Source: Eledone cirrhosa | Taxonomy: Eukaryota | Length of the DNA: 64,000 nt | Direction of reading: 5' to 3' | Assembly: GCA_964016885.1 (NCBI GenBank) | Contig: OZ024742.1 | Location: forward strand, 211,792,001-211,856,000 | Shown here: in pieces, positions 1 through 64,000 of the stretch | How the letters are laid out: every line of letters starts with the position of its first letter | How positions within the stretch are numbered: position 1 is the first letter of the stretch | Position numbers and translations under genes: made by a program | Notes under the pieces: model-generated | The model's database searches: none | Told to the model about the DNA's origin: nothing | What the model saw: only the letters and a program-made list of their open reading frames with translations

Positions 1-892
1 GACGGTGGAATCTCAGATCACAGAGAACCATGTCATGATCAGAGAGTAGAGTTTTCTCCACTGCAATATTGTGGATATTGTCAGTGTGATTGCTGAAAAT
101 TAAGTCTAGGACGTTTTTGTGGCACCTCGTTGGTTCGAGCACTAGTTGGGATAGGAAGAAATCATCCATGAAGTCAAGAAGCGATTCCACAGCTTCCCTG
201 TCAGAGGTTGAGGCAGAAGAACCTGGTGGCAGGGTGTTTGTGGACCAGTCAACTCCGGGGAGGTTGAAGTCCCCCATCATTAAGATGTTGTCAGGGTGAC
301 ACTCTTGGATGAAACACTTTATGCTGTTGAGGCATTCCTTGAAGCATGGTACAGGCGTTTGGGGTGGCCTATAGAGCCCAACTACTAATAGGTTGTTGGT
401 TTGACTGAATACAGTGACTGCCTCACAGTATCCATTAGTGAATATGTTCATAGCCTCTGTTGAGAAAGAATTATGGACATAAATGGCAGTTCCGCCCTTT
501 CTTCTGCCAGCGCGATCAGCACGGATGGCTTTGAAATTTTTCACTTTCACCTCGGCTTCCAAGTGGAGGTTACTGAGATGGGTTTCAGTGAGGACGAAGA
601 AAGGGATGTGGTTTGGATGGACATCAATCCAGTCCTCCAGGAATTTGATCTTCCATTTTTGAGTATTGGTGGAAGGGCTGATGCCTTGGGCGTTAAGCAA
701 AAATGTAGAGGCGAGAGTGGATGGTTTTAATTGTTTTGGTGTGTTGTTAATTTGTTTGTTTGTTAATGGCAGCAATGGGAGTTTGTGCAGTGGGGTGATA
801 GTGGAGGGTGGTGCTGGGTGATAGCTCGAATGTTTTTTTCCAGTTCTTTTGCCAGATTCATTATGGCTAAAAAAGAGGAAGAAGTTTCCTGT
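1..892 (-). CDS. LINE ORF2 N-terminus, AP-like endonuclease (partial)
   Basis: Manual translation: LLNAQG..VLTETHL..RADRAGRRKGGTAIYV..LVVGLYRPP..MGDFNLPGVDW..QLVLEPTR..VLDLIFSN..LSDHDMV. No stop from 892 to the window edge, which probably explains its absence from the ORF track. Confidence 0.9.
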
Positions 893-1895
893 TTAGAAGA
901 CTGTTGGTGACTGTGGTAGTGGTTATTTTTATGTAGGTTATGGTTTTTGTTTTTGCTTTTATTTTTAATTTTATTTTCATTTATCCGACGGGTCCCCGGG
1001 AGATGGGTAAAGAGACAATCCCGGTCTAAACACAATCTGTCTCGCAGGGAAAAACGGCAGATTTGTGGATTCCTTGTTTGGTGTTAAATTAGAGTATGTA
1101 TTATGGTGGTGGCTGTTTGTGGGGATAGATCGTTTTGTCCTAGGTAAATGGGTGAATTTGCAGCCACTATCCGTACATATTCTATAGCGTAGAGAGTAGC
1201 GGCAAATGATGGGGTTTCGAGTGGGTGGGTATGTGGGTGTGGGTGTTGTGAGAGGTGTAGATGATGGTTTGGGTAGGATTTGACGACCTTTGTGGACTGT
1301 GGGAGGGAGTGTTCTTGTTCTGGTATTAGAAGGTAAATTCCTTGACATAGCAGTAGACAAAAATGTTGTAGTAGTAGTAGTAGGCAGAGATGTTGGCAGT
1401 GGTGATGATTGGACTGCTGGGCCAGAGAAAGGATGTGGCGTTTCATGCTGTGAGACAGAGGCTACTGGGGGGATCAATAGTTTCATTTAGTAGATCGGCC
1501 ATTGTTGATGAATCAAGGAGTGGTTCACACTGTTGTTGTCGTTGTTGTTGTTGTTGCTGTAGCTGTTGTTGTTGTTGTTGTTGTAGCTGTTGTTGTTGTT
1601 GCTGTTGTAGCTGCTGTTGTTGTTGTTGCTGCTGCTGGACAGCATTCGAAGAGAAAACACACCGTAGTTTATCCAAATGTTTATTGATTAATTTAAAAGC
1701 AATTTCGATTTGCTTTAATTTATTTTGAATCTGTTGTTCAGATCGAGTTTTCAAAAATTGAACTGTACGTTTAGCAATGTCGTTCAGAGATGAAGCATCT
1801 ATATTTTCTGTTTGGAAAAGGCAATGCCATGTGTTTATTAGAATGTCGATTTCATTATCAGACCAGTTCTGTTTGGATTTTTGCTGGTTAGCCAT
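763..1895 (-). pseudogene. LINE ORF1 with two frameshifts: Myb/SANT-like N-terminus, polyQ, two CCCH zinc fingers
   Basis: [24 protein letters not shown]; a Q-run; TRNPIICRYSLRYRICTDSGCKFTH and TRNPQICRFSLRDRLCLDRDCLFTH (C-x8-C-x4-C-x3-H) in successive frames. Confidence 0.75.
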
Positions 1896-1928
1896 TCTAG
1901 TTTTGAGTGTGTGTGTGTTTTAGTTATT

Positions 1929-5005
<3,077 letters not shown>

Positions 5006-5159
5006 GGTGGCTGCCAACTCGTTTTCGAGTACGGCCACTACTTTATATCCATGTAGGAGAACCCTTACCGATGCGCTGAACGAGTGTGACTTTTTAGTCC
5101 AGCCAGAGACTTGAAAACTCTGGTACAAACACTACACTTGTCACAATTATTGACACATA
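5006..5159 (-). mobile_element. 5'-truncated copy of non-autonomous RTE-derived element (3' end)
   Basis: Near-identical to 10855-11008 and 17597-17749. Encodes a C-terminal C2H2 remnant [17 protein letters not shown]. Confidence 0.75.
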
Positions 5160-7356
<2,197 letters not shown>

Positions 7357-7399
7357 AAATAACAACAAAGAGCGCTTAGAACATAGGTATATCTTTAAT

Positions 7400-7445
7400 T
7401 GCTAACAGTGTTTCGTCCACACTAGAAGTGGGACTCTTCAGAGCA
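7400..7445 (-). ncRNA. Minimal type I hammerhead ribozyme
   Basis: Reverse complement of 7846-7891. Confidence 0.75.
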
Positions 7446-7845
7446 TAAAGAGTAAATACATAGTATACAAGCATTGACAAAGCCAAAACAGAAGAATATA
7501 TGTGGGGATACCATAAGTTGGGAGGAGTTTAAAGAGTAAAGTAAAAGGAGTAAAATAAAAGGAGAAGAGTAAAATAAAAATATAGGATTAAGAAAAGAAT
7601 AAGATTAAGAATAAAAATATTTTTTATTTTTTTATTTTTATTTTTTATTTTTTATTTTTATTATTATTCTTATTTTTATTTTTATTCTTAATCTTTTTAA
7701 TTCTTAATCCTATATTTTTATTTTACTCTTCTTTTATTTTACTCCTTTTACTTTACTCTTTAAACTCCTCCCAACTTATGGTATCCCCACATATATTCTT
7801 CTGTTTGGCTTTGTCAATGCTTGTATACTATGTATTTACTCTTTA

Positions 7846-7891
7846 TGCTCTGAAGAGTCCCACTTCTAGTGTGGACGAAACACTGTTAGCA
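7846..7891 (+). ncRNA. Minimal type I hammerhead ribozyme
   Basis: tgct-CTGAAGA-gtcc(cacttctagtgt)ggac-GAAA-cactg-TT-agca. Stem I tgct/agca, stem II gtcc/ggac, predicted GUU cleavage site. Confidence 0.78.
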
Positions 7892-8021
7892 ATTAAAAAT
7901 ATACCTATGTTCTAAGCGCTCTTTGTTGTTATTTATATTACGGCTCTGTCCTCTGACATTGAGCTAACCATATACTGCCTATTTGATAAGTGGAGTGTTA
8001 CACACTCCCAATTCTCTCCCT

Positions 8022-8060
8022 TATATATATATATATACATATATATATATACATATATAC

Positions 8061-8111
<51 letters not shown>

Positions 8112-8402
8112 CATATATATATACATATATATATATATACATATAATATATATACATATATACATATACACATATACATATACACATATACATATATACA
8201 TATACACATATACATATATATATATATACATATATATATATACATATACACATATATATATATACATATATATATATACACATATATATATACACATATA
8301 TATATAGCACATATATATACATATATATATATACATATATATATATATACATATATATATACACATATATATATACACATATATATACATATATATATAT
8401 AC

Positions 8403-8451
<49 letters not shown>

Positions 8452-8774
8452 TATATATACACATATATATATACACACATATATATATACACATATATAT
8501 ATACACATATATATATACACATATATATATATACATATATATATATACATATATATATATACACATATATATATACACATATATATATACACATATATAT
8601 ATACACATATATATATATACACATATATATATATACATATATATATACATATATATATATACATATATATATATACATATATATATATATACATATATAT
8701 ATATACATATATATATACATATATATATACATATATATATATATACATATATATATATACATATATATATATAC

Positions 8775-8805
<31 letters not shown>

Positions 8806-8852
8806 CATATATATACATATATATACATATATACATATATATACATATATAC

Positions 8853-8925
<73 letters not shown>

Positions 8926-9272
8926 CATATATACATATATATATATACATATATACATATACATATATACATATATACATATATATATATACATATATAT
9001 ATATACATATATATATATACATATATATATATATACATATATATATACATATATATATACATATATATATACATATATATATATATTCATATATATATAT
9101 TCATATATATATATACATATATATATATACATATATATATACATATATATATATACATATATATATACATATATATATACATATATATATATACATATAT
9201 ATATATACATATATATATATACATATATATATATACATATATATATATACATATATACATATATATATATAC

Positions 9273-9335
<63 letters not shown>

Positions 9336-9742
9336 CATATATATATACATACATATATATATATACATACATATATATATACATACATATATATATACAT
9401 ACATATATATATATACATACATACATATATACATACATATATATATATATACATACATACATATATATATACATACATATATATATACATACATATATAT
9501 ATACATACATATATATATATATATATATACATACATACATATATATATATACACATATATATATATACATACATATATATATATATATACATACATATAT
9601 ATATATAAATACATATATATATATATATACATATCTATATACATATATATATATATACATATATATACATATCTATATACATACATATATATATATATAT
9701 ACATACATATCTATATACATACATATCTATATATACATACAT
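8022..9742. repeat. ~1.7-kb (TA)n/(TACA)n array
   Basis: Seen directly. Confidence 0.99.
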
Positions 9743-9745
9743 ATC

Positions 9746-9789
9746 TTGCAAGCAGGGAAAAAGCGGACGTAAAATGAAATGATGATGAT
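9746..9789 (+). mobile_element. Extreme 3' end of RTE LINE with (TGA)n tail
   Basis: cttgcaagcagggaaaaagcggacgtaaaatgaaatgatgatga matches 51857-51900 and, inverted, 50056-50113. Confidence 0.75.
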
Positions 9790-9819
9790 ATCTATATACA
9801 TACATATATATATATATAT

Positions 9820-10700
9820 GAATAAAGTGGTCCTTCATCAGTGATCTTCCAACCATCATCGGTATTTCTTCGCTTTAAAGACCATATACCTCCAGCTGGT
9901 GCGAGCAACGGCTAAAGAAAGTCGTTGGGACATGTAAATAAAGGGAACAGCGAGAGTGTAAACAAACAAAGATGGTGAAGCAACGAAAAGTGAGGAAGAG
10001 CGAGTCAAGTCCAAAAATTACCCTGAATATAAGTTCGGTGAAATCGTGAGCGAGAGAGAATAACGACCATCAAACCTGCACCTCCGCAACATGTTTATTC
10101 TCATATTTACACATATTCTTTTCTCCCGCTGTGACCCGTCTATTTCGTTCATACTGCTTACTCTTTCTCTGTATCTTTACCCTCTCTAACCGTCACTCTC
10201 TCTGTTAGCCTCTTCCTCACCCTTCACTCACTCACTCTCTGTTACTACCTCTCCTCCTCCTCCTTCTCGTTTGACCTGTGCGTAATTCTTTTCTTTCGCA
10301 CGCTTGGCCAGGCCGGTCGGCATTTTTTCTCTCTCTCGTCTACGATTTCACAGAACTTATGTTTACCGAATTCACAGACTAGACCCCTTCTTCCTCCCGT
10401 TAGGACCTGTGCGAAATCCCTTCCTTGCTCACATTTCAACCAGGTTTGATGGTCTTTATTCTCTCTCGTTCACGATTTCACCGAACTTATATTAATGGAA
10501 ATTTTTGGACTTGACTTGCTCTTCCTCACTTTTCGTTGCTTCACCATCTTTGTTTGTTTACACTCTCGCTGTTCCCTTTATTTACATGTCCCAACGACTT
10601 TCTTTAGCCGTTGCTCGCACCAACCGGAGGTATATGGTCTTTAAAGCGAAGAAATACCAATGATGGTTGGAAGATCACTGATGAAGGACCACTTTATTCA
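9820..10700. mobile_element. Foldback element with ~240-bp inverted arms in (TA)n; probably Penelope pseudo-LTR derived
   Basis: 9820-10062 is the reverse complement of 10457-10700. The arms end in CTGATGA-aggac..., a possible truncated hammerhead. Confidence 0.7.
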
Positions 10701-10762
10701 TATGTAACCCATTTGCAACTCCGCAGCACGTTTATTCTCATATATATATATACATACATATC

Positions 10763-10794
<32 letters not shown>

Positions 10795-10818
10795 CATATA
10801 TATACATACATATATACA

Positions 10819-10849
<31 letters not shown>

Positions 10850-10854
10850 ATATT

Positions 10855-11417
10855 GTGGCTGCCAACTCGTTTTCGAGTACGGCCACTACTTTATATCCAT
10901 GTAGGAGAACCCCTACTGATGCGCTGAACAAGTGTGACTTTTTAGTCCAGCCAGCGACTTGAAAACTCTGGTACAAACACTACACCTGTGACAATTATTG
11001 ACACATAGTGCTGGGCCCATGGTACCATGTGACGACAAGTGCAGAGAGATCTCCAGATACAAAGCAATGGCTGTGCCGTGAAGCTTTTATAGTGAGCAAA
11101 GGCACTGCACAAAGCCAGTCCCACTCTCTTAACCAAGATGATATTTACCAAAAAGAAGAACAAGTCAACATCATTGGATACCATCAGGGTTGCAGGTGTT
11201 ATATCAGAGTTTTCCTTCTCCTAGAATTCTGCCTTGACAAAGGCAAAGGGGTCATCTCTCCCGGTGATTTTGGATGGCCATTGACTCTTACGAGCTCCTT
11301 TGCCCTTTGACAGGTTTTGTTTTTAGTCCTGCAGGATGTCCAAAGTCACCCTCCTCACCAAGAAACCTTGGTGGGGTTGTCAGTTTAGTCGCCAACGACC
11401 CGACCATGAGACAGGTT
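10855..11417 (-). mobile_element. Non-autonomous RTE-derived element, cut at its 5' end by the Penelope-like element
   Basis: Highly similar to 17597-18159. Similarity stops at gacaggtt, where the pseudo-LTR starts. Confidence 0.8.
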
Positions 11418-11510
11418 CAATATCACACATCAATCTAAAACTACTTTTCATATGTTGATTTAAGACTGCACTATTCACAAGTGTGTTTTAACCTTCATAT
11501 CATGTCTCCC

Positions 11511-11581
11511 TATTTTATCTGACGAAAACGCCAAAGTTTTTGCATGATGATGTTTGTTTTTGAAATGCGCATAATAAAATA
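11511..11581 (+). ncRNA. Type I hammerhead ribozyme in left pseudo-LTR
   Basis: tattttat-CTGACGA-aaac...gttttt-GAAA-tgcgca-TA-ataaaata. 8-bp stem I, palindromic stem III ATGCGCAT, AUA site. Confidence 0.8.
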
Positions 11582-11787
11582 CATGGAACTCTTTTAACCA
11601 TCTTTTGATCTTATATATTATTTATACTCCAGTCCCACAAACTGTAGAGTGCTACTTATCCGATATCTGCATTGCTTTATTGTACTACAATAAAACTCAC
11701 CTCCTACATTAACTTGCTCCTTAACGGTTGAGCGCTAACTCTCATATTGGATACCTTTTGATGGTCCTTTACCTTTTCTTCTACAAC

Positions 11788-14163
11788 ATGAATTATTACA
11801 ACATAACCAATTCAACTAAAGACATTCCTATACCTGGTAAATCTGAATTCACCAAACTTCTAATAGAAAAAACTGACTCCTTTGTAAGAAGGCTTAGATG
11901 GATAGCTTATTTCTATGACCAGTGCCTAAAAGGGAACTTCTATACCAAGGAACATAACTTCCTCGATCATCTATTTAATTCTAGAAGAAATCCTCCTTCC
12001 AACAAAAATCTAGTGCAATTTGAGGAGGAGTTAACTAACATTATAAAAAATCTTAAATTCAAGAGAAACCCTTACAGAGGACAAGAGCACCTTGTAAATC
12101 TCAAGAACACAATTTCAAACCTAAATTCCTCAAACAATGTTTTAGTCCACTCTGACAAAACCAATAATTTATATGGTATTTCCAAGGATAACTATAACAA
12201 CCTTATCCTAAAGGAACTTAAGAAAAAATATCGCAAAACCAACCATGATAATTTAGAATCCATAAACTTTGAAGCTTCTGAGATTGTCAAAACTTGGCAT
12301 CGGAAAAAAGACCGAACCATTCCTCCCAAGAACTCCGAGGATAAATCTCAAGGATCACAAAAACAATTTTCGTACTGAACTACCTGTTAGACTAATCGCC
12401 CCCTCTAAATCAGATTTGGGGGTTGTTCGCAAAGCCATCTTGGATAGAATTATCCCACAGGTTCGTTCTAATTGCTCTTCTTTGAACTTAAATTTATGGT
12501 TTGGTACTTCTGAAGTGATTGGCTGGTTCAACAAATTGAATAAGAAAAATAAACAAAAATTTATTCAATTTGATATTGCCAGCTACTATTCTTCTATTTC
12601 GCCCTCACTTCTCAACAATGCTCCATCTTTCGCTTACAAATATTCAGACATCACCACAGATGAACTTCACATCATTCTCACCGCACGTAAAACCATCCTA
12701 GAGTTCAACAATGAATATTGGACCAGAGCTGATACCTCTAACAACTTTGACATCACAATGGGAGCATCCGATTCATCCCAATTGACAGATTTAATTGGTA
12801 TCTTTATTTTGAACTCTTTCAATCGGAAAATTCCTCAACCTCGTGGTGGAATTTGTCGTGACGATGGACTCTTTACTATCTTAAATTGCAACATAGTTAA
12901 CCTTAATATTATTAAGAACAATATACGTAATCTCTTTAACCAACATAACTTAAAAATTGAATTTGATAACAGCATCAAACTAGCTAATTTCTTGGATGTA
13001 TCTCTTAATCTTGACACTGGCCTATATTACCCTTACCATAAAAACAATGAGAACCTAAATTATGTTAATTTTAAATCTAACCACCCCAATAATATTAAGA
13101 ATGCTATAGTTCGTAATATTGGAAAAAGAATATCTAACCTATCTTCTAATAAAACATCTTTGATGCTAACGCCAATTACTATAATAACGCGCTTTCTAAA
13201 GCCGGTTATCCTGATAAAATTAAATATAGTAAAGAAACAAATTCTAGAATAATTAATCATGATCATTCCAATAAAAGACCTAGATACAAAAACATAATCT
13301 GGTATAATGCTCCTTTCTCCATCTCTATTAATAATAATATTCCTAAATTATTCTTTAGTGCCTTAAATAAATGCTTCCCTCCCTCACATATCTATAGTAA
13401 AATATTTAACAAACACACTATAAAATTTTCCTATTCGACCTCCTCCAACATCTCCAACATTATCTCTAAACACAACAATAAAATACTAAATACTAAATCT
13501 CTTCCTTCCAACACTGAATATCATAATAATAGTAATAGTACTCCCGACGTCATTGTTAACTCTAGGCTAATTTCTCCAAACCCGAATACAACGTCAAACG
13601 CAACTTCGCTAAATGTTCTTAATCCCATTCTAAATCAAGAAACTATTATTCCTATCGTAAATAACTTCTCCAATCCAATCCCTTCTATAGATAATACTAG
13701 GTCACTTGTTAATAACTCTGTTAATCTCTCTAATCGCAATTGCCCTGTTAAAAATAAATGTCCTCTCAACAACCATTGTCTTGAAAAAAACTTAATCTAC
13801 GAATGTAAAGTTATAACTGACACCAATTCCTTTACCTATTTTGGCTCCACTTCCACCTCCTTTAAAGCTCGTCTTTATAATCATCATTCGTCTTTTAAAT
13901 ACCAACTTAAAAGAACCAACACGGCACTCTCAGAACTCATATGGTCCTTGAAAGACAAAAATATTAACTATAACATCTCTTGGAAGAAGGTTTCTTCTGC
14001 TTCTCCATACTTGAACAGTTCTCTATCCAAGACATGCAATCTCTGTTTATGTGAACAATTTACCATTATATCTAATTTAGATTCTATAATAAATAGACGC
14101 ACTGGCTTATTTTCTCTCTGCTTGCATAAATTCCACAGAACATTCCATAAAGTATACAGCTAA
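11788..14163 (+). pseudogene. Penelope-like RT + GIY-YIG endonuclease (frameshifts near 12290 and 13155)
   Basis: STKDIPIP..RRLRWIAYF, SDKTNN, LKDHKNNF..VRLI, FDIASYYSSI, MGASDS, GICRDDGL (YRDD altered), FLDV, IIWYNAPF, KIFNKHTIKFSYS, CPLNNHCLEKNLIYEC..YFGST..FKARLYNH, CNLCLCE..CLH. Confidence 0.92.
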
Positions 14164-15126
14164 TATCTAATACTTTATCAATTTAAAATCCTTTTCTCAA
14201 AGGCACATACATATATATATATACATATATATTTCTTTAAAAATATACCCATCTTTCTACCTTATTTCAATGTTATTTATTATACATTATATAATACTAG
14301 TTACTCATTCTATATCACTCCTATTTATCACTTCCCTTTCTTTCTTTTTTCCTTTTTCTTTTCTTTTTTTCTTTTTCTTTTAATTTCTAACCTTTTCTTC
14401 CTAGATACTTCTCAATTATCATTGTGCCTAACGTAGAAACAATTATTACACAGCACAATATATTCTTACTTTATAGCACCCTGAAAAAATCCTTCGTAAA
14501 CATAAACATTATTTTGACGTTAGATTATTCATCCTCAATTCATTATTTTTTTCTCCCTTTCATGCTCATCTAACTTCTACATATAACACTTATTCATCCA
14601 ATCTACTTCTTTCACAATATATCCTTACTTACATTACTATTGCTATATTTTTTTTTTTTTAATAATACATACCAACAATTTCTTTCCATCGCACATATTA
14701 TTAAACCCTTAAATATTATTCTTAATACATATTAACAATTTCTTTTCATCGCACATATTATTAAACCCTTAAATATACAAACCTTAACTTAACATTATTA
14801 TAAATCTCAAGGATAATTCGTTAATTTACAAATTCTTTTAATTCATATTATCTTCCAACGGTTTTTCAACCTCTCTATGTAAAACAATATATTTTTCTCA
14901 GTTATAAAAGTTATCTCTCTCTCTCTATCACCCATCTATCCTCCTTCCTCATTATACTCCTCCCCCTCCACTTTTTACTCTCATCTCCTCCTCTTTTTCA
15001 TCCTTTTCACCCACCCCCCTCAAAATTTTTTTCCCAATATCACACATCAATCTAAAACTACTTTTCATATGTTGATTTAAGACTGCACTATTCACAAGTG
15101 TGTTTTAACCTTCATATCATGTCTCC

Positions 15127-15199
15127 GTATTTTATCTGACGAAAACGCAAATGTTATTGCATGATGATGTTTGTTTTTGAAATGCGCATAATAAAATAC
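15127..15199 (+). ncRNA. Type I hammerhead ribozyme in right pseudo-LTR
   Basis: Same core as 11511-11581, with a 9-bp stem I gtattttat/ataaaatac. Confidence 0.8.
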
Positions 15200-15237
15200 A
15201 TGGAACTCTTTTAACCATCTTTTGATCTTATATATTA

Positions 15238-16229
15238 CTAGCATTAAAGCCCGGCGTTGCTCGGAGTCATTAAGTTACCAAAGTTAGGTTGCACCACCCA
15301 TTTTATGGCAGCACTTTTTTGTCTGCCAGGCACTGGGTGAATGAATTGCAGACCTGGAAGCAGGAGCTGCGCCAGCAGTGACAATTGTAGTTTCGCCTAT
15401 GGATATTATCTCTGGGCAAAAAAGTGTTGAAATTTATTGTTTCACAGTACTTGCGCAACACGCGCGTAGACGATGCCAGCCGAACAACAGAGCTGCGATG
15501 GAGTTGTTCTGCATGGTTGTCTGTGTGTTTTCTAAATTTAAGACAGTAGGGAGGGTTGTGATATGAGGGAGAGTTAGCTGTTGTTTCTAGCAGGTTTAGT
15601 GACCTCATAGATGATATGTGTTTTCTAAATTTAAGACAGTAGGGAGTGGTGTGATATGGGGGAGAGTTAGCTGCTGTTTCTAGCAGGTTTAGTGACCTCA
15701 TAGAAGATATGTTTTCTAAATTTAAGACAGTGGGGAGGGGTGTGGTATGGGGGAGAGTTAACTGCTGTTTCTAGCAGGTTTAGTGACCTCATAGAGGATA
15801 TTATTGTTTATCATTATCTATAAAAGGCAGATTGTTGTTGTTGAAGTGAGTGTGTGTTTGTATGCGTTTGGAAAAGAGGTTTTAAAAAAGATTTATCGCT
15901 TGTTGTTGAATAAATGTATCTGTTGCTTTTGAAACGGACAGTATCACCATCAAGCTTGGAAAGACAAAATAGCAGGAAGTATGAAGTTGTATAGATTTTG
16001 AATGGTAGTGGAAAGAGTTTAGCAGTTTAAATGACAGAGAAAAATGGTAAAATATTGAGTTTTATCTACTTTTTGCGTAATTGTGGGCGAAATTGAAAAA
16101 ATGAGATGTGCCAAGACGCAATCGAAACTATTTCGAATACTAAATTGTAAATTTCAATTGAAGAAATTCTATATCGCAGATTTCTATAATAAAGGAGCAT
16201 GACCACACACTGAGCTTTATAGATTATGA
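15238..16229 (-). mobile_element. Non-autonomous Helitron with internal ~93-bp x3 tandem repeat (15524-15800)
   Basis: Minus strand ends in an imperfect hairpin ccgagcaacgccggg..CTAG|T. A|TC-type 5' end lies next to the TA array; its exact position is uncertain. Confidence 0.65.
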
Positions 16230-17596
<1,367 letters not shown>

Positions 17597-18203
17597 GGTG
17601 GCTGCCAACTCGTTTTCGAGTACGGCCACTACTTTATATCCATGTAGGAGAACCCCTACCAATGCGCTGAACGAGTGTGACTTTTAGTCCAGCCAGCGAC
17701 TTGAAAACTCTGGTACAAACACTACACTTGTGACAATTATTGACACATAGTGCTGGGCCCATGGTACCATGTGACGACAAGTGCAGAGAGATCTCCAGAT
17801 ATAAAGCAATGCCTGTGCCGTGAAGCTTTTATAGTGAGCAAAGGCACTGCACAAAGCCAGTCCCACTCTCTTAACCAAGATGATATTTACCAAAAAGAAG
17901 AACAAGTCAACATCATTGGATACCATCAGAGTTGCAGGTGTTATATCAGAGTTTTCCTTCTCCTAGAATTCTGCCTTGACAAAGGCTAAGGGGTCATCTC
18001 TCCCGGTGATTTTGGATGGCCATTGACTCTTAAGAGCTCCTTTGCCCTTTGACAGGTTTTGTTTTTAGTCCTGCAGGATGTCCAAAGTCACCCTCCTCAC
18101 CAAGAAACCTTGGTGGGGTTGCCAGTTTAGTCGCCAACGACCCGACCATGAGACAGGTTGTACTGGGATACATGTTACCAGTAGCACCAACTAGTGACCT
18201 GAC
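17597..18203 (-). mobile_element. Apparently full-length (~607 bp) non-autonomous RTE-derived element flanked by (TA)n on both sides
   Basis: RTE-type 5'UTR motif ctaggagaaggaaaactctga joined to a C2H2-finger remnant and the 3' end ...ctcgaaaacgagttggcagccacc-(AT)n. Confidence 0.75.
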
Positions 18204-18231
18204 ATATATACATATATACATATATATATAC

Positions 18232-18262
<31 letters not shown>

Positions 18263-18264
<2 letters not shown>

Positions 18265-18339
18265 ATATAAGATCAAAAGATGGTTAAAGGAGTTCCATAT
18301 ATTTTATTATGCGCATTTCAAAAACAAACATCATCAAGC
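18263..18339 (-). mobile_element. Inverted partial pseudo-LTR of the same Penelope-like family, running into the gap
   Basis: Reverse complement of about 11543-11620, including the 3' half of the hammerhead. Confidence 0.85.
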
Positions 18340-18539
18340 NNNNNNNNNNNNNNNNNNNNNNNNNNNNNNNNNNNNNNNNNNNNNNNNNNNNNNNNNNNNN
18401 NNNNNNNNNNNNNNNNNNNNNNNNNNNNNNNNNNNNNNNNNNNNNNNNNNNNNNNNNNNNNNNNNNNNNNNNNNNNNNNNNNNNNNNNNNNNNNNNNNNN
18501 NNNNNNNNNNNNNNNNNNNNNNNNNNNNNNNNNNNNNNN
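18340..18539. other. Assembly gap (200 N)
   Basis: N run. Confidence 1.
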
Positions 18540-19535
18540 TTTATCTAGCTGTGCTATACAAGCATTGTTACAAACAACAGTAAAATGCAACATTTTGAGT
18601 TTAAATTTTATACACTAAGCATTATTTGTTTGCAAAAAGACTTCAATTTAGGGACACGAATAATGCCCTACCCCCAGCCGCTTATTAATTTTTCAGAGCC
18701 CCCCTATTAAATTTTGCTAATCTATCTCCAGCGAAATTTTATGCGGTAGCATTCCTGCGACAATTAATTTTCTTTATACATTTAAAACATTATACATGAC
18801 AAAAAAGTAAATTACTAGAAATCCCATATATATGGGGTTTTTTTAAATCGACGGAGACAACCTGGAAAATTTACCGATTTCTCCCTCCCCTTGCTTATCC
18901 CCCCCCCCTACACACACACCTATTATTTGGGACCTGAGTGTAGTTGTAAGACTGCCACGGAAAAAATATCCAGGATCATCTGCAATTTTATAGGGATCAT
19001 AAACATTGAACTAAGACAGTTTGGCTTAACCCTTTAGCATTTACTTTATTGTATTTCCATGGTAAACACTTCATCTCACATAATATCGAATCTATGATTT
19101 TAATATTACTTATTTTGAGAACAATACCTTAACATAAGTATGAGTGGCTAGTTACAGCCGGTTTGAATAGAAAGAGGTGAAAGAATTCTGGCTGGATATG
19201 ACCGGTTTAAATGTTAATAAATTATGATAGGTTTAATGACGAAACATCCATTAAGCAATATTCAATATGCGTCTAAAGAAAGGAAGTACACATTGGCTAA
19301 TATAGTCCTCATTACACAACTTTGAAAGAAAAGACGGCACGGTCACATCTGCGACTATTTTGATCATAGGTGTTCTCTATTAGGGCTGACTTAGGACAAA
19401 ACAATAGCAACCAAGAGTCAGACGAATAAATATACGGTTTCCTCTGTTCCTCATAAAAATAGAACCAGAAACCTACACTGATTTATTATGTAGATTCGAA
19501 ACTTGCAGAGAACGGTAAATGGTTTGTAATTTAAG

Positions 19536-19645
19536 ATAATTGTTTCTACTTTAGGCATAAGGCCAGCAATTACCCAGCACATTACTGGTACTTTATTTTA
19601 TCGACCCCATAAGGATGAAAGGCAAAGTTATTAACCTCGGCGGGA
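19536..19645 (-). mobile_element. Truncated tRNA-derived SINE
   Basis: Core ttttatcgaccccataaggatgaaaggcaaag is shared with many copies in the window. Confidence 0.85.
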
Positions 19646-20011
19646 AGATAATAGTGAGAGATGAGGAGAGCGGGGGAGACGGAGGCAGTGACAGTAGGAG
19701 TTTGGTTCCTTTGTGTTTGGACCTGGTATCTATATGTATATGTTCACGGACATTTTTTACTTTATAGTCCAACACTTAGTGGTCTTATAGTCCACTTCTT
19801 AGTGGGGAAGTCGATTATATTGACTCTAGTACTTGACTGGAACTTTATTTTATCGAGCTCGAAAAGATGAAAGTATGGAACGGTAAATGAAATGAAATTA
19901 TGAGAATACTTTCACAATGTATGTTACGAACGAATTCAAAATCTAAACCAGAGAATAGTATCGACTTTTCTATTCAGTCACTAGGTAAATAATCTTTTTA
20001 AAAGGTGTAGA

Positions 20012-20150
20012 CAGTGTCGGATTTACCATTGTGGTTAGGTGTGTTTTAAGCACAGGGCCCTGTTGGCCATGGAGGCATCTTCCCGCAAACATTTTTTTAA
20101 CTCCTTCAGGGCCCAAATAAAGGGCCTCATTTGTCCTAAACCGGGCACTG
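20012..20150. mobile_element. hAT-type MITE
   Basis: TIR cagtgtcggattta/taaaccgggcactg; 8-bp TSD ggtgtaga/ggtgtagt. Related copy at 24018-24168. Confidence 0.75.
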
Positions 20151-20844
20151 GGTGTAGTCTCAAGCACAGTTGAATTGGTCGTAAACTGAAAGGCGTTGAT
20201 TAATTATATAAAGGTATTTGGTTTGGTACTTCGTGTTCAAATCATGCTGGGACAGACTTCATCTTCCATCCTTACTCTACACCCATATTTTATAAAATAC
20301 GTGCAGGCTGACAATCCTGTATCCAAAATAATTGGGACCGGAATAATTGTATATTTTCATCTGTAAAATCTTTTATGCCATGTTTTTCTATTTTCATTAA
20401 TTTCTGTTCATCATTTTCAGTGAGGATCTTCAATAATTTTCCCGTTTACATAAGGACGTATATAATGGTATGTTCTAACGTCAAATTTCTCACACATCCA
20501 CCATTGTCGAACGTTTCTAACTTCACTTCTGTGGAATCGATAATCATAAACGCTTCTTTTTCTTTTCATTACTAGCCATAGAGATATCAGTAGACAAAAA
20601 GTAAACGGAAACAGCAAAGCAAACAGCACAGTACAATGAAGAAATATATTAGTTTAACGCTTGATATAGTAGAAAAAGGGTCTTTACATTTCAGACACAA
20701 GCCCTTTATCAGAAGATAGAATGAGAAATAAAAGATGAAATAGAAATATAGAGAATGAGGAACGGAAACAGTTGGTCTTATAAACAGTTTCAGCAGAGAG
20801 TATAGCACAAAACACGTAGTGAATAGTTGTTTCTTCACATGTAA

Positions 20845-21220
20845 ATAATTGTTTCTACTTTTGGCACAAGGCCAGCAATTATCCCAGTGCATTACTGGTA
20901 CTTTATTTTATCGACCCCGGAAGGATGAAAGGCAAAGTCAACCTCGGCGGGATTTGAACTCAGATCGTAAAGGGACGTAACTATGCTGGAAAACATGTCC
21001 GACCCTCTAACGATACTGCTAATTCACCGCCCTTGTAAATAATTGTTTCTACTTTTGGCACAAGGCCAGCAATTATCCCAGTGCATTACTGGTACTTTAT
21101 TTTATCGACCCCGTAAGGATGAAAGGCAGAGTTAACCTCGGCGGGATTTGAACTCAGAATGGCAAGGGCCGTAACTCTATGCGTCAAAGCATGGCGTCCG
21201 ACCCTCTACCGATACTGCCA
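20845..21220 (-). mobile_element. Two tandem tRNA-derived SINEs
   Basis: Copies at 20845-21033 and 21038-21220 with B-box-like gagttcaaatccc on the minus strand and the shared core. Confidence 0.9.
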
Positions 21221-21227
21221 AAATGCC

Positions 21228-21781
21228 CCTTGAGTCGGGTTTTTCCAGACCCTTAAGTTGGCACAAGTTTATTGTCAACAGCTGTCATGACAACACCATT
21301 CGATACTCAGGTGGATTGTCAGTATCGGTAGAGCGTCGGACACCATGCTTTGCAGCATAGAGTTGCGGTCCCTTACCGTCCGAGTTCAAATCCCGCCGAG
21401 GTTAGCTTTGCCTTTCATCCTTACGAGGTCGACAAAATAATATACCAGTAATGCACTGAGGTCGATTTAATCGACTTTCTCCTCCCCCCCAAATTGCTGG
21501 CCTTGTGCCTAAATCAGAGACTATTAACGATTAAATCGATCTCACTGCATTACTGGTACATTATTTTGTTGACCTCGTACGGATGAAAGGCAAAGCTAAC
21601 CTCGGCGGGAATTGGACTCGGACGTAAAGGGTTGTAAAGGGTCGTAACTATGCTGCAAAGCATGGTGTCCGACGCTCTACTGATTCTGCTAATCCACCTG
21701 AGTATCGAATGGTGTTGTCATGACAGCTGTTGACAATAAACTTGTGCCAACTTAACGGGTCTGGAAAAACCCAACTCAAGG
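21228..21781. repeat. Inverted duplication (arms 21228-21473 / 21528-21781) of a SINE plus flank
   Basis: The arms are reverse complements, including ~80 bp of non-SINE sequence. Confidence 0.9.
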
Positions 21782-22620
21782 AGCATTAGATCACTCCCAA
21801 AACTGACAGTTTGGTACCTGCCCCACAACAGCTGTATATCACCCTGGAATTTCCCATATGCTTTCTGGAACTTTCCTTTTGTGGTGCTTCTCTCACTCAA
21901 ACATTTTTCGGTGTTTGGAAGTTTTCGAATAGAGTATTCTCAATCTCTAGCAGTTAAACCTAGTCACAGAGACATATACTACTTCTACTGCTGTCAAACA
22001 CCGCAGAAGGAGTCTGATCGTTCTAGTTCAGGGGGCAACAATGCTAGCGCCTTCTCCATTCTGTCCGCCGGGGCTGTGGGGCGGCGAGCACGTGGGGCCC
22101 CATTTGCTCACTATACAGAGAGATGGGGGCGATGTTTGGACCCATTTCACCTGTCAAGAGTGTATTTTCATACTTGTGACGAACATTGTGAATTCCTATG
22201 TATGCATATGTAAGTGTACACGTATATATTACCATATGCTAGCGTGTGCGTGTATGTGTACACATATATTCGTGATTACATGTCTGTGTGTGTTAATGTT
22301 CCATATATCTTAACCATCACCGCCATATCCAGTCGCGACAAAACCACGTTCTCTTCGCCGACATTATTTCTATATTAATTTTCCATTGAGCAGATTCCTG
22401 TTTCTCTCCTTGCTCGCGTTTTTTTCCCTTACGATATTGGACCGCAGATGTTCATGTAGTGTAGGACATCAGTCTGGGGGTGAGGCCTGCAATGGTTATA
22501 AGAACTGCTCCACCTACCTTCCCTGACTTACTTATAACAAAAATATTTCAATAGATTGAATAGAATATAGAAGAAGCGAATTAGCAGAGTCGTTAGAACG
22601 TTGGATCGAATGCTTTATGG

Positions 22621-22785
22621 CAGGGTTTGCCAAACCTTTTCAAACGTGGAATCCTTTTTGGTTCAGAAACTTTTGGAGGAACCCCAAAGTCTAATACTGC
22701 TTTATGCTTGTAATATCAATATACTTCTACCTTTTTACACGGAACCCCAGACACTCCTTTGCGGAACCCACTTTGGGAATCACTG
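22621..22785. mobile_element. hAT MITE nested in a SINE (~22575-22900, +)
   Basis: Ends cagggtttgccaaa/tttgggaatcactg; perfect 8-bp TSD ctttatgg. Confidence 0.85.
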
Positions 22786-24017
22786 CTTTATGGTATTCTT
22801 TCTGGCTTTTTGCTCTCTGAATTCAAATCCCAGCGAGGTCAACTTTGCTTTTCATTCTTTTTAGGTCGATAAAAAAAAACCCACTCCAGTACTGGGGTTG
22901 ATTCCTTCTCTATATCTCTTTTTCACTTCCTCTCTGTCACTCTCTTTTTCTGTAAGAAAAATCGGCTGTGTTCAGCGCTGGGGAGGAGCCGGGTTCTGCC
23001 AGTTTTTAAAATACCGAAGAAACGCGCTATGCCACTACGGTGCTCCTATTGCTCCATCAGGCGTTACGGGTCAAAGAAAGAAGAGAATTGAATACATCAA
23101 CTCCCTACTATCTTTATAAAATGAGCCACCATGAGAATTGGTGAGAAAAATCTTTACTAAATTGACAACTCGATTCACTCTAAACAGACAGCAGACCTTG
23201 AAAAACGCCAGAGCCAAAACTACACTCCTGCCTATATTTATTTGTTTATTTATTTGTTAATATAAAGAGTGAAGTGTTCATGCACGGAGATGCTATAGCT
23301 AATAACTTAGGGTGAAGACCCTTAAAGGCAGAAAAAGAAGTTGCTCTAGGCCGCTTGCCAAATACCATGTATCTAATACTACATTGTCTAATGCAATGAT
23401 AGAAATCTTCACTAAAGTGATAACGCAATTCACTCTAATTGAAGAGACTTATGATGAAAGGCCTTCCAGACGTGACCGACCCCGCATTTTTGTATATCTA
23501 GGACCAGATAGTCCAGTATGTCTTTCTTTTTCTTTGAAAGTGACCTTGCAGAGATGCTCTAGCTGGGTTGTATATGCAAGGTTGAAATTATAAGAATCAT
23601 AAAAGAAACTGGGAGAGACAAGGAGGGATAAGAAGGAGTAGGGGGTGCCAGATTGTCCAACACCAGCTAAAATATCGCTGGTAATCTGAAATAGTTTAAG
23701 ATGAGAGGAAATATCTAAATATGTGTAATGTTCCCATTAGCTAACTCAATTGAACTACCTTAGGCTGTAGATTCACCACAAAAGATTTTATCATCTATGA
23801 TTACAATTAGTAATTAATCCAGTAAAATATAATTGCAATTATAACAATGGAAAGTGTTAATCTTGGCTACTTTGTATGTATACACATATACATACACACG
23901 CACACAAACACTTACATATTCAAACATACACACTCATACACTTACACAAACACACACAAACAGACACACACACAAACAAACAAACAAACAGATTCAAAAC
24001 ACATATATACAAGGTAC

Positions 24018-24168
24018 CAGTGTCGGATTTAGGACAAATGAAGCCCTGTGCTAGTTAAGTTATGAGGTCCCTTTGAACGTTTGACATTTGAAAAACATTT
24101 GAAACATTTTTTTAGCAGGAAGATGGACCTCAGGAGCACACCTTAGCACACTGGTAAATCTGGCACTA
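24018..24168. mobile_element. hAT-type MITE
   Basis: TIR cagtgtcggattta/taaatctggcacta; TSD caaggtac/caaggtcc. Confidence 0.75.
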
Positions 24169-24208
24169 CAAGGTCCCTCGTTAAACTGTACTAATAGGAG
24201 GGAAAGTG

Positions 24209-24755
24209 GGTAAACCTTAAGTTTCACGTCGGAAATGAAATTTATTTTCATTTTCGCGTATTTATTTTCATTTTGTGTGTATTGAAACAAAAAAATAACA
24301 TATTGAAACGTTTATTGCACCATATAAATTGCTCCAATGCAGTTTATCATCTCGCCAAACTTGTTGGCACCAACTCTCTGCCACAAGGGTACCAACTCTC
24401 TGCCACAAGACAATTGACACTGTTTGCCACCAATCGCCGTCTCGCCAGCCACTGTAACACAGACAGATTGTCACCGTGTATCGCAGGTATAAGAGTAAGA
24501 AGTGTAATATTCTCATTAAAGATGTCCTTCTCTATTCTTTCCGCCGGGGCTGTGTGTGGGCCCCATCGCGTACCAGTACATTAGTTAAATACCATTCTTT
24601 CATCTGATATATCCCTATATGGTATTTGTATTTACTAACATAGTGTGAGCACGTAATCGTCCAACCATTTTTTGTATTCAGATAAACAACAATATTTTTT
24701 AATGAATCGAAAATGAAAATAAATTTCATTTCCGACGTGAAACTTACGGTTTACC
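24209..24755 (-). mobile_element. Merlin-type non-autonomous DNA transposon
   Basis: ~48-bp TIRs beginning GGTAA; perfect 9-bp TSD gggaaagtg; possible transposase N-terminal remnant LQWLARRRLVANSVNC. Confidence 0.78.
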
Positions 24756-25628
24756 GGGAAAGTGTCCGTTTTAGCCGACAGTCAGTCAACTGAATTTAGG
24801 GATATACCACACAATACGCTGAACATGATACACAGTAACAAAATTATAGGAAACATATAACTATATAAACATTTTTAGAACGCTGATAGAGGATGTTAGT
24901 TATATGGGTTGTTATGAATGTTATTATTTGTTTGTGTATTGTATCACAGAGAGTAACCGAAACAGTCCAATGGAATGTTGTGGCAAATATCATCATAAGG
25001 CATTACGACGTTTTTTGATATATGATTTATTTACAAAGATGAGGAGAAGTTGAGTTAGCTGTGATGACATGTCATAAGAAATGAAATAAAACAAATTGAG
25101 ATGCTGTAAAAGAATACGCAGACCTATGGCTAAAGTTAGAAGCCACAGCTGCGGTAATTGTTCGATAGCTACATTTTGGAAAGTTTGTTGAGCAAAATCA
25201 AGAGATGTTTACCTTCTGGTGACGAGATTCAAAGAGAGAGATTTTTGAAGCGAAGCGGAAATTTTTCCCTTTCGGGGGAAGTTGAAATACATTTTCCTAC
25301 GCCGATAGCGATTGGCTGAACTGAGCCAAACAACGCACAGAGAATGTATTCAAGAGCCATCAGAATGTAGGTCACTACACATTTTACCTGCAGATCTTTG
25401 TTCTCCATACTGACATTTCCGCCCCCACCCCTCTCTCCTCGGCAGGATTTGAACTCAGAAGGCAAAGGGCTGTAACTTAACTACACACTCATTCCATCTA
25501 GTCACATAAACTCGATGTTTATACATCCATACTGGCATTAGATAAAAGCAAACGGTACCTACAATTTCAGTCCTATTTTTTTATCATCTCCAACAATCTA
25601 TGTTAAGCAACGACAAAGGGCAAAGATC

Positions 25629-27612
25629 TATAGCGAGGATACTGGGTTGTATGAATGTAACAAGGAGGCATGGTTTGTGTGTATAATATTTAATTAACAA
25701 TCATGGATATATATAGAACAGTATAGTTGACATGTCAAAGTAATAGATGATAGAATTTAGTAAAGTTAGTAGTTACCGTTTTGATTGCCAGGCAAACGCG
25801 AGACGCCTGGCGAGGCCAGGCGCCGGAAGGGCAAATGAGAGGGAGAGAGCCGAGAGCTATTCGTTTTATAGGGCTCTGCCGGAAGTTACAGAAAGGGTTC
25901 TACTTCCCGTCTAGATGTTAATCTATTGGGGCTGTGAGTCACAACAAGGGAGGCCACTGCTACATAACCTCCCGCCAGAATTTTAGAATATAAAAATCGA
26001 ATGAAATATGTAGCAAGTTGGCGAGAATGTTGTAACAGGCATGAAAATTACGACAAAAGAATGTTTGCAAAAATCAATGATAGATGTCAAGGTAGCCAAC
26101 CGCTCTTGGCCAGAGAACGACTGGACATCTATCTATCCATCACCCAAAGATACAATGTAATAAAGTAAGAGAAGAGCTCAAAGTTCAAATGTACAAAATA
26201 TAGTTCACAGGTGTGCAATCACATGACAGCAGGAAAGAAAGTGTGTTCCAGAGAATGAATGCAGGTGGTTTCTGTTCTGTGGTATATCGTGAAATTTCCA
26301 ACCTCCGAATGGATTTTCTCACAGGAAGAGTGCTGCAAAAATAAATTCTCTGGCTTGTTCTGCTGGTTTTGGTTGTTGGTAAAGTTGTGTTGCTGTGGAT
26401 GTTGTCTCGCGGAGTGAGCGTATTCGGTGTTTAAATTCACAGTAAAAAAATTTTTTTAAGAAAAAATGAGTTGCGCAAAGTGCTAGAAATAACAGCCGAA
26501 GTTGATGGTCGATGTTGAGAATGCGTTGACCTGGAAGGGTCAAGAGGCCAGCGACCAAAGAAATAAGCATTCTGAATAAATGCGCAGTTTTCAACGGCAA
26601 ATTTACGTGGTAAATTTTTAAACCGGCAAATAGGAGAATATAGCTTAAGGCTGAAGAATCCTTGGCGAGAAACGTTATCTCTGGCGTGCGGCTATCTCTG
26701 TGAGTCGAGATATCTCTGTGAGTCGAGAATTTGTGCTGCCCACACGTGCCAACACAAGGTTAAGCTAGGTTGAAAAAATTATATTTCTAACGCGCGAGAA
26801 AATGATAGTACAAGTGTGAAAGTGACAATGATGAAAAAGAAAGGCTTCACTTAGCATAATTATTGGTGTGAACTTTGGAAAAAAAAACTTGAACGATGAA
26901 GAAAACGATGAAAAAAAAGGCAATGGTTCATCGAAAATAAATGTTCCTGTTGAAATGTTTTTTAAAGAATATCAAATTTCTTTTTTTTTTTTTTTTTTTG
27001 AAAGTGTTCGTTGTAAGAAACGAGAAACATATATATATATCGTGAAATGCGACAGTTAGTTGATGCGAGAGAGAAAAAGTCTGTCTGTGCGAAAATTTCA
27101 CATGTGCGTGGTGTGTTCGTTTCTTTTACTGAGTATTTTCATAGTTTGTCAATAAATTTGCTGTGTATTCGTAATGTTACTCACACAACTCCAGAATCTG
27201 CTATTTTTTCTTTTTTCGGGGTGACCACTTATAGCGATGAACGGCTGCGTGTTCGTATCACGTCAGGGTTACCAATATAGCGAGGATATTGGGTTGTATG
27301 AATGTAACAAGGAGGCATGGTTTGTGTGTATAATATTTAATTAACAATCATGGATATATATAGAACAGTATAGTTGACATGTCAAAGTAATAGATGATAG
27401 AATTTAGCAAAGTTAGTAGTTACCGTTTTGATTGCCAGGCAAACGCGAGACGCCTGGCGAAGGCCAGGCGCCGGAAGGGCAAATGAGAGGGAGAGAGCCG
27501 AGAGCTATTCGTTTTATAGGGCTCTGCCGGAAGTTACAGAAAGGGTTCTACTTCCCGTCTAGATGTTAATCTATTGGGGTTGTGAGTCACAACAAGGGAG
27601 GCCACTGCTACA
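25629..27612 (-). mobile_element. Non-autonomous LTR retrotransposon (Gypsy-type); LTRs 25629-25964 and 27276-27612
   Basis: ~336-bp direct repeats with about 4 differences; 4-bp TSD gatc; tRNA-Trp PBS at 27257-27274; purine-rich tract ggcgggagg next to the 3' LTR; no recognisable pol ORF. Confidence 0.92.
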
Positions 27613-28342
27613 GATCTGTAGAAAATTACAACCCTCCAACGTGGAATAAACTAACGATAGTCAATAAAAAGAAAGAGAAAATTCAGACGTCAAGATATTT
27701 GAACACTTTTCTCGGAATATTTTCCATGTCTACGATATCTTGCACAGTTGAAATGTAAACGGATTAGAAAGAAAGAAAAAAACCAAAAAAAACCAACGCG
27801 TATTGCTTCCCACACGGATATACATATATATATGTGTGTGTGTATATGACATACCAACACACATATGTACGTGGGCATACATGTATGTATATATATATGT
27901 ATGTGGTATGCTAATATTATTCCATTAATTGTGGCAAGCATACCCATTTACAGACCTTTTTATCCCATTGCAATGAGAGCCGTACAGAGCTGTTATACTA
28001 GTATTAAACAGTATAGTTCGCCATTCGAAATCCAACACGCGAAGTCCAGAAAGATGATGAATCTGATGACATTGATGAAGGAAATTTGCTTGCATCAGAT
28101 ACCAATCCTCTTGAGTTAATGAATGTTTATCTTAAACATTTGCCACGCTGCTTCATCAGTTCGAACACATTCCTAAATCCACCAGACTCTATCCATATCC
28201 ACATTGATGATTTTACGCTTGGATTATCTGATTACTCAATAGTCAAACATTCGTGGCATTAATTCACAGTTTAATCCATGATGCTGGGAAGCAGTATGTG
28301 CTGTTATGATGGAACACATCCTAGAATGGAAATATAACCTCA

Positions 28343-28527
28343 AATAATTGTTTCTACTTTTGGCACAAGGCCAGCAATTATCCAGTTCATTACTGGTACT
28401 TTATTTCATCAACCCCGTGAGGATGAAAGGCAAAGTTAACCTCGACGGGATTTGAACTCAGACCGTAAAGGGACGTAACTATGCTGGAAAGCATGGCGTC
28501 CGACCCTCTACCGATACTGCCAATTCA
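28343..28527 (-). mobile_element. tRNA-derived SINE
   Basis: Same family as 20845-21220. Confidence 0.9.
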
Positions 28528-29048
28528 ACAATAAATGCTATTAACCATCGATAGGAACCTCACAAATTTAACGCACCGAAACATACGAGAAGAGCGAGAG
28601 AAAGAAATAACAACAAATGGAAACATAAATCCAAACCAAACCAAACCGACCACCAATTTACTGCCAAATGATTTGAATCAGATTAGACAGAGAGAAAGAA
28701 AAAAGAGAATATATTTATTTGACGTTGTGCTGCCAAATGATGCCGAAAGCCACTGACCTGCATCTTCGGTCAAGAAGGCCATTGGAGCGTCACTGACAGA
28801 GGCTGATACAGCAGCAAGCTTGGTAGCCGTTATAGGCAGCACCAACATTTGTTCCTACCATTAACAAGAGGAAGGCAACGACAGCAATAGTGACATTAAG
28901 AACAACACATATGTGTATACATCAACATCTTACCAGCAATCACTACCACTACCATTAACAAGAGGAAGCCAACTCCAGCATCTGTGACAATAACAATGCA
29001 TATGTTTTCAGGATTGAATGACTCACCTTCAGCCATAAGGTTTTAGAA

Positions 29049-29430
29049 TGTTAGTATCAGTGTATATATATTATTAAGAATGACAATAAATGCAGGTGAG
29101 TGTTGTGACATGGTTTTACTTCACAGAAGTCAAATAAATTAATAGAAATAATGTTTACCACATGTTGATGGTCAGTTGGTCACAACTCCCAGACTGGAGC
29201 GTGTAGAGAAGAGCAGAAATCTTCTCTTGGTAAGGTTCAAGTGGTCCTTTCGGCTGCCGGCGCAGGAAGTGAGTTAATGCCCTGATGTTCTTAAATATAT
29301 AGTCCCCAGGGGGACGCAATTCCATTTAGTACATTGGGAGTCGCGACCGTCACAAAGGGACGCAACTCCTATACGTGCTGAGTTACAGCCGTAAGGGGCC
29401 GCTACAAGGTCCTATGAGAAACTGCTAACA
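29049..29430. mobile_element. Possible solo LTR
   Basis: tgttag...ctaaca termini and a TATA-like motif; no TSD found. Confidence 0.35.
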
Positions 29431-29623
29431 TGCTCGCATGTGTGCGTGCTGAACTCTGGGTCTTTCAGCTGGGAACAACCCCCCCCCCTGGTTTTTTTTT
29501 TTTACATTCATCCATTCATTCATTCATTCATTCATTTGCTAACATTCTACCTTCTTGTGTGTCCCCCTCTATGCACCCTTTTCTTTTTTCTCTTGTCTTC
29601 TGATGCCTCTATAAATAATGTAG

Positions 29624-32600
29624 GTGAGCTATGAGACCCTCTTATCAGCACTTTCCCTTCCACCCACACACGCCAGCCACTCACCCGTGATGCCGCTCGG
29701 TGCCCCAGTCCGAGGCCCCACACACCATCCTCCATCCCCACAAGCCGACACCTGCAGCACTTGTAGCACCACTAACAGACGGAAGAGGGGCTGGAACTGT
29801 TCCGGGTGCGGCTGCTTCCACCACCTCACCTGTGTTAGCTTGATGCGTCGAGCTTCCAGTGCCCTCGCAGCGTGGAGATGCAGGAACTGCCTCTTCCCCT
29901 CGTTTGCCCAGCCACGGCTGTCTGGCACACCACCAGGTGAGACAGCGAGCTTGCCTGACACCCAAGCCTCGGTGGTCAACATCGCTCGGCTCAGGCGGCT
30001 CCGGAAGATCCCATTTAGGATCCTGAGAGCGGCCCGGGTGCCGGTAACCGATTCCATCGCTTCCTCGATTGAGAGCGCCCTGGATTCCAATCGAGCCAGC
30101 GACTGGGAGCGACTCTTTTATTTCGCCCCACTCGCCCTTGGCCTCCCCAGCTCTGGCGCTGACCGAGGCGGCCGGTCGACAGCAGCTTTCATCAAGGCCA
30201 ATGTTTCGTCCTTTGGGCAAGCGCCCATTCCAAGCATGCCTAGGGACGCCCCACACCTCACTCCCGGATACTCTCAATCCTCCACCCCTGAGACCAGCGC
30301 CAAGCGTGTAAATGCCAAATTAATCATGGGTGATGTCTCGGCCGCAGTCAGAGTGGTTACCTCGGAGGACAATGTCCTCCAACCCACCGAGGAGGTCTTG
30401 GCTGCCCTGCGACTCAAGCACCCTGAGTTACCCGCTGATCTCAGACACATACCACCACCCGATCCCCACATGCTCCTTGTGGCTTCCGATCAGACATCAT
30501 GTCCGCCATCAAGTCCTTCCCAGCTAGCAGCAGCGGAGGTGCTGATGGTCTCCGACCAGGCCATCTCAAGGAGTTGCTATCCCCCCTCTCCACTGAGACC
30601 GGGCGCCGCCTTCTGAATGCAATTGTGGCACTCACCAATAGGCTTATCCCTCACGCCCGAGGCCTCTTTTTTTCGGCTAGCCTCACCGCTCTCAGGAAGA
30701 AAGAGGGTGGCATACTCCCCATCGCTGTGGGCAATGTCTTCCAGAGGCTGGCTGCCAAGATTGTCTGCAGGTCCATAACACCCGAACTGGGTGAAGAGTT
30801 CAGTCAGGTGCAACTGGGTGTCAGCGTGTCCGGTGGCTGTGAGGGAGCCGCACATGCAACCAGGCAGTTCTTCAACAGCTGCCTACCGGAATCGGCATCC
30901 ATGAACTCCAGGCACCTCATTGTCAAGCTTGACATGAGGAATGCCTTCGACTGCTTACGCCGGGACCATCTGCTCGATGTCTGCCTCAGCCGAGCCCCCT
31001 CTGCCTACCCACTGACCTACCTGTCGTATGGAGCCCCCAGCATGCCCCTTGCTGCTGATACGGTCATACCTTCGGCCACTGGGTACAACAGGGAGAACCT
31101 TTGGGACCCCTCCTGTTTGCCCTTGGTATAGACCACATCGCCCGGAGTATCACGGCTCCTCTCAACGTTTGGTATCTGGATGATGCTACGTTGGGCGGGC
31201 CCGTACAGACAGTCTGCTCTGACCTACAATTGGTGGTTCCTGCCCTGGCGGGATTCAGCCTCCAGGTCAACTCGGCCAAGTCGGAGGTGGTGAATGTCAG
31301 CCACGATGCTGAGAGCTTTGCAGCCTCCGTCTCGGCGTGCGATCCATTCTCCACCAGGTACAGATGACTCCCAAAGAGGATGTCCTCATCCTCGGGTCAC
31401 CGATCCACCCGCCGGCCATCCGCTCCACCATCAGGTCCAGGCTCCAACAACTCCAGACTCTCACGAGCTGACTGGGCTTGATCGACGGCCACCCAGCTCT
31501 CTTTCTGTTGAGGAACTGCTTCGCCATGCCGAAGCTCCTCTATACCCTTCGCAGCGCTCCGTGCTACACCTACGCATCCCTCCTCGCTGACCTTGATACT
31601 TGTATCCGAGCAGCAGCCGAGGAGGTATGCAACGTCAAGTTTGACGACCGGCTTTGGCCTCCGGTCCCCGATCTCACTGGCTTTGCCGGCGTTTCTTTCG
31701 TCGGTAACCTTTTGCCGCGTCCTCGTCTGCAGGGTTCTTCAAAACACAATAGAACCCTCTGTGTTCAGAGAACGTGAAGCCGCCTGTGAGACGTGGGACC
31801 AGCTGGGACTTAGCCCAGTAGACGTCCCTCCTCCTTCTCCCCCTGCTGACGTCAAGTCCCCCCAAAGCACTTGGGATACCATCCAGTGCAGCCTGGCTTC
31901 AGACAGGCTCACGCATCAGCTCGACCAGCACCGCCTTGCCTGTTTTCGTGCGGCCTCCAAACCCCACAATGGTGCCTGGCTCCATGCCCTGCCCTCCTTT
32001 TCCACTGGCACGCAGCTAGACAACAATAGCCTGCGCATCGGCGTTTCCTTAAGGCTCGGCCTCCGGATCTGCGAGCCACACCAATGTCGCTGCAGATCCA
32101 CCGTGGACTCTTTCGGCCTCCACCCGATTTCCTGTAGCTACAGTGCCGGCCGCCTTCCACGCCATGCTGCCCTCAACGAGGTTATAAAGCATGGCTTGGA
32201 TTCTGCAGGCTTCCCTTCCCTGCTTAAGCCTGTGGGGCTGGACCGAGGGGACAGCAAAAGGCCAGATGGCATGACCATCTTCCCGTTCCGCGGTGGCAAA
32301 CCCCTCGTCTGGGATGCCACTTGCACCGACACTTTCTGCAGCCGCAACCTGGTGCAGTCTGCGACTAACCCAGGTTCTGCTGCACGTCGGGCTGAGGGGG
32401 CCAAACTCCTTAAATACCGGTCGCTCTCCGACAGGTTTGCGGTCGTACCCCTGGCAGTGGAGACTTCTGGTGTCCTCGGCCCTAGGGCTACCTCCTTACT
32501 CACCACCATAGCCGCTGAGCTGGCCAGCCGCAGGTGTGAGCTCCGCGAGTTGGAGTGGCTTTTCGAGCGCGTTTCCCTTGCCGTCCTCCGGGGAAACACC

Positions 32601-32666
32601 TTCTCCATTCTGTCCGTCGGGGCTGTGGGGAGACAAGCCGATTATATTACGAATTCTGTTGAATAG
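29624..32666 (+). mobile_element. CRE-clade non-LTR retrotransposon, near full length, frameshifted (PHD finger, RT, zinc knuckle, restriction-like endonuclease)
   Basis: GADGLRPGHL, KKEGGILPIAVG, QLGV..GCE, KLDMRNAF, WYLDD, CRC..GLHPISC..RH, RPDG..WDAT, AEGAKLLKY, PLAVETSG across five overlapping ORFs. Confidence 0.92.
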
Positions 32667-33934
32667 TCTTAAAAACAACCCACTTAAAGGTCACTGTCAT
32701 CACCACCACTACACACTGCAAAGCATGTTGCCTGATGCTCTAACGACTCTGCTAATCCACCGCCCTGTGAAAATATTACAGTATATATTTTTTTGTTGAA
32801 GGTAAAGGTACTAATCGAAAGTCAAAAGAAGATAACTTTTGCAAACTTGAATATGTACACTATCAACGGAGAAACTGCGAAATAAATCATCTGCTGCAGA
32901 ATTTTTGCCACGCTTGATGGGTTGGCTGAAAACTTCATAGGATGACCAACATAGTCTTATGGAATGACCAAATGAGGTTTATTTTTCAACATAGTCCCTA
33001 GAAAGAAATAAGAAGAGATGAAATTAATGCATAAAAGATTTCACAGCACTAGCATCACACCTTCATAGTCAGTCTATGGACTTTTTCAGTTGTGTACTGA
33101 AATATGAAATCCACTTTATCTCCCTAGAGAAGTATCGTCTATCTAGTTCGGAACGAGTGGCATTGATTAGTGACTTATTGTCGTAAAGAAACTTGATGCA
33201 TTTCCCCAACGGTGCCTGCACAATACTAACAAAGCCCGATGGCGTGAATCATAATAAAAGAAGAAATCCTTTGAATGTCCATCTCCTAATTATTGTAGTA
33301 TATTGTTGCAGGGGACTGGTTCTGATTGACTAAATACATCTTACCAGGCATGTAAAAGTGTCTATTTGCTGATCACCACCTGCGAGTATTGGCGCAGAAG
33401 GCCAGCACGAGCTAAATATCGTCTGAGAAGACACAGAAACAATATCAACTAATCAATAGGAATGGTGGTGCCTTGCTGTTCGTTGAACGGCTCAGGAAAA
33501 TTTAAAACTAAAACTAAACTAAATAATTGTCTAAATTCGTCTTTGTTTATCTGTACTAAAATGGAGAATTTTATTTTTTTTAGAATGTCCGAAAAGCATA
33601 CAGTACGAACAGTGAATACCTCTTAACATACATACCCCATAAATAATAGATATAAATAAAAAAAGGATTCTTTATTGCTGATTTTATTTATATATTTTAT
33701 AGAATTACAGGCAATAAATCAATTTACAATTGTATAAATAGCATTGCAAATATTGGTGGAAATATGAAAGAAAAAGAAAAAAAAAGAGGGGGGGGGGGAT
33801 AAAAACGAAACCAAGGTGGGGGAGGGTTAATAGGAAAGTAGGAGAAATGGCTATAAATGCCACAAATGATAGGAAAAGGGGGAAAAAGTAAAGACTATGA
33901 GGCCACAAAAGAAAGAGAGAGGGAAGAAGAGCGG

Positions 33935-34670
33935 GTGATAGCTCTATGCATAAGGTGTTTTGGCTGCGCCCCGCGGGCAAAATTGCAAAAGCAATTCCGC
34001 GGACAATGGCCAGTGACACTCACTGCAACAACCACCCTTACCTCGCTGGGTTCCTTCCTCAGGCGGACTGTTGACGATCCGATTTTATGAAGGAGCTCGG
34101 CAGTAGTCTCGACGGCGGCCGGTCCGAAGAGGAAGCGGCAGGACAAGCCCCGGTATTTGCTTGTCTTCCTGCCCTCCGCATTTCGGGCCGACTAAGTTGA
34201 ATGAGGAGAATGTGCCATAACATTTGGCGTCCAGATGAGGCATTTACCTCCTTTGAATGGGAAGCGGGTAATTCCATCGGGGCGCTTGCCGTCTCCGCGG
34301 TCGAGACCTGCTGACTCCAGTTGTGATGGCAAGCCAGCTGCATCCAGGCTCGAGAGCGGTATGTTGGGGAGAACGACCTGCGCTCTGGCGGCATGACAGT
34401 GAGTGCAGACCAAATTTCATCAACGACAGCCCCAATAGCAGCATTTGTGTGGCTCTCACACGCAGAGGCCGAGGCTTTGAGCCACTCCGATGAGAATGCA
34501 CTCGTCATCAAGAAAAGTACCGGTTGATGAGTCGTGCACCGAATTGAGCCACACTCCGCTGTTTGGCTGCGAAGCGGATCGGCGGTGGGCGAGGCGGTGT
34601 TTGTCCAATCCAGACTCGATCCGCCTGAAGGAAGACCTATACATGATGTCGTCCCAGTTACATCGGACAT
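33935..34670 (-). mobile_element. CRE-type 3' fragment (RLE domain), degenerate
   Basis: LDKHRLA..NSGVWL; [39 protein letters not shown]; SLAIVRG. Confidence 0.85.
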
Positions 34671-35660
34671 CTAAACTATAATAAAGTAAGGAGTGCGGGA
34701 CTGCATCCAGAATAAATTTTTTTTAGCCCGTAAGTTGGATTACTTTGAATAAATAATGATTTCTGGTTTCTCCTCACCCAGAGCGGATAAATCTTTCGCC
34801 TTTTACTTTGAATAAATAATGAATGAATATTACACAATTTATGTACTAAATTTCGTAACTAAATTGCGTATTTATAAATAATTTAAAATTGAATTCTTTT
34901 CAAAGTTACAAATTTCTACCCTTCCGGTACATCGTCGCCATCACCACAACTTCAACTACGATATATATATATATAGAAAGAGAGAGTTTGTGATGAGAGA
35001 GATAGAGTGATTATGACTTTCTACACACTGACGCGTATGATTGTGTACATATGAGTATATAACTATAATCGCGCAAACACAAACTTATAAAAATACACCT
35101 CACGGACATACATTCAGATAAATACACATACTTTCACACAAACACACATCACACATACATTTATACAAACACACACAAAGTCATGATAGCGTTCGGTGAA
35201 TTGGAAATGGAAGGGTAAAACAAGTATAACGTTTTATTTATTTATTAACAATACAGTTTAACTCTTTTTTTTTTAAACTCATTTGTATAAAAATTTAATA
35301 TAATACATACAGAACGAAAACACAAACAAATATAATGTTTCTCGAGTTTTATTTATTCGACAAATTTGAATTCGGTTATATAATGTTTGCAATAACAAAA
35401 AGAAAAAGAAAGCGGGAAAACAATTAAATAACGAAAGTAAGGAAAAGGTTTAGGGGAAAGGAAGGTAGAAAGGCAATGTTTAAATAAAAGAAGAGAGGAA
35501 AAAAACTGCGTAGAAACTTAAGAAGGAATACCAAAATATAGTAAAAAACAACAACAAACAAATCCTAGTTTAAAACAGTATAGAAAATGTAAAGAAAGGG
35601 GTGAACAACCGAGCCAACACCAGAGCAAAAGACAGCAGCAAGGAGTACTGGGGGACCTCT

Positions 35661-37720
35661 CTAGTGACTTTTGAGGCAAGCCAGCACACTCGCAGCATCC
35701 AGGATGTGGGAGAGAGAGCAAAGAGTCACTAACAGTGACGTCCCAGACAAGGGACCTGCCTCTCGACCATGGGCACAGAGTAAGGCTGTCAGGTCTTTTG
35801 CCATCACTTCTGGACAACCCAGATGGTTACAAGACTGGGGGGGGGGTTTCGCCCGGGCCAAAGCTCTCTTGAGGATGAGGTTTAGCTCCGTGTGACGTGC
35901 GAAGCGGCCGGCATTCAGGCGGCAAGAAAGACCGCATCGGCCCCTTAAACCCATGCAGGCGTCAGCTCCCACTCTGAGGGCGATAGAGACACGAAGTTCG
36001 TCCAGGCTGAGTAGACCACCGACGTTGGCCACGGGTAGGGCATCAACCCAGTCGCCTGAGTATTTGGCGCTGGCAAATAGTAAGCGGCATCTTGCAAACT
36101 GATCTGACTGGACGAAGAGGGAGTCGAAGGTGGTCTTCGAACTTATGCTGTCCCAAGTTCTCTGACTTCGACTGTCCTCCACCTTCTCAGGAAGAGACAA
36201 GTTCAACTCACTCCATTGCTGGAGAGTTTAGGCGGGACAGTCAGACATCCCGTCTAATTGGATATAATATACTGGCTGGCACATCATCAAACAAGAAAGA
36301 ACATACATCAAGATTATGTTACGTGAACATTTTAATTAGAGCAAATTATAATACAGTCAATACATCAGTGCTCCTAGGTTGGGTAATTGTCCATTATCAT
36401 ATTATGCCGCGACCGCATGGTGTGATGTCGCTGTTTCGTCGCTGCGTGGAATCACGTCTGTTCACTTCTAGGTACCACCGTCTAAGAGTGTTGTTTCAGC
36501 TACTGACGTCAGAACGTGACACCAGAACGTGACGTCAGAACGTCAGAACTAAGGGCAGTTAATCGACTGCCTCCAAAGTCGACGCTAGGTGGCGTGATCT
36601 TCTACCAGAGCTTCACCCAACTCCCTGTTGGAACTAGTTTATGTTGGAGAGGAGAGGATGCTGCTCTCCGGGGTGGAGGAAAGGAAGCAGGAGAGAGAGA
36701 GGGACGAAAACTTACGAAGACCAAGACCCCCAAATCGCTTGGGCAACGCAGCCTGGTCGCGGGACTCTGAAGAGAGTCTAAAATTGACCAGGCACTCGAG
36801 TCTTTCGAAGATTAGGTCGTCGAAGCGTTGGAGGCAGGACGGTAATCTGTGAGAGGGGCTGACCCTGAGCAGATACAGAAGCTTAGGAATAGATAGGTAG
36901 TTCCTGAGTATGAAGAAACCTTGATGGGGTTCGATAACCTCAATATTCTTCAGCAGCTGCTCAAGGCCAACCATCTTCGATTGGAAGATTGACTCGAAGG
37001 CAAGGTCTGTGATTGGGGCTCCTAAGGAGCACCAAGTTGACGGGGGAGGGACCGCGATGGAAGGGAAGGACTCTGCAAACAGGTCGATCAGCTGTTGGTG
37101 TTGAGAAGCCGGGTGGTTGAGAATCCAGAGCTCACATTTGGAGCTATTGACCTGGAGACCCCGTTGGCCAAGCTCCTCAACCATCTTGTTGGCAGGCGTC
37201 GTCGAGGTACCAGACATTGACGTGCAACTCAACCCCCATCTTGGTGACGTCATCAATGCCCACTGCAAGCAGAGCGGGCCCGAGTGCGTCACGCTGTTGG
37301 ACTCCTGAGGCAGAGGTGATGATTTGGTTACCGAAAGAGAGGTAGGAGGGCTCCCGATAAGCCTGCCAAGCAAAGTGGTAGAGTTGTGGGACCGTCTCTC
37401 TTACTGAGCCGAGGACGACGTCGCGGCTGACGGAGTTAAAGGCGTTCCTGAGGTCAAGTTTGAGGATGACCTTGGGGGACGAGGAGGGCAAGTTGGTAAA
37501 TGCTCTGGTAGCGTGGACAGCAGCCTCACATCCCAACTTGGTACCCACCCCCAGCTGGATGGGTAGAATTCCTGCGCCAGTGAGTCGGAGACCAACAGCA
37601 AACACGCCTTTGCAGTGAGGTGGCGAAGGGTGCAGCCAACCGCAATGGGGCGCAGGTCTCCGTTGAGCCTGGTTAGACCAAATAGCTTCGCACCGAAGAA
37701 CAGTGGGCAGATGAACGGGA
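35661..37720 (-). mobile_element. CRE-type element of a second subfamily, 5'-truncated, with internal insertion
   Basis: LRPIAVG, QLGVGTKLGCE, KLDLRNAFNS, GVQQRDALGP, WYLDD, PKLLYLLR, RHTELN, RPDSL..WDVT. Confidence 0.88.
36227..36606. mobile_element. 380-bp insertion (solo-LTR-like) in the CRE copy
   Basis: 4-bp TSD agag. Removing it restores the ELGEALQQWSELNL reading. Confidence 0.65.
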
Positions 37721-38282
37721 GAACGTATGTATACAAAGGAAAAGAAAACGAAAAAAAAAAAGAAAGAGAAAAAAATACACTAGCACGTAATGCACACATC
37801 TAAGACCACATAGGCTGGATAATGTAGTTAGGTAACAGAACACGGTAGCAAAAGAGTCACTAATTGTGACGTCCCATTCACACAAATACACATAGTTTCA
37901 CACAAACACATACATACATTCACATAAACACACACTCACACATATACATTTACACAAACACACACATACAGTCATGATAGCGTTCGGTGTATTGGAAATG
38001 GGAGGGTAGAAGTACAACTTTTTATTTATTTATTAACAACACAGTTTAACTCTTTTTTTTTTTTAAAACTCATTTGTATAAAAATTTAATATAATGATTA
38101 CAGAACGAAAACACTAACAAATATAATATATACAAAGGAAAGGGAAAGGAAAAAAGAGAAAGAGAAAAAATACACAAGCACGTAATACCCACATCATAGA
38201 CCACACAGAACAATATGGAGGCGAAACGAGACGCTACCAGAGCAAAAGATAGCAATGTAGCGAGAAACACTGGGAAACATCT

Positions 38283-38720
38283 TTAATAATTTTTGAGGCA
38301 AGCCAGCACGCTCGCAGTGTTACCTGGGGTAATGGCGAGGCTGAGGTGCTGGAACAACCAAGTGCCTTCATGAGCATCACCAGTTACCTCTGTTTTGCGA
38401 GCAGCCAGTGAAGATAAGAACCTCGCTGTCAGTAGCCTGACTCCCCCAAACGTCTCGAACGCCACAGGCTGGATAATGTAGTTAACTGACAGGATTTTAG
38501 GATTTTGTTCCGTTCAGCTGCGGATGCTGTAGCTCTCGCCCTTAGACTCTGCATCCAGAATGTGGGAAGAAGTAAGAGTCACTAACTATGACGTACCAGG
38601 TAAGGCACCTGCATCTTGACCAGGAGCACAGAGTAAGACCGTCAAGTCTTTCCCCATCAATTCTGGACAACCCAGACCGTTCTAAAATTGAAGGGGTGTT
38701 TGCCCGGGCCAAAGCTCTTG
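38283..38720 (-). mobile_element. CRE-type 3' fragment
   Basis: AFETFGG..WLFQHLSLAI..GNTASVLACL. 3' flank 37880-38130 duplicates 35110-35335. Confidence 0.8.
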
Positions 38721-38919
38721 AGTGGTAATAGGACAGTATGTGTATGTGTGCACGCGCGAGTTTGTCGGTGTTCTTAAATTAGAGACATGTGTGTGTGTGT
38801 CACTGTTTTTAAGTTAAAGACAGATATGTGTATCCCTTCCCTTCCTTTTACATACACATACATTCACACAAACACACATACACATTGTGTGATGGACGGG
38901 TGGACAGAAGTCCCTCAAA

Positions 38920-39560
38920 TTTATATACATGTGAATGGAGTTCTACTGAAGCAGTTAGAGAAGTTCAAGTATCTTGGAGCCGTGTTCATGAGTGATGGAA
39001 TGCAGGAGGCTGAATTAAGTGCAAGAATTGTAAAAGTTGACGCAGTAATGCCCCAACCTCAGTAATCAGAAGAAGGGGGTAGGTGTAAAAGCCAAACTCG
39101 CTGTCTTCCTGGTATTCCTGCCAACTCTTACCGAGGATCATGAATCTTAAGTAATGACCAAAAAGAATACAATTGCAAATAAAAGCGACAGAAATGGGAT
39201 TCCTCCGAAGGATCTTTGGAGTAACGTTACTCGATAAAGTGCATAGCTCAGAGACCAGAGAGTCACTCCTGGTAGAGCCGCTACTTCTCGGAATTGAGAG
39301 ATCACAACTCCGATATTATGAGAATGTGGTTAGAATGTTTCAGTAAAGAATCGCTGGACACATTTTACAGGCAAAACCAACCGGCAAGAGACCCAGAAGT
39401 AGACCCTGAGCAAGATAGTTGGATAACATCCATGAGCTTGGCTGGTCACACTTTGGGATCCAGCTGGATCAGTTAGAGATGTTTGCTACTGACAGACTCG
39501 CTGGAAGGAGTGTTTGAGAAGGACTCTGCCCCCACGACCATCTCAGAAATAAGTGGGCAA
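38920..39560 (+). mobile_element. Degenerate RTE (Expander-like) 3' fragment
   Basis: LKQLEKFKYLGAVFMSDG..ARI plus further broken RTE C-terminal motifs. Confidence 0.75.
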
Positions 39561-39665
39561 AGAAGATATTGTCAATTTACTTTTCAATTTACATATATTT
39601 GTGTATAATACCAATAAGCACACTACATATGTTAACAGAAAACCGCCCGAAGGGAGGTTTTTCAG

Positions 39666-40735
39666 CTAGTTTATATAATGGGGGATAGAGAGGCCTTCAC
39701 CTGTCCAGTCAGCCAAAGCCTGCTCAAGTTCTGAGGCCACGTCAATTTCGGCCGTCTTGCTAAGGACCTCGCTGACGAGGGTGAAACAGGAGGACATTGG
39801 GGAGAAGTAGGCTGGCAGTGCCAATTCCGAAGTGGATCGGAGCCCGAGGCAACCAAATCTCGCTGGGAGCTTTACCTGTTGCCAGCCGGCGCTGTCGAAA
39901 CTAACATTACAGATGAATTCTGCACAGCGTCGGATGGTGGCTTCGTGTTCACCGAGGTGTTCTGCGCAGGGGCGACAAGGTGCATCGCGCTGTGTGAACA
40001 GAAATTTTGGAAGGGTGAAGCAGTTTCTCAAGAGTTCTCAAGAGGAATAATGCCTAGTGAGCGTCGATGAGGCGCAGTCTCTCTGCCATTCGCGGAGGTT
40101 TGCGTTAATCGCCCCAGACTTGGATGGGTTGATCTCGAGACCGAAAATCTTTAGAGATGGGATGATTAGCAAAAGGTCTTCAAATACCGTCTCAGCCGAG
40201 ACACCCAGGGTCGCGTCGTCCAGGTACCAAACGTTTCATGTCCAGCTTCACAGGGAGGTGGAGTGACGAAGAAGGCTGCATGAGCTGCGGCCTCACAACC
40301 GCACTTGATTCCCACTCCGAGCTGAACAGGGCTTAGCGCCTCGTTCAGGTCGTCTTTGACTGATTTGCAGGCTATCTTGGCAGCAAGTCATCGGAAGACG
40401 TTGCCTAATGCGATGGGACAGACGCCTCCATCATTCTTCCTCAGGCTCGCAGGGCAAGTTGGAGCGGAGAAGACAGTTGGTGAGGGCTGTGATCGACTGG
40501 AACAATCATGTTTCGTACAGTCGTATGTATACTGCTTGCGCACTGGGCAGCACGAGAGGGTCACAGAAAGAAGCGATATTGCCCTTATGCCTCGAAGTCA
40601 GGGAGGCGCCCGATCTCTCCCCCGCAGTCGGGTTCCCTGCCATCAGGATCCCGAGTGCGAGGGTCGCAAAACTGAACGGTTTTGTCCAGTCATGCGGGTC
40701 GCCCGAGTCAAGCGCTCGATCAATGGACGACATAA
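39666..40735 (-). mobile_element. CRE-type internal fragment with deletions
   Basis: IDRALDSGDPHDW, WYLDDATLG, RNCFTLPKFLF, LPARFGCLGLRS. Confidence 0.85.
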
Positions 40736-40769
40736 ATGGACGACATCAATGGACGAAATAAAAGCATAA

Positions 40770-41255
40770 ATTTAATATAGTTTAACGATAGATCTTTAAA
40801 TCTGGCAACACATATAACATACATATTTAATATAGGTTAACGATAGATCTTTAAATCTGGCAACACATATAACATACATATTTAATATAGGTTAACGATA
40901 GATCTTTAAATCTGGCAACACATATAACATACATATTTAATATAGGTTAACGATAGATCTTTAAATCTGGCAACACATATAACATACATATTTAATATAG
41001 GTTAACGATAGATCTTTAAATCTGGCAACACATATAACATACATATTTAATATAGGTTAACGATAGATCTTTAAACCTGGCAACACATATAACATACATA
41101 TTTAATATAGGTTAACGATAGATCTTTAAATCTGGCAACACATATAACATACATATTTAATATAGGTTAACGATAGATCTTTAAATCTGGCAACACATAT
41201 AACATACATATTTAATATAGGTTAACGGTAGATCTTTAAACCTGGCAACATATAA
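40770..41255. repeat. 55-bp minisatellite, ~9 near-identical copies
   Basis: Unit atttaatataggttaacgatagatctttaaatctggcaacacatataacatacat. Confidence 0.97.
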
Positions 41256-41519
41256 TACATATAGTAGACCTGTCAACTCTCCCCGTCCGACGGAGAGATC
41301 TTCCACCAACTTCGGGGTGGTTGAGAGATGCCTTCTTCAGTGAAAATGGGTATAGCTTTTATTATGTAAAATCTCCCCATTTTGCCCATTTCTCCGCGTT
41401 TTGGGACACTTTTTTTCATGGTACTCCCCATTTGGGTTTTTAGAGGTTGGCAGATCTGCAACATGTAAGACATCTTTCTGAAATCGATACAACCTATAAT
41501 TCTTATGGTGTTTCTACTA

Positions 41520-41708
41520 ATAATTGTTTCTACTTTTGGCACAAGGCCAGCAATTTCCCCAGTGTATTACTAGTACTTTATTTTATCGACCCCGTAAGGA
41601 TGAAAGGTAAAGTTAGCCTCGGCGCGATTTGAACTCAGACTATAAAGGGCCGTAACTCTTTGCTGCAAAGCATGGCGTCCGACTCTCTACCAATACTGCC
41701 AATCCACG
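41520..41708 (-). mobile_element. tRNA-derived SINE
   Basis: Family match. Confidence 0.9.
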
Positions 41709-41729
41709 ACATAATAACGGACTCTACTG

Positions 41730-41918
41730 AAGACTTCTGGTCTCCTCGGCCCCAGGGCTACCTCCTTACTCACCACCATAGGCGCTGAGCTGACCAGCCG
41801 CAGGTATGAGCCCCGCGAGTTGGAGTGGCTTTTCCAGTGCGTCTCCCTTGCCGTCGTCCGGGGAAACGCCTTCTCCATTCTGACCGCCAGGGCTGTGGGT
41901 GGGCCCCATCGCGTACCG
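41730..41918 (+). mobile_element. CRE 3' fragment
   Basis: Close match to 32460-32630. Shorter 3' ends occur at ~22050-22085, ~24525-24575 and ~60140-60252. Confidence 0.85.
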
Positions 41919-43289
41919 TTGTAGTTGTTGTACACAGATATTAACTCATCAATCGCATTGTCCTAATATGAATATTATGGCTATATTTTTTAAATAGAGT
42001 TTATCACCCATCGTTAAAAAATAAAAACATTTTGACATACAAGGATTCTAATCAGACGTTTTCAACAGGGAATTATATTCGGAGATAAGAAGAATTAAGG
42101 TCACTTAGAATAGTAGCGCCAAAATGAGTCGTGAAATAAAAGGCGTGACAACATATAATTGTTGTTGCAATCACGTGGGGGTATTTGTTAAAAGTATTTA
42201 GTACAAAATGAAACAAAAGAAAAACTAAAGCCCTCCAGAGAAAACGTAATTATTACAAATGATTAAAATTTACTTTTAGTTACAGTTAACAGTTATGGAT
42301 CCTACAGCGTTCATGATTTAGTGTGAAGTTCAATGCTAATCTGCTTTCGGTCCTCAATAGGACATGTGATGGGTTTTTTTTGTTTTAGAAGAGCTGTAAC
42401 ATTAGCTAGTCATATACCTATCAGTCTGCTTATCTACCCACTTACCAACCATTGTACTTATCCACCTATATATACATTTCTATCTGTCACAAAATTAAAG
42501 AGTAGACGATATCCCCTCGGGTAATTTCTAAAGTAGGACTGTAATTTCAGGAAAGAATAGTTAATTTGCATGGAGTTCCTCTTAACCTTGTAAAAGATAC
42601 GTAACTATTAGCAACTTTCACAATTTTTAGACAGGGGCGGTGGAACTCTGTGTGTGTGTGTGATGGTGGTGGTGGCGGTCGTGGTGGTGGTGGCGGTCGT
42701 GGTGGTGGTGGCGGTCGTGGTGGTGGTGGCGGTCGTGGTGGTGGTTGTGTGTGTGGGGGGGGGGGGGGGGGGGGGGGGGTTGTGCCCCCCCCCTAATAAT
42801 TATATTTTTTCTCCCCAAACTACCAAAACACATCTATTTGTATATGCACTACAATTTATGTGGATGTTATGTAGGGACAGATGGGAGAGATAGATATAGA
42901 TATAGAGAGGGGGAGAGTTTGGTGGTAATTGATATAGAGAGGAAGGTTGGGAGAGTGTGTTGTATATTAGATATAGAGAGGGGGTGAGATTGATGTTTAT
43001 TGATCTAGAGAGAGGAATTTGAAGAGAGTGGGCGGGGGGGGGGGGGGATCTGACAAATTAATAAGCGAGGGATGATTATTCAAGACCTGGGAGTACGTGA
43101 ATTATTGACGGACGTAAGAATGAAAACTCAATACCGAAATAGAGTTTAAATATTTATTTATTATGGCTAAGCCTTGTTACTCTGGAGTCTCACCTGCATA
43201 CTCACCAAACATGACTGGTGAATGTGAAGAAGCTCGATATATTAATCTCTTTGGAAAGGGCACAGAGCATAAATTCTAATTATATATAT

Positions 43290-43526
43290 ACAGTGGCAGC
43301 GGAACTGGTGAGGGGAGGGGGCATGTCCCCTCCAATAATTATGTTTTCTCCCAAAACTACCGAAAGACACATCTATTTGGATATACACTACAATTTATGT
43401 ACATGTTATGTTTATCGCATATTGAAGTTTTCTGACTATTTTATAGTGCAAAGAGCTAAACTAATCACTACAACCAAATTGTCCAAATTTGGCCCCCACA
43501 ATTCAGAAATGCTTCCACCGCCTCTG
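43290..43526. mobile_element. MITE (cagtggcagcggaa/ttccaccgcctctg); partial relative at 42632-42870 with an 18-bp G-rich repeat
   Basis: Terminal inverted repeats and shared internal sequence between the two copies. Confidence 0.55.
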
Positions 43527-44794
43527 TTAGATACATATTAATTCCTAAAATTACACATTCCACCGTGAACAAATTGTTGATATGGCCACGGGTATTATTT
43601 CTCAAAGTGGCGTGTATTCAGGCTTTCAGATTTCTTCTGTTGAACAAGGACAGGAAGATCTCCTGCCCAGCTCCTTTGATTTCGTCCACTATGCTATACA
43701 AACCCTTTTACCTCTTCTCACATTTAGAACAGGCCGGCTGGCGGTCTGGTCATGATTGTAAAACTCAACTCAAACCAGCAACAAATTTCTGTAACTCTCC
43801 CAGATGAAGAATTTTTAGTAATTATCCATAACCTTGAGATGAGTCTTTCGAAAAAGGCTGTTTAACATATCCTCATCTACACCATGACTATTCTCAAGAG
43901 ACCAAACAATAGATGTTCTAGTCAACTCAGATATTCCATGGAGCAAGACACAGCAGTCAGCTGGTAATACATTACAATAGAGATATTGATATTAGCCACA
44001 TTCCTTCCTTCAGAATTAAAAGAAATTCCACTCATTAATCCTAGTACATTTGGTGTTTAATAGAGAATGGGATTTGATAACACAACCATTAAACTGTTCC
44101 ATAACTGAAAACAGCTTATGGTAACAGAGCAAAAAAAAAAAAAACTGCTTTCTGAACTCTGTCAGGAATGTACAAATATCTTATATTTTTCGATACTCAA
44201 CAAAAGTAAAAGAGTGATGTGGGGTGCAAATTTGATAGTAAATATAACTTGAGCAATTTCCAAATACAGACAAAATAAATGCCATTTGAACTAAAACTGT
44301 CTGCTGTTAATTCACCCTTGCGTTACCTTATCATGCGAGCTAGCAGAACAAGGAATATCTATATATTCCCTCGAAATAGCAACACCTTCCCAAAAATTAG
44401 ACCTACAAAAAAAAAAAGTAGATATTGGATAATATAGTTCTAGATACGGAACAACCTGCTCGTGAAATTAACATGCAAGTATTTGAGCATTCCACAAACA
44501 CTTGTGTCCTTAACGCAGTTCTCAAGGAGATTCAGCGTGATGCAGTGGGTGGAAAGAGTGGCTCTATGATTTACAGATACAACTTATTTTTGTTAGCTGA
44601 GTGGACTGAAACAACGTGAAATAAAATGTCTTGATCAGGGACACAACGCGCCACTAGGAATCGAAATCTATACTGTCTAAAGATTAGACGGGTGGGTCAC
44701 GACTGGAATGCCTATGGTAATAGACCTGCTTGAACAGAGAAGATCCAGGGTTAAACATCAACATTAATATCAAATTATATGAACCTCTGCATGT

Positions 44795-45600
44795 TGTTCA
44801 AGATTGCCTCCTCAGACGTTTCCCTAGTAGTTTTAATAAGTGGTTATGTAGAATTCCTTTTGTACATCCGATGACCTCTGGTGGGATGCTATCCGATCCT
44901 GGGGGCTTCCCAGCAGGCAAGGCATCAATGGCTCTGCTCAGTTCTTCAGCAATCAGCAATGCGCCTAACTCTTCCATGGCGGGTAGGTGTTTTTCGGTAT
45001 CTAGCGCGTTGTCCGAGATGCTGTTTTCCTTGGCGTAGAGTTCGGAGTAATGTTTATCCCATCTTTCCAACGGCTCTCTTTTGCCTTTAATGACTTCGCC
45101 TGTTCTGGATTTAAGTGGAGCTATCTTGCTGTGGTTTGGCTTTTTTAATGCCCTCATACATTCCACGAATATTACCTATGTCAAATGACAGCTGGATGCC
45201 TTCGCACAGTTGTAACCATTTGCACAGCGTTTCGCTGTCTTCTCTGTGATGCTCCTCGTTGATTTCAATGCCTGCAGCATTGCCTTGGTGGGTTGGTCTT
45301 TGTGCTTCAACAGGGCAACGCGCTTCTCTTCCATGGTTGCATGGAGCAGGTAGGCTGTGATGAGACAGCGCCTAACTGACTGGGGATGCCCAACTCGAAA
45401 GCAGCCCCTAGCAACTTGCTCGATGCTGGAGTGTCTTCACCAGAGCACAGGCTTGGACAGGGTTTATGGGAGATCGGCAGTTGCTCATGCAGCACAGCTG
45501 CCCTCTCCACGCTACCGGTGTTGTCCAAGGGAAGGACAGGGGCCAATACAACTTGTCACCGGTTGGGCCACAGGAGTTGTGGCTGGTTTGCGTGGATGCA
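44795..45600 (-). mobile_element. Degenerate RTE-BovB-like fragment
   Basis: APLKSRTGEVI..LERWDKHYSELY..GKPPGSDSIPPEV. Confidence 0.75.
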
Positions 45601-47108
45601 GTAATAGTCTAACCAGATACATTGAACTAACCTTTATTGAAGTAGCGCAACTCTGTCGATAGAGTTGGAGTATTTGGCTAAGCGCTACATCTCTCTATTG
45701 CTTGAGCAACTCGAAGTGATGCCCTTCTCTTCCGAGAAATGAGAGTGGAATGGCTTTGAGAAAATCCCATCTCATTTAACCCCAAGTTGGCCAGTTTCTC
45801 CAGACTACAGGTGCCAACCCGAGATTAAGAGAAGCATCATTTCCATGTCGTTTGGGGGTATGTATGGAGAGATTTCGCTACACATATATTTTTTAATTTG
45901 AATTATGTGTGTGTGTGTATGTATGTGTGTGTGTGTGTGTATGTGTGTACGTGCGTGTGTATGTATGTGTGTGTATGTGTGTGTGTATGTGTATGTGTGT
46001 GTATGTGTGTGTATATTGAATACACTTTTCTTTCGTTTGTGTGTGTGGGTATGTACTTCCTATTGGTTAGCACATTATTCAGTTGTTATTGTTGTTAAGT
46101 TGCTTAGCCCATATCAAGCAGGCCTATGATTAAAGGCGTTGTGGTTGTGACCATCCCATCTTCTTTTTTTTTGTTTTATTTATCAATCATTTTTTATTAC
46201 AACATTATCCAATGAGTCCTTTCATTTCAAATACGGTAAGGCGTATTTTAGACAGATTTTGTTCTGCTACTTCTAACTGGACAAGCGACTACAAAGATAG
46301 AGATAGGAACTAAGTTTACGTCCGCGTGTGCAATTTCACCTGCATTCAATTTTGAAACCGCTCAGTGGGCGACAGCTGTAGTGGTTGTAGTGATTAAAGT
46401 AAGCAAAACAAACATACATATCACTGTATTTCGTTAAACTCTTTGTGAAAGTAAAATTCTTAACAAGAACTAAACATAATAGCATCAAATTCCCATTGTC
46501 ATTGCCTCCGCCTCTCTCGCTCTCCCCATCTCTTCTATTATAAGCAAATGGGGTCCACGCGTTGGACGCCCCGCAGCCCCGGATGATGGTGAGAGAGACA
46601 AGAGTCATTCCAGCACGTATAGGGATCCTTGTTGGTTTGACATTAACCAAGCAACTAATGATTCTTGATTTGTTTTCGTCAGAAGTCAGCAAATCATTTC
46701 TTCAAATTTTAATCTTTAGATATCTAGATCAGTTAATATCAATTTGCATCAATAAGTCTATAAATCACACCTCAACACACTCTCATTCACCTCCAACCAT
46801 TTACACACACACAATATGTTGAAATGTCAAACAAGCTGTTTTGATACGGAAATATCAAGGGAGCTAACTTTGTAAGATCGCTATGAGTGAGTGAGTGTCT
46901 GAATGGAGAGCCGTCTAGAAGCAAATGAGAAGAGAGTGATAGGGGAAAAAATCAAAAAACAACTGATTATGTCTACTAAAATATTCTGTTAATAGAATGG
47001 AGGTTCGTATGACGAAGCAATCTTTCTCTTAATGTATATTTGTAAATGTGTATATATTTATATAAATAGTGTAACGATCTCTAACACACACAAGCATACA
47101 TATAATAT

Positions 47109-47152
<44 letters not shown>

Positions 47153-47272
47153 AAGTAATTCCGTCGGAAAGGTACAGGAAAAAAGAGTGCTCTATGTAGG
47201 CTACAGCGCTTATTAGTTATGTTGTTTATTACATAACTATATATATATATATATATTATATGTATGTATGTA

Positions 47273-47313
<41 letters not shown>

Positions 47314-47351
47314 ATATCTATATATATATATCTATATATATATATCTATAT

Positions 47352-47403
<52 letters not shown>

Positions 47404-48467
47404 CAGTTAAATATTCTCGTGCCATTTTTCCATTGTAACGTATACAGGTGATTTCGATTTTCATCGATTGTGTTATTCGTTCACCTGCTAATAATCCATC
47501 ACTCTATACATGTACCATACTATCTCTTTCCAACCGCTAGCAATTAGACGAATACAGCTGTCCCACTCCCTATTCCCATCTAATATAATAGAATGATTAA
47601 GCATCTTAGGTGCTCCTTAAAACTGATTACATTCTAAAATCCCTCTCGTCCAGATCGAAGATTGTTTGAGAGAGAGAAAAAAATCCCCGAAAATGCCTCT
47701 CCACTGCGAAATTATGAACTAGCTTTCCGTGGATTATTATTGTTTTTTCTCTTCTAAATTTATGATATTTAATAAACAGACATTCATTTTGTTGGGTTCA
47801 TAAATGAAATTCACATTCTCTGTGAAAACGTCATTTCCCGATCGCTTTCTTTCGTACACTTGTCTTATTCTCTTCTAAATACTCCTGTCGTTTAAATTTA
47901 AAGATAGTGTCGTAATTTTAAAACGATTAGAATATACTTTAAAAATGAAAGAAAATCAAACAAAGAGAGAAAAAAAATCATCTTTAAAGTCTTGCGAATA
48001 ATGAGGAAGGTATAGGTAAGCGAAGAACTTAGGATCAGTTTTAACACCGATATTGTAATTACTAATAACAGCGTCTGAAAGTGACAGTAGGGAATCATAT
48101 AATTTCCACTATACTGAATAAAACCCAAACATAAATACAATCTCCCGCAACACCCACATCTAAGACGATTCAATAATATATTAAATCTTATATTTCGAAA
48201 AATATACAAAATAGACAATTTTGATACCAAAAATTAACCAAGCTTGACATTTTCCAAACATCACAATAAGCTCAGCTTCTGAAAGAAAAAAAATGTCACG
48301 TTCATGATGCTCTATCGATATGACGCTAACTACTTCATCTTAAGATTTATAAACGCAATGATTATTGACATAAGTTTTGCAGATAGTAAATGAAAATATT
48401 TGAACTAAATATATTTCTTGCTTATATTATAATACATATTGATCAACTCGTATCTCTCCCTCACGTT

Positions 48468-48692
48468 ATCTGTCTGTCTATCTATCTATCTGTCTGTCTA
48501 CCTACCTACCTACCTACCTATCTGTCTATCTACCTACCTACCTACCTATCTGTCTGTATGTCTATCTATCTACCTTTCTGTCTGTCTGTCTATCTATCAT
48601 CTATCTATCTATCTAAATTTCTATCTGTCTGTCTGTCTATCAATCTGTTTGTCTGCGTATCTGCCTGTCTGCTTGTATATCTGTCAGTCTAT
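48468..48692. repeat. (TCTA/TCTG/CCTA)n microsatellite
   Basis: Seen directly. Confidence 0.95.
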
Positions 48693-49126
48693 ATATTATG
48701 TTAAAGCTGGAGTATCTGTGGCGTAAAGCGTCTGTCACGTTATGGAAAGGGAATGATAAAGAGTGTGTGTACGAGAGAGAAAGAAAGAAAGAAAGAGTGT
48801 GGTAAGAGCATTTGTGTGTGAGACAGAGAGGTGAGGAAGAGAGTGATAGTGCTGGTCGTGGTGGTGGTGGTGGTGGGGATGGCAGCAATGTCAAAACTAA
48901 AAGAGGAATTACTTTTATGAAAAATATTGTTGATCCTTAAATTATAAATAAGTAAATTATTCCATTTTGGTAGTTCCAGTCATTTGTTAAATTTATTTTA
49001 TTTATTTTGTTGTGTTGTATATATGTAATGTACTGTATATGTATGCAAGGGGATTTATTGTAACAAGACCTGGGACTTATGTGGGATGTCAGACAATGTT
49101 TCTGTGTGTGTATATATATATATATA

Positions 49127-49445
49127 CAGTTGTCCTGCCAATATTCACGGGGCGGGGGATACGTTTCTACAGCACCCACGAAGAGTGAAAAACCATGAAT
49201 ATTGAACATGGTCCATAAAAATGTCTATAAACATCAAAACATAACATAAGATATAGGCTGGCAAATACCATATATTATTATTAATAATTTAGCATTACAA
49301 AGAGTGAAAAAATATATATTTTCACACAAAAGGCCATTAAAAAATTGCGGAAGATATTTACGATTCTGCGAATATGCAGTGGTTTCCAAGAACAATTATT
49401 AGTTAGGTTCTAAGGAAAATTCTGCGAATGCCGGGAGTACACTGT
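49127..49445. mobile_element. Tc1/pogo-type MITE, degenerate
   Basis: ta|cagt...actg ends with weak TIR similarity. Confidence 0.45.
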
Positions 49446-49791
49446 GTATATATAATATGTGTATGTATGTGTGAGTGTGTTTGCATATCTATAAGGGCAC
49501 AACATGGCTGTATGGCTAAGAAGTTTGCTTTGCAATTATTAGGTCCTTATTTCAATCCCACTGCATAGCATTTTGGGAAAGTATCATTTACCATAACCTC
49601 TGATTGCCGGTCCAGCAAAAATTGAAAAATACACTATATATACATTCATATATATATCGCTATTTCAGAGCACCAATTCTAATTTTCAATTTTTGCTGGA
49701 CCAGCAACCGCTCTGTATAATCAGTTCCTGATTATTACTGGAATTCTATAAAAATCCAACATTCATAATTTTCAGCAGGCAAAGAGAGTGC

Positions 49792-49840
49792 TAAGCTCTG
49801 AGGAGTACCAACAGTACGAAACAGAGATCTGTCACCTTAT
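49792..49840 (+). ncRNA. Hammerhead ribozyme in a Penelope pseudo-LTR remnant (~49604-50000)
   Basis: taagct-CTGAGGA-gtac caaca gtac-GAAA-cag agat ctg-TC-acctta. GUC site; one stem I mismatch; flanked by a ~50-bp direct repeat and a 25-bp inverted repeat. Confidence 0.7.
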
Positions 49841-49996
49841 CTCCCTTTGTTTGCTGAAAAAAGAAGTAAGTGACATAGTCACTACTTTAAAACAATAGCA
49901 TAAGGTCTTCAAAATGCTTTTAATTAAGCATACAGTGTATTGCAAAATACACTATATATATACATTCATATATATATCGCTATTTCAGAACACCAA

Positions 49997-50057
<61 letters not shown>

Positions 50058-50389
50058 TCATCATCATCATCATCATCATTTCATTTTACGTCCGCTTTTT
50101 CCCTGCTTGCAAGGGTGGGACGGAAACTGATGCTGGCTTGATTTCTACAGCTGGATGCCCTTCCTAACACCAACCTCATTTACAGTGAGTGCTGGGTGCT
50201 TTTTTGCCATAGCACCTCCACCACCACTTTACAGTGGAATGATATGGACCCCAGTCCCTATCATCTCATTTCTACAGCTGAGTAAACTGGAGCAATGTGA
50301 AATAAAGTGTCTTGCTCAAGGAAACAACGCATCACCCGGTCTGAGAATTGAACTCACAACCTTTCGATTGCAAGGCCAATGCTCTAGCC

Positions 50390-50417
<28 letters not shown>

Positions 50418-50420
<3 letters not shown>

Positions 50421-51900
50421 GGGGATGCTCTGGAGAGGAGCAATTATAGGGGTATAAAACTGATGGATCAGGTTATGAAAGTGGCAGAAAGGATATTAGC
50501 ACAACTAATTAGAGAAAGGGTCAAACTAGATGAGATGCAGTTTGATTTTCTGCCTGGGAAAAGTACAACAGATGCCCTCTTCTTGGTGAGACAATTACAA
50601 GAAAGGTTCTTAGAGAAGAATAAGCCACTATACTTAGCCTTTGTTGTCCTAGAGAAGGCCTTTAATAGGGTACCCCGATCTGTCATCTGGTGGTCCCTAA
50701 GCAAACTAGGTGTTGAGGAATGGCTCGTGAGGACAGTGCAAACTTTGTACAGAGGTGCTATCAGTAAAGACAGGGTAGGAATGGAGTTTAGTGAGGAATT
50801 CCAGATACAAGTAGGAGTACATCAAGGTTCGGTCCTCAGCCCGCTCTTGTTCATTATAGTCCTCCAAGCCATAATAGAGGAGTTTAAGACTGGCTGTCCA
50901 TGGGAACTTCTCTATGCTAACGATCTGGTTCTTATAGCAGAATCAATAGAGGAGCTAGAGAATAAATTCTGGCTATGGAAACAGCAGTTGGAAGCAAGAG
51001 GACTGAGAGTGAACCTAGCTAAGACAAAAGTGTTGATGAGAAGAAAAGAGGACAAAACTCTGATTCTGTCAGGGAAATGGCCATGTTCGATATGCAGAAA
51101 AGGAACTGGCATAAATTCTATAAAATGCACACAATGCAGATCCTGGGTACACAAGAGATGTAGTGGGATAGCAGGCAAACTAACAGGTAGGGAGAAATAT
51201 GTATGCAGTAGATGTACAGGGAAATTAGGCAGTAGAAGTCGCATTGATAGACACATTTTTCAAATGCAGGCGGGTGCTATAGAAGTGGTGGATAGACCGG
51301 TACCTAGGAGATCAGATTAGCATGGGAGGGGAGTGTTCCGAGGCCATAGTATCTTGAATAAGGACGGGTTGGAAGAAGTTTAGGGAGCTGCTTCCTCTGC
51401 TGACAAAGAAGGGTTTCTCCCTGCGTACGAAAGGCCGGTTATATGATGGCTGTGTGAGGAGAACGATGCTGCATGGTAATGAGACATGGGCAGCAACTGC
51501 AGAGGATATGCGACGGCTGGAGAGAAATGAGGCAAGCATGCTCCGTTGGATGTGCAGTGTAAATGTGCGTGAACGACCTAGCATGGATGTGTTGAGAGAG
51601 AAACTGTGCCTGAGAAGGATAGAATGTAGTGTACGGGAGAGGAGACTGAGGTGGTATGGACATGTGATGCGCATGGAGGATGACCGATGGGTGAAAAAGT
51701 ACCAGGAAATGCCAGTTGAAGGAAGACGTGGTAGAGGTAGACCACAAAAAACATGGGCAGAGGTGGTGAGAAAAGGCCTCAGATCGCTGAAGCTCACAAT
51801 GGAGATGACGAAGGACCGTGACGAGTGGAGAGATGCTGAATAGGACCCATTCCATCCTTGCAAGCAGGGAAAAGCAGACGTAAAATGATGATGATGATGA
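50418..51900 (+). mobile_element. 5'-truncated RTE-clade LINE (RT, PHD-like zinc finger, C-terminus, (TGA)n tail) between (TA)n tracts
   Basis: QFDFLPGKSTTDA, LEKAFNRVPR, GVHQGSVLSPLLF, LLYANDL (YADD altered), CSIC..CTQCRSWVHKRC..CSRC, RRLRWYGHV, RGRGRPQKTW. Confidence 0.92.
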
Positions 51901-51921
51901 TATATATATATATATAAAAGC

Positions 51922-52330
51922 GCTACTGGTAACATGTAAGCCAGTACAACCTGAGCATGGTCAGGTCATTGATGACTAAACTGGCAGCTTGGTAAGGAGG
52001 GTGATTTTAGAGACTGAGTGGGATGAAAAACAAAAATTGTCAAAGGATGGAGGAACTCAGGAGAGTCAATGACAATCCAATAATTAAAAAAATTTTTTTA
52101 AGGGGGCCAGTGGAGTGAGAGTCCCCTAGACTTCATTAAGACATCTTTCTAGGAGAAGGTCACTCTGATGTAAAACCTGTTTGCATACAATGATGTAGAC
52201 CAGTTCTACTTTTTGGGTAAATTCATTTGATGTTCAGAGAGTGGGATTGATTCTGTGCAAAGCCTTTCCTCACTTAAAAAAGCTTCACTTTCCTCACTTA
52301 AAAAAGCACAGGCATCGCTTGATATCTGAC
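51922..52330 (+). mobile_element. Diverged copy of the non-autonomous RTE-derived element
   Basis: Colinear similarity to the reverse complement of 17795-18185; lies between (TA)n tracts. Confidence 0.75.
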
Positions 52331-52380
52331 AACTTCTTAAGTATCAAGTGATAGCATTACTTGAAATTGAGTTGCAACTG

Positions 52381-52444
<64 letters not shown>

Positions 52445-52446
<2 letters not shown>

Positions 52447-52603
52447 GAAGTAGTAACGCAACAGTTCGTTCACCATACTGAGAACAATTGTTTCACCTTA
52501 TGTGGATCTTCAGCTCAGACGGGACCAGTCTGAGCTGAAGATCCGCATAAGGTGAAACAATTGTTCTCTGTATAGTGAACTAACTGATGTGTTACTACTT
52601 CTA
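52445..52603. mobile_element. 159-bp palindrome with two inverted minimal hammerhead motifs
   Basis: ~76-bp arms and 7-nt loop. gag-CTGAAGA-tccgcataaggt-GAAA-caattg-TT-ctc at 52532-52568 and its inverse; stem II is weak. Confidence 0.7.
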
Positions 52604-52664
52604 CTAAACTCGTCCCATGGACTGAGTGCTCTACCACTACGGATATTACCTTCCAGTGTTCTAC

Positions 52665-52695
<31 letters not shown>

Positions 52696-54089
52696 CATCA
52701 TCATCATTTAACGCTCATTTTTCGAAGTTCAGTGCCATGGGTGTATGACAAGTGTAGTGGGATTTGATAAGGTGATGTGTGAGAGGGAAGTGGTCTTGGA
52801 TAGAGTGGAGAAAACGGAGATGTTGATAATAGTTATTAAAAGGTTATGACAAGTGTGTTTGGATTTAACAGAGTAAGGTGATGGATAAAAAAGGGAAGGA
52901 ATGATCTCCGATGATCCTGCATTTTTTCATGAGGTTAATGCTTACAAATACACCGTAAAGTACTTAATACTTCAGAATGTAGATTGTGTATTGTATATTA
53001 TTCATATACTAGCATTCAGAATTTATTCACAAGGTATCTGGTCACAAACTACAAAAGGAATTTATTCTAAGTATGAATTTGGAATTGTGTAAATATTTGT
53101 CTATTCAACTAATGACCCAGTTGTGATACCCACTGTTGCTTTGTCCTAGCCCACAAAACTACTACTTTTTTTGTAGACCATATATATATATATATATATA
53201 TATACATACATGCTAGCATGGAAGATGGATGTGAAACAATGATGGTATATATATCCTTGCTAGAAGGGAAAATATATGTTAAATGATGAAGATTCATATA
53301 AGAAAAGTGAGTTTAAAAAATAGCTTTTCCTGTTGAGGGCTGTAAGAAGAAAGAGGACAGGTGAAAAGATAAATAGATGGATAAATGTCACATTGAAAGG
53401 TTATGACTCATTATTCTGTCAGTTTCTAGTTTACACAAATATTAAAATGACATAATAAAAATGAACCTAGCCCACACTGTAAAGTGGTAGTGCTGGTGCC
53501 GCAATAAAATGCTTTCAGTCCACACAGTAAAATGGTTGTGCTGGTGTCACAATAAAAAGTACCCAGTCCACCCTGTATGATGGTACAGCTAGCACCACAA
53601 TAAAATGCTCCTAGTACATGCTGTAATGTAGTTCGCATTAGGAATGGCATTCAACCATAGAAACCCTGCCCCAAATGGAATATATGAGCTAAACATAATG
53701 ACATAACCAGTATGACCTCAGGACATGACAACCTATTTAATGTATGCAAGCATGGAAAATAGACATTAAACAGTGATGATGATGATGATAGTAGTGGTGG
53801 TAGTGTTGATGATGATGGTGATAATGATGATGGATGGATGAATGAATATTCTAATAAATATATCAATGCAAAGTGACAGTGTAATGGAATGGGAGTATTA
53901 GAGCCACAAAGGCAAAGGGAAAAGCCTGAAGAGACCGGAATAAAGGGGGAAGCAGAATGCAATACAAAATAACTAACAAAGAGGCTAGGCAGGAGGTACA
54001 CATAGCAAGGGAGGAGCAGAAAATAAGAAGCGTGTACATGTTCTATGACATGTTGATCTAAGGCATGAGGTGTTTCAGTTCGTGAGATA

Positions 54090-54550
54090 GCGAAGTTGAG
54101 AAAATTGAGATGTTGTTGGGGAAAAGTGTGGTCAAATTAATAGTGAAGTACTTACCCAGACTTGCCAAAAACAAAGAGGCATAGAAATCCTGTTAGGAAA
54201 GATTGTTGAATGAAGAGAATAATTAAGAGAGTGAGGATCAAACCCCCAAGTAGACATAACTGAGGGATTAGCTATCAAAGTTGACACAGCATAGAAGATA
54301 AAGCAATTAAGGATATGAAGGTAGGGAAGTCAGCTGGATCATCTAGTATAACTGCTGAAATGCTAAAAGCATCTACTATTGTAGGTTATGTACTAGTTAC
54401 ATGGATAATCACCCAAGTTGTACAGGATGGTGTCACATCCAATGATTGATATAACAGGAGATCAGATTAGCAAGTGTAATATAGTAGAGTGAAGTAAATA
54501 TAGAGACATCAAGTCATGATTAGGGACATAATGAAGCTAGATGAAATGCA
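54090..54550 (+). mobile_element. Very degenerate RTE fragment
   Basis: GKSAGSSSITAEMLK and KLDEM remnants. Confidence 0.55.
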
Positions 54551-55619
54551 TTTAAATGAAAAAGAACATGGCTGAAATAGTCCCAATTATTGCTAATACA
54601 GTCAAACAAAATCATAGATCTTTGCCCAGAACAAACATATTAGCTTATGCCTTTAAATCACTCCTCCTGATTGACTGACAATATATGCAACACTGGGTAT
54701 AGGTTGGTAGAATTCGCTATTTTTAGATTCTACATTCACACACACAAATTCAAACAACCTAAACACATCACAAATATACATGATGCTATATTTAAAGACC
54801 TTTCCCTTTGTTCATTACTGCACATGATTTCAAAGTAAATCATGCAACCAATAAAACATAAAAATTAGCAGTGTCTTTTTTTATTTGTAAATCCATATCA
54901 ATGTGATTGGGGAAAATCGTTTTCCCTGTGACAATATCACATCACCACAACAAGCAACTACAACAATACAACTATTGGCTTCATCAACCATGGCAAGACT
55001 TCACAGCAACAATTCTCTCGACTCACTGAGACACACTTCATACACTTGCCATGGAATCAACCAACAAACCACTTCATTCAACTCCATGAACTCATCTCAC
55101 AACTCCAACTACACAACCACAAAAGAACAAAAGAAACAACCAAACAAAAACAAATCTAATACCTACTAAATATATATGTTACACATTGATACTGTTTGGA
55201 CTGGTTCCCTGCCTCTCATACAAAAGTTTCTCAGTGGGATTGGCTGTTATTGCATTTGCTTGAGTTCAAGGCTGGAATTGGATTGGTGTAGATTTGGTTA
55301 TGTCCAAGTTAAGGCAATTGACAGTCTTAGTTTTACACATACATACTTGCACACATATGCACACACCCCACTCTCACCCCCCACACACACACATTATATA
55401 ATCATCATTGTCAGTTAACTTCTATTTTCCATGCTTGCATGGGTTAGATAGGTTGTCACATTAGGGATGGACTAGGTGTTTTTTGTCGTGTCACCAACTT
55501 GACCACCTTACAGAGTGGACTGGGTGTTTTTTGTCATATCACCAGCGCAACCACCTAATATACTATATATAGCCTTTAGTAGCATAAAGAATAATATATT
55601 AATAAAGTATTATTGTCAG

Positions 55620-55836
55620 AAGAAGTAATAAAAAACTGTTTATCACTTGAGTAAAAAATATAATAATAAAACATTGTTTATAATTTGAATCTAGCATCTT
55701 TGTCTTTCATGAGACAACTGAACATATATATCTTCATAAATCTCATGAAAGATGAAAACACTAGATTCAAATTGTCAACAATGTTTTGTTATTATATTTG
55801 TTGATCCAAGTGATAAACAATGGTCTTATACTTCTT
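55620..55836. repeat. Old imperfect palindrome followed by a decayed hammerhead core (55939-55970)
   Basis: ~95-bp inverted arms; CTGATGA-tgt..aca-GAAA with stem I lost. Confidence 0.55.
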
Positions 55837-56559
55837 ATAAAAACACACGCATATATATATCCTTTATGTTGTATGGTTTAACTAATAGATACCTTGGTTC
55901 ATGATCCTGTCATTGTGATTATTTTGCATCATCGTTGTCTGATGATGTAACCTGTCCACAGAAATATGTATTATGTGTTTAAGCAACAATAAAGCAAGTT
56001 ATTGGAATCTGGCCTTCTCATACTTTCATTGAAATTAGCTGTCGAAACAGCTGTTCAGTCATCGGGGTCCTGAATCTTTTCATGTGTGTGTATGTGTGTG
56101 CATATATATATATATATAAATGGAAAAAATGAAACAAAATTTCATTTCTCACTATTAGTACGGCTGTTACTTTTAGTACGGCTGTACTTGTTTATCATTT
56201 TCGGTGCGCCCGGCCGATTAACTCACTCGATATGCAAATTAGGCTGCTCAGCCGTTAATATGCATAAGGAAAGTATATACTTTCAGACGTTCAATCATCT
56301 GGCAGGAAGGTATACGGTGCTGACGATAGCTAATAAGCTTGAAACTAGTACATCGTTCCTTTGTCAGTGTTGAACAAAAGGGCAACGATGGTTGCTAATC
56401 ACTGTACGGCTTAATTCGGGATATTTGTTTACAAACACACCGAGCATTATAATAAATGTTCGGTGAATCCATACGTACATATATATATATGTGTGCATGT
56501 ATGTGTATATATACATACTACTGTACATCTGTATACATATATGTATGTACGTATACATA

Positions 56560-56600
<41 letters not shown>

Positions 56601-56928
56601 TTAGAGCGTGAGGTTTACAATCATGAAATTGTGAGTTTGATTTTCAGACTGGGCTTTGCGTTGCATTCTTGAGCAAGGCTTTTTATTTCATGTTGCTCAA
56701 GTTAATTCAGCTGTAGAAAGGAGTTGCGACATCACTGGTGTCAAGCTGTATCGGCCATTGGCTTTCCCTTGAACAACATCAGTGGTGTGAAGAGGGGAGA
56801 CTGGTATGCACAGGCAACTGCTGGTCTTCCACAAGCAACCTTGCTTGGATTTGTGCCTTGGAGGAGAACTTTCTAGGTGCAAATCCCATGATTCTAATCT
56901 TAATGATTATTTTCTTTTTTTATTTCAG

Positions 56929-57012
56929 GAACTTTATGAATATGTTAGACAGCTGAACCCAGACAAAGTAAAGGATATTCTCTATGGAGAAACCCTTATA
57001 TCAGAACAGCAA
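56929..57012 (+). CDS. Host gene exon (ankyrin-repeat protein), phase 0
   Basis: tttcag|ELYEYVRQLNPDKVKDILYGETLISEQQ|gtaagt; 84 nt. Confidence 0.75.
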
Positions 57013-57805
57013 GTAAGTCTCTGATAAATGTGTCATTTTAGAAACTTTAGTTCTATTGAAAACTTACATTGAATTATCAACTGTTGTCTTTTATTTTATT
57101 GGCCTTTATCACCATTGTTCATTCTCCATCATCCATCATTGTTGTCATTGTTATCTACATTACCATCATCAAATCACCACCACCACCATCACTATTATCA
57201 TTCCCATTGTCATCATCATTGTTGTCATCATCATCATCATCAATCATTTCATTTAGTGTTTGTTTTACCATGCTTTCATGAGTTAGATTGAGTTTACCTT
57301 AGTATAACAATGGTCAGATGTTCTTAATAAGTATACAAAATATTGCACTCTAATCAATGCAGGTTCAACAACAACAATATCATCATCATCATCATCATCA
57401 TCAACAACAACAACTAATGAAAACAATCTCTCTCCCTTCCTCATTTAAGTCAGTATCTTTCTGGATTGTGTCATTCTATAGAAGATTGTTAAATTATTTC
57501 CTAATGGTTTTTGCTCCATAGTACATTTATATTCACACTTAGAAAGGAAAGTGTTTGTGTATGGAACATCTCACTGAATATAATTTGGACAGGTTGAACC
57601 CACATAAGATTTATTGTAATGTTTGCAACTGTGATATGAAGATGTTAATTCACTATATAAACTTCAGAAGAAGGGTATTGAAATGAAGTATTTATCATTT
57701 TTAAAATGTCATCATTTCATGGTTTAAGAAATGTCTTCCTAAATATTAATAAAACTATGAATATTTGAAGAATATTTCTTTATATATGTTTCCTTTCAAT
57801 TTTAG

Positions 57806-57928
57806 GATGACCTTTTTAATATCCTCATCAACGGATTGGTTGAGAAACCCAATGGCGTTGCTGAGGCCACTAAACTTGTCTACCTCTTACGGAATGCTGG
57901 TCTTAATATAAATCATCCAAATGCAAAA
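57806..57928 (+). CDS. Host gene exon (ankyrin-repeat protein), phase 0
   Basis: ttttag|DDLFNILINGLVEKPNGVAEATKLVYLLRNAGLNINHPNAK|gtaagt; 123 nt. Confidence 0.82.
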
Positions 57929-58339
57929 GTAAGTGCAGTATTGAACTATATATCATCATCATCCACATCACCAATTGACAGTTGTTTTTCATGCTTAGTG
58001 GTATTCATTCCAGCTTTTTGTTCTCTCACTTCAAATCCTGTCAATGTCAACTTTGCCTTTTATCCATTTGAGATTGATAAAATAAGGTACCAGTCTAGAA
58101 CTGGGGTTGATTCTTCTTCTACATCTCTTTCTCACTTCTCTCTATCACTCTCTATCCTTCTCTGGAAGAAATATGCTGTACTCAAGCCTGGAGAGGGGAT
58201 GGACTCCGCCAGGTTTAAAAATGCCCTATGAAACACTGTATTTCAATATAGTGCCCCTACAACTTCCTCAGGAGTTACGGGTCCATACCATACCATATAT
58301 ATATATATGTATGAATTTTCATAAAATTGTAGGATTCTC

Positions 58340-58974
58340 AGAAGAGAGTCTAAAGCATGAGAGGAGAAATGAGGGGGGGGGGGGTATCGAGGAAGAGAAG
58401 AGAAAAACAGGAAGGAGATTGATGGAGCAGAACTTTTGGAGAATTGCGAAAAATAAATAGAAAATAATGGAGAAAGTAAACTAACAAAAAAAAAAAAAGA
58501 ACTTTAGCATCATATGAACTCATTAGATTCTTTCTAGACCAACATAGTTTCTCGCGGAAAAAAGGATGGACCATGTATATAAGGTTAGCCCATGCAACAG
58601 AACCTAAATTTGTGTTGGTCTGACGCTGGAATAGAGGAACAAGAGAGCAGTTGGACATGTCTATACCAAGCCAAGGTCGACTGGAAAAGAGGCTGTCTGT
58701 TATTCTGACAGGAACAGCAGCAGTAGGCGACTTCCTTTTTTCCAAGAGAAACCATATTGGTCTAGAAGGAAGCTGCTGGGTTCATATGACGCTAAAGTTC
58801 TATTGTTCTTGTTAGTTTACTTTCTTTATCCTTTCTCCATTATTTTCTATTTATTTTTCCCAATTCTTCAAAAGTTCTGCTCCATCATTCTCATTCCCGC
58901 TTTTCTCTTCACCTCTCCTCTCCTCTTCTCTCTCTCTATACCCCCCCCCTCATTTCTCATCTCATGCTTTAGGC
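58340..58974. mobile_element. Foldback element with ~210-bp diverged inverted arms
   Basis: 58340-58553 is the reverse complement of 58746-58974 plus 59166-59179. Confidence 0.75.
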
Positions 58975-59165
58975 CAAGCATGTCAAACATGCGGCCCTTT
59001 ACAAACACACCTGCGACCCACACAAAGGTATTTACAGCGCGAGCATGTTTTATCTTTGTAATATAAAATAAAAGAATTTGCTGTAATGTACGCAATTATT
59101 TGTTGTGTGTGGCCCTCAGACAACACATATGTGACCCATGTGGCCCCTTGAGTTTGACATGCCTG
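58975..59165. mobile_element. hAT MITE nested in the foldback arm
   Basis: TIR caagcatgtcaaac/gtttgacatgcctg; TSD ctttaggc/ctttagac. Confidence 0.85.
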
Positions 59166-59314
59166 CTTTAGACTCTCTTTCTTCCTTTCTCTCCCTCTCT
59201 CCATTCAATATGTTGTTATATCTTAACCTGACTTTTTACTATACATATAGTATTCAGCTGTTTACAGCTTCTCATCACACTGACAATCCTACAATACTCT
59301 TCGAGCAGCATTAT

Positions 59315-59422
59315 AATCCCGCCGAGGTTAACTTTGCCTTTCATCCTTACGGGATCGATAAAATAAAGTACCAGTAATACACTGGGTAATTGCTGGCCTT
59401 GTGCCTAACGTAGAAACAATTA
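59315..59422 (+). mobile_element. Truncated SINE
   Basis: Family match. Confidence 0.85.
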
Positions 59423-60953
59423 TAAGCCTGTTGCATAGTCCTAATATGTTAGGAGGTATTTGGTCATTTAATAGTTCAACTACACAACATGCGTTTTTGT
59501 ACAACATGCTGCCTCAACAAATAAAACAGTATATATAATTTCTTGGTCAATCTCCTCTTAGATTTTGAAGAATTAAATTCCCCTGAAGAGTATTGCAGAT
59601 TCTTCAATTATTGGTAATTCCAATAAAGTTCTTCCGCAAACGAAACCATAGTAAGGAGATCTTTATATAAGTGAGAATAGCTACAATATATTTTTTGTGT
59701 GTCTGGCTTATACTCCCATAAATAGAGTTTTTCTCACTTAAATTTAATATGTAATATTACTTCTCTGAGTGTCATCTTATCTATATACTTTATCCACTCA
59801 TTGAGATGTTTAAGTATTAGAGACTAATTAACCTTTAATATATATATATATCAAAAGTATATATTGAGTTAAAAACTCACAACAGTCCCTTATAATTAAA
59901 ATAGCTCAAGGAAAAAAATGTTTCCGAGCCTTATAATACAGAAACGAACATAGATATATAACTATATGTGTTCAAATCACAAGAGACAGAAACCACCAGG
60001 GTGAAGATAATACTGACTGAAATCAAAACCCAATCAAAAGGATAAATTGAGATATACGAACCCACCATATCATATACCCAGACAGTTTATGGGTAGAACT
60101 GTTTAACAGTATTTTCTTCACCCTGGTGGTTTCTGTCCCTTGTGATTTGAACCACCTCCCTACTCACCACCATTGTGAACCTTGCGAGCTGGAATGGCTC
60201 TTCCAGCGTGTCTCCCTCACCATCCTCTGGGGAAACACCTTCTCTATTCTCTCTGAGAATAATAGTAAGAGTTGGGGAGAACAGGAGAGATGGAGACAGT
60301 GGGAGTTTGGACCCTTTGCTTTGGATCTGGTGTATATGTATATATTTATCTACCGCATCACACACACACATTAATAGTTAAAACTATTGAAACTCAATTG
60401 ATGACATTCTTGAATTATTTAACACTTACAGATTGTTTCCCTGCTTTTCTTATAACTACAAGATTGAAGTGTCATTGTTATCAAACCAGCATTGTTATTT
60501 CCCTGTGACTAACCAAGGAAATTTTAGACTTTTTTTTTGTATATTTTCTGGGTTATGGATCCTCAATAGAGTTAACCATAAGAATTTGGCTATACTTGCG
60601 TCTTCTAACATTTGCAACTTCTTTTCTGTATGTTGAAACCTTTGTTGACTGATCATGTAGGCTTGAGTTTGGCTGTGCTTTATTGACAAGGTCCAAAAAG
60701 ACTGAAACATGTCACATTGTCTACTAACAAAGATCAGATTTTCCTTAAGTCTATAAATTAAGATTTTTATGAAATATCAATCTATAATTAATTGAAATTA
60801 TCTTCCGTTTTCTTTGAATTTTGCTAACAATTTCCACCAGGTTTGTGCGTGTGCATAGGTATATATATTTTTCGTTTCTTGATTCTGTACATGAAATAGC
60901 TCAATTTATTTTTCGTGCATGTTTTAAACTATATTTTGTTGTAATTTAAACAG

Positions 60954-61061
60954 GATGGATCCATTCCACTTTTGACATATCTACAAAAGGGAAAAGAAAT
61001 TGATGCCAATTTTGTTGAGGCCTTGTTGCGCTGTAATGCAGATGTCTATGCTGTTAACCAG
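60954..61061 (+). CDS. Host gene exon encoding one ankyrin-like repeat, phase 0
   Basis: aaacag|DGSIPLLTYLQKGKEIDANFVEALLRCNADVYAVNQ|gttagt; 108 nt; G-x-[T/I]PL..VEALL..NADV..N pattern. Confidence 0.85.
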
Positions 61062-61069
61062 GTTAGTTA

Positions 61070-62074
61070 TCTATATATCTAAAACAGAGAATGTCTGTCT
61101 GTCTGTCCCCCTAAAACTCGAGAACCACCCAACCGATTTTTTTCAAACTTTACACATGTAATACTTATGGTCGTGTGAGTGTTTTGAGCAAAAAATATTT
61201 CCAATTTTCAATGCCCTAGGGACCGCATTAGCGATCTCTCTCTCTTCTATAGTCTGTCTTTTTAGATAGATACATAGCTATAATGTCGCGCCCTTATAAT
61301 ATCTGTCTGTATGTCTGGCTGTTTGCATTACGACATTATGAAAACATTGACTTCACTATCTGTGTGTGTGTGTGTGTGTATATATGTATATATAGTGTGT
61401 GTATATATATATAGTGTAGGGAACGTCTTCACTAACCAAAGTATCGTCTTCCTGTCTTCCTTCGGTTGCAACGTTTTTCGAAATATTTACTTCTGCATTC
61501 ACAGATTGACTTTTTTAGTTTCAGAAGATCCCGTTAAGGGTGAAAGCAGCGATTCTTTGCTTAAACTTTAATCTGCAATGCCTATCAACAAATCCCAGGG
61601 CCAGACCCTAGCTGGTGCTGGTCTTCTTTTGGAAGAGTCATGTTTTTCACACGGACAACTATACATTGGCTGCTCAAGAGTTGGAAGCAAGACAAATCTT
61701 TTTGCATATGCCCGACACGGAAGGACAAGGAACATTGTGTACAAGGATGTACTACAATCATTGTTTAGGTAGACGAGGCAGAAGGGGATATACACGATTG
61801 GCTGAAGAAGGGTGAGACCGTGTTAGTAGTATGACCAATGGTTGCTATCACACCAACAGCAGCAAAAACAACAACAAAAAAGAGAGGGAATGCAATTACA
61901 TGCTTTTGAAAAATCTTAATGGAAAATTATTTGCCTATTCACCGAAGGCGACTTCACTTTTTGTTAGGACTTCTGCATCTATTGGTGAACATACGACGAA
62001 ACTGTTTCAGAAAGGAGGGATAAACATGCCAATCTATGTTTAGAATCCCGAGTAATGCCGGGCCATTCTGCTAG
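61070..62074 (+). mobile_element. Non-autonomous Helitron with Pif1-like helicase C-terminal remnant (61578-61772)
   Basis: A|TC start; 3' imperfect hairpin cccgagtaatgccggg + CTAG; INKSQGQTL..CFSHGQLYIGCSRVG..TRNIVYKDVL. Confidence 0.88.
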
Positions 62075-62094
62075 CTATTATTATTATAATTATT

Positions 62095-63215
62095 GGGCGG
62101 TGGATTGGCAGTATCGGTAGAGGGTCGGACGCCATGCTTTGCAGCATAGAGTTACGGCTCTTTATGATCTGAGCTCAAATCCCGCCGAGGTTAACTTTGC
62201 CTTTCATCCTTATGGGGTTGATAAAATAAAGTACCAGTAATGTACTGGGTAATTTCTGGCCTTGTGCCTAAAGTAGAAACAATTATTATTATAATTATTG
62301 GGCGGTGGATTGGCAGTATCGGTAGAGGGTCGGACGCCATGCTTTGCAGCATAGAGTTACGGCTCTTTATGATCTGAGCTCAAATCCCGCCGAGGTTAAC
62401 TTTGTCTTTCATCCTTATGGGGTCGATAAAATAAAGTACCAGTAATACACTGGGTAATTGCTGGCCTTGTGCCAAAAGTAGAAACAATTATTATTATTAT
62501 TATTATTGGCAGTATCAGTAAAGTGTTGGACACCATCTTTCACGACATAGAGTTATGACCCATTACATTCTGAGTTCAAATCCTGCCGTGGTTAGCTTTG
62601 CTTTTCATCCTTGTGGGGTTGATAAAATAAAGTACCAGCAATGCACTGAGGTGATTTAACTGACTTGCCCCATCGCCCCTCAAATTGTTGGCCTTGTTCT
62701 TAAATCAGAAACCATTATTATTATTATTATTGGCTTGTCGGTAGAGTGTTGAACAAAATACTTTGTGGTATTTAATTACGATGTTCTATGGTCTAAGTTT
62801 AAATCCCTCCAGTACCAGTTAAATACTGGGATTGATATAATCGACTTCCCCTACCCCCAAATTGCTGGCCTTGTACCAGTATCAGAAAGACATTATTGGA
62901 TTTACATGGGTAGTGGACTGACAGTATAGGTATAGGAATGGACAAAATGTGAGTTCAAATCCCACCGAGGTGAACTTGTGTCAATGTTAGAAAGAATTAT
63001 TATTGGATTATCAGTTATTAGAGTGTCTGACAAATGCTTAGCAGTTCTTTTCATTCTGAGTTCAAATCATGTCGAGGTCAACTTTGCCTTTCATCCTTCC
63101 AGGATTGATAAAATAAAGTACCAGTAAAGTACTAGGGGACAATTTAATTGACTCCCCATCCCACTCAAAAAAATTGCTGGCGCTGTGCTTAACATAGAAA
63201 CTATTATTATTATTA
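62095..63215 (+). mobile_element. Head-to-tail cluster of ~6 SINEs separated by (ATT)n
   Basis: Repeated SINE core; the first two copies are almost identical and later ones are more diverged. Confidence 0.9.
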
Positions 63216-63309
63216 TCAACTTTTCAAAGTGGAAGTAGAATTTACATAACCCCAGTATTAACTGCCTGTGCTCAACAAGGCAAATCATTCATTGATATTG
63301 GAAATGTGC

Positions 63310-64000
63310 TCTGGACAGGTATAACAGGGCCCAATAGTCTGGAAAGGTGTCCCCCTAGTGTTAGTGACACAAATGAATCATTGTGGTGTGACGACCTGTC
63401 TCATATAGGACAGTTCTGAGCAAAGTTACATCCTTCAGTAGTTCCCAAGCCACCAACCTAGGGATGGTGTCCCATTAAAAAAAAACCCCAAACACATGGA
63501 AATTTACTCTTTTACCCATTTCAAAAATATGGAGACAACAATAATTGCAGACTGTGGATCGTGGTGCAGGAAAATGCTAAGCAGTCCGAGTCCCCCAACC
63601 CAGGAGCACAGAGCAACATTCCTAGTGCTGGGGTAAAGAAGTTGCCAAAAAGACAATGTAGAATTAGAAATACTAAATTTAAGTGGACCCAGGTTGACAA
63701 TAAGGTATTATGGGAATCTTATGTTAGGAGTGATCCATTGGAAAAAAGGATACACGAATTGTGGATGGAAAGAGGGATGAAAGAGCTTACTTCTCAAAGG
63801 CTAATTGTTTAGGCTAGAAACATGAGAACCAAGAAGGTATTGTCCAGGGTAGAACTAGTAGAGATTCATCACATAGTCCATGAAGAAGCAGGCGCTGAGG
63901 TCTTGAATAATGAAGTGAACAAAGAAAATCTGGAAGAGAGGGACTCTGTTGATGTGTTTGAAGAAATTGCTATTTGAGAAAACATCATTGGATTGAGGAT
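63310..64000 (+). mobile_element. 5' part of degenerate Dong/R4-type non-LTR retrotransposon
   Basis: KWTQVDNKVLWESYVRSDP..IHELWMERG..TSQRL..ARNM..LSRVELVEI resembles the R4/Dong N-terminus; contains stops. Confidence 0.65.

Follow-up and report, generated by a model that had tools for sequence, protein, structure and literature searches.

The LINE family that has one copy at the start of the window (the whole stretch of DNA that was analysed, 64,000 nucleotides) very probably makes an ORF1-ORF2 fusion by programmed −1 frameshifting, judging from the sequences of the family and its relatives. The signal at the junction of the two reading frames is real and strongly conserved. We regard −1 slippage as the likely source of ORF2 because ORF2 has no start of its own, because it overlaps ORF1 in the −1 frame, and because a slippery heptamer in the overlap is kept in distant relatives. 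The original prediction had proposed such a fusion, and had named an in-frame ATG before the APE domain, a single ORF1-ORF2 frame and a heptamer that is not conserved as findings that speak against it. None of these was found, and the prediction is supported at the level of sequence.

Organization of the ORF1/ORF2 junction

The element is an APE-type non-LTR retrotransposon (LINE) with dispersed, 5′-truncated copies and an ORF2 that contains APE and RT. We call the family CR1-like, a provisional label given by resemblance. The window copy contains the following features, with the basis of each given in brackets.

868–874, minus strand: slippery heptamer T TTT TTA, the predicted −1 shift site, followed by G at 867 (sequence; relatives)
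763–892, minus strand: ORF1/ORF2 overlap of 130 nt, with ORF2 in the −1 frame (frames; family loci)
893–895, minus strand: TAA that bounds the ORF2 frame on its 5′ side, 6 codons ahead of the heptamer (sequence)
763–765, minus strand: ORF1 stop codon TAA (sequence; family loci)
832–838, minus strand: A AAA AAC, the second phased heptamer and a possible secondary shift site (relatives differ here)
1–892, minus strand: 5′ part of ORF2, linker and APE, the frame continuing past the window start (Pfam PF14529/PF03372, PF00078)
763–1895, minus strand: ORF1, about 390 aa in intact copies and broken by two indels in the window copy (domains; copy comparison)
1896–1930, minus strand: 5′ UTR remnant adjoining a long (TA)n-type microsatellite (sequence; copy comparison)

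The layout is the one originally described from the letters of the window. The ORF2 frame opens at 892, directly after the TAA at 895–893, and runs in the −1 frame across the last 43 codons of ORF1 up to the TAA at 765–763. The heptamer, at 874–868, had been placed about 20 nt into the overlap and lies 18 nt into it, phased as X XXY YYZ on the ORF1 codons S-F-L (tcT TTT TTA). The first methionine of ORF2 is codon 148 (position 451), past the conserved Asn (694–692) and Glu (586–584). Between the heptamer and APE lies a low-complexity linker, which in the window's family comprises 60 codons.

The A AAA AAC heptamer inside the overlap (838–832) had been overlooked in the original prediction. As the main shift site it is ruled out, since relatives do not share it. 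An arrangement of the SART1 type, in which the ORF1 stop lies at or next to an ORF2 AUG, is absent from the junction, where the ORF2 frame has no ATG before codon 148. The TAATG at 863–859 was considered as such a stop-start and ruled out, its ATG being in the ORF1 frame.

Taken by itself, the window's family provides modest evidence: given S-F-L, these codons have a probability of about 0.01, and an open −1 frame all the way to the ORF1 stop has one of 0.25. The case is strong because of the relatives and not because of this family alone.

A DNA search of the same genome returned 1144 candidates; 39 of the 40 that were scored are other copies, all identical over 481 nt. If loci were chosen by likeness to the junction, the same junction, the 130-nt overlap and the lack of an ATG before the APE domain were found in 30/30 fetched loci, 17 of which have an intact ORF1 of 383–395 aa. 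If copies were chosen by the APE protein alone, 22 out of 30 reach the heptamer and all 22 keep T TTT TTA, the remaining 8 being 5′-truncated and ending downstream of it. The six full copies likewise have no ATG before the APE domain, and all six share a common 3′ end with TTCAAAG repeats. Among the 576 copies with exact flanks a frame-fusing extra T (T7) occurs in only 6, so that ORF1 and ORF2 do not form a single frame, and T5 occurs in 3. Of the genomic copies containing the 27 nt that come after the heptamer's AG (615), 591 have TTTTTTAG directly before these 27 nt. The genomic copies are neither frame-fused nor spliced. As they keep the heptamer and TTTTTTAG and rarely contain T7 or T5, the frameshifted, ATG-less layout is the propagating form.

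ORF2 has 1045 open codons in the window copy, with APE followed by RT. In an intact copy, Pfam places PF03372/PF14529 at ORF2 residues 82–289 and PF00078 at residues 585–828, and it found no protease domain in ORF2. Compared to an intact copy, ORF1 of the window copy has gained a base near 1473 and lost 20 nt near 1080, the two disabling indels noted in the original prediction. ORF1 consists of a weak Myb/SANT-like N-terminus, poly-Gln, two CCCH-type fingers and an F-L-x helix; the Myb_DNA-bind_4 match is weak and below the cut-off, and the fingers were assigned from CCCH-like motifs. Searches for ORF1 homologs gave only a poly-Gln artefact and no Atlas match.

Conservation of the slippery site in relatives

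Searches with divergent APE proteins revealed four more families in the same genome, and a metagenome scan provided further relatives, of which the best 80 of 455 confirmed loci were used; a scan of viral contigs found none. From these 85 rows (80 from metagenomes and 5 families of the own genome) 9 were dropped for want of the conserved Asn and 1 because it had no upstream DNA. In a quick tree search the window's family falls into a clade that comprises 28 rows (SH-aLRT 100). L203, whose sequence is too short for the tree, was assigned to this clade by its 62% identity to L186, leading to 29 rows. A homologous x-F-L is present in ORF1 of 24 out of the 29, and APE identity among these 24 families has a median of 30% and a maximum of 64%. 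In two members of the tree clade, L195 and L207, the contigs contain ATGs upstream and lack a long ORF1, which speaks against the proposed mechanism.

To spell the homologous x-Phe-Leu, 21 of the 24 families use T TTT TTA, compared to 0.6 expected from their own codon usage (P about 3e-33 if the families were independent, which they are not fully). The same codons occur in none of the 92 other Phe-Leu pairs of these elements. All 21 sites continue with G, even where the encoded residue differs (E, D, A, G, V). The heptamer is therefore conserved beyond the needs of the protein. It was first sought inside the open overlap; as these codons occur at no other F-L of ORF1, a search for the motif by itself leads to the same position in the 21.

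The three exceptions stay slippery as judged from their letters. L177 reads GAG GAT TTT, that is G GAT TTT, which is known as a viral shift site (G_GAU_UUU; PMC5009743), L178 reads CAG TTT TTA, that is G TTT TTA, and L203 reads T TTT TTG. The −1 signal is defined by a phased X_XXY_YYZ heptamer, in which GGA and GUU are also tolerated as the first triplet (PMC3542737).

A further argument arises from the −1 frame itself. It contains a stop every 11 codons upstream of the site (469 of 5364) and none in the 34 to 201 codons between the site and the ORF1 stop. With the ORF1 protein kept fixed and synonymous codons resampled, the joint log10 P of this open frame is −34, the families being treated as independent, and the +1 frame has 148 stops vs. 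129 expected. The −1 overlap is present in 23 clade members, spans 121 to more than 500 nt with a low-complexity linker, and has the heptamer at a median of 5% of its length. A −1 frame kept open beyond the heptamer but not ahead of it is what one expects if ribosomes enter there.

We extended the comparison to the wider LINE set. Among the 47 loci with an upstream ORF of at least 100 codons, ORF2 is in the −1 frame in 35, in the same frame in 8 and in the +1 frame in 4. A −1 overlap together with at least 50 upstream codons was found in 41 loci, some of which are close kin (L168/L172, L226/L238). A canonical heptamer is present in the right phase in 32 of them, compared to 5 and 11 in the wrong phases and 10.0 expected. 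If tolerated triplets are included, a list that was taken from a review and added once misses were seen, 39 out of 41 have a phased heptamer, compared to 14.4 expected and to counts of 6 and 14 for the wrong phases. No ATG precedes the Asn in 24 of the 41, and 9 have one within 15 codons of it. Instead of the T-run, other branches possess A AAA AAC in K-N-L motifs, G GAA AAC, or G GGA AAC just before the ORF1 stop.

Proposed translation of ORF2 and its alternatives

Together, these observations point to a mechanism in which most ribosomes would read ORF1 through to its stop, giving a protein of about 390 aa that ends in the conserved F-L-x amphipathic helix. In a minority, tRNA-Phe and tRNA-Leu may move back by one base on the U-run, and these ribosomes would continue through the low-complexity linker into APE and RT. 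The predicted fusion has about 1,390 aa (357 ORF1 residues and 1037 ORF2 residues) and would be made at a fixed low ratio beside abundant ORF1p, like Gag and Gag-Pol. Its predicted trans-frame peptide is QETSSSFLSHNESGK (or the F-F form). In the zero frame the tail of ORF1 after F-L forms an amphipathic helix throughout the clade (F-L-E-x-h-x-x-h-K-x-E), followed by a Gln/Pro-rich end; the helix tail would be part of ORF1p and missing from the fusion. As ORF2 contains no detected protease domain, the fusion would not process itself. The whole clade, like the window's family, is likely to express ORF2 by a −1 shift at the conserved U UUU UUA G.

It is improbable, though the best of the alternatives, that ORF2 arises by termination-reinitiation or by AUG-independent initiation near the ORF1 stop, with the heptamer as a by-product of the Phe-Leu motif. 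Reinitiation is established in SART1 (UAAUG; PMC2699510) and AUG-independent initiation is favoured for ORF2 of L1 (PMC5009743). In the window's family the conserved Asn comes 23 codons after the ORF1 stop, and the near-cognate codons ATT and TTG occur in frame. Of the 23 clade members, 7 have an in-frame ATG ahead of the Asn, 5 of these within 15 codons, so that some members could initiate ORF2 on its own. The other 16, however, have no ATG before the Asn at all, in 8 members the Asn codon lies immediately next to the ORF1 stop (end −2), and the ATG of the TAATG mentioned above is in the wrong frame for a restart. Reinitiation also leaves the long open −1 frame unexplained. Regarding the by-product, F-L-E and the helix are indeed conserved as protein in the clade, but a motif at the protein level does not account for three synonymous positions being kept in 21 of 24 families.

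A splicing origin appears very improbable. Here TTTTTTAG would be a 3′ splice acceptor, and a spliced mRNA would join an upstream exon with an ATG to ORF2. The 21 of 24 sites that read TTTTTTAG do resemble a pyrimidine run followed by AG, in one ORF2 phase throughout. The 14 nt upstream are only 37% pyrimidine, however, and contain another AG in 18 of 24 families, and in the 21 none of the three free positions ever has C in place of T. The AG is missing from L177, L178 and L203, which remain slippery, and the A-run heptamers of other branches have no AG. A spliced ORF2 template would be expected to retrotranspose, given the cis-preference of such elements, but the sequence upstream of the AG is kept in all except 24 of the 615 genomic copies considered above, and none of the 30 copies selected by APE begins at the AG. 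Contigs of four sequencing runs of unrecorded type contained no joint at the heptamer's AG, which we do not count as evidence.

Slippage of the RNA polymerase on the T6 run, adding one U and thereby giving some fused-ORF transcripts, has just as little probability: the homopolymer run is present and T7 copies exist, but the transcripts that make ORF2p should be those copied into the genome, so that many T7 copies are predicted where we find 1%, with T5 similarly rare, and both the strict phasing (39 loci vs. 6 and 14) and heptamers such as G GGA AAC fit tRNA re-pairing rather than the polymerase.

Programmed −1 frameshifting in retroviruses usually involves a second, structural element 3′ of the heptamer. 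The weak GCCA..TGGC hairpin noticed in the original prediction is real and starts 1 nt after the last base of the heptamer, but it is no better than shuffled sequences (z 0.3). No stable local structure above shuffles was found 3′ of the heptamer in the window's family (z about 0), nor a stimulatory stem-loop 5–9 nt downstream, by folding that covered local stem-loops. Across the 24 families, folding is strongest in the first 50 nt past the site (mean −8.5 kcal/mol vs. about −4.5 in the flanks). Compared to a protein-preserving null the mean z is −1.27 (SEM 0.25), with 9 of 24 families below −1.65 and the window's family at −0.3. We consider this clade-level structure a trend only, of modest strength; a shared covarying structure or compensatory pairs were not found in 8 relatives. 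As the window's family has no local 3′ hairpin, the shift would have to rely on the bare heptamer with its 3′ G or on an element that is weak or distant, and the site is best described as one that would work like a retroviral −1 signal without the usual second element.

Comparison with known systems and other LINEs

The gag-pol site of HIV-1 (U_UUU_UUA; PMC5009743, PMC3542737) has the same heptamer, phase and 3′ G as the LINE, and GGG after the HIV site affects the efficiency of the shift (PMC5009743, PMC3542737). The layout is also the same, with a structural ORF in the zero frame and an enzyme ORF in the −1 frame that has no AUG of its own. In contrast to HIV-1, the window's family is a non-LTR retrotransposon that does not possess the stem-loop 5–9 nt downstream, and the LINE overlaps are long and contain the low-complexity linker.

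A −1 frameshift has been stated for APE-type non-LTR elements before. According to a review (PMC5911963), which cites two element descriptions from 1992 and 1998, TRE5-A and TRE3-A of Dictyostelium are said to require it for ORF2. They share the APE with the LINE analysed here, for which such a shift is predicted, and differ in the host and in an ORF2 with a C-terminal zinc finger. SART1 of Bombyx and mammalian L1 resemble our LINE in making little ORF2p from the downstream ORF of a bicistronic RNA, but they make it as a separate protein from a stop-start or a short spacer, whereas we find a wide overlap, no ORF2 AUG and a conserved phased slippery site. Zorro3 needs its ATG (PMC1965478). The available text of the 2016 recoding review names gag frameshifting of HeT-A, TART and the unexplained initiation of L1, and no ORF1-ORF2 frameshift of a LINE (PMC5009743). 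The available parts of PMC1925062 and PMC5443660 hold nothing relevant, and a literature search, which excluded most subscription papers, Repbase entries and supplements, gave no paper in which a conserved slippery site is described for CR1-like LINEs.

Like the CR1/L2-lineage LINEs of the Jockey superfamily (PMC4120745), the elements have two ORFs, an ORF2 with APE and RT, a variable ORF1, 5′-truncated copies and a short repeat tail. The ORF1 described here, with its weak Myb-like part and two CCCH-type fingers, is unlike the domain types given in the available text of that paper (RRM/CCHC, Tnp22, PHD, esterase). The words Myb, CCCH and overlap are absent from its main text, and it allows unclassified type V ORF1s.

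The mechanism would be of a known kind in a new setting. We lean towards the wider view that −1 frameshifting is an ancestral and common ORF2 route in a large part of the CR1-like LINEs, where the working enzyme would be an uncleaved ORF1-APE-RT fusion, the equivalent of Gag-Pol, made partly without an RNA stimulator. If this holds, the uncleaved fusion accounts for both cis-preference and stoichiometry with no need of reinitiation. The translation of ORF2 in LINEs has long been an open question; the cases treated in reviews are reinitiation in SART1 and the unexplained AUG-independent start of L1, and a conserved, phased shift site of viral type makes the question directly and cheaply testable. 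Frameshifting at this site predicts a fused ORF1-ORF2 protein, would move the annotated ORF2 start in such elements, and would add thousands of natural −1 sites, some without an evident RNA stimulator, to those available for studying frameshifting in animal cells.

Several individual elements deserve mention. L168, L172 and L127-L153 (own genome) represent two young LINE families in which ORF1 ends with G GGA AAC and then TAA; in these two families ORF2 has 957 and 945 codons, no ATG before APE, and −1 overlaps of 52 and 19 nt. L230, L232, L234, L236 and L237 have G GAA AAC (ORF1 x-E-N), a phased but non-canonical heptamer, close to where the −1 overlap begins. Two branches (L240, L253, L254, L244, L245, L247, L255) carry A AAA AAC in a K-N-L motif of ORF1, 184–460 nt ahead of the ORF1 stop, with the −1 frame open to APE. 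In L252 an N-P-G-P motif in the ORF2 frame before APE resembles a 2A-like ribosome-skipping peptide and is, by motif, a candidate for a different recoding solution in a related LINE. L224, L231 and L217 have a long upstream ORF in the frame of ORF2 with one stop between; L224, which has no ATG before APE, is a candidate for stop-codon readthrough.

We further report that copies of the window's family lie mostly within (TA)n/(TATG)n microsatellites on both sides (window positions 1930 to about 5000; flanks of L031-L036), which suggests a target preference for TA repeats. In L032, L033, L035 and L036 the stretch before the ORF1 ATG recurs further upstream, and the 5′ UTR seems to consist of tandem units of about 200 nt, like monomer promoters.

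Follow-up and report, generated by a model that had tools for sequence, protein, structure and literature searches.

Likely reverse-transcription errors at methylated bases of primer tRNA-Trp preserved in an LTR element family of Eledone cirrhosa

Copying of a primer tRNA past m1A58, with the product joined elsewhere, has been described for HIV-1 in defective proviruses that arise when second-strand transfer is delayed (Hardy et al. 2025, PMC12657518). The tRNA inserts reported there are 7-54 nt long and have position 58 changed in 5 of 44 cases, which the authors treat as a question of tRNA mutation; the products described are somatic, adjoin deletions and are dead ends. That read-through can leave tRNA inserts with a changed position 58 is thus already known. 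A similar layout is also known once, from cqgypsy_1 of Culex quinquefasciatus, whose primer site holds CCA-bearing tRNA sequence with a duplicated 26-nt stretch of the LTR end flanking it (PMC3286476). That case comprises two whole tRNAs in one assembled copy and was read as a SINE-like insertion; we saw no mention of a modification signature. In lentiviruses the complementarity to the primer exceeds 18 nt by ~4 nt, and minor plus-strand stops occur past 58 and at 37 (PMC13191261, PMC8599865). The Helenus and Ajax TRIMs hold promoter-type tRNA or 5S pieces inside the LTR (PMC10886601), and Drosophila Gypsy has a second tRNA site at its 3' side (PMC1635307). m1A58 is a general feature of eukaryotic tRNA; mixed errors at 58 together with stops at 37 and 26 are the reverse transcriptase (RT) signature of m1A58, m1G37 and m2,2G26 (PMC5066629).

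Here we describe an LTR element from Eledone cirrhosa, located in a window of 64,000 nt (contig OZ024742.1, positions 211,792,001 to 211,856,000), in which a primer tRNA appears to have been copied past position 58 and joined elsewhere, as in HIV-1. Unlike the HIV-1 products, the copy is inherited and amplified, its primer site is duplicated, and it could be compared with the gene set of the host. The over-extension is 14 nt long, has a fixed mismatch at 58 and belongs to a tandem site, in contrast to the ~4 extra nt of lentiviruses. The unit is primer-complementary and lies just inside the 5' LTR, which distinguishes it from the LTR pieces of Helenus and Ajax and from the 3' site of Drosophila Gypsy. 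The literature that we covered, in which subscription journals and Repbase reports are thinly represented, yielded no inherited, amplified and recurrent cases, nor a genome-wide tRNA modification profile drawn from such junctions.

The element and its two primer units

The element occupies 1,984 bp on the minus strand (25629-27612) between two copies of a 4-bp target-site duplication, GATC (25625-25628 and 27613-27616). Its 5' LTR (27276-27612, 337 nt, ends TG...TA) is 98.8% identical to the 3' LTR (25629-25964, 336 nt). A polypurine-tract-like sequence that is kept across family copies adjoins the 3' LTR (25965-25978, minus strand). The internal region (25979-27215, minus strand) is without recognisable coding domains, and its sole frame of at least 120 aa (26319-26759) had no Pfam match. 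Having two LTRs with a target-site duplication, a primer site with a polypurine tract, and no gag or pol, the element belongs to the non-autonomous LTR retrotransposons. Complete family copies are ~1.9-2.3 kb long, most of them with 4-bp duplications. A tRNA-Trp primer site and a 4-bp duplication are also found in the CsRn1 lineage of Ty3/Gypsy (PMC3630058); the CHCC gag and GPY integrase motifs described for that lineage are both absent from the window element. The element exceeds the limit of <1,000 bp for TRIMs (PMC10886601), and its tRNA piece lies outside the LTR, at the 3' end as well, unlike the tRNA-like promoter of Helenus.

Adjacent to the 5' LTR, 27243-27274 (minus strand) is the complement of tRNA-Trp positions 76-45 and consists of an 18-nt primer site followed by the 14-nt over-extension. 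Of its 32 bases, 29 equal those of the host tRNA-Trp gene L061 followed by CCA, the mismatches being at positions 72 (27270), 67 (27265) and 58. At the last of these the plus strand has T (27256) where the host has A, a difference that is fixed in the family and is likely a misincorporation opposite m1A58. Further inward follow a 5-nt junction linker (27238-27242, minus strand), whose bases are likely untemplated or misaligned, and then a segment that comparison with single-site relatives identifies as the repeated last 8 nt of the LTR (27230-27237) together with the AG spacer that the older single-site form has (27228-27237 in all, minus strand). The old tRNA-Trp primer site comes last (27216-27227, minus strand, 12 nt with one mismatch). 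It is intact in the single-site relatives and decays in younger copies, where it is substituted, has an expanded C-run or is lost. As CCA is absent from the tRNA-Trp gene copies seen, the template was mature tRNA. An earlier note, made from the sequence alone, had described both tRNA-Trp units at this place and a match of ~32 nt to the tRNA 3' end including CCA, with T at the A58 position; both observations hold. The two further mismatches that it reported are present too, but as later changes of the lineage, absent from most of the 22 copies that have the same junction and an intact old site. ARAGORN found no tRNA in the window, and Rfam gave no tRNA match in 25,000-29,500.

The layout is a family trait. 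An exact pattern gave 553 matches in the genome against 0 for a reversed-pattern control, so that chance does not account for it, and both the layout and T58 are present in 30/30 best-matching copies. Among the first 100 pattern matches listed, 95 belong to the family by hand count: 73 have both primer-site mismatches, 13 have neither, eight agree with the tRNA only at 72 and one only at 67. Hence the LTR-proximal site agrees with the tRNA at 72 in 21/95 and at 67 in 14/95 listed matches, while the inner site decays. A search for bases other than T at 58 in the family returned seven copies, all with C, and thus reversion to A58 in 0/7 variants. As read from these sequences, the 18-nt site of the family either returns to the tRNA sequence at times or, in older copies, had never departed from it, and 58 is unrestored. 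According to a review of Ty3, it is usually the element RNA that passes on the primer site, and strong-stop DNA bearing tRNA sequence mostly leads nowhere (PMC5371799); by analogy, such inheritance would fit the unchanged position 58. The T58 scar is one ancestral event inherited by ~500 copies, not an event of the window copy.

Several other features of the window and the family were seen. A short site close to the LTR end, on its inner side (27284-27289 and the corresponding positions of family copies), is hypervariable, and the 5' and 3' LTR of one element are often unlike there. Elsewhere, 50418-51317 (plus strand) holds a frame of 300 aa in which a PHD finger comes after an RT domain, and 37180-37779 (minus strand) a weak RT fragment. 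Very long AT-rich microsatellite arrays (1929-9744 and 16229-17596) account for the long stop-free frames; a gap of 200 N lies at 18340-18539. A SINE-like repeat (28342-28527) has many copies in the window, some of them in a 205-bp tandem at 62077-62648. Thirteen family matches at L211 (G000:C14, 21.37-21.46 Mb) are ~4-6 kb apart on one strand, apparently as a tandem array.

Position 58 and the end points of tRNA-Trp copies

Over-long tRNA-Trp copies follow many unrelated LTR ends in the genome, at dozens of junctions. In a first test we used one pattern that ran from the anticodon to the T loop and left 58 free. Its 80 matches comprised 73 gene copies and seven junctions, all of these long junctions ending at 27-30. 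A58 was missing in 5/7 of them compared with 1/73 gene copies (p=5e-6). The second test was based on the 39 matches of a separate search that lay outside the family and the genes, some of its loci being common to the first. Here 58 was changed in 11/39 (six T, three G and two C in tRNA sense) and correct in the other 28 read-throughs. Under an equal mismatch cap at 58 the count was 5/33 (p=9e-4 against all sites), and with families collapsed it was 3/29 (p=0.03, or 0.004 against A/T sites). Unmethylated primers may supply many of the read-throughs with a correct base. Two small families are polymorphic at 58. In a combined set of 47 junctions 11 are changed, which is not a rate, as the set mixes searches that fix and searches that exclude A58. 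The recurrence of mixed changes in independent junctions supports the premise of the earlier note that read-through at 58 is error-prone. The window copy and dozens of junctions thus likely preserve RT errors at methylated tRNA bases, as far as can be judged from sequence.

T58 might have another origin. Over-extension and jump would be real, and T58 would be a plain substitution fixed in the founder or a base copied from a T58 gene variant. The lineage did later fix two further substitutions within these 32 nt, and T58 occurs in two gene copies (L063, L401). However, among the two-site copies that look most basal and otherwise match the tRNA, nearly all have T58, and 58 is the outlier position in unrelated junctions. 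Each of the two T58 gene copies differs from the window unit at a further base. The host genes as a whole have A58 in 72/73; T58 in them would, by the earlier note, have told against its reading. We consider this origin improbable for the window family, even though L401 could be the template of junctions that combine T58 with A57. Variation between C57 and T57 was tried as a second scar and rejected, since it is a common tRNA-Trp gene variant. Most tRNA-Trp gene copies lie in two clusters (L061-L065; G000:C4, 277.4 and 353.4 Mb), the larger of which holds mostly the A57 variant.

The end points of the copies are also uneven. Position 41 or further is reached by 31 of the 47 junctions, and of these 26 end at 35-41, none at 30-34, five at 27-29 and none below 27; microhomology blurs these end points. 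Three further junctions end at 27, 29 and 30. Position 37 is changed in 2/5 junctions and in 0/3 of the additional ones. We infer that m1G37 and m2,2G26 are the likely causes of the end points at 35-41 and at 27-30. That they stem rather from cleaved 3' tRNA halves or from stem structure seems somewhat unlikely to us. The spread over 35-41, with exactly 38 in only 3/47, would suit such an origin, as would one palindromic junction (L163) that uses the anticodon stem itself; yet eight junctions pass the anticodon, all of them end at 27-30, and in two of them position 37 is miscopied.

A metagenome scan gave 23 matches, namely four genes of other tRNAs, three near-duplicates and 16 distinct junctions. 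Among the latter, 4/16 lack A58, a count that is no test of position 58, since the search pattern fixed all other positions; three end at 27-28, one at 32, and one is a whole tRNA. Records L335 and L337 have tandem units. Record L353 contains six units of 113-118 nt, each opening with a tRNA-Trp primer-site match, of which only the last is extended.

Origin and fate of the two-unit layout

Relatives that share the LTR end and have just one 12-nt site gave 74 matches. Median divergence between 5' and 3' LTR is 3.2% in the single-site form (n=15 of 20 fetched), 2.4% in older two-site copies (n=7), 2.0% in two-site copies with an intact old site (n=11 of 19) and 0.8% in the youngest two-site copies (n=30); copies without a usable 3' LTR were left out of these sets (5/20, 4/41 and 8/19 for single-site, two-site and intact-old-site copies). 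Single-site relatives differ from all two-site copies (p=7e-5), with no difference from the older two-site copies (p=0.53). Judged from LTR divergence, they are older than the youngest two-site copies. In a tree rooted only at its midpoint, a 100/100 branch sets the two-site copies apart.

In 23 copies an extension precedes an old site that is still intact, 22 with the junction of the window and one (L307) with its own. The L307 unit derives from the A57 isodecoder, has a correct A58, ends at 51 and has a different linker of 5-6 nt; past it come, once more, the last 8 nt of the LTR, the AG and the old site. The two-unit layout therefore arose at least twice. The earlier note had suggested that a new unit was gained on the LTR-proximal side, which the single-site relatives and L307 support. 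A family with A58 and a single invariant primer site, which would have told against that note, is not what was found: single-site relatives exist beside the two-site copies, and none of the seven variants carries A58.

The best explanation, and in our view a probable one, is that a Gypsy RT passed the likely methylated A58 of its primer with a wrong base and that a jump to the LTR end founded the layout. The enzyme would have read through A58, likely inserting the wrong base, and plus-strand strong-stop DNA would have been extended to tRNA position 45. Such an over-long end would have found no partner past the end of the 12-nt old site. It would have landed on the 3' end of minus-strand DNA that held ~8 nt of U5, whereupon the U5 end, the spacer and the old site would have been copied again. 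Priming likely passed to the new site, and the scar would have been inherited unchanged because normal cycles likely stop at or before 58. An element's 5' and 3' LTR diverge most 9-11 nt from the LTR end (12/53, 8/51 and 10/51 columns compared with 3.4% elsewhere), as expected with a template end there, which supports landing on the U5 end. A normal 18-nt stop mis-joined to the window-element family was also found (L226). When the landing sites of junctions were mapped onto the 900 nt upstream, few of 49 rows had a clear LTR match (L053, L103, L164). The core of the earlier claim, that the element copied its own modified primer and pushed the old site inward, thus stands, the scar being ancestral.

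Recombination at the DNA level with a tRNA gene, or insertion of such a gene or of a tRNA-derived SINE at the LTR, is highly improbable. About 73 gene copies do share homology with the primer site, and a SINE-like insertion was proposed for the mosquito cqgypsy_1 (PMC3286476). The junctions, however, always start at the CCA adjoining the LTR end, they include neither gene flank nor 5' half, and their errors at 58 are foreign to genes.

The lentiviral primer over-extension sequence and the extended Ty1 contact are precedents for extra pairing with the primer. Whatever its origin, the extension may have been kept by selection as such extra pairing; this is compatible with primer read-through and jump, and we hold it to be a possibility, at somewhat less than even chances. 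The predicted duplex with tRNA-Trp amounts to -56 kcal/mol for the 32 nt, compared with -28 for the 18 nt with their mismatches and -25 in the single-site form, although these energies ignore tRNA folding and modification. Two-site matches outnumber single-site ones by ~500 to 74, but copy number may stem from one lucky master copy. A coding Gypsy family also has a fixed extension of 29-32 nt (36 copies).

This coding family (L213) has a tRNA-Trp site, CHCC and GPY motifs and the order PR-RT-RH-IN, and its best match among solved structures is Ty3 Pol. It fits the description of CsRn1 given in PMC3630058 and is a candidate helper for the window element. The polypurine tracts of the two families are similar, and at L125 an LTR of the L213 family is joined to the interior of the window-element family; no other sequence similarity between L213 and the window element was found. 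In all 36 copies considered, the L213 extension has A58, but most of these copies had been picked out with a pattern that itself contained A58.

Some family copies have three units (L090, L109, L176, L185, L386, L390, L392) and one has five (L394). The arrays repeat an identical T58 unit and thus arose by slippage or duplication rather than fresh tRNA capture, the slippage likely occurring between the two U5-end repeats. At L386, L388 and L393 the 3' LTR ends after the tRNA unit, so that the unit has moved into the LTR; other families have remnants of old primer sites in U5. The earlier comparison with polarised spacer acquisition therefore applies in part: the unit was added on the leader side, whereas further array units are duplications and not new sequences. 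A single polarity does not hold, as units also end up inside the LTR, with opposite polarity. The analogy is loose, and we found neither a dedicated machinery nor changing spacer content.

Odd products were also seen. At L083 (~1122) two LTRs lie ~55 nt apart, with a primer unit joined straight to the polypurine tract and C at 58 in both units. In an extra LTR-proximal unit at L090 (1454-1500, minus strand), three A residues of the element strand are changed to G, a pattern that RNA editing might produce. Inverted products occur at L103 and L163, where the LTR and a tRNA copy to 27-28 are followed, in inverted orientation, by an LTR or by a second tRNA copy.

Proposed inherited record of read-through and primer-site turnover

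In a wider sense, animal genomes may hold an inherited record of primer-tRNA methylation, in the form of an error-and-stop profile at m1A58, m1G37 and m2,2G26 left by germ-line retrotransposon RT at the over-extended junctions of Gypsy elements primed by tRNA-Trp, and the same accident may routinely renew decayed primer sites and lengthen LTRs. We regard this general proposition as evenly balanced. If it is true, a known accident of reverse transcription is not always a dead end but can give rise to a family that thrives and whose primer site is replaced, which would provide a concrete route for primer-site turnover. Germ-line tRNA modification and RT bypass in vivo would then be readable from the assemblies of animals without tRNA sequencing.
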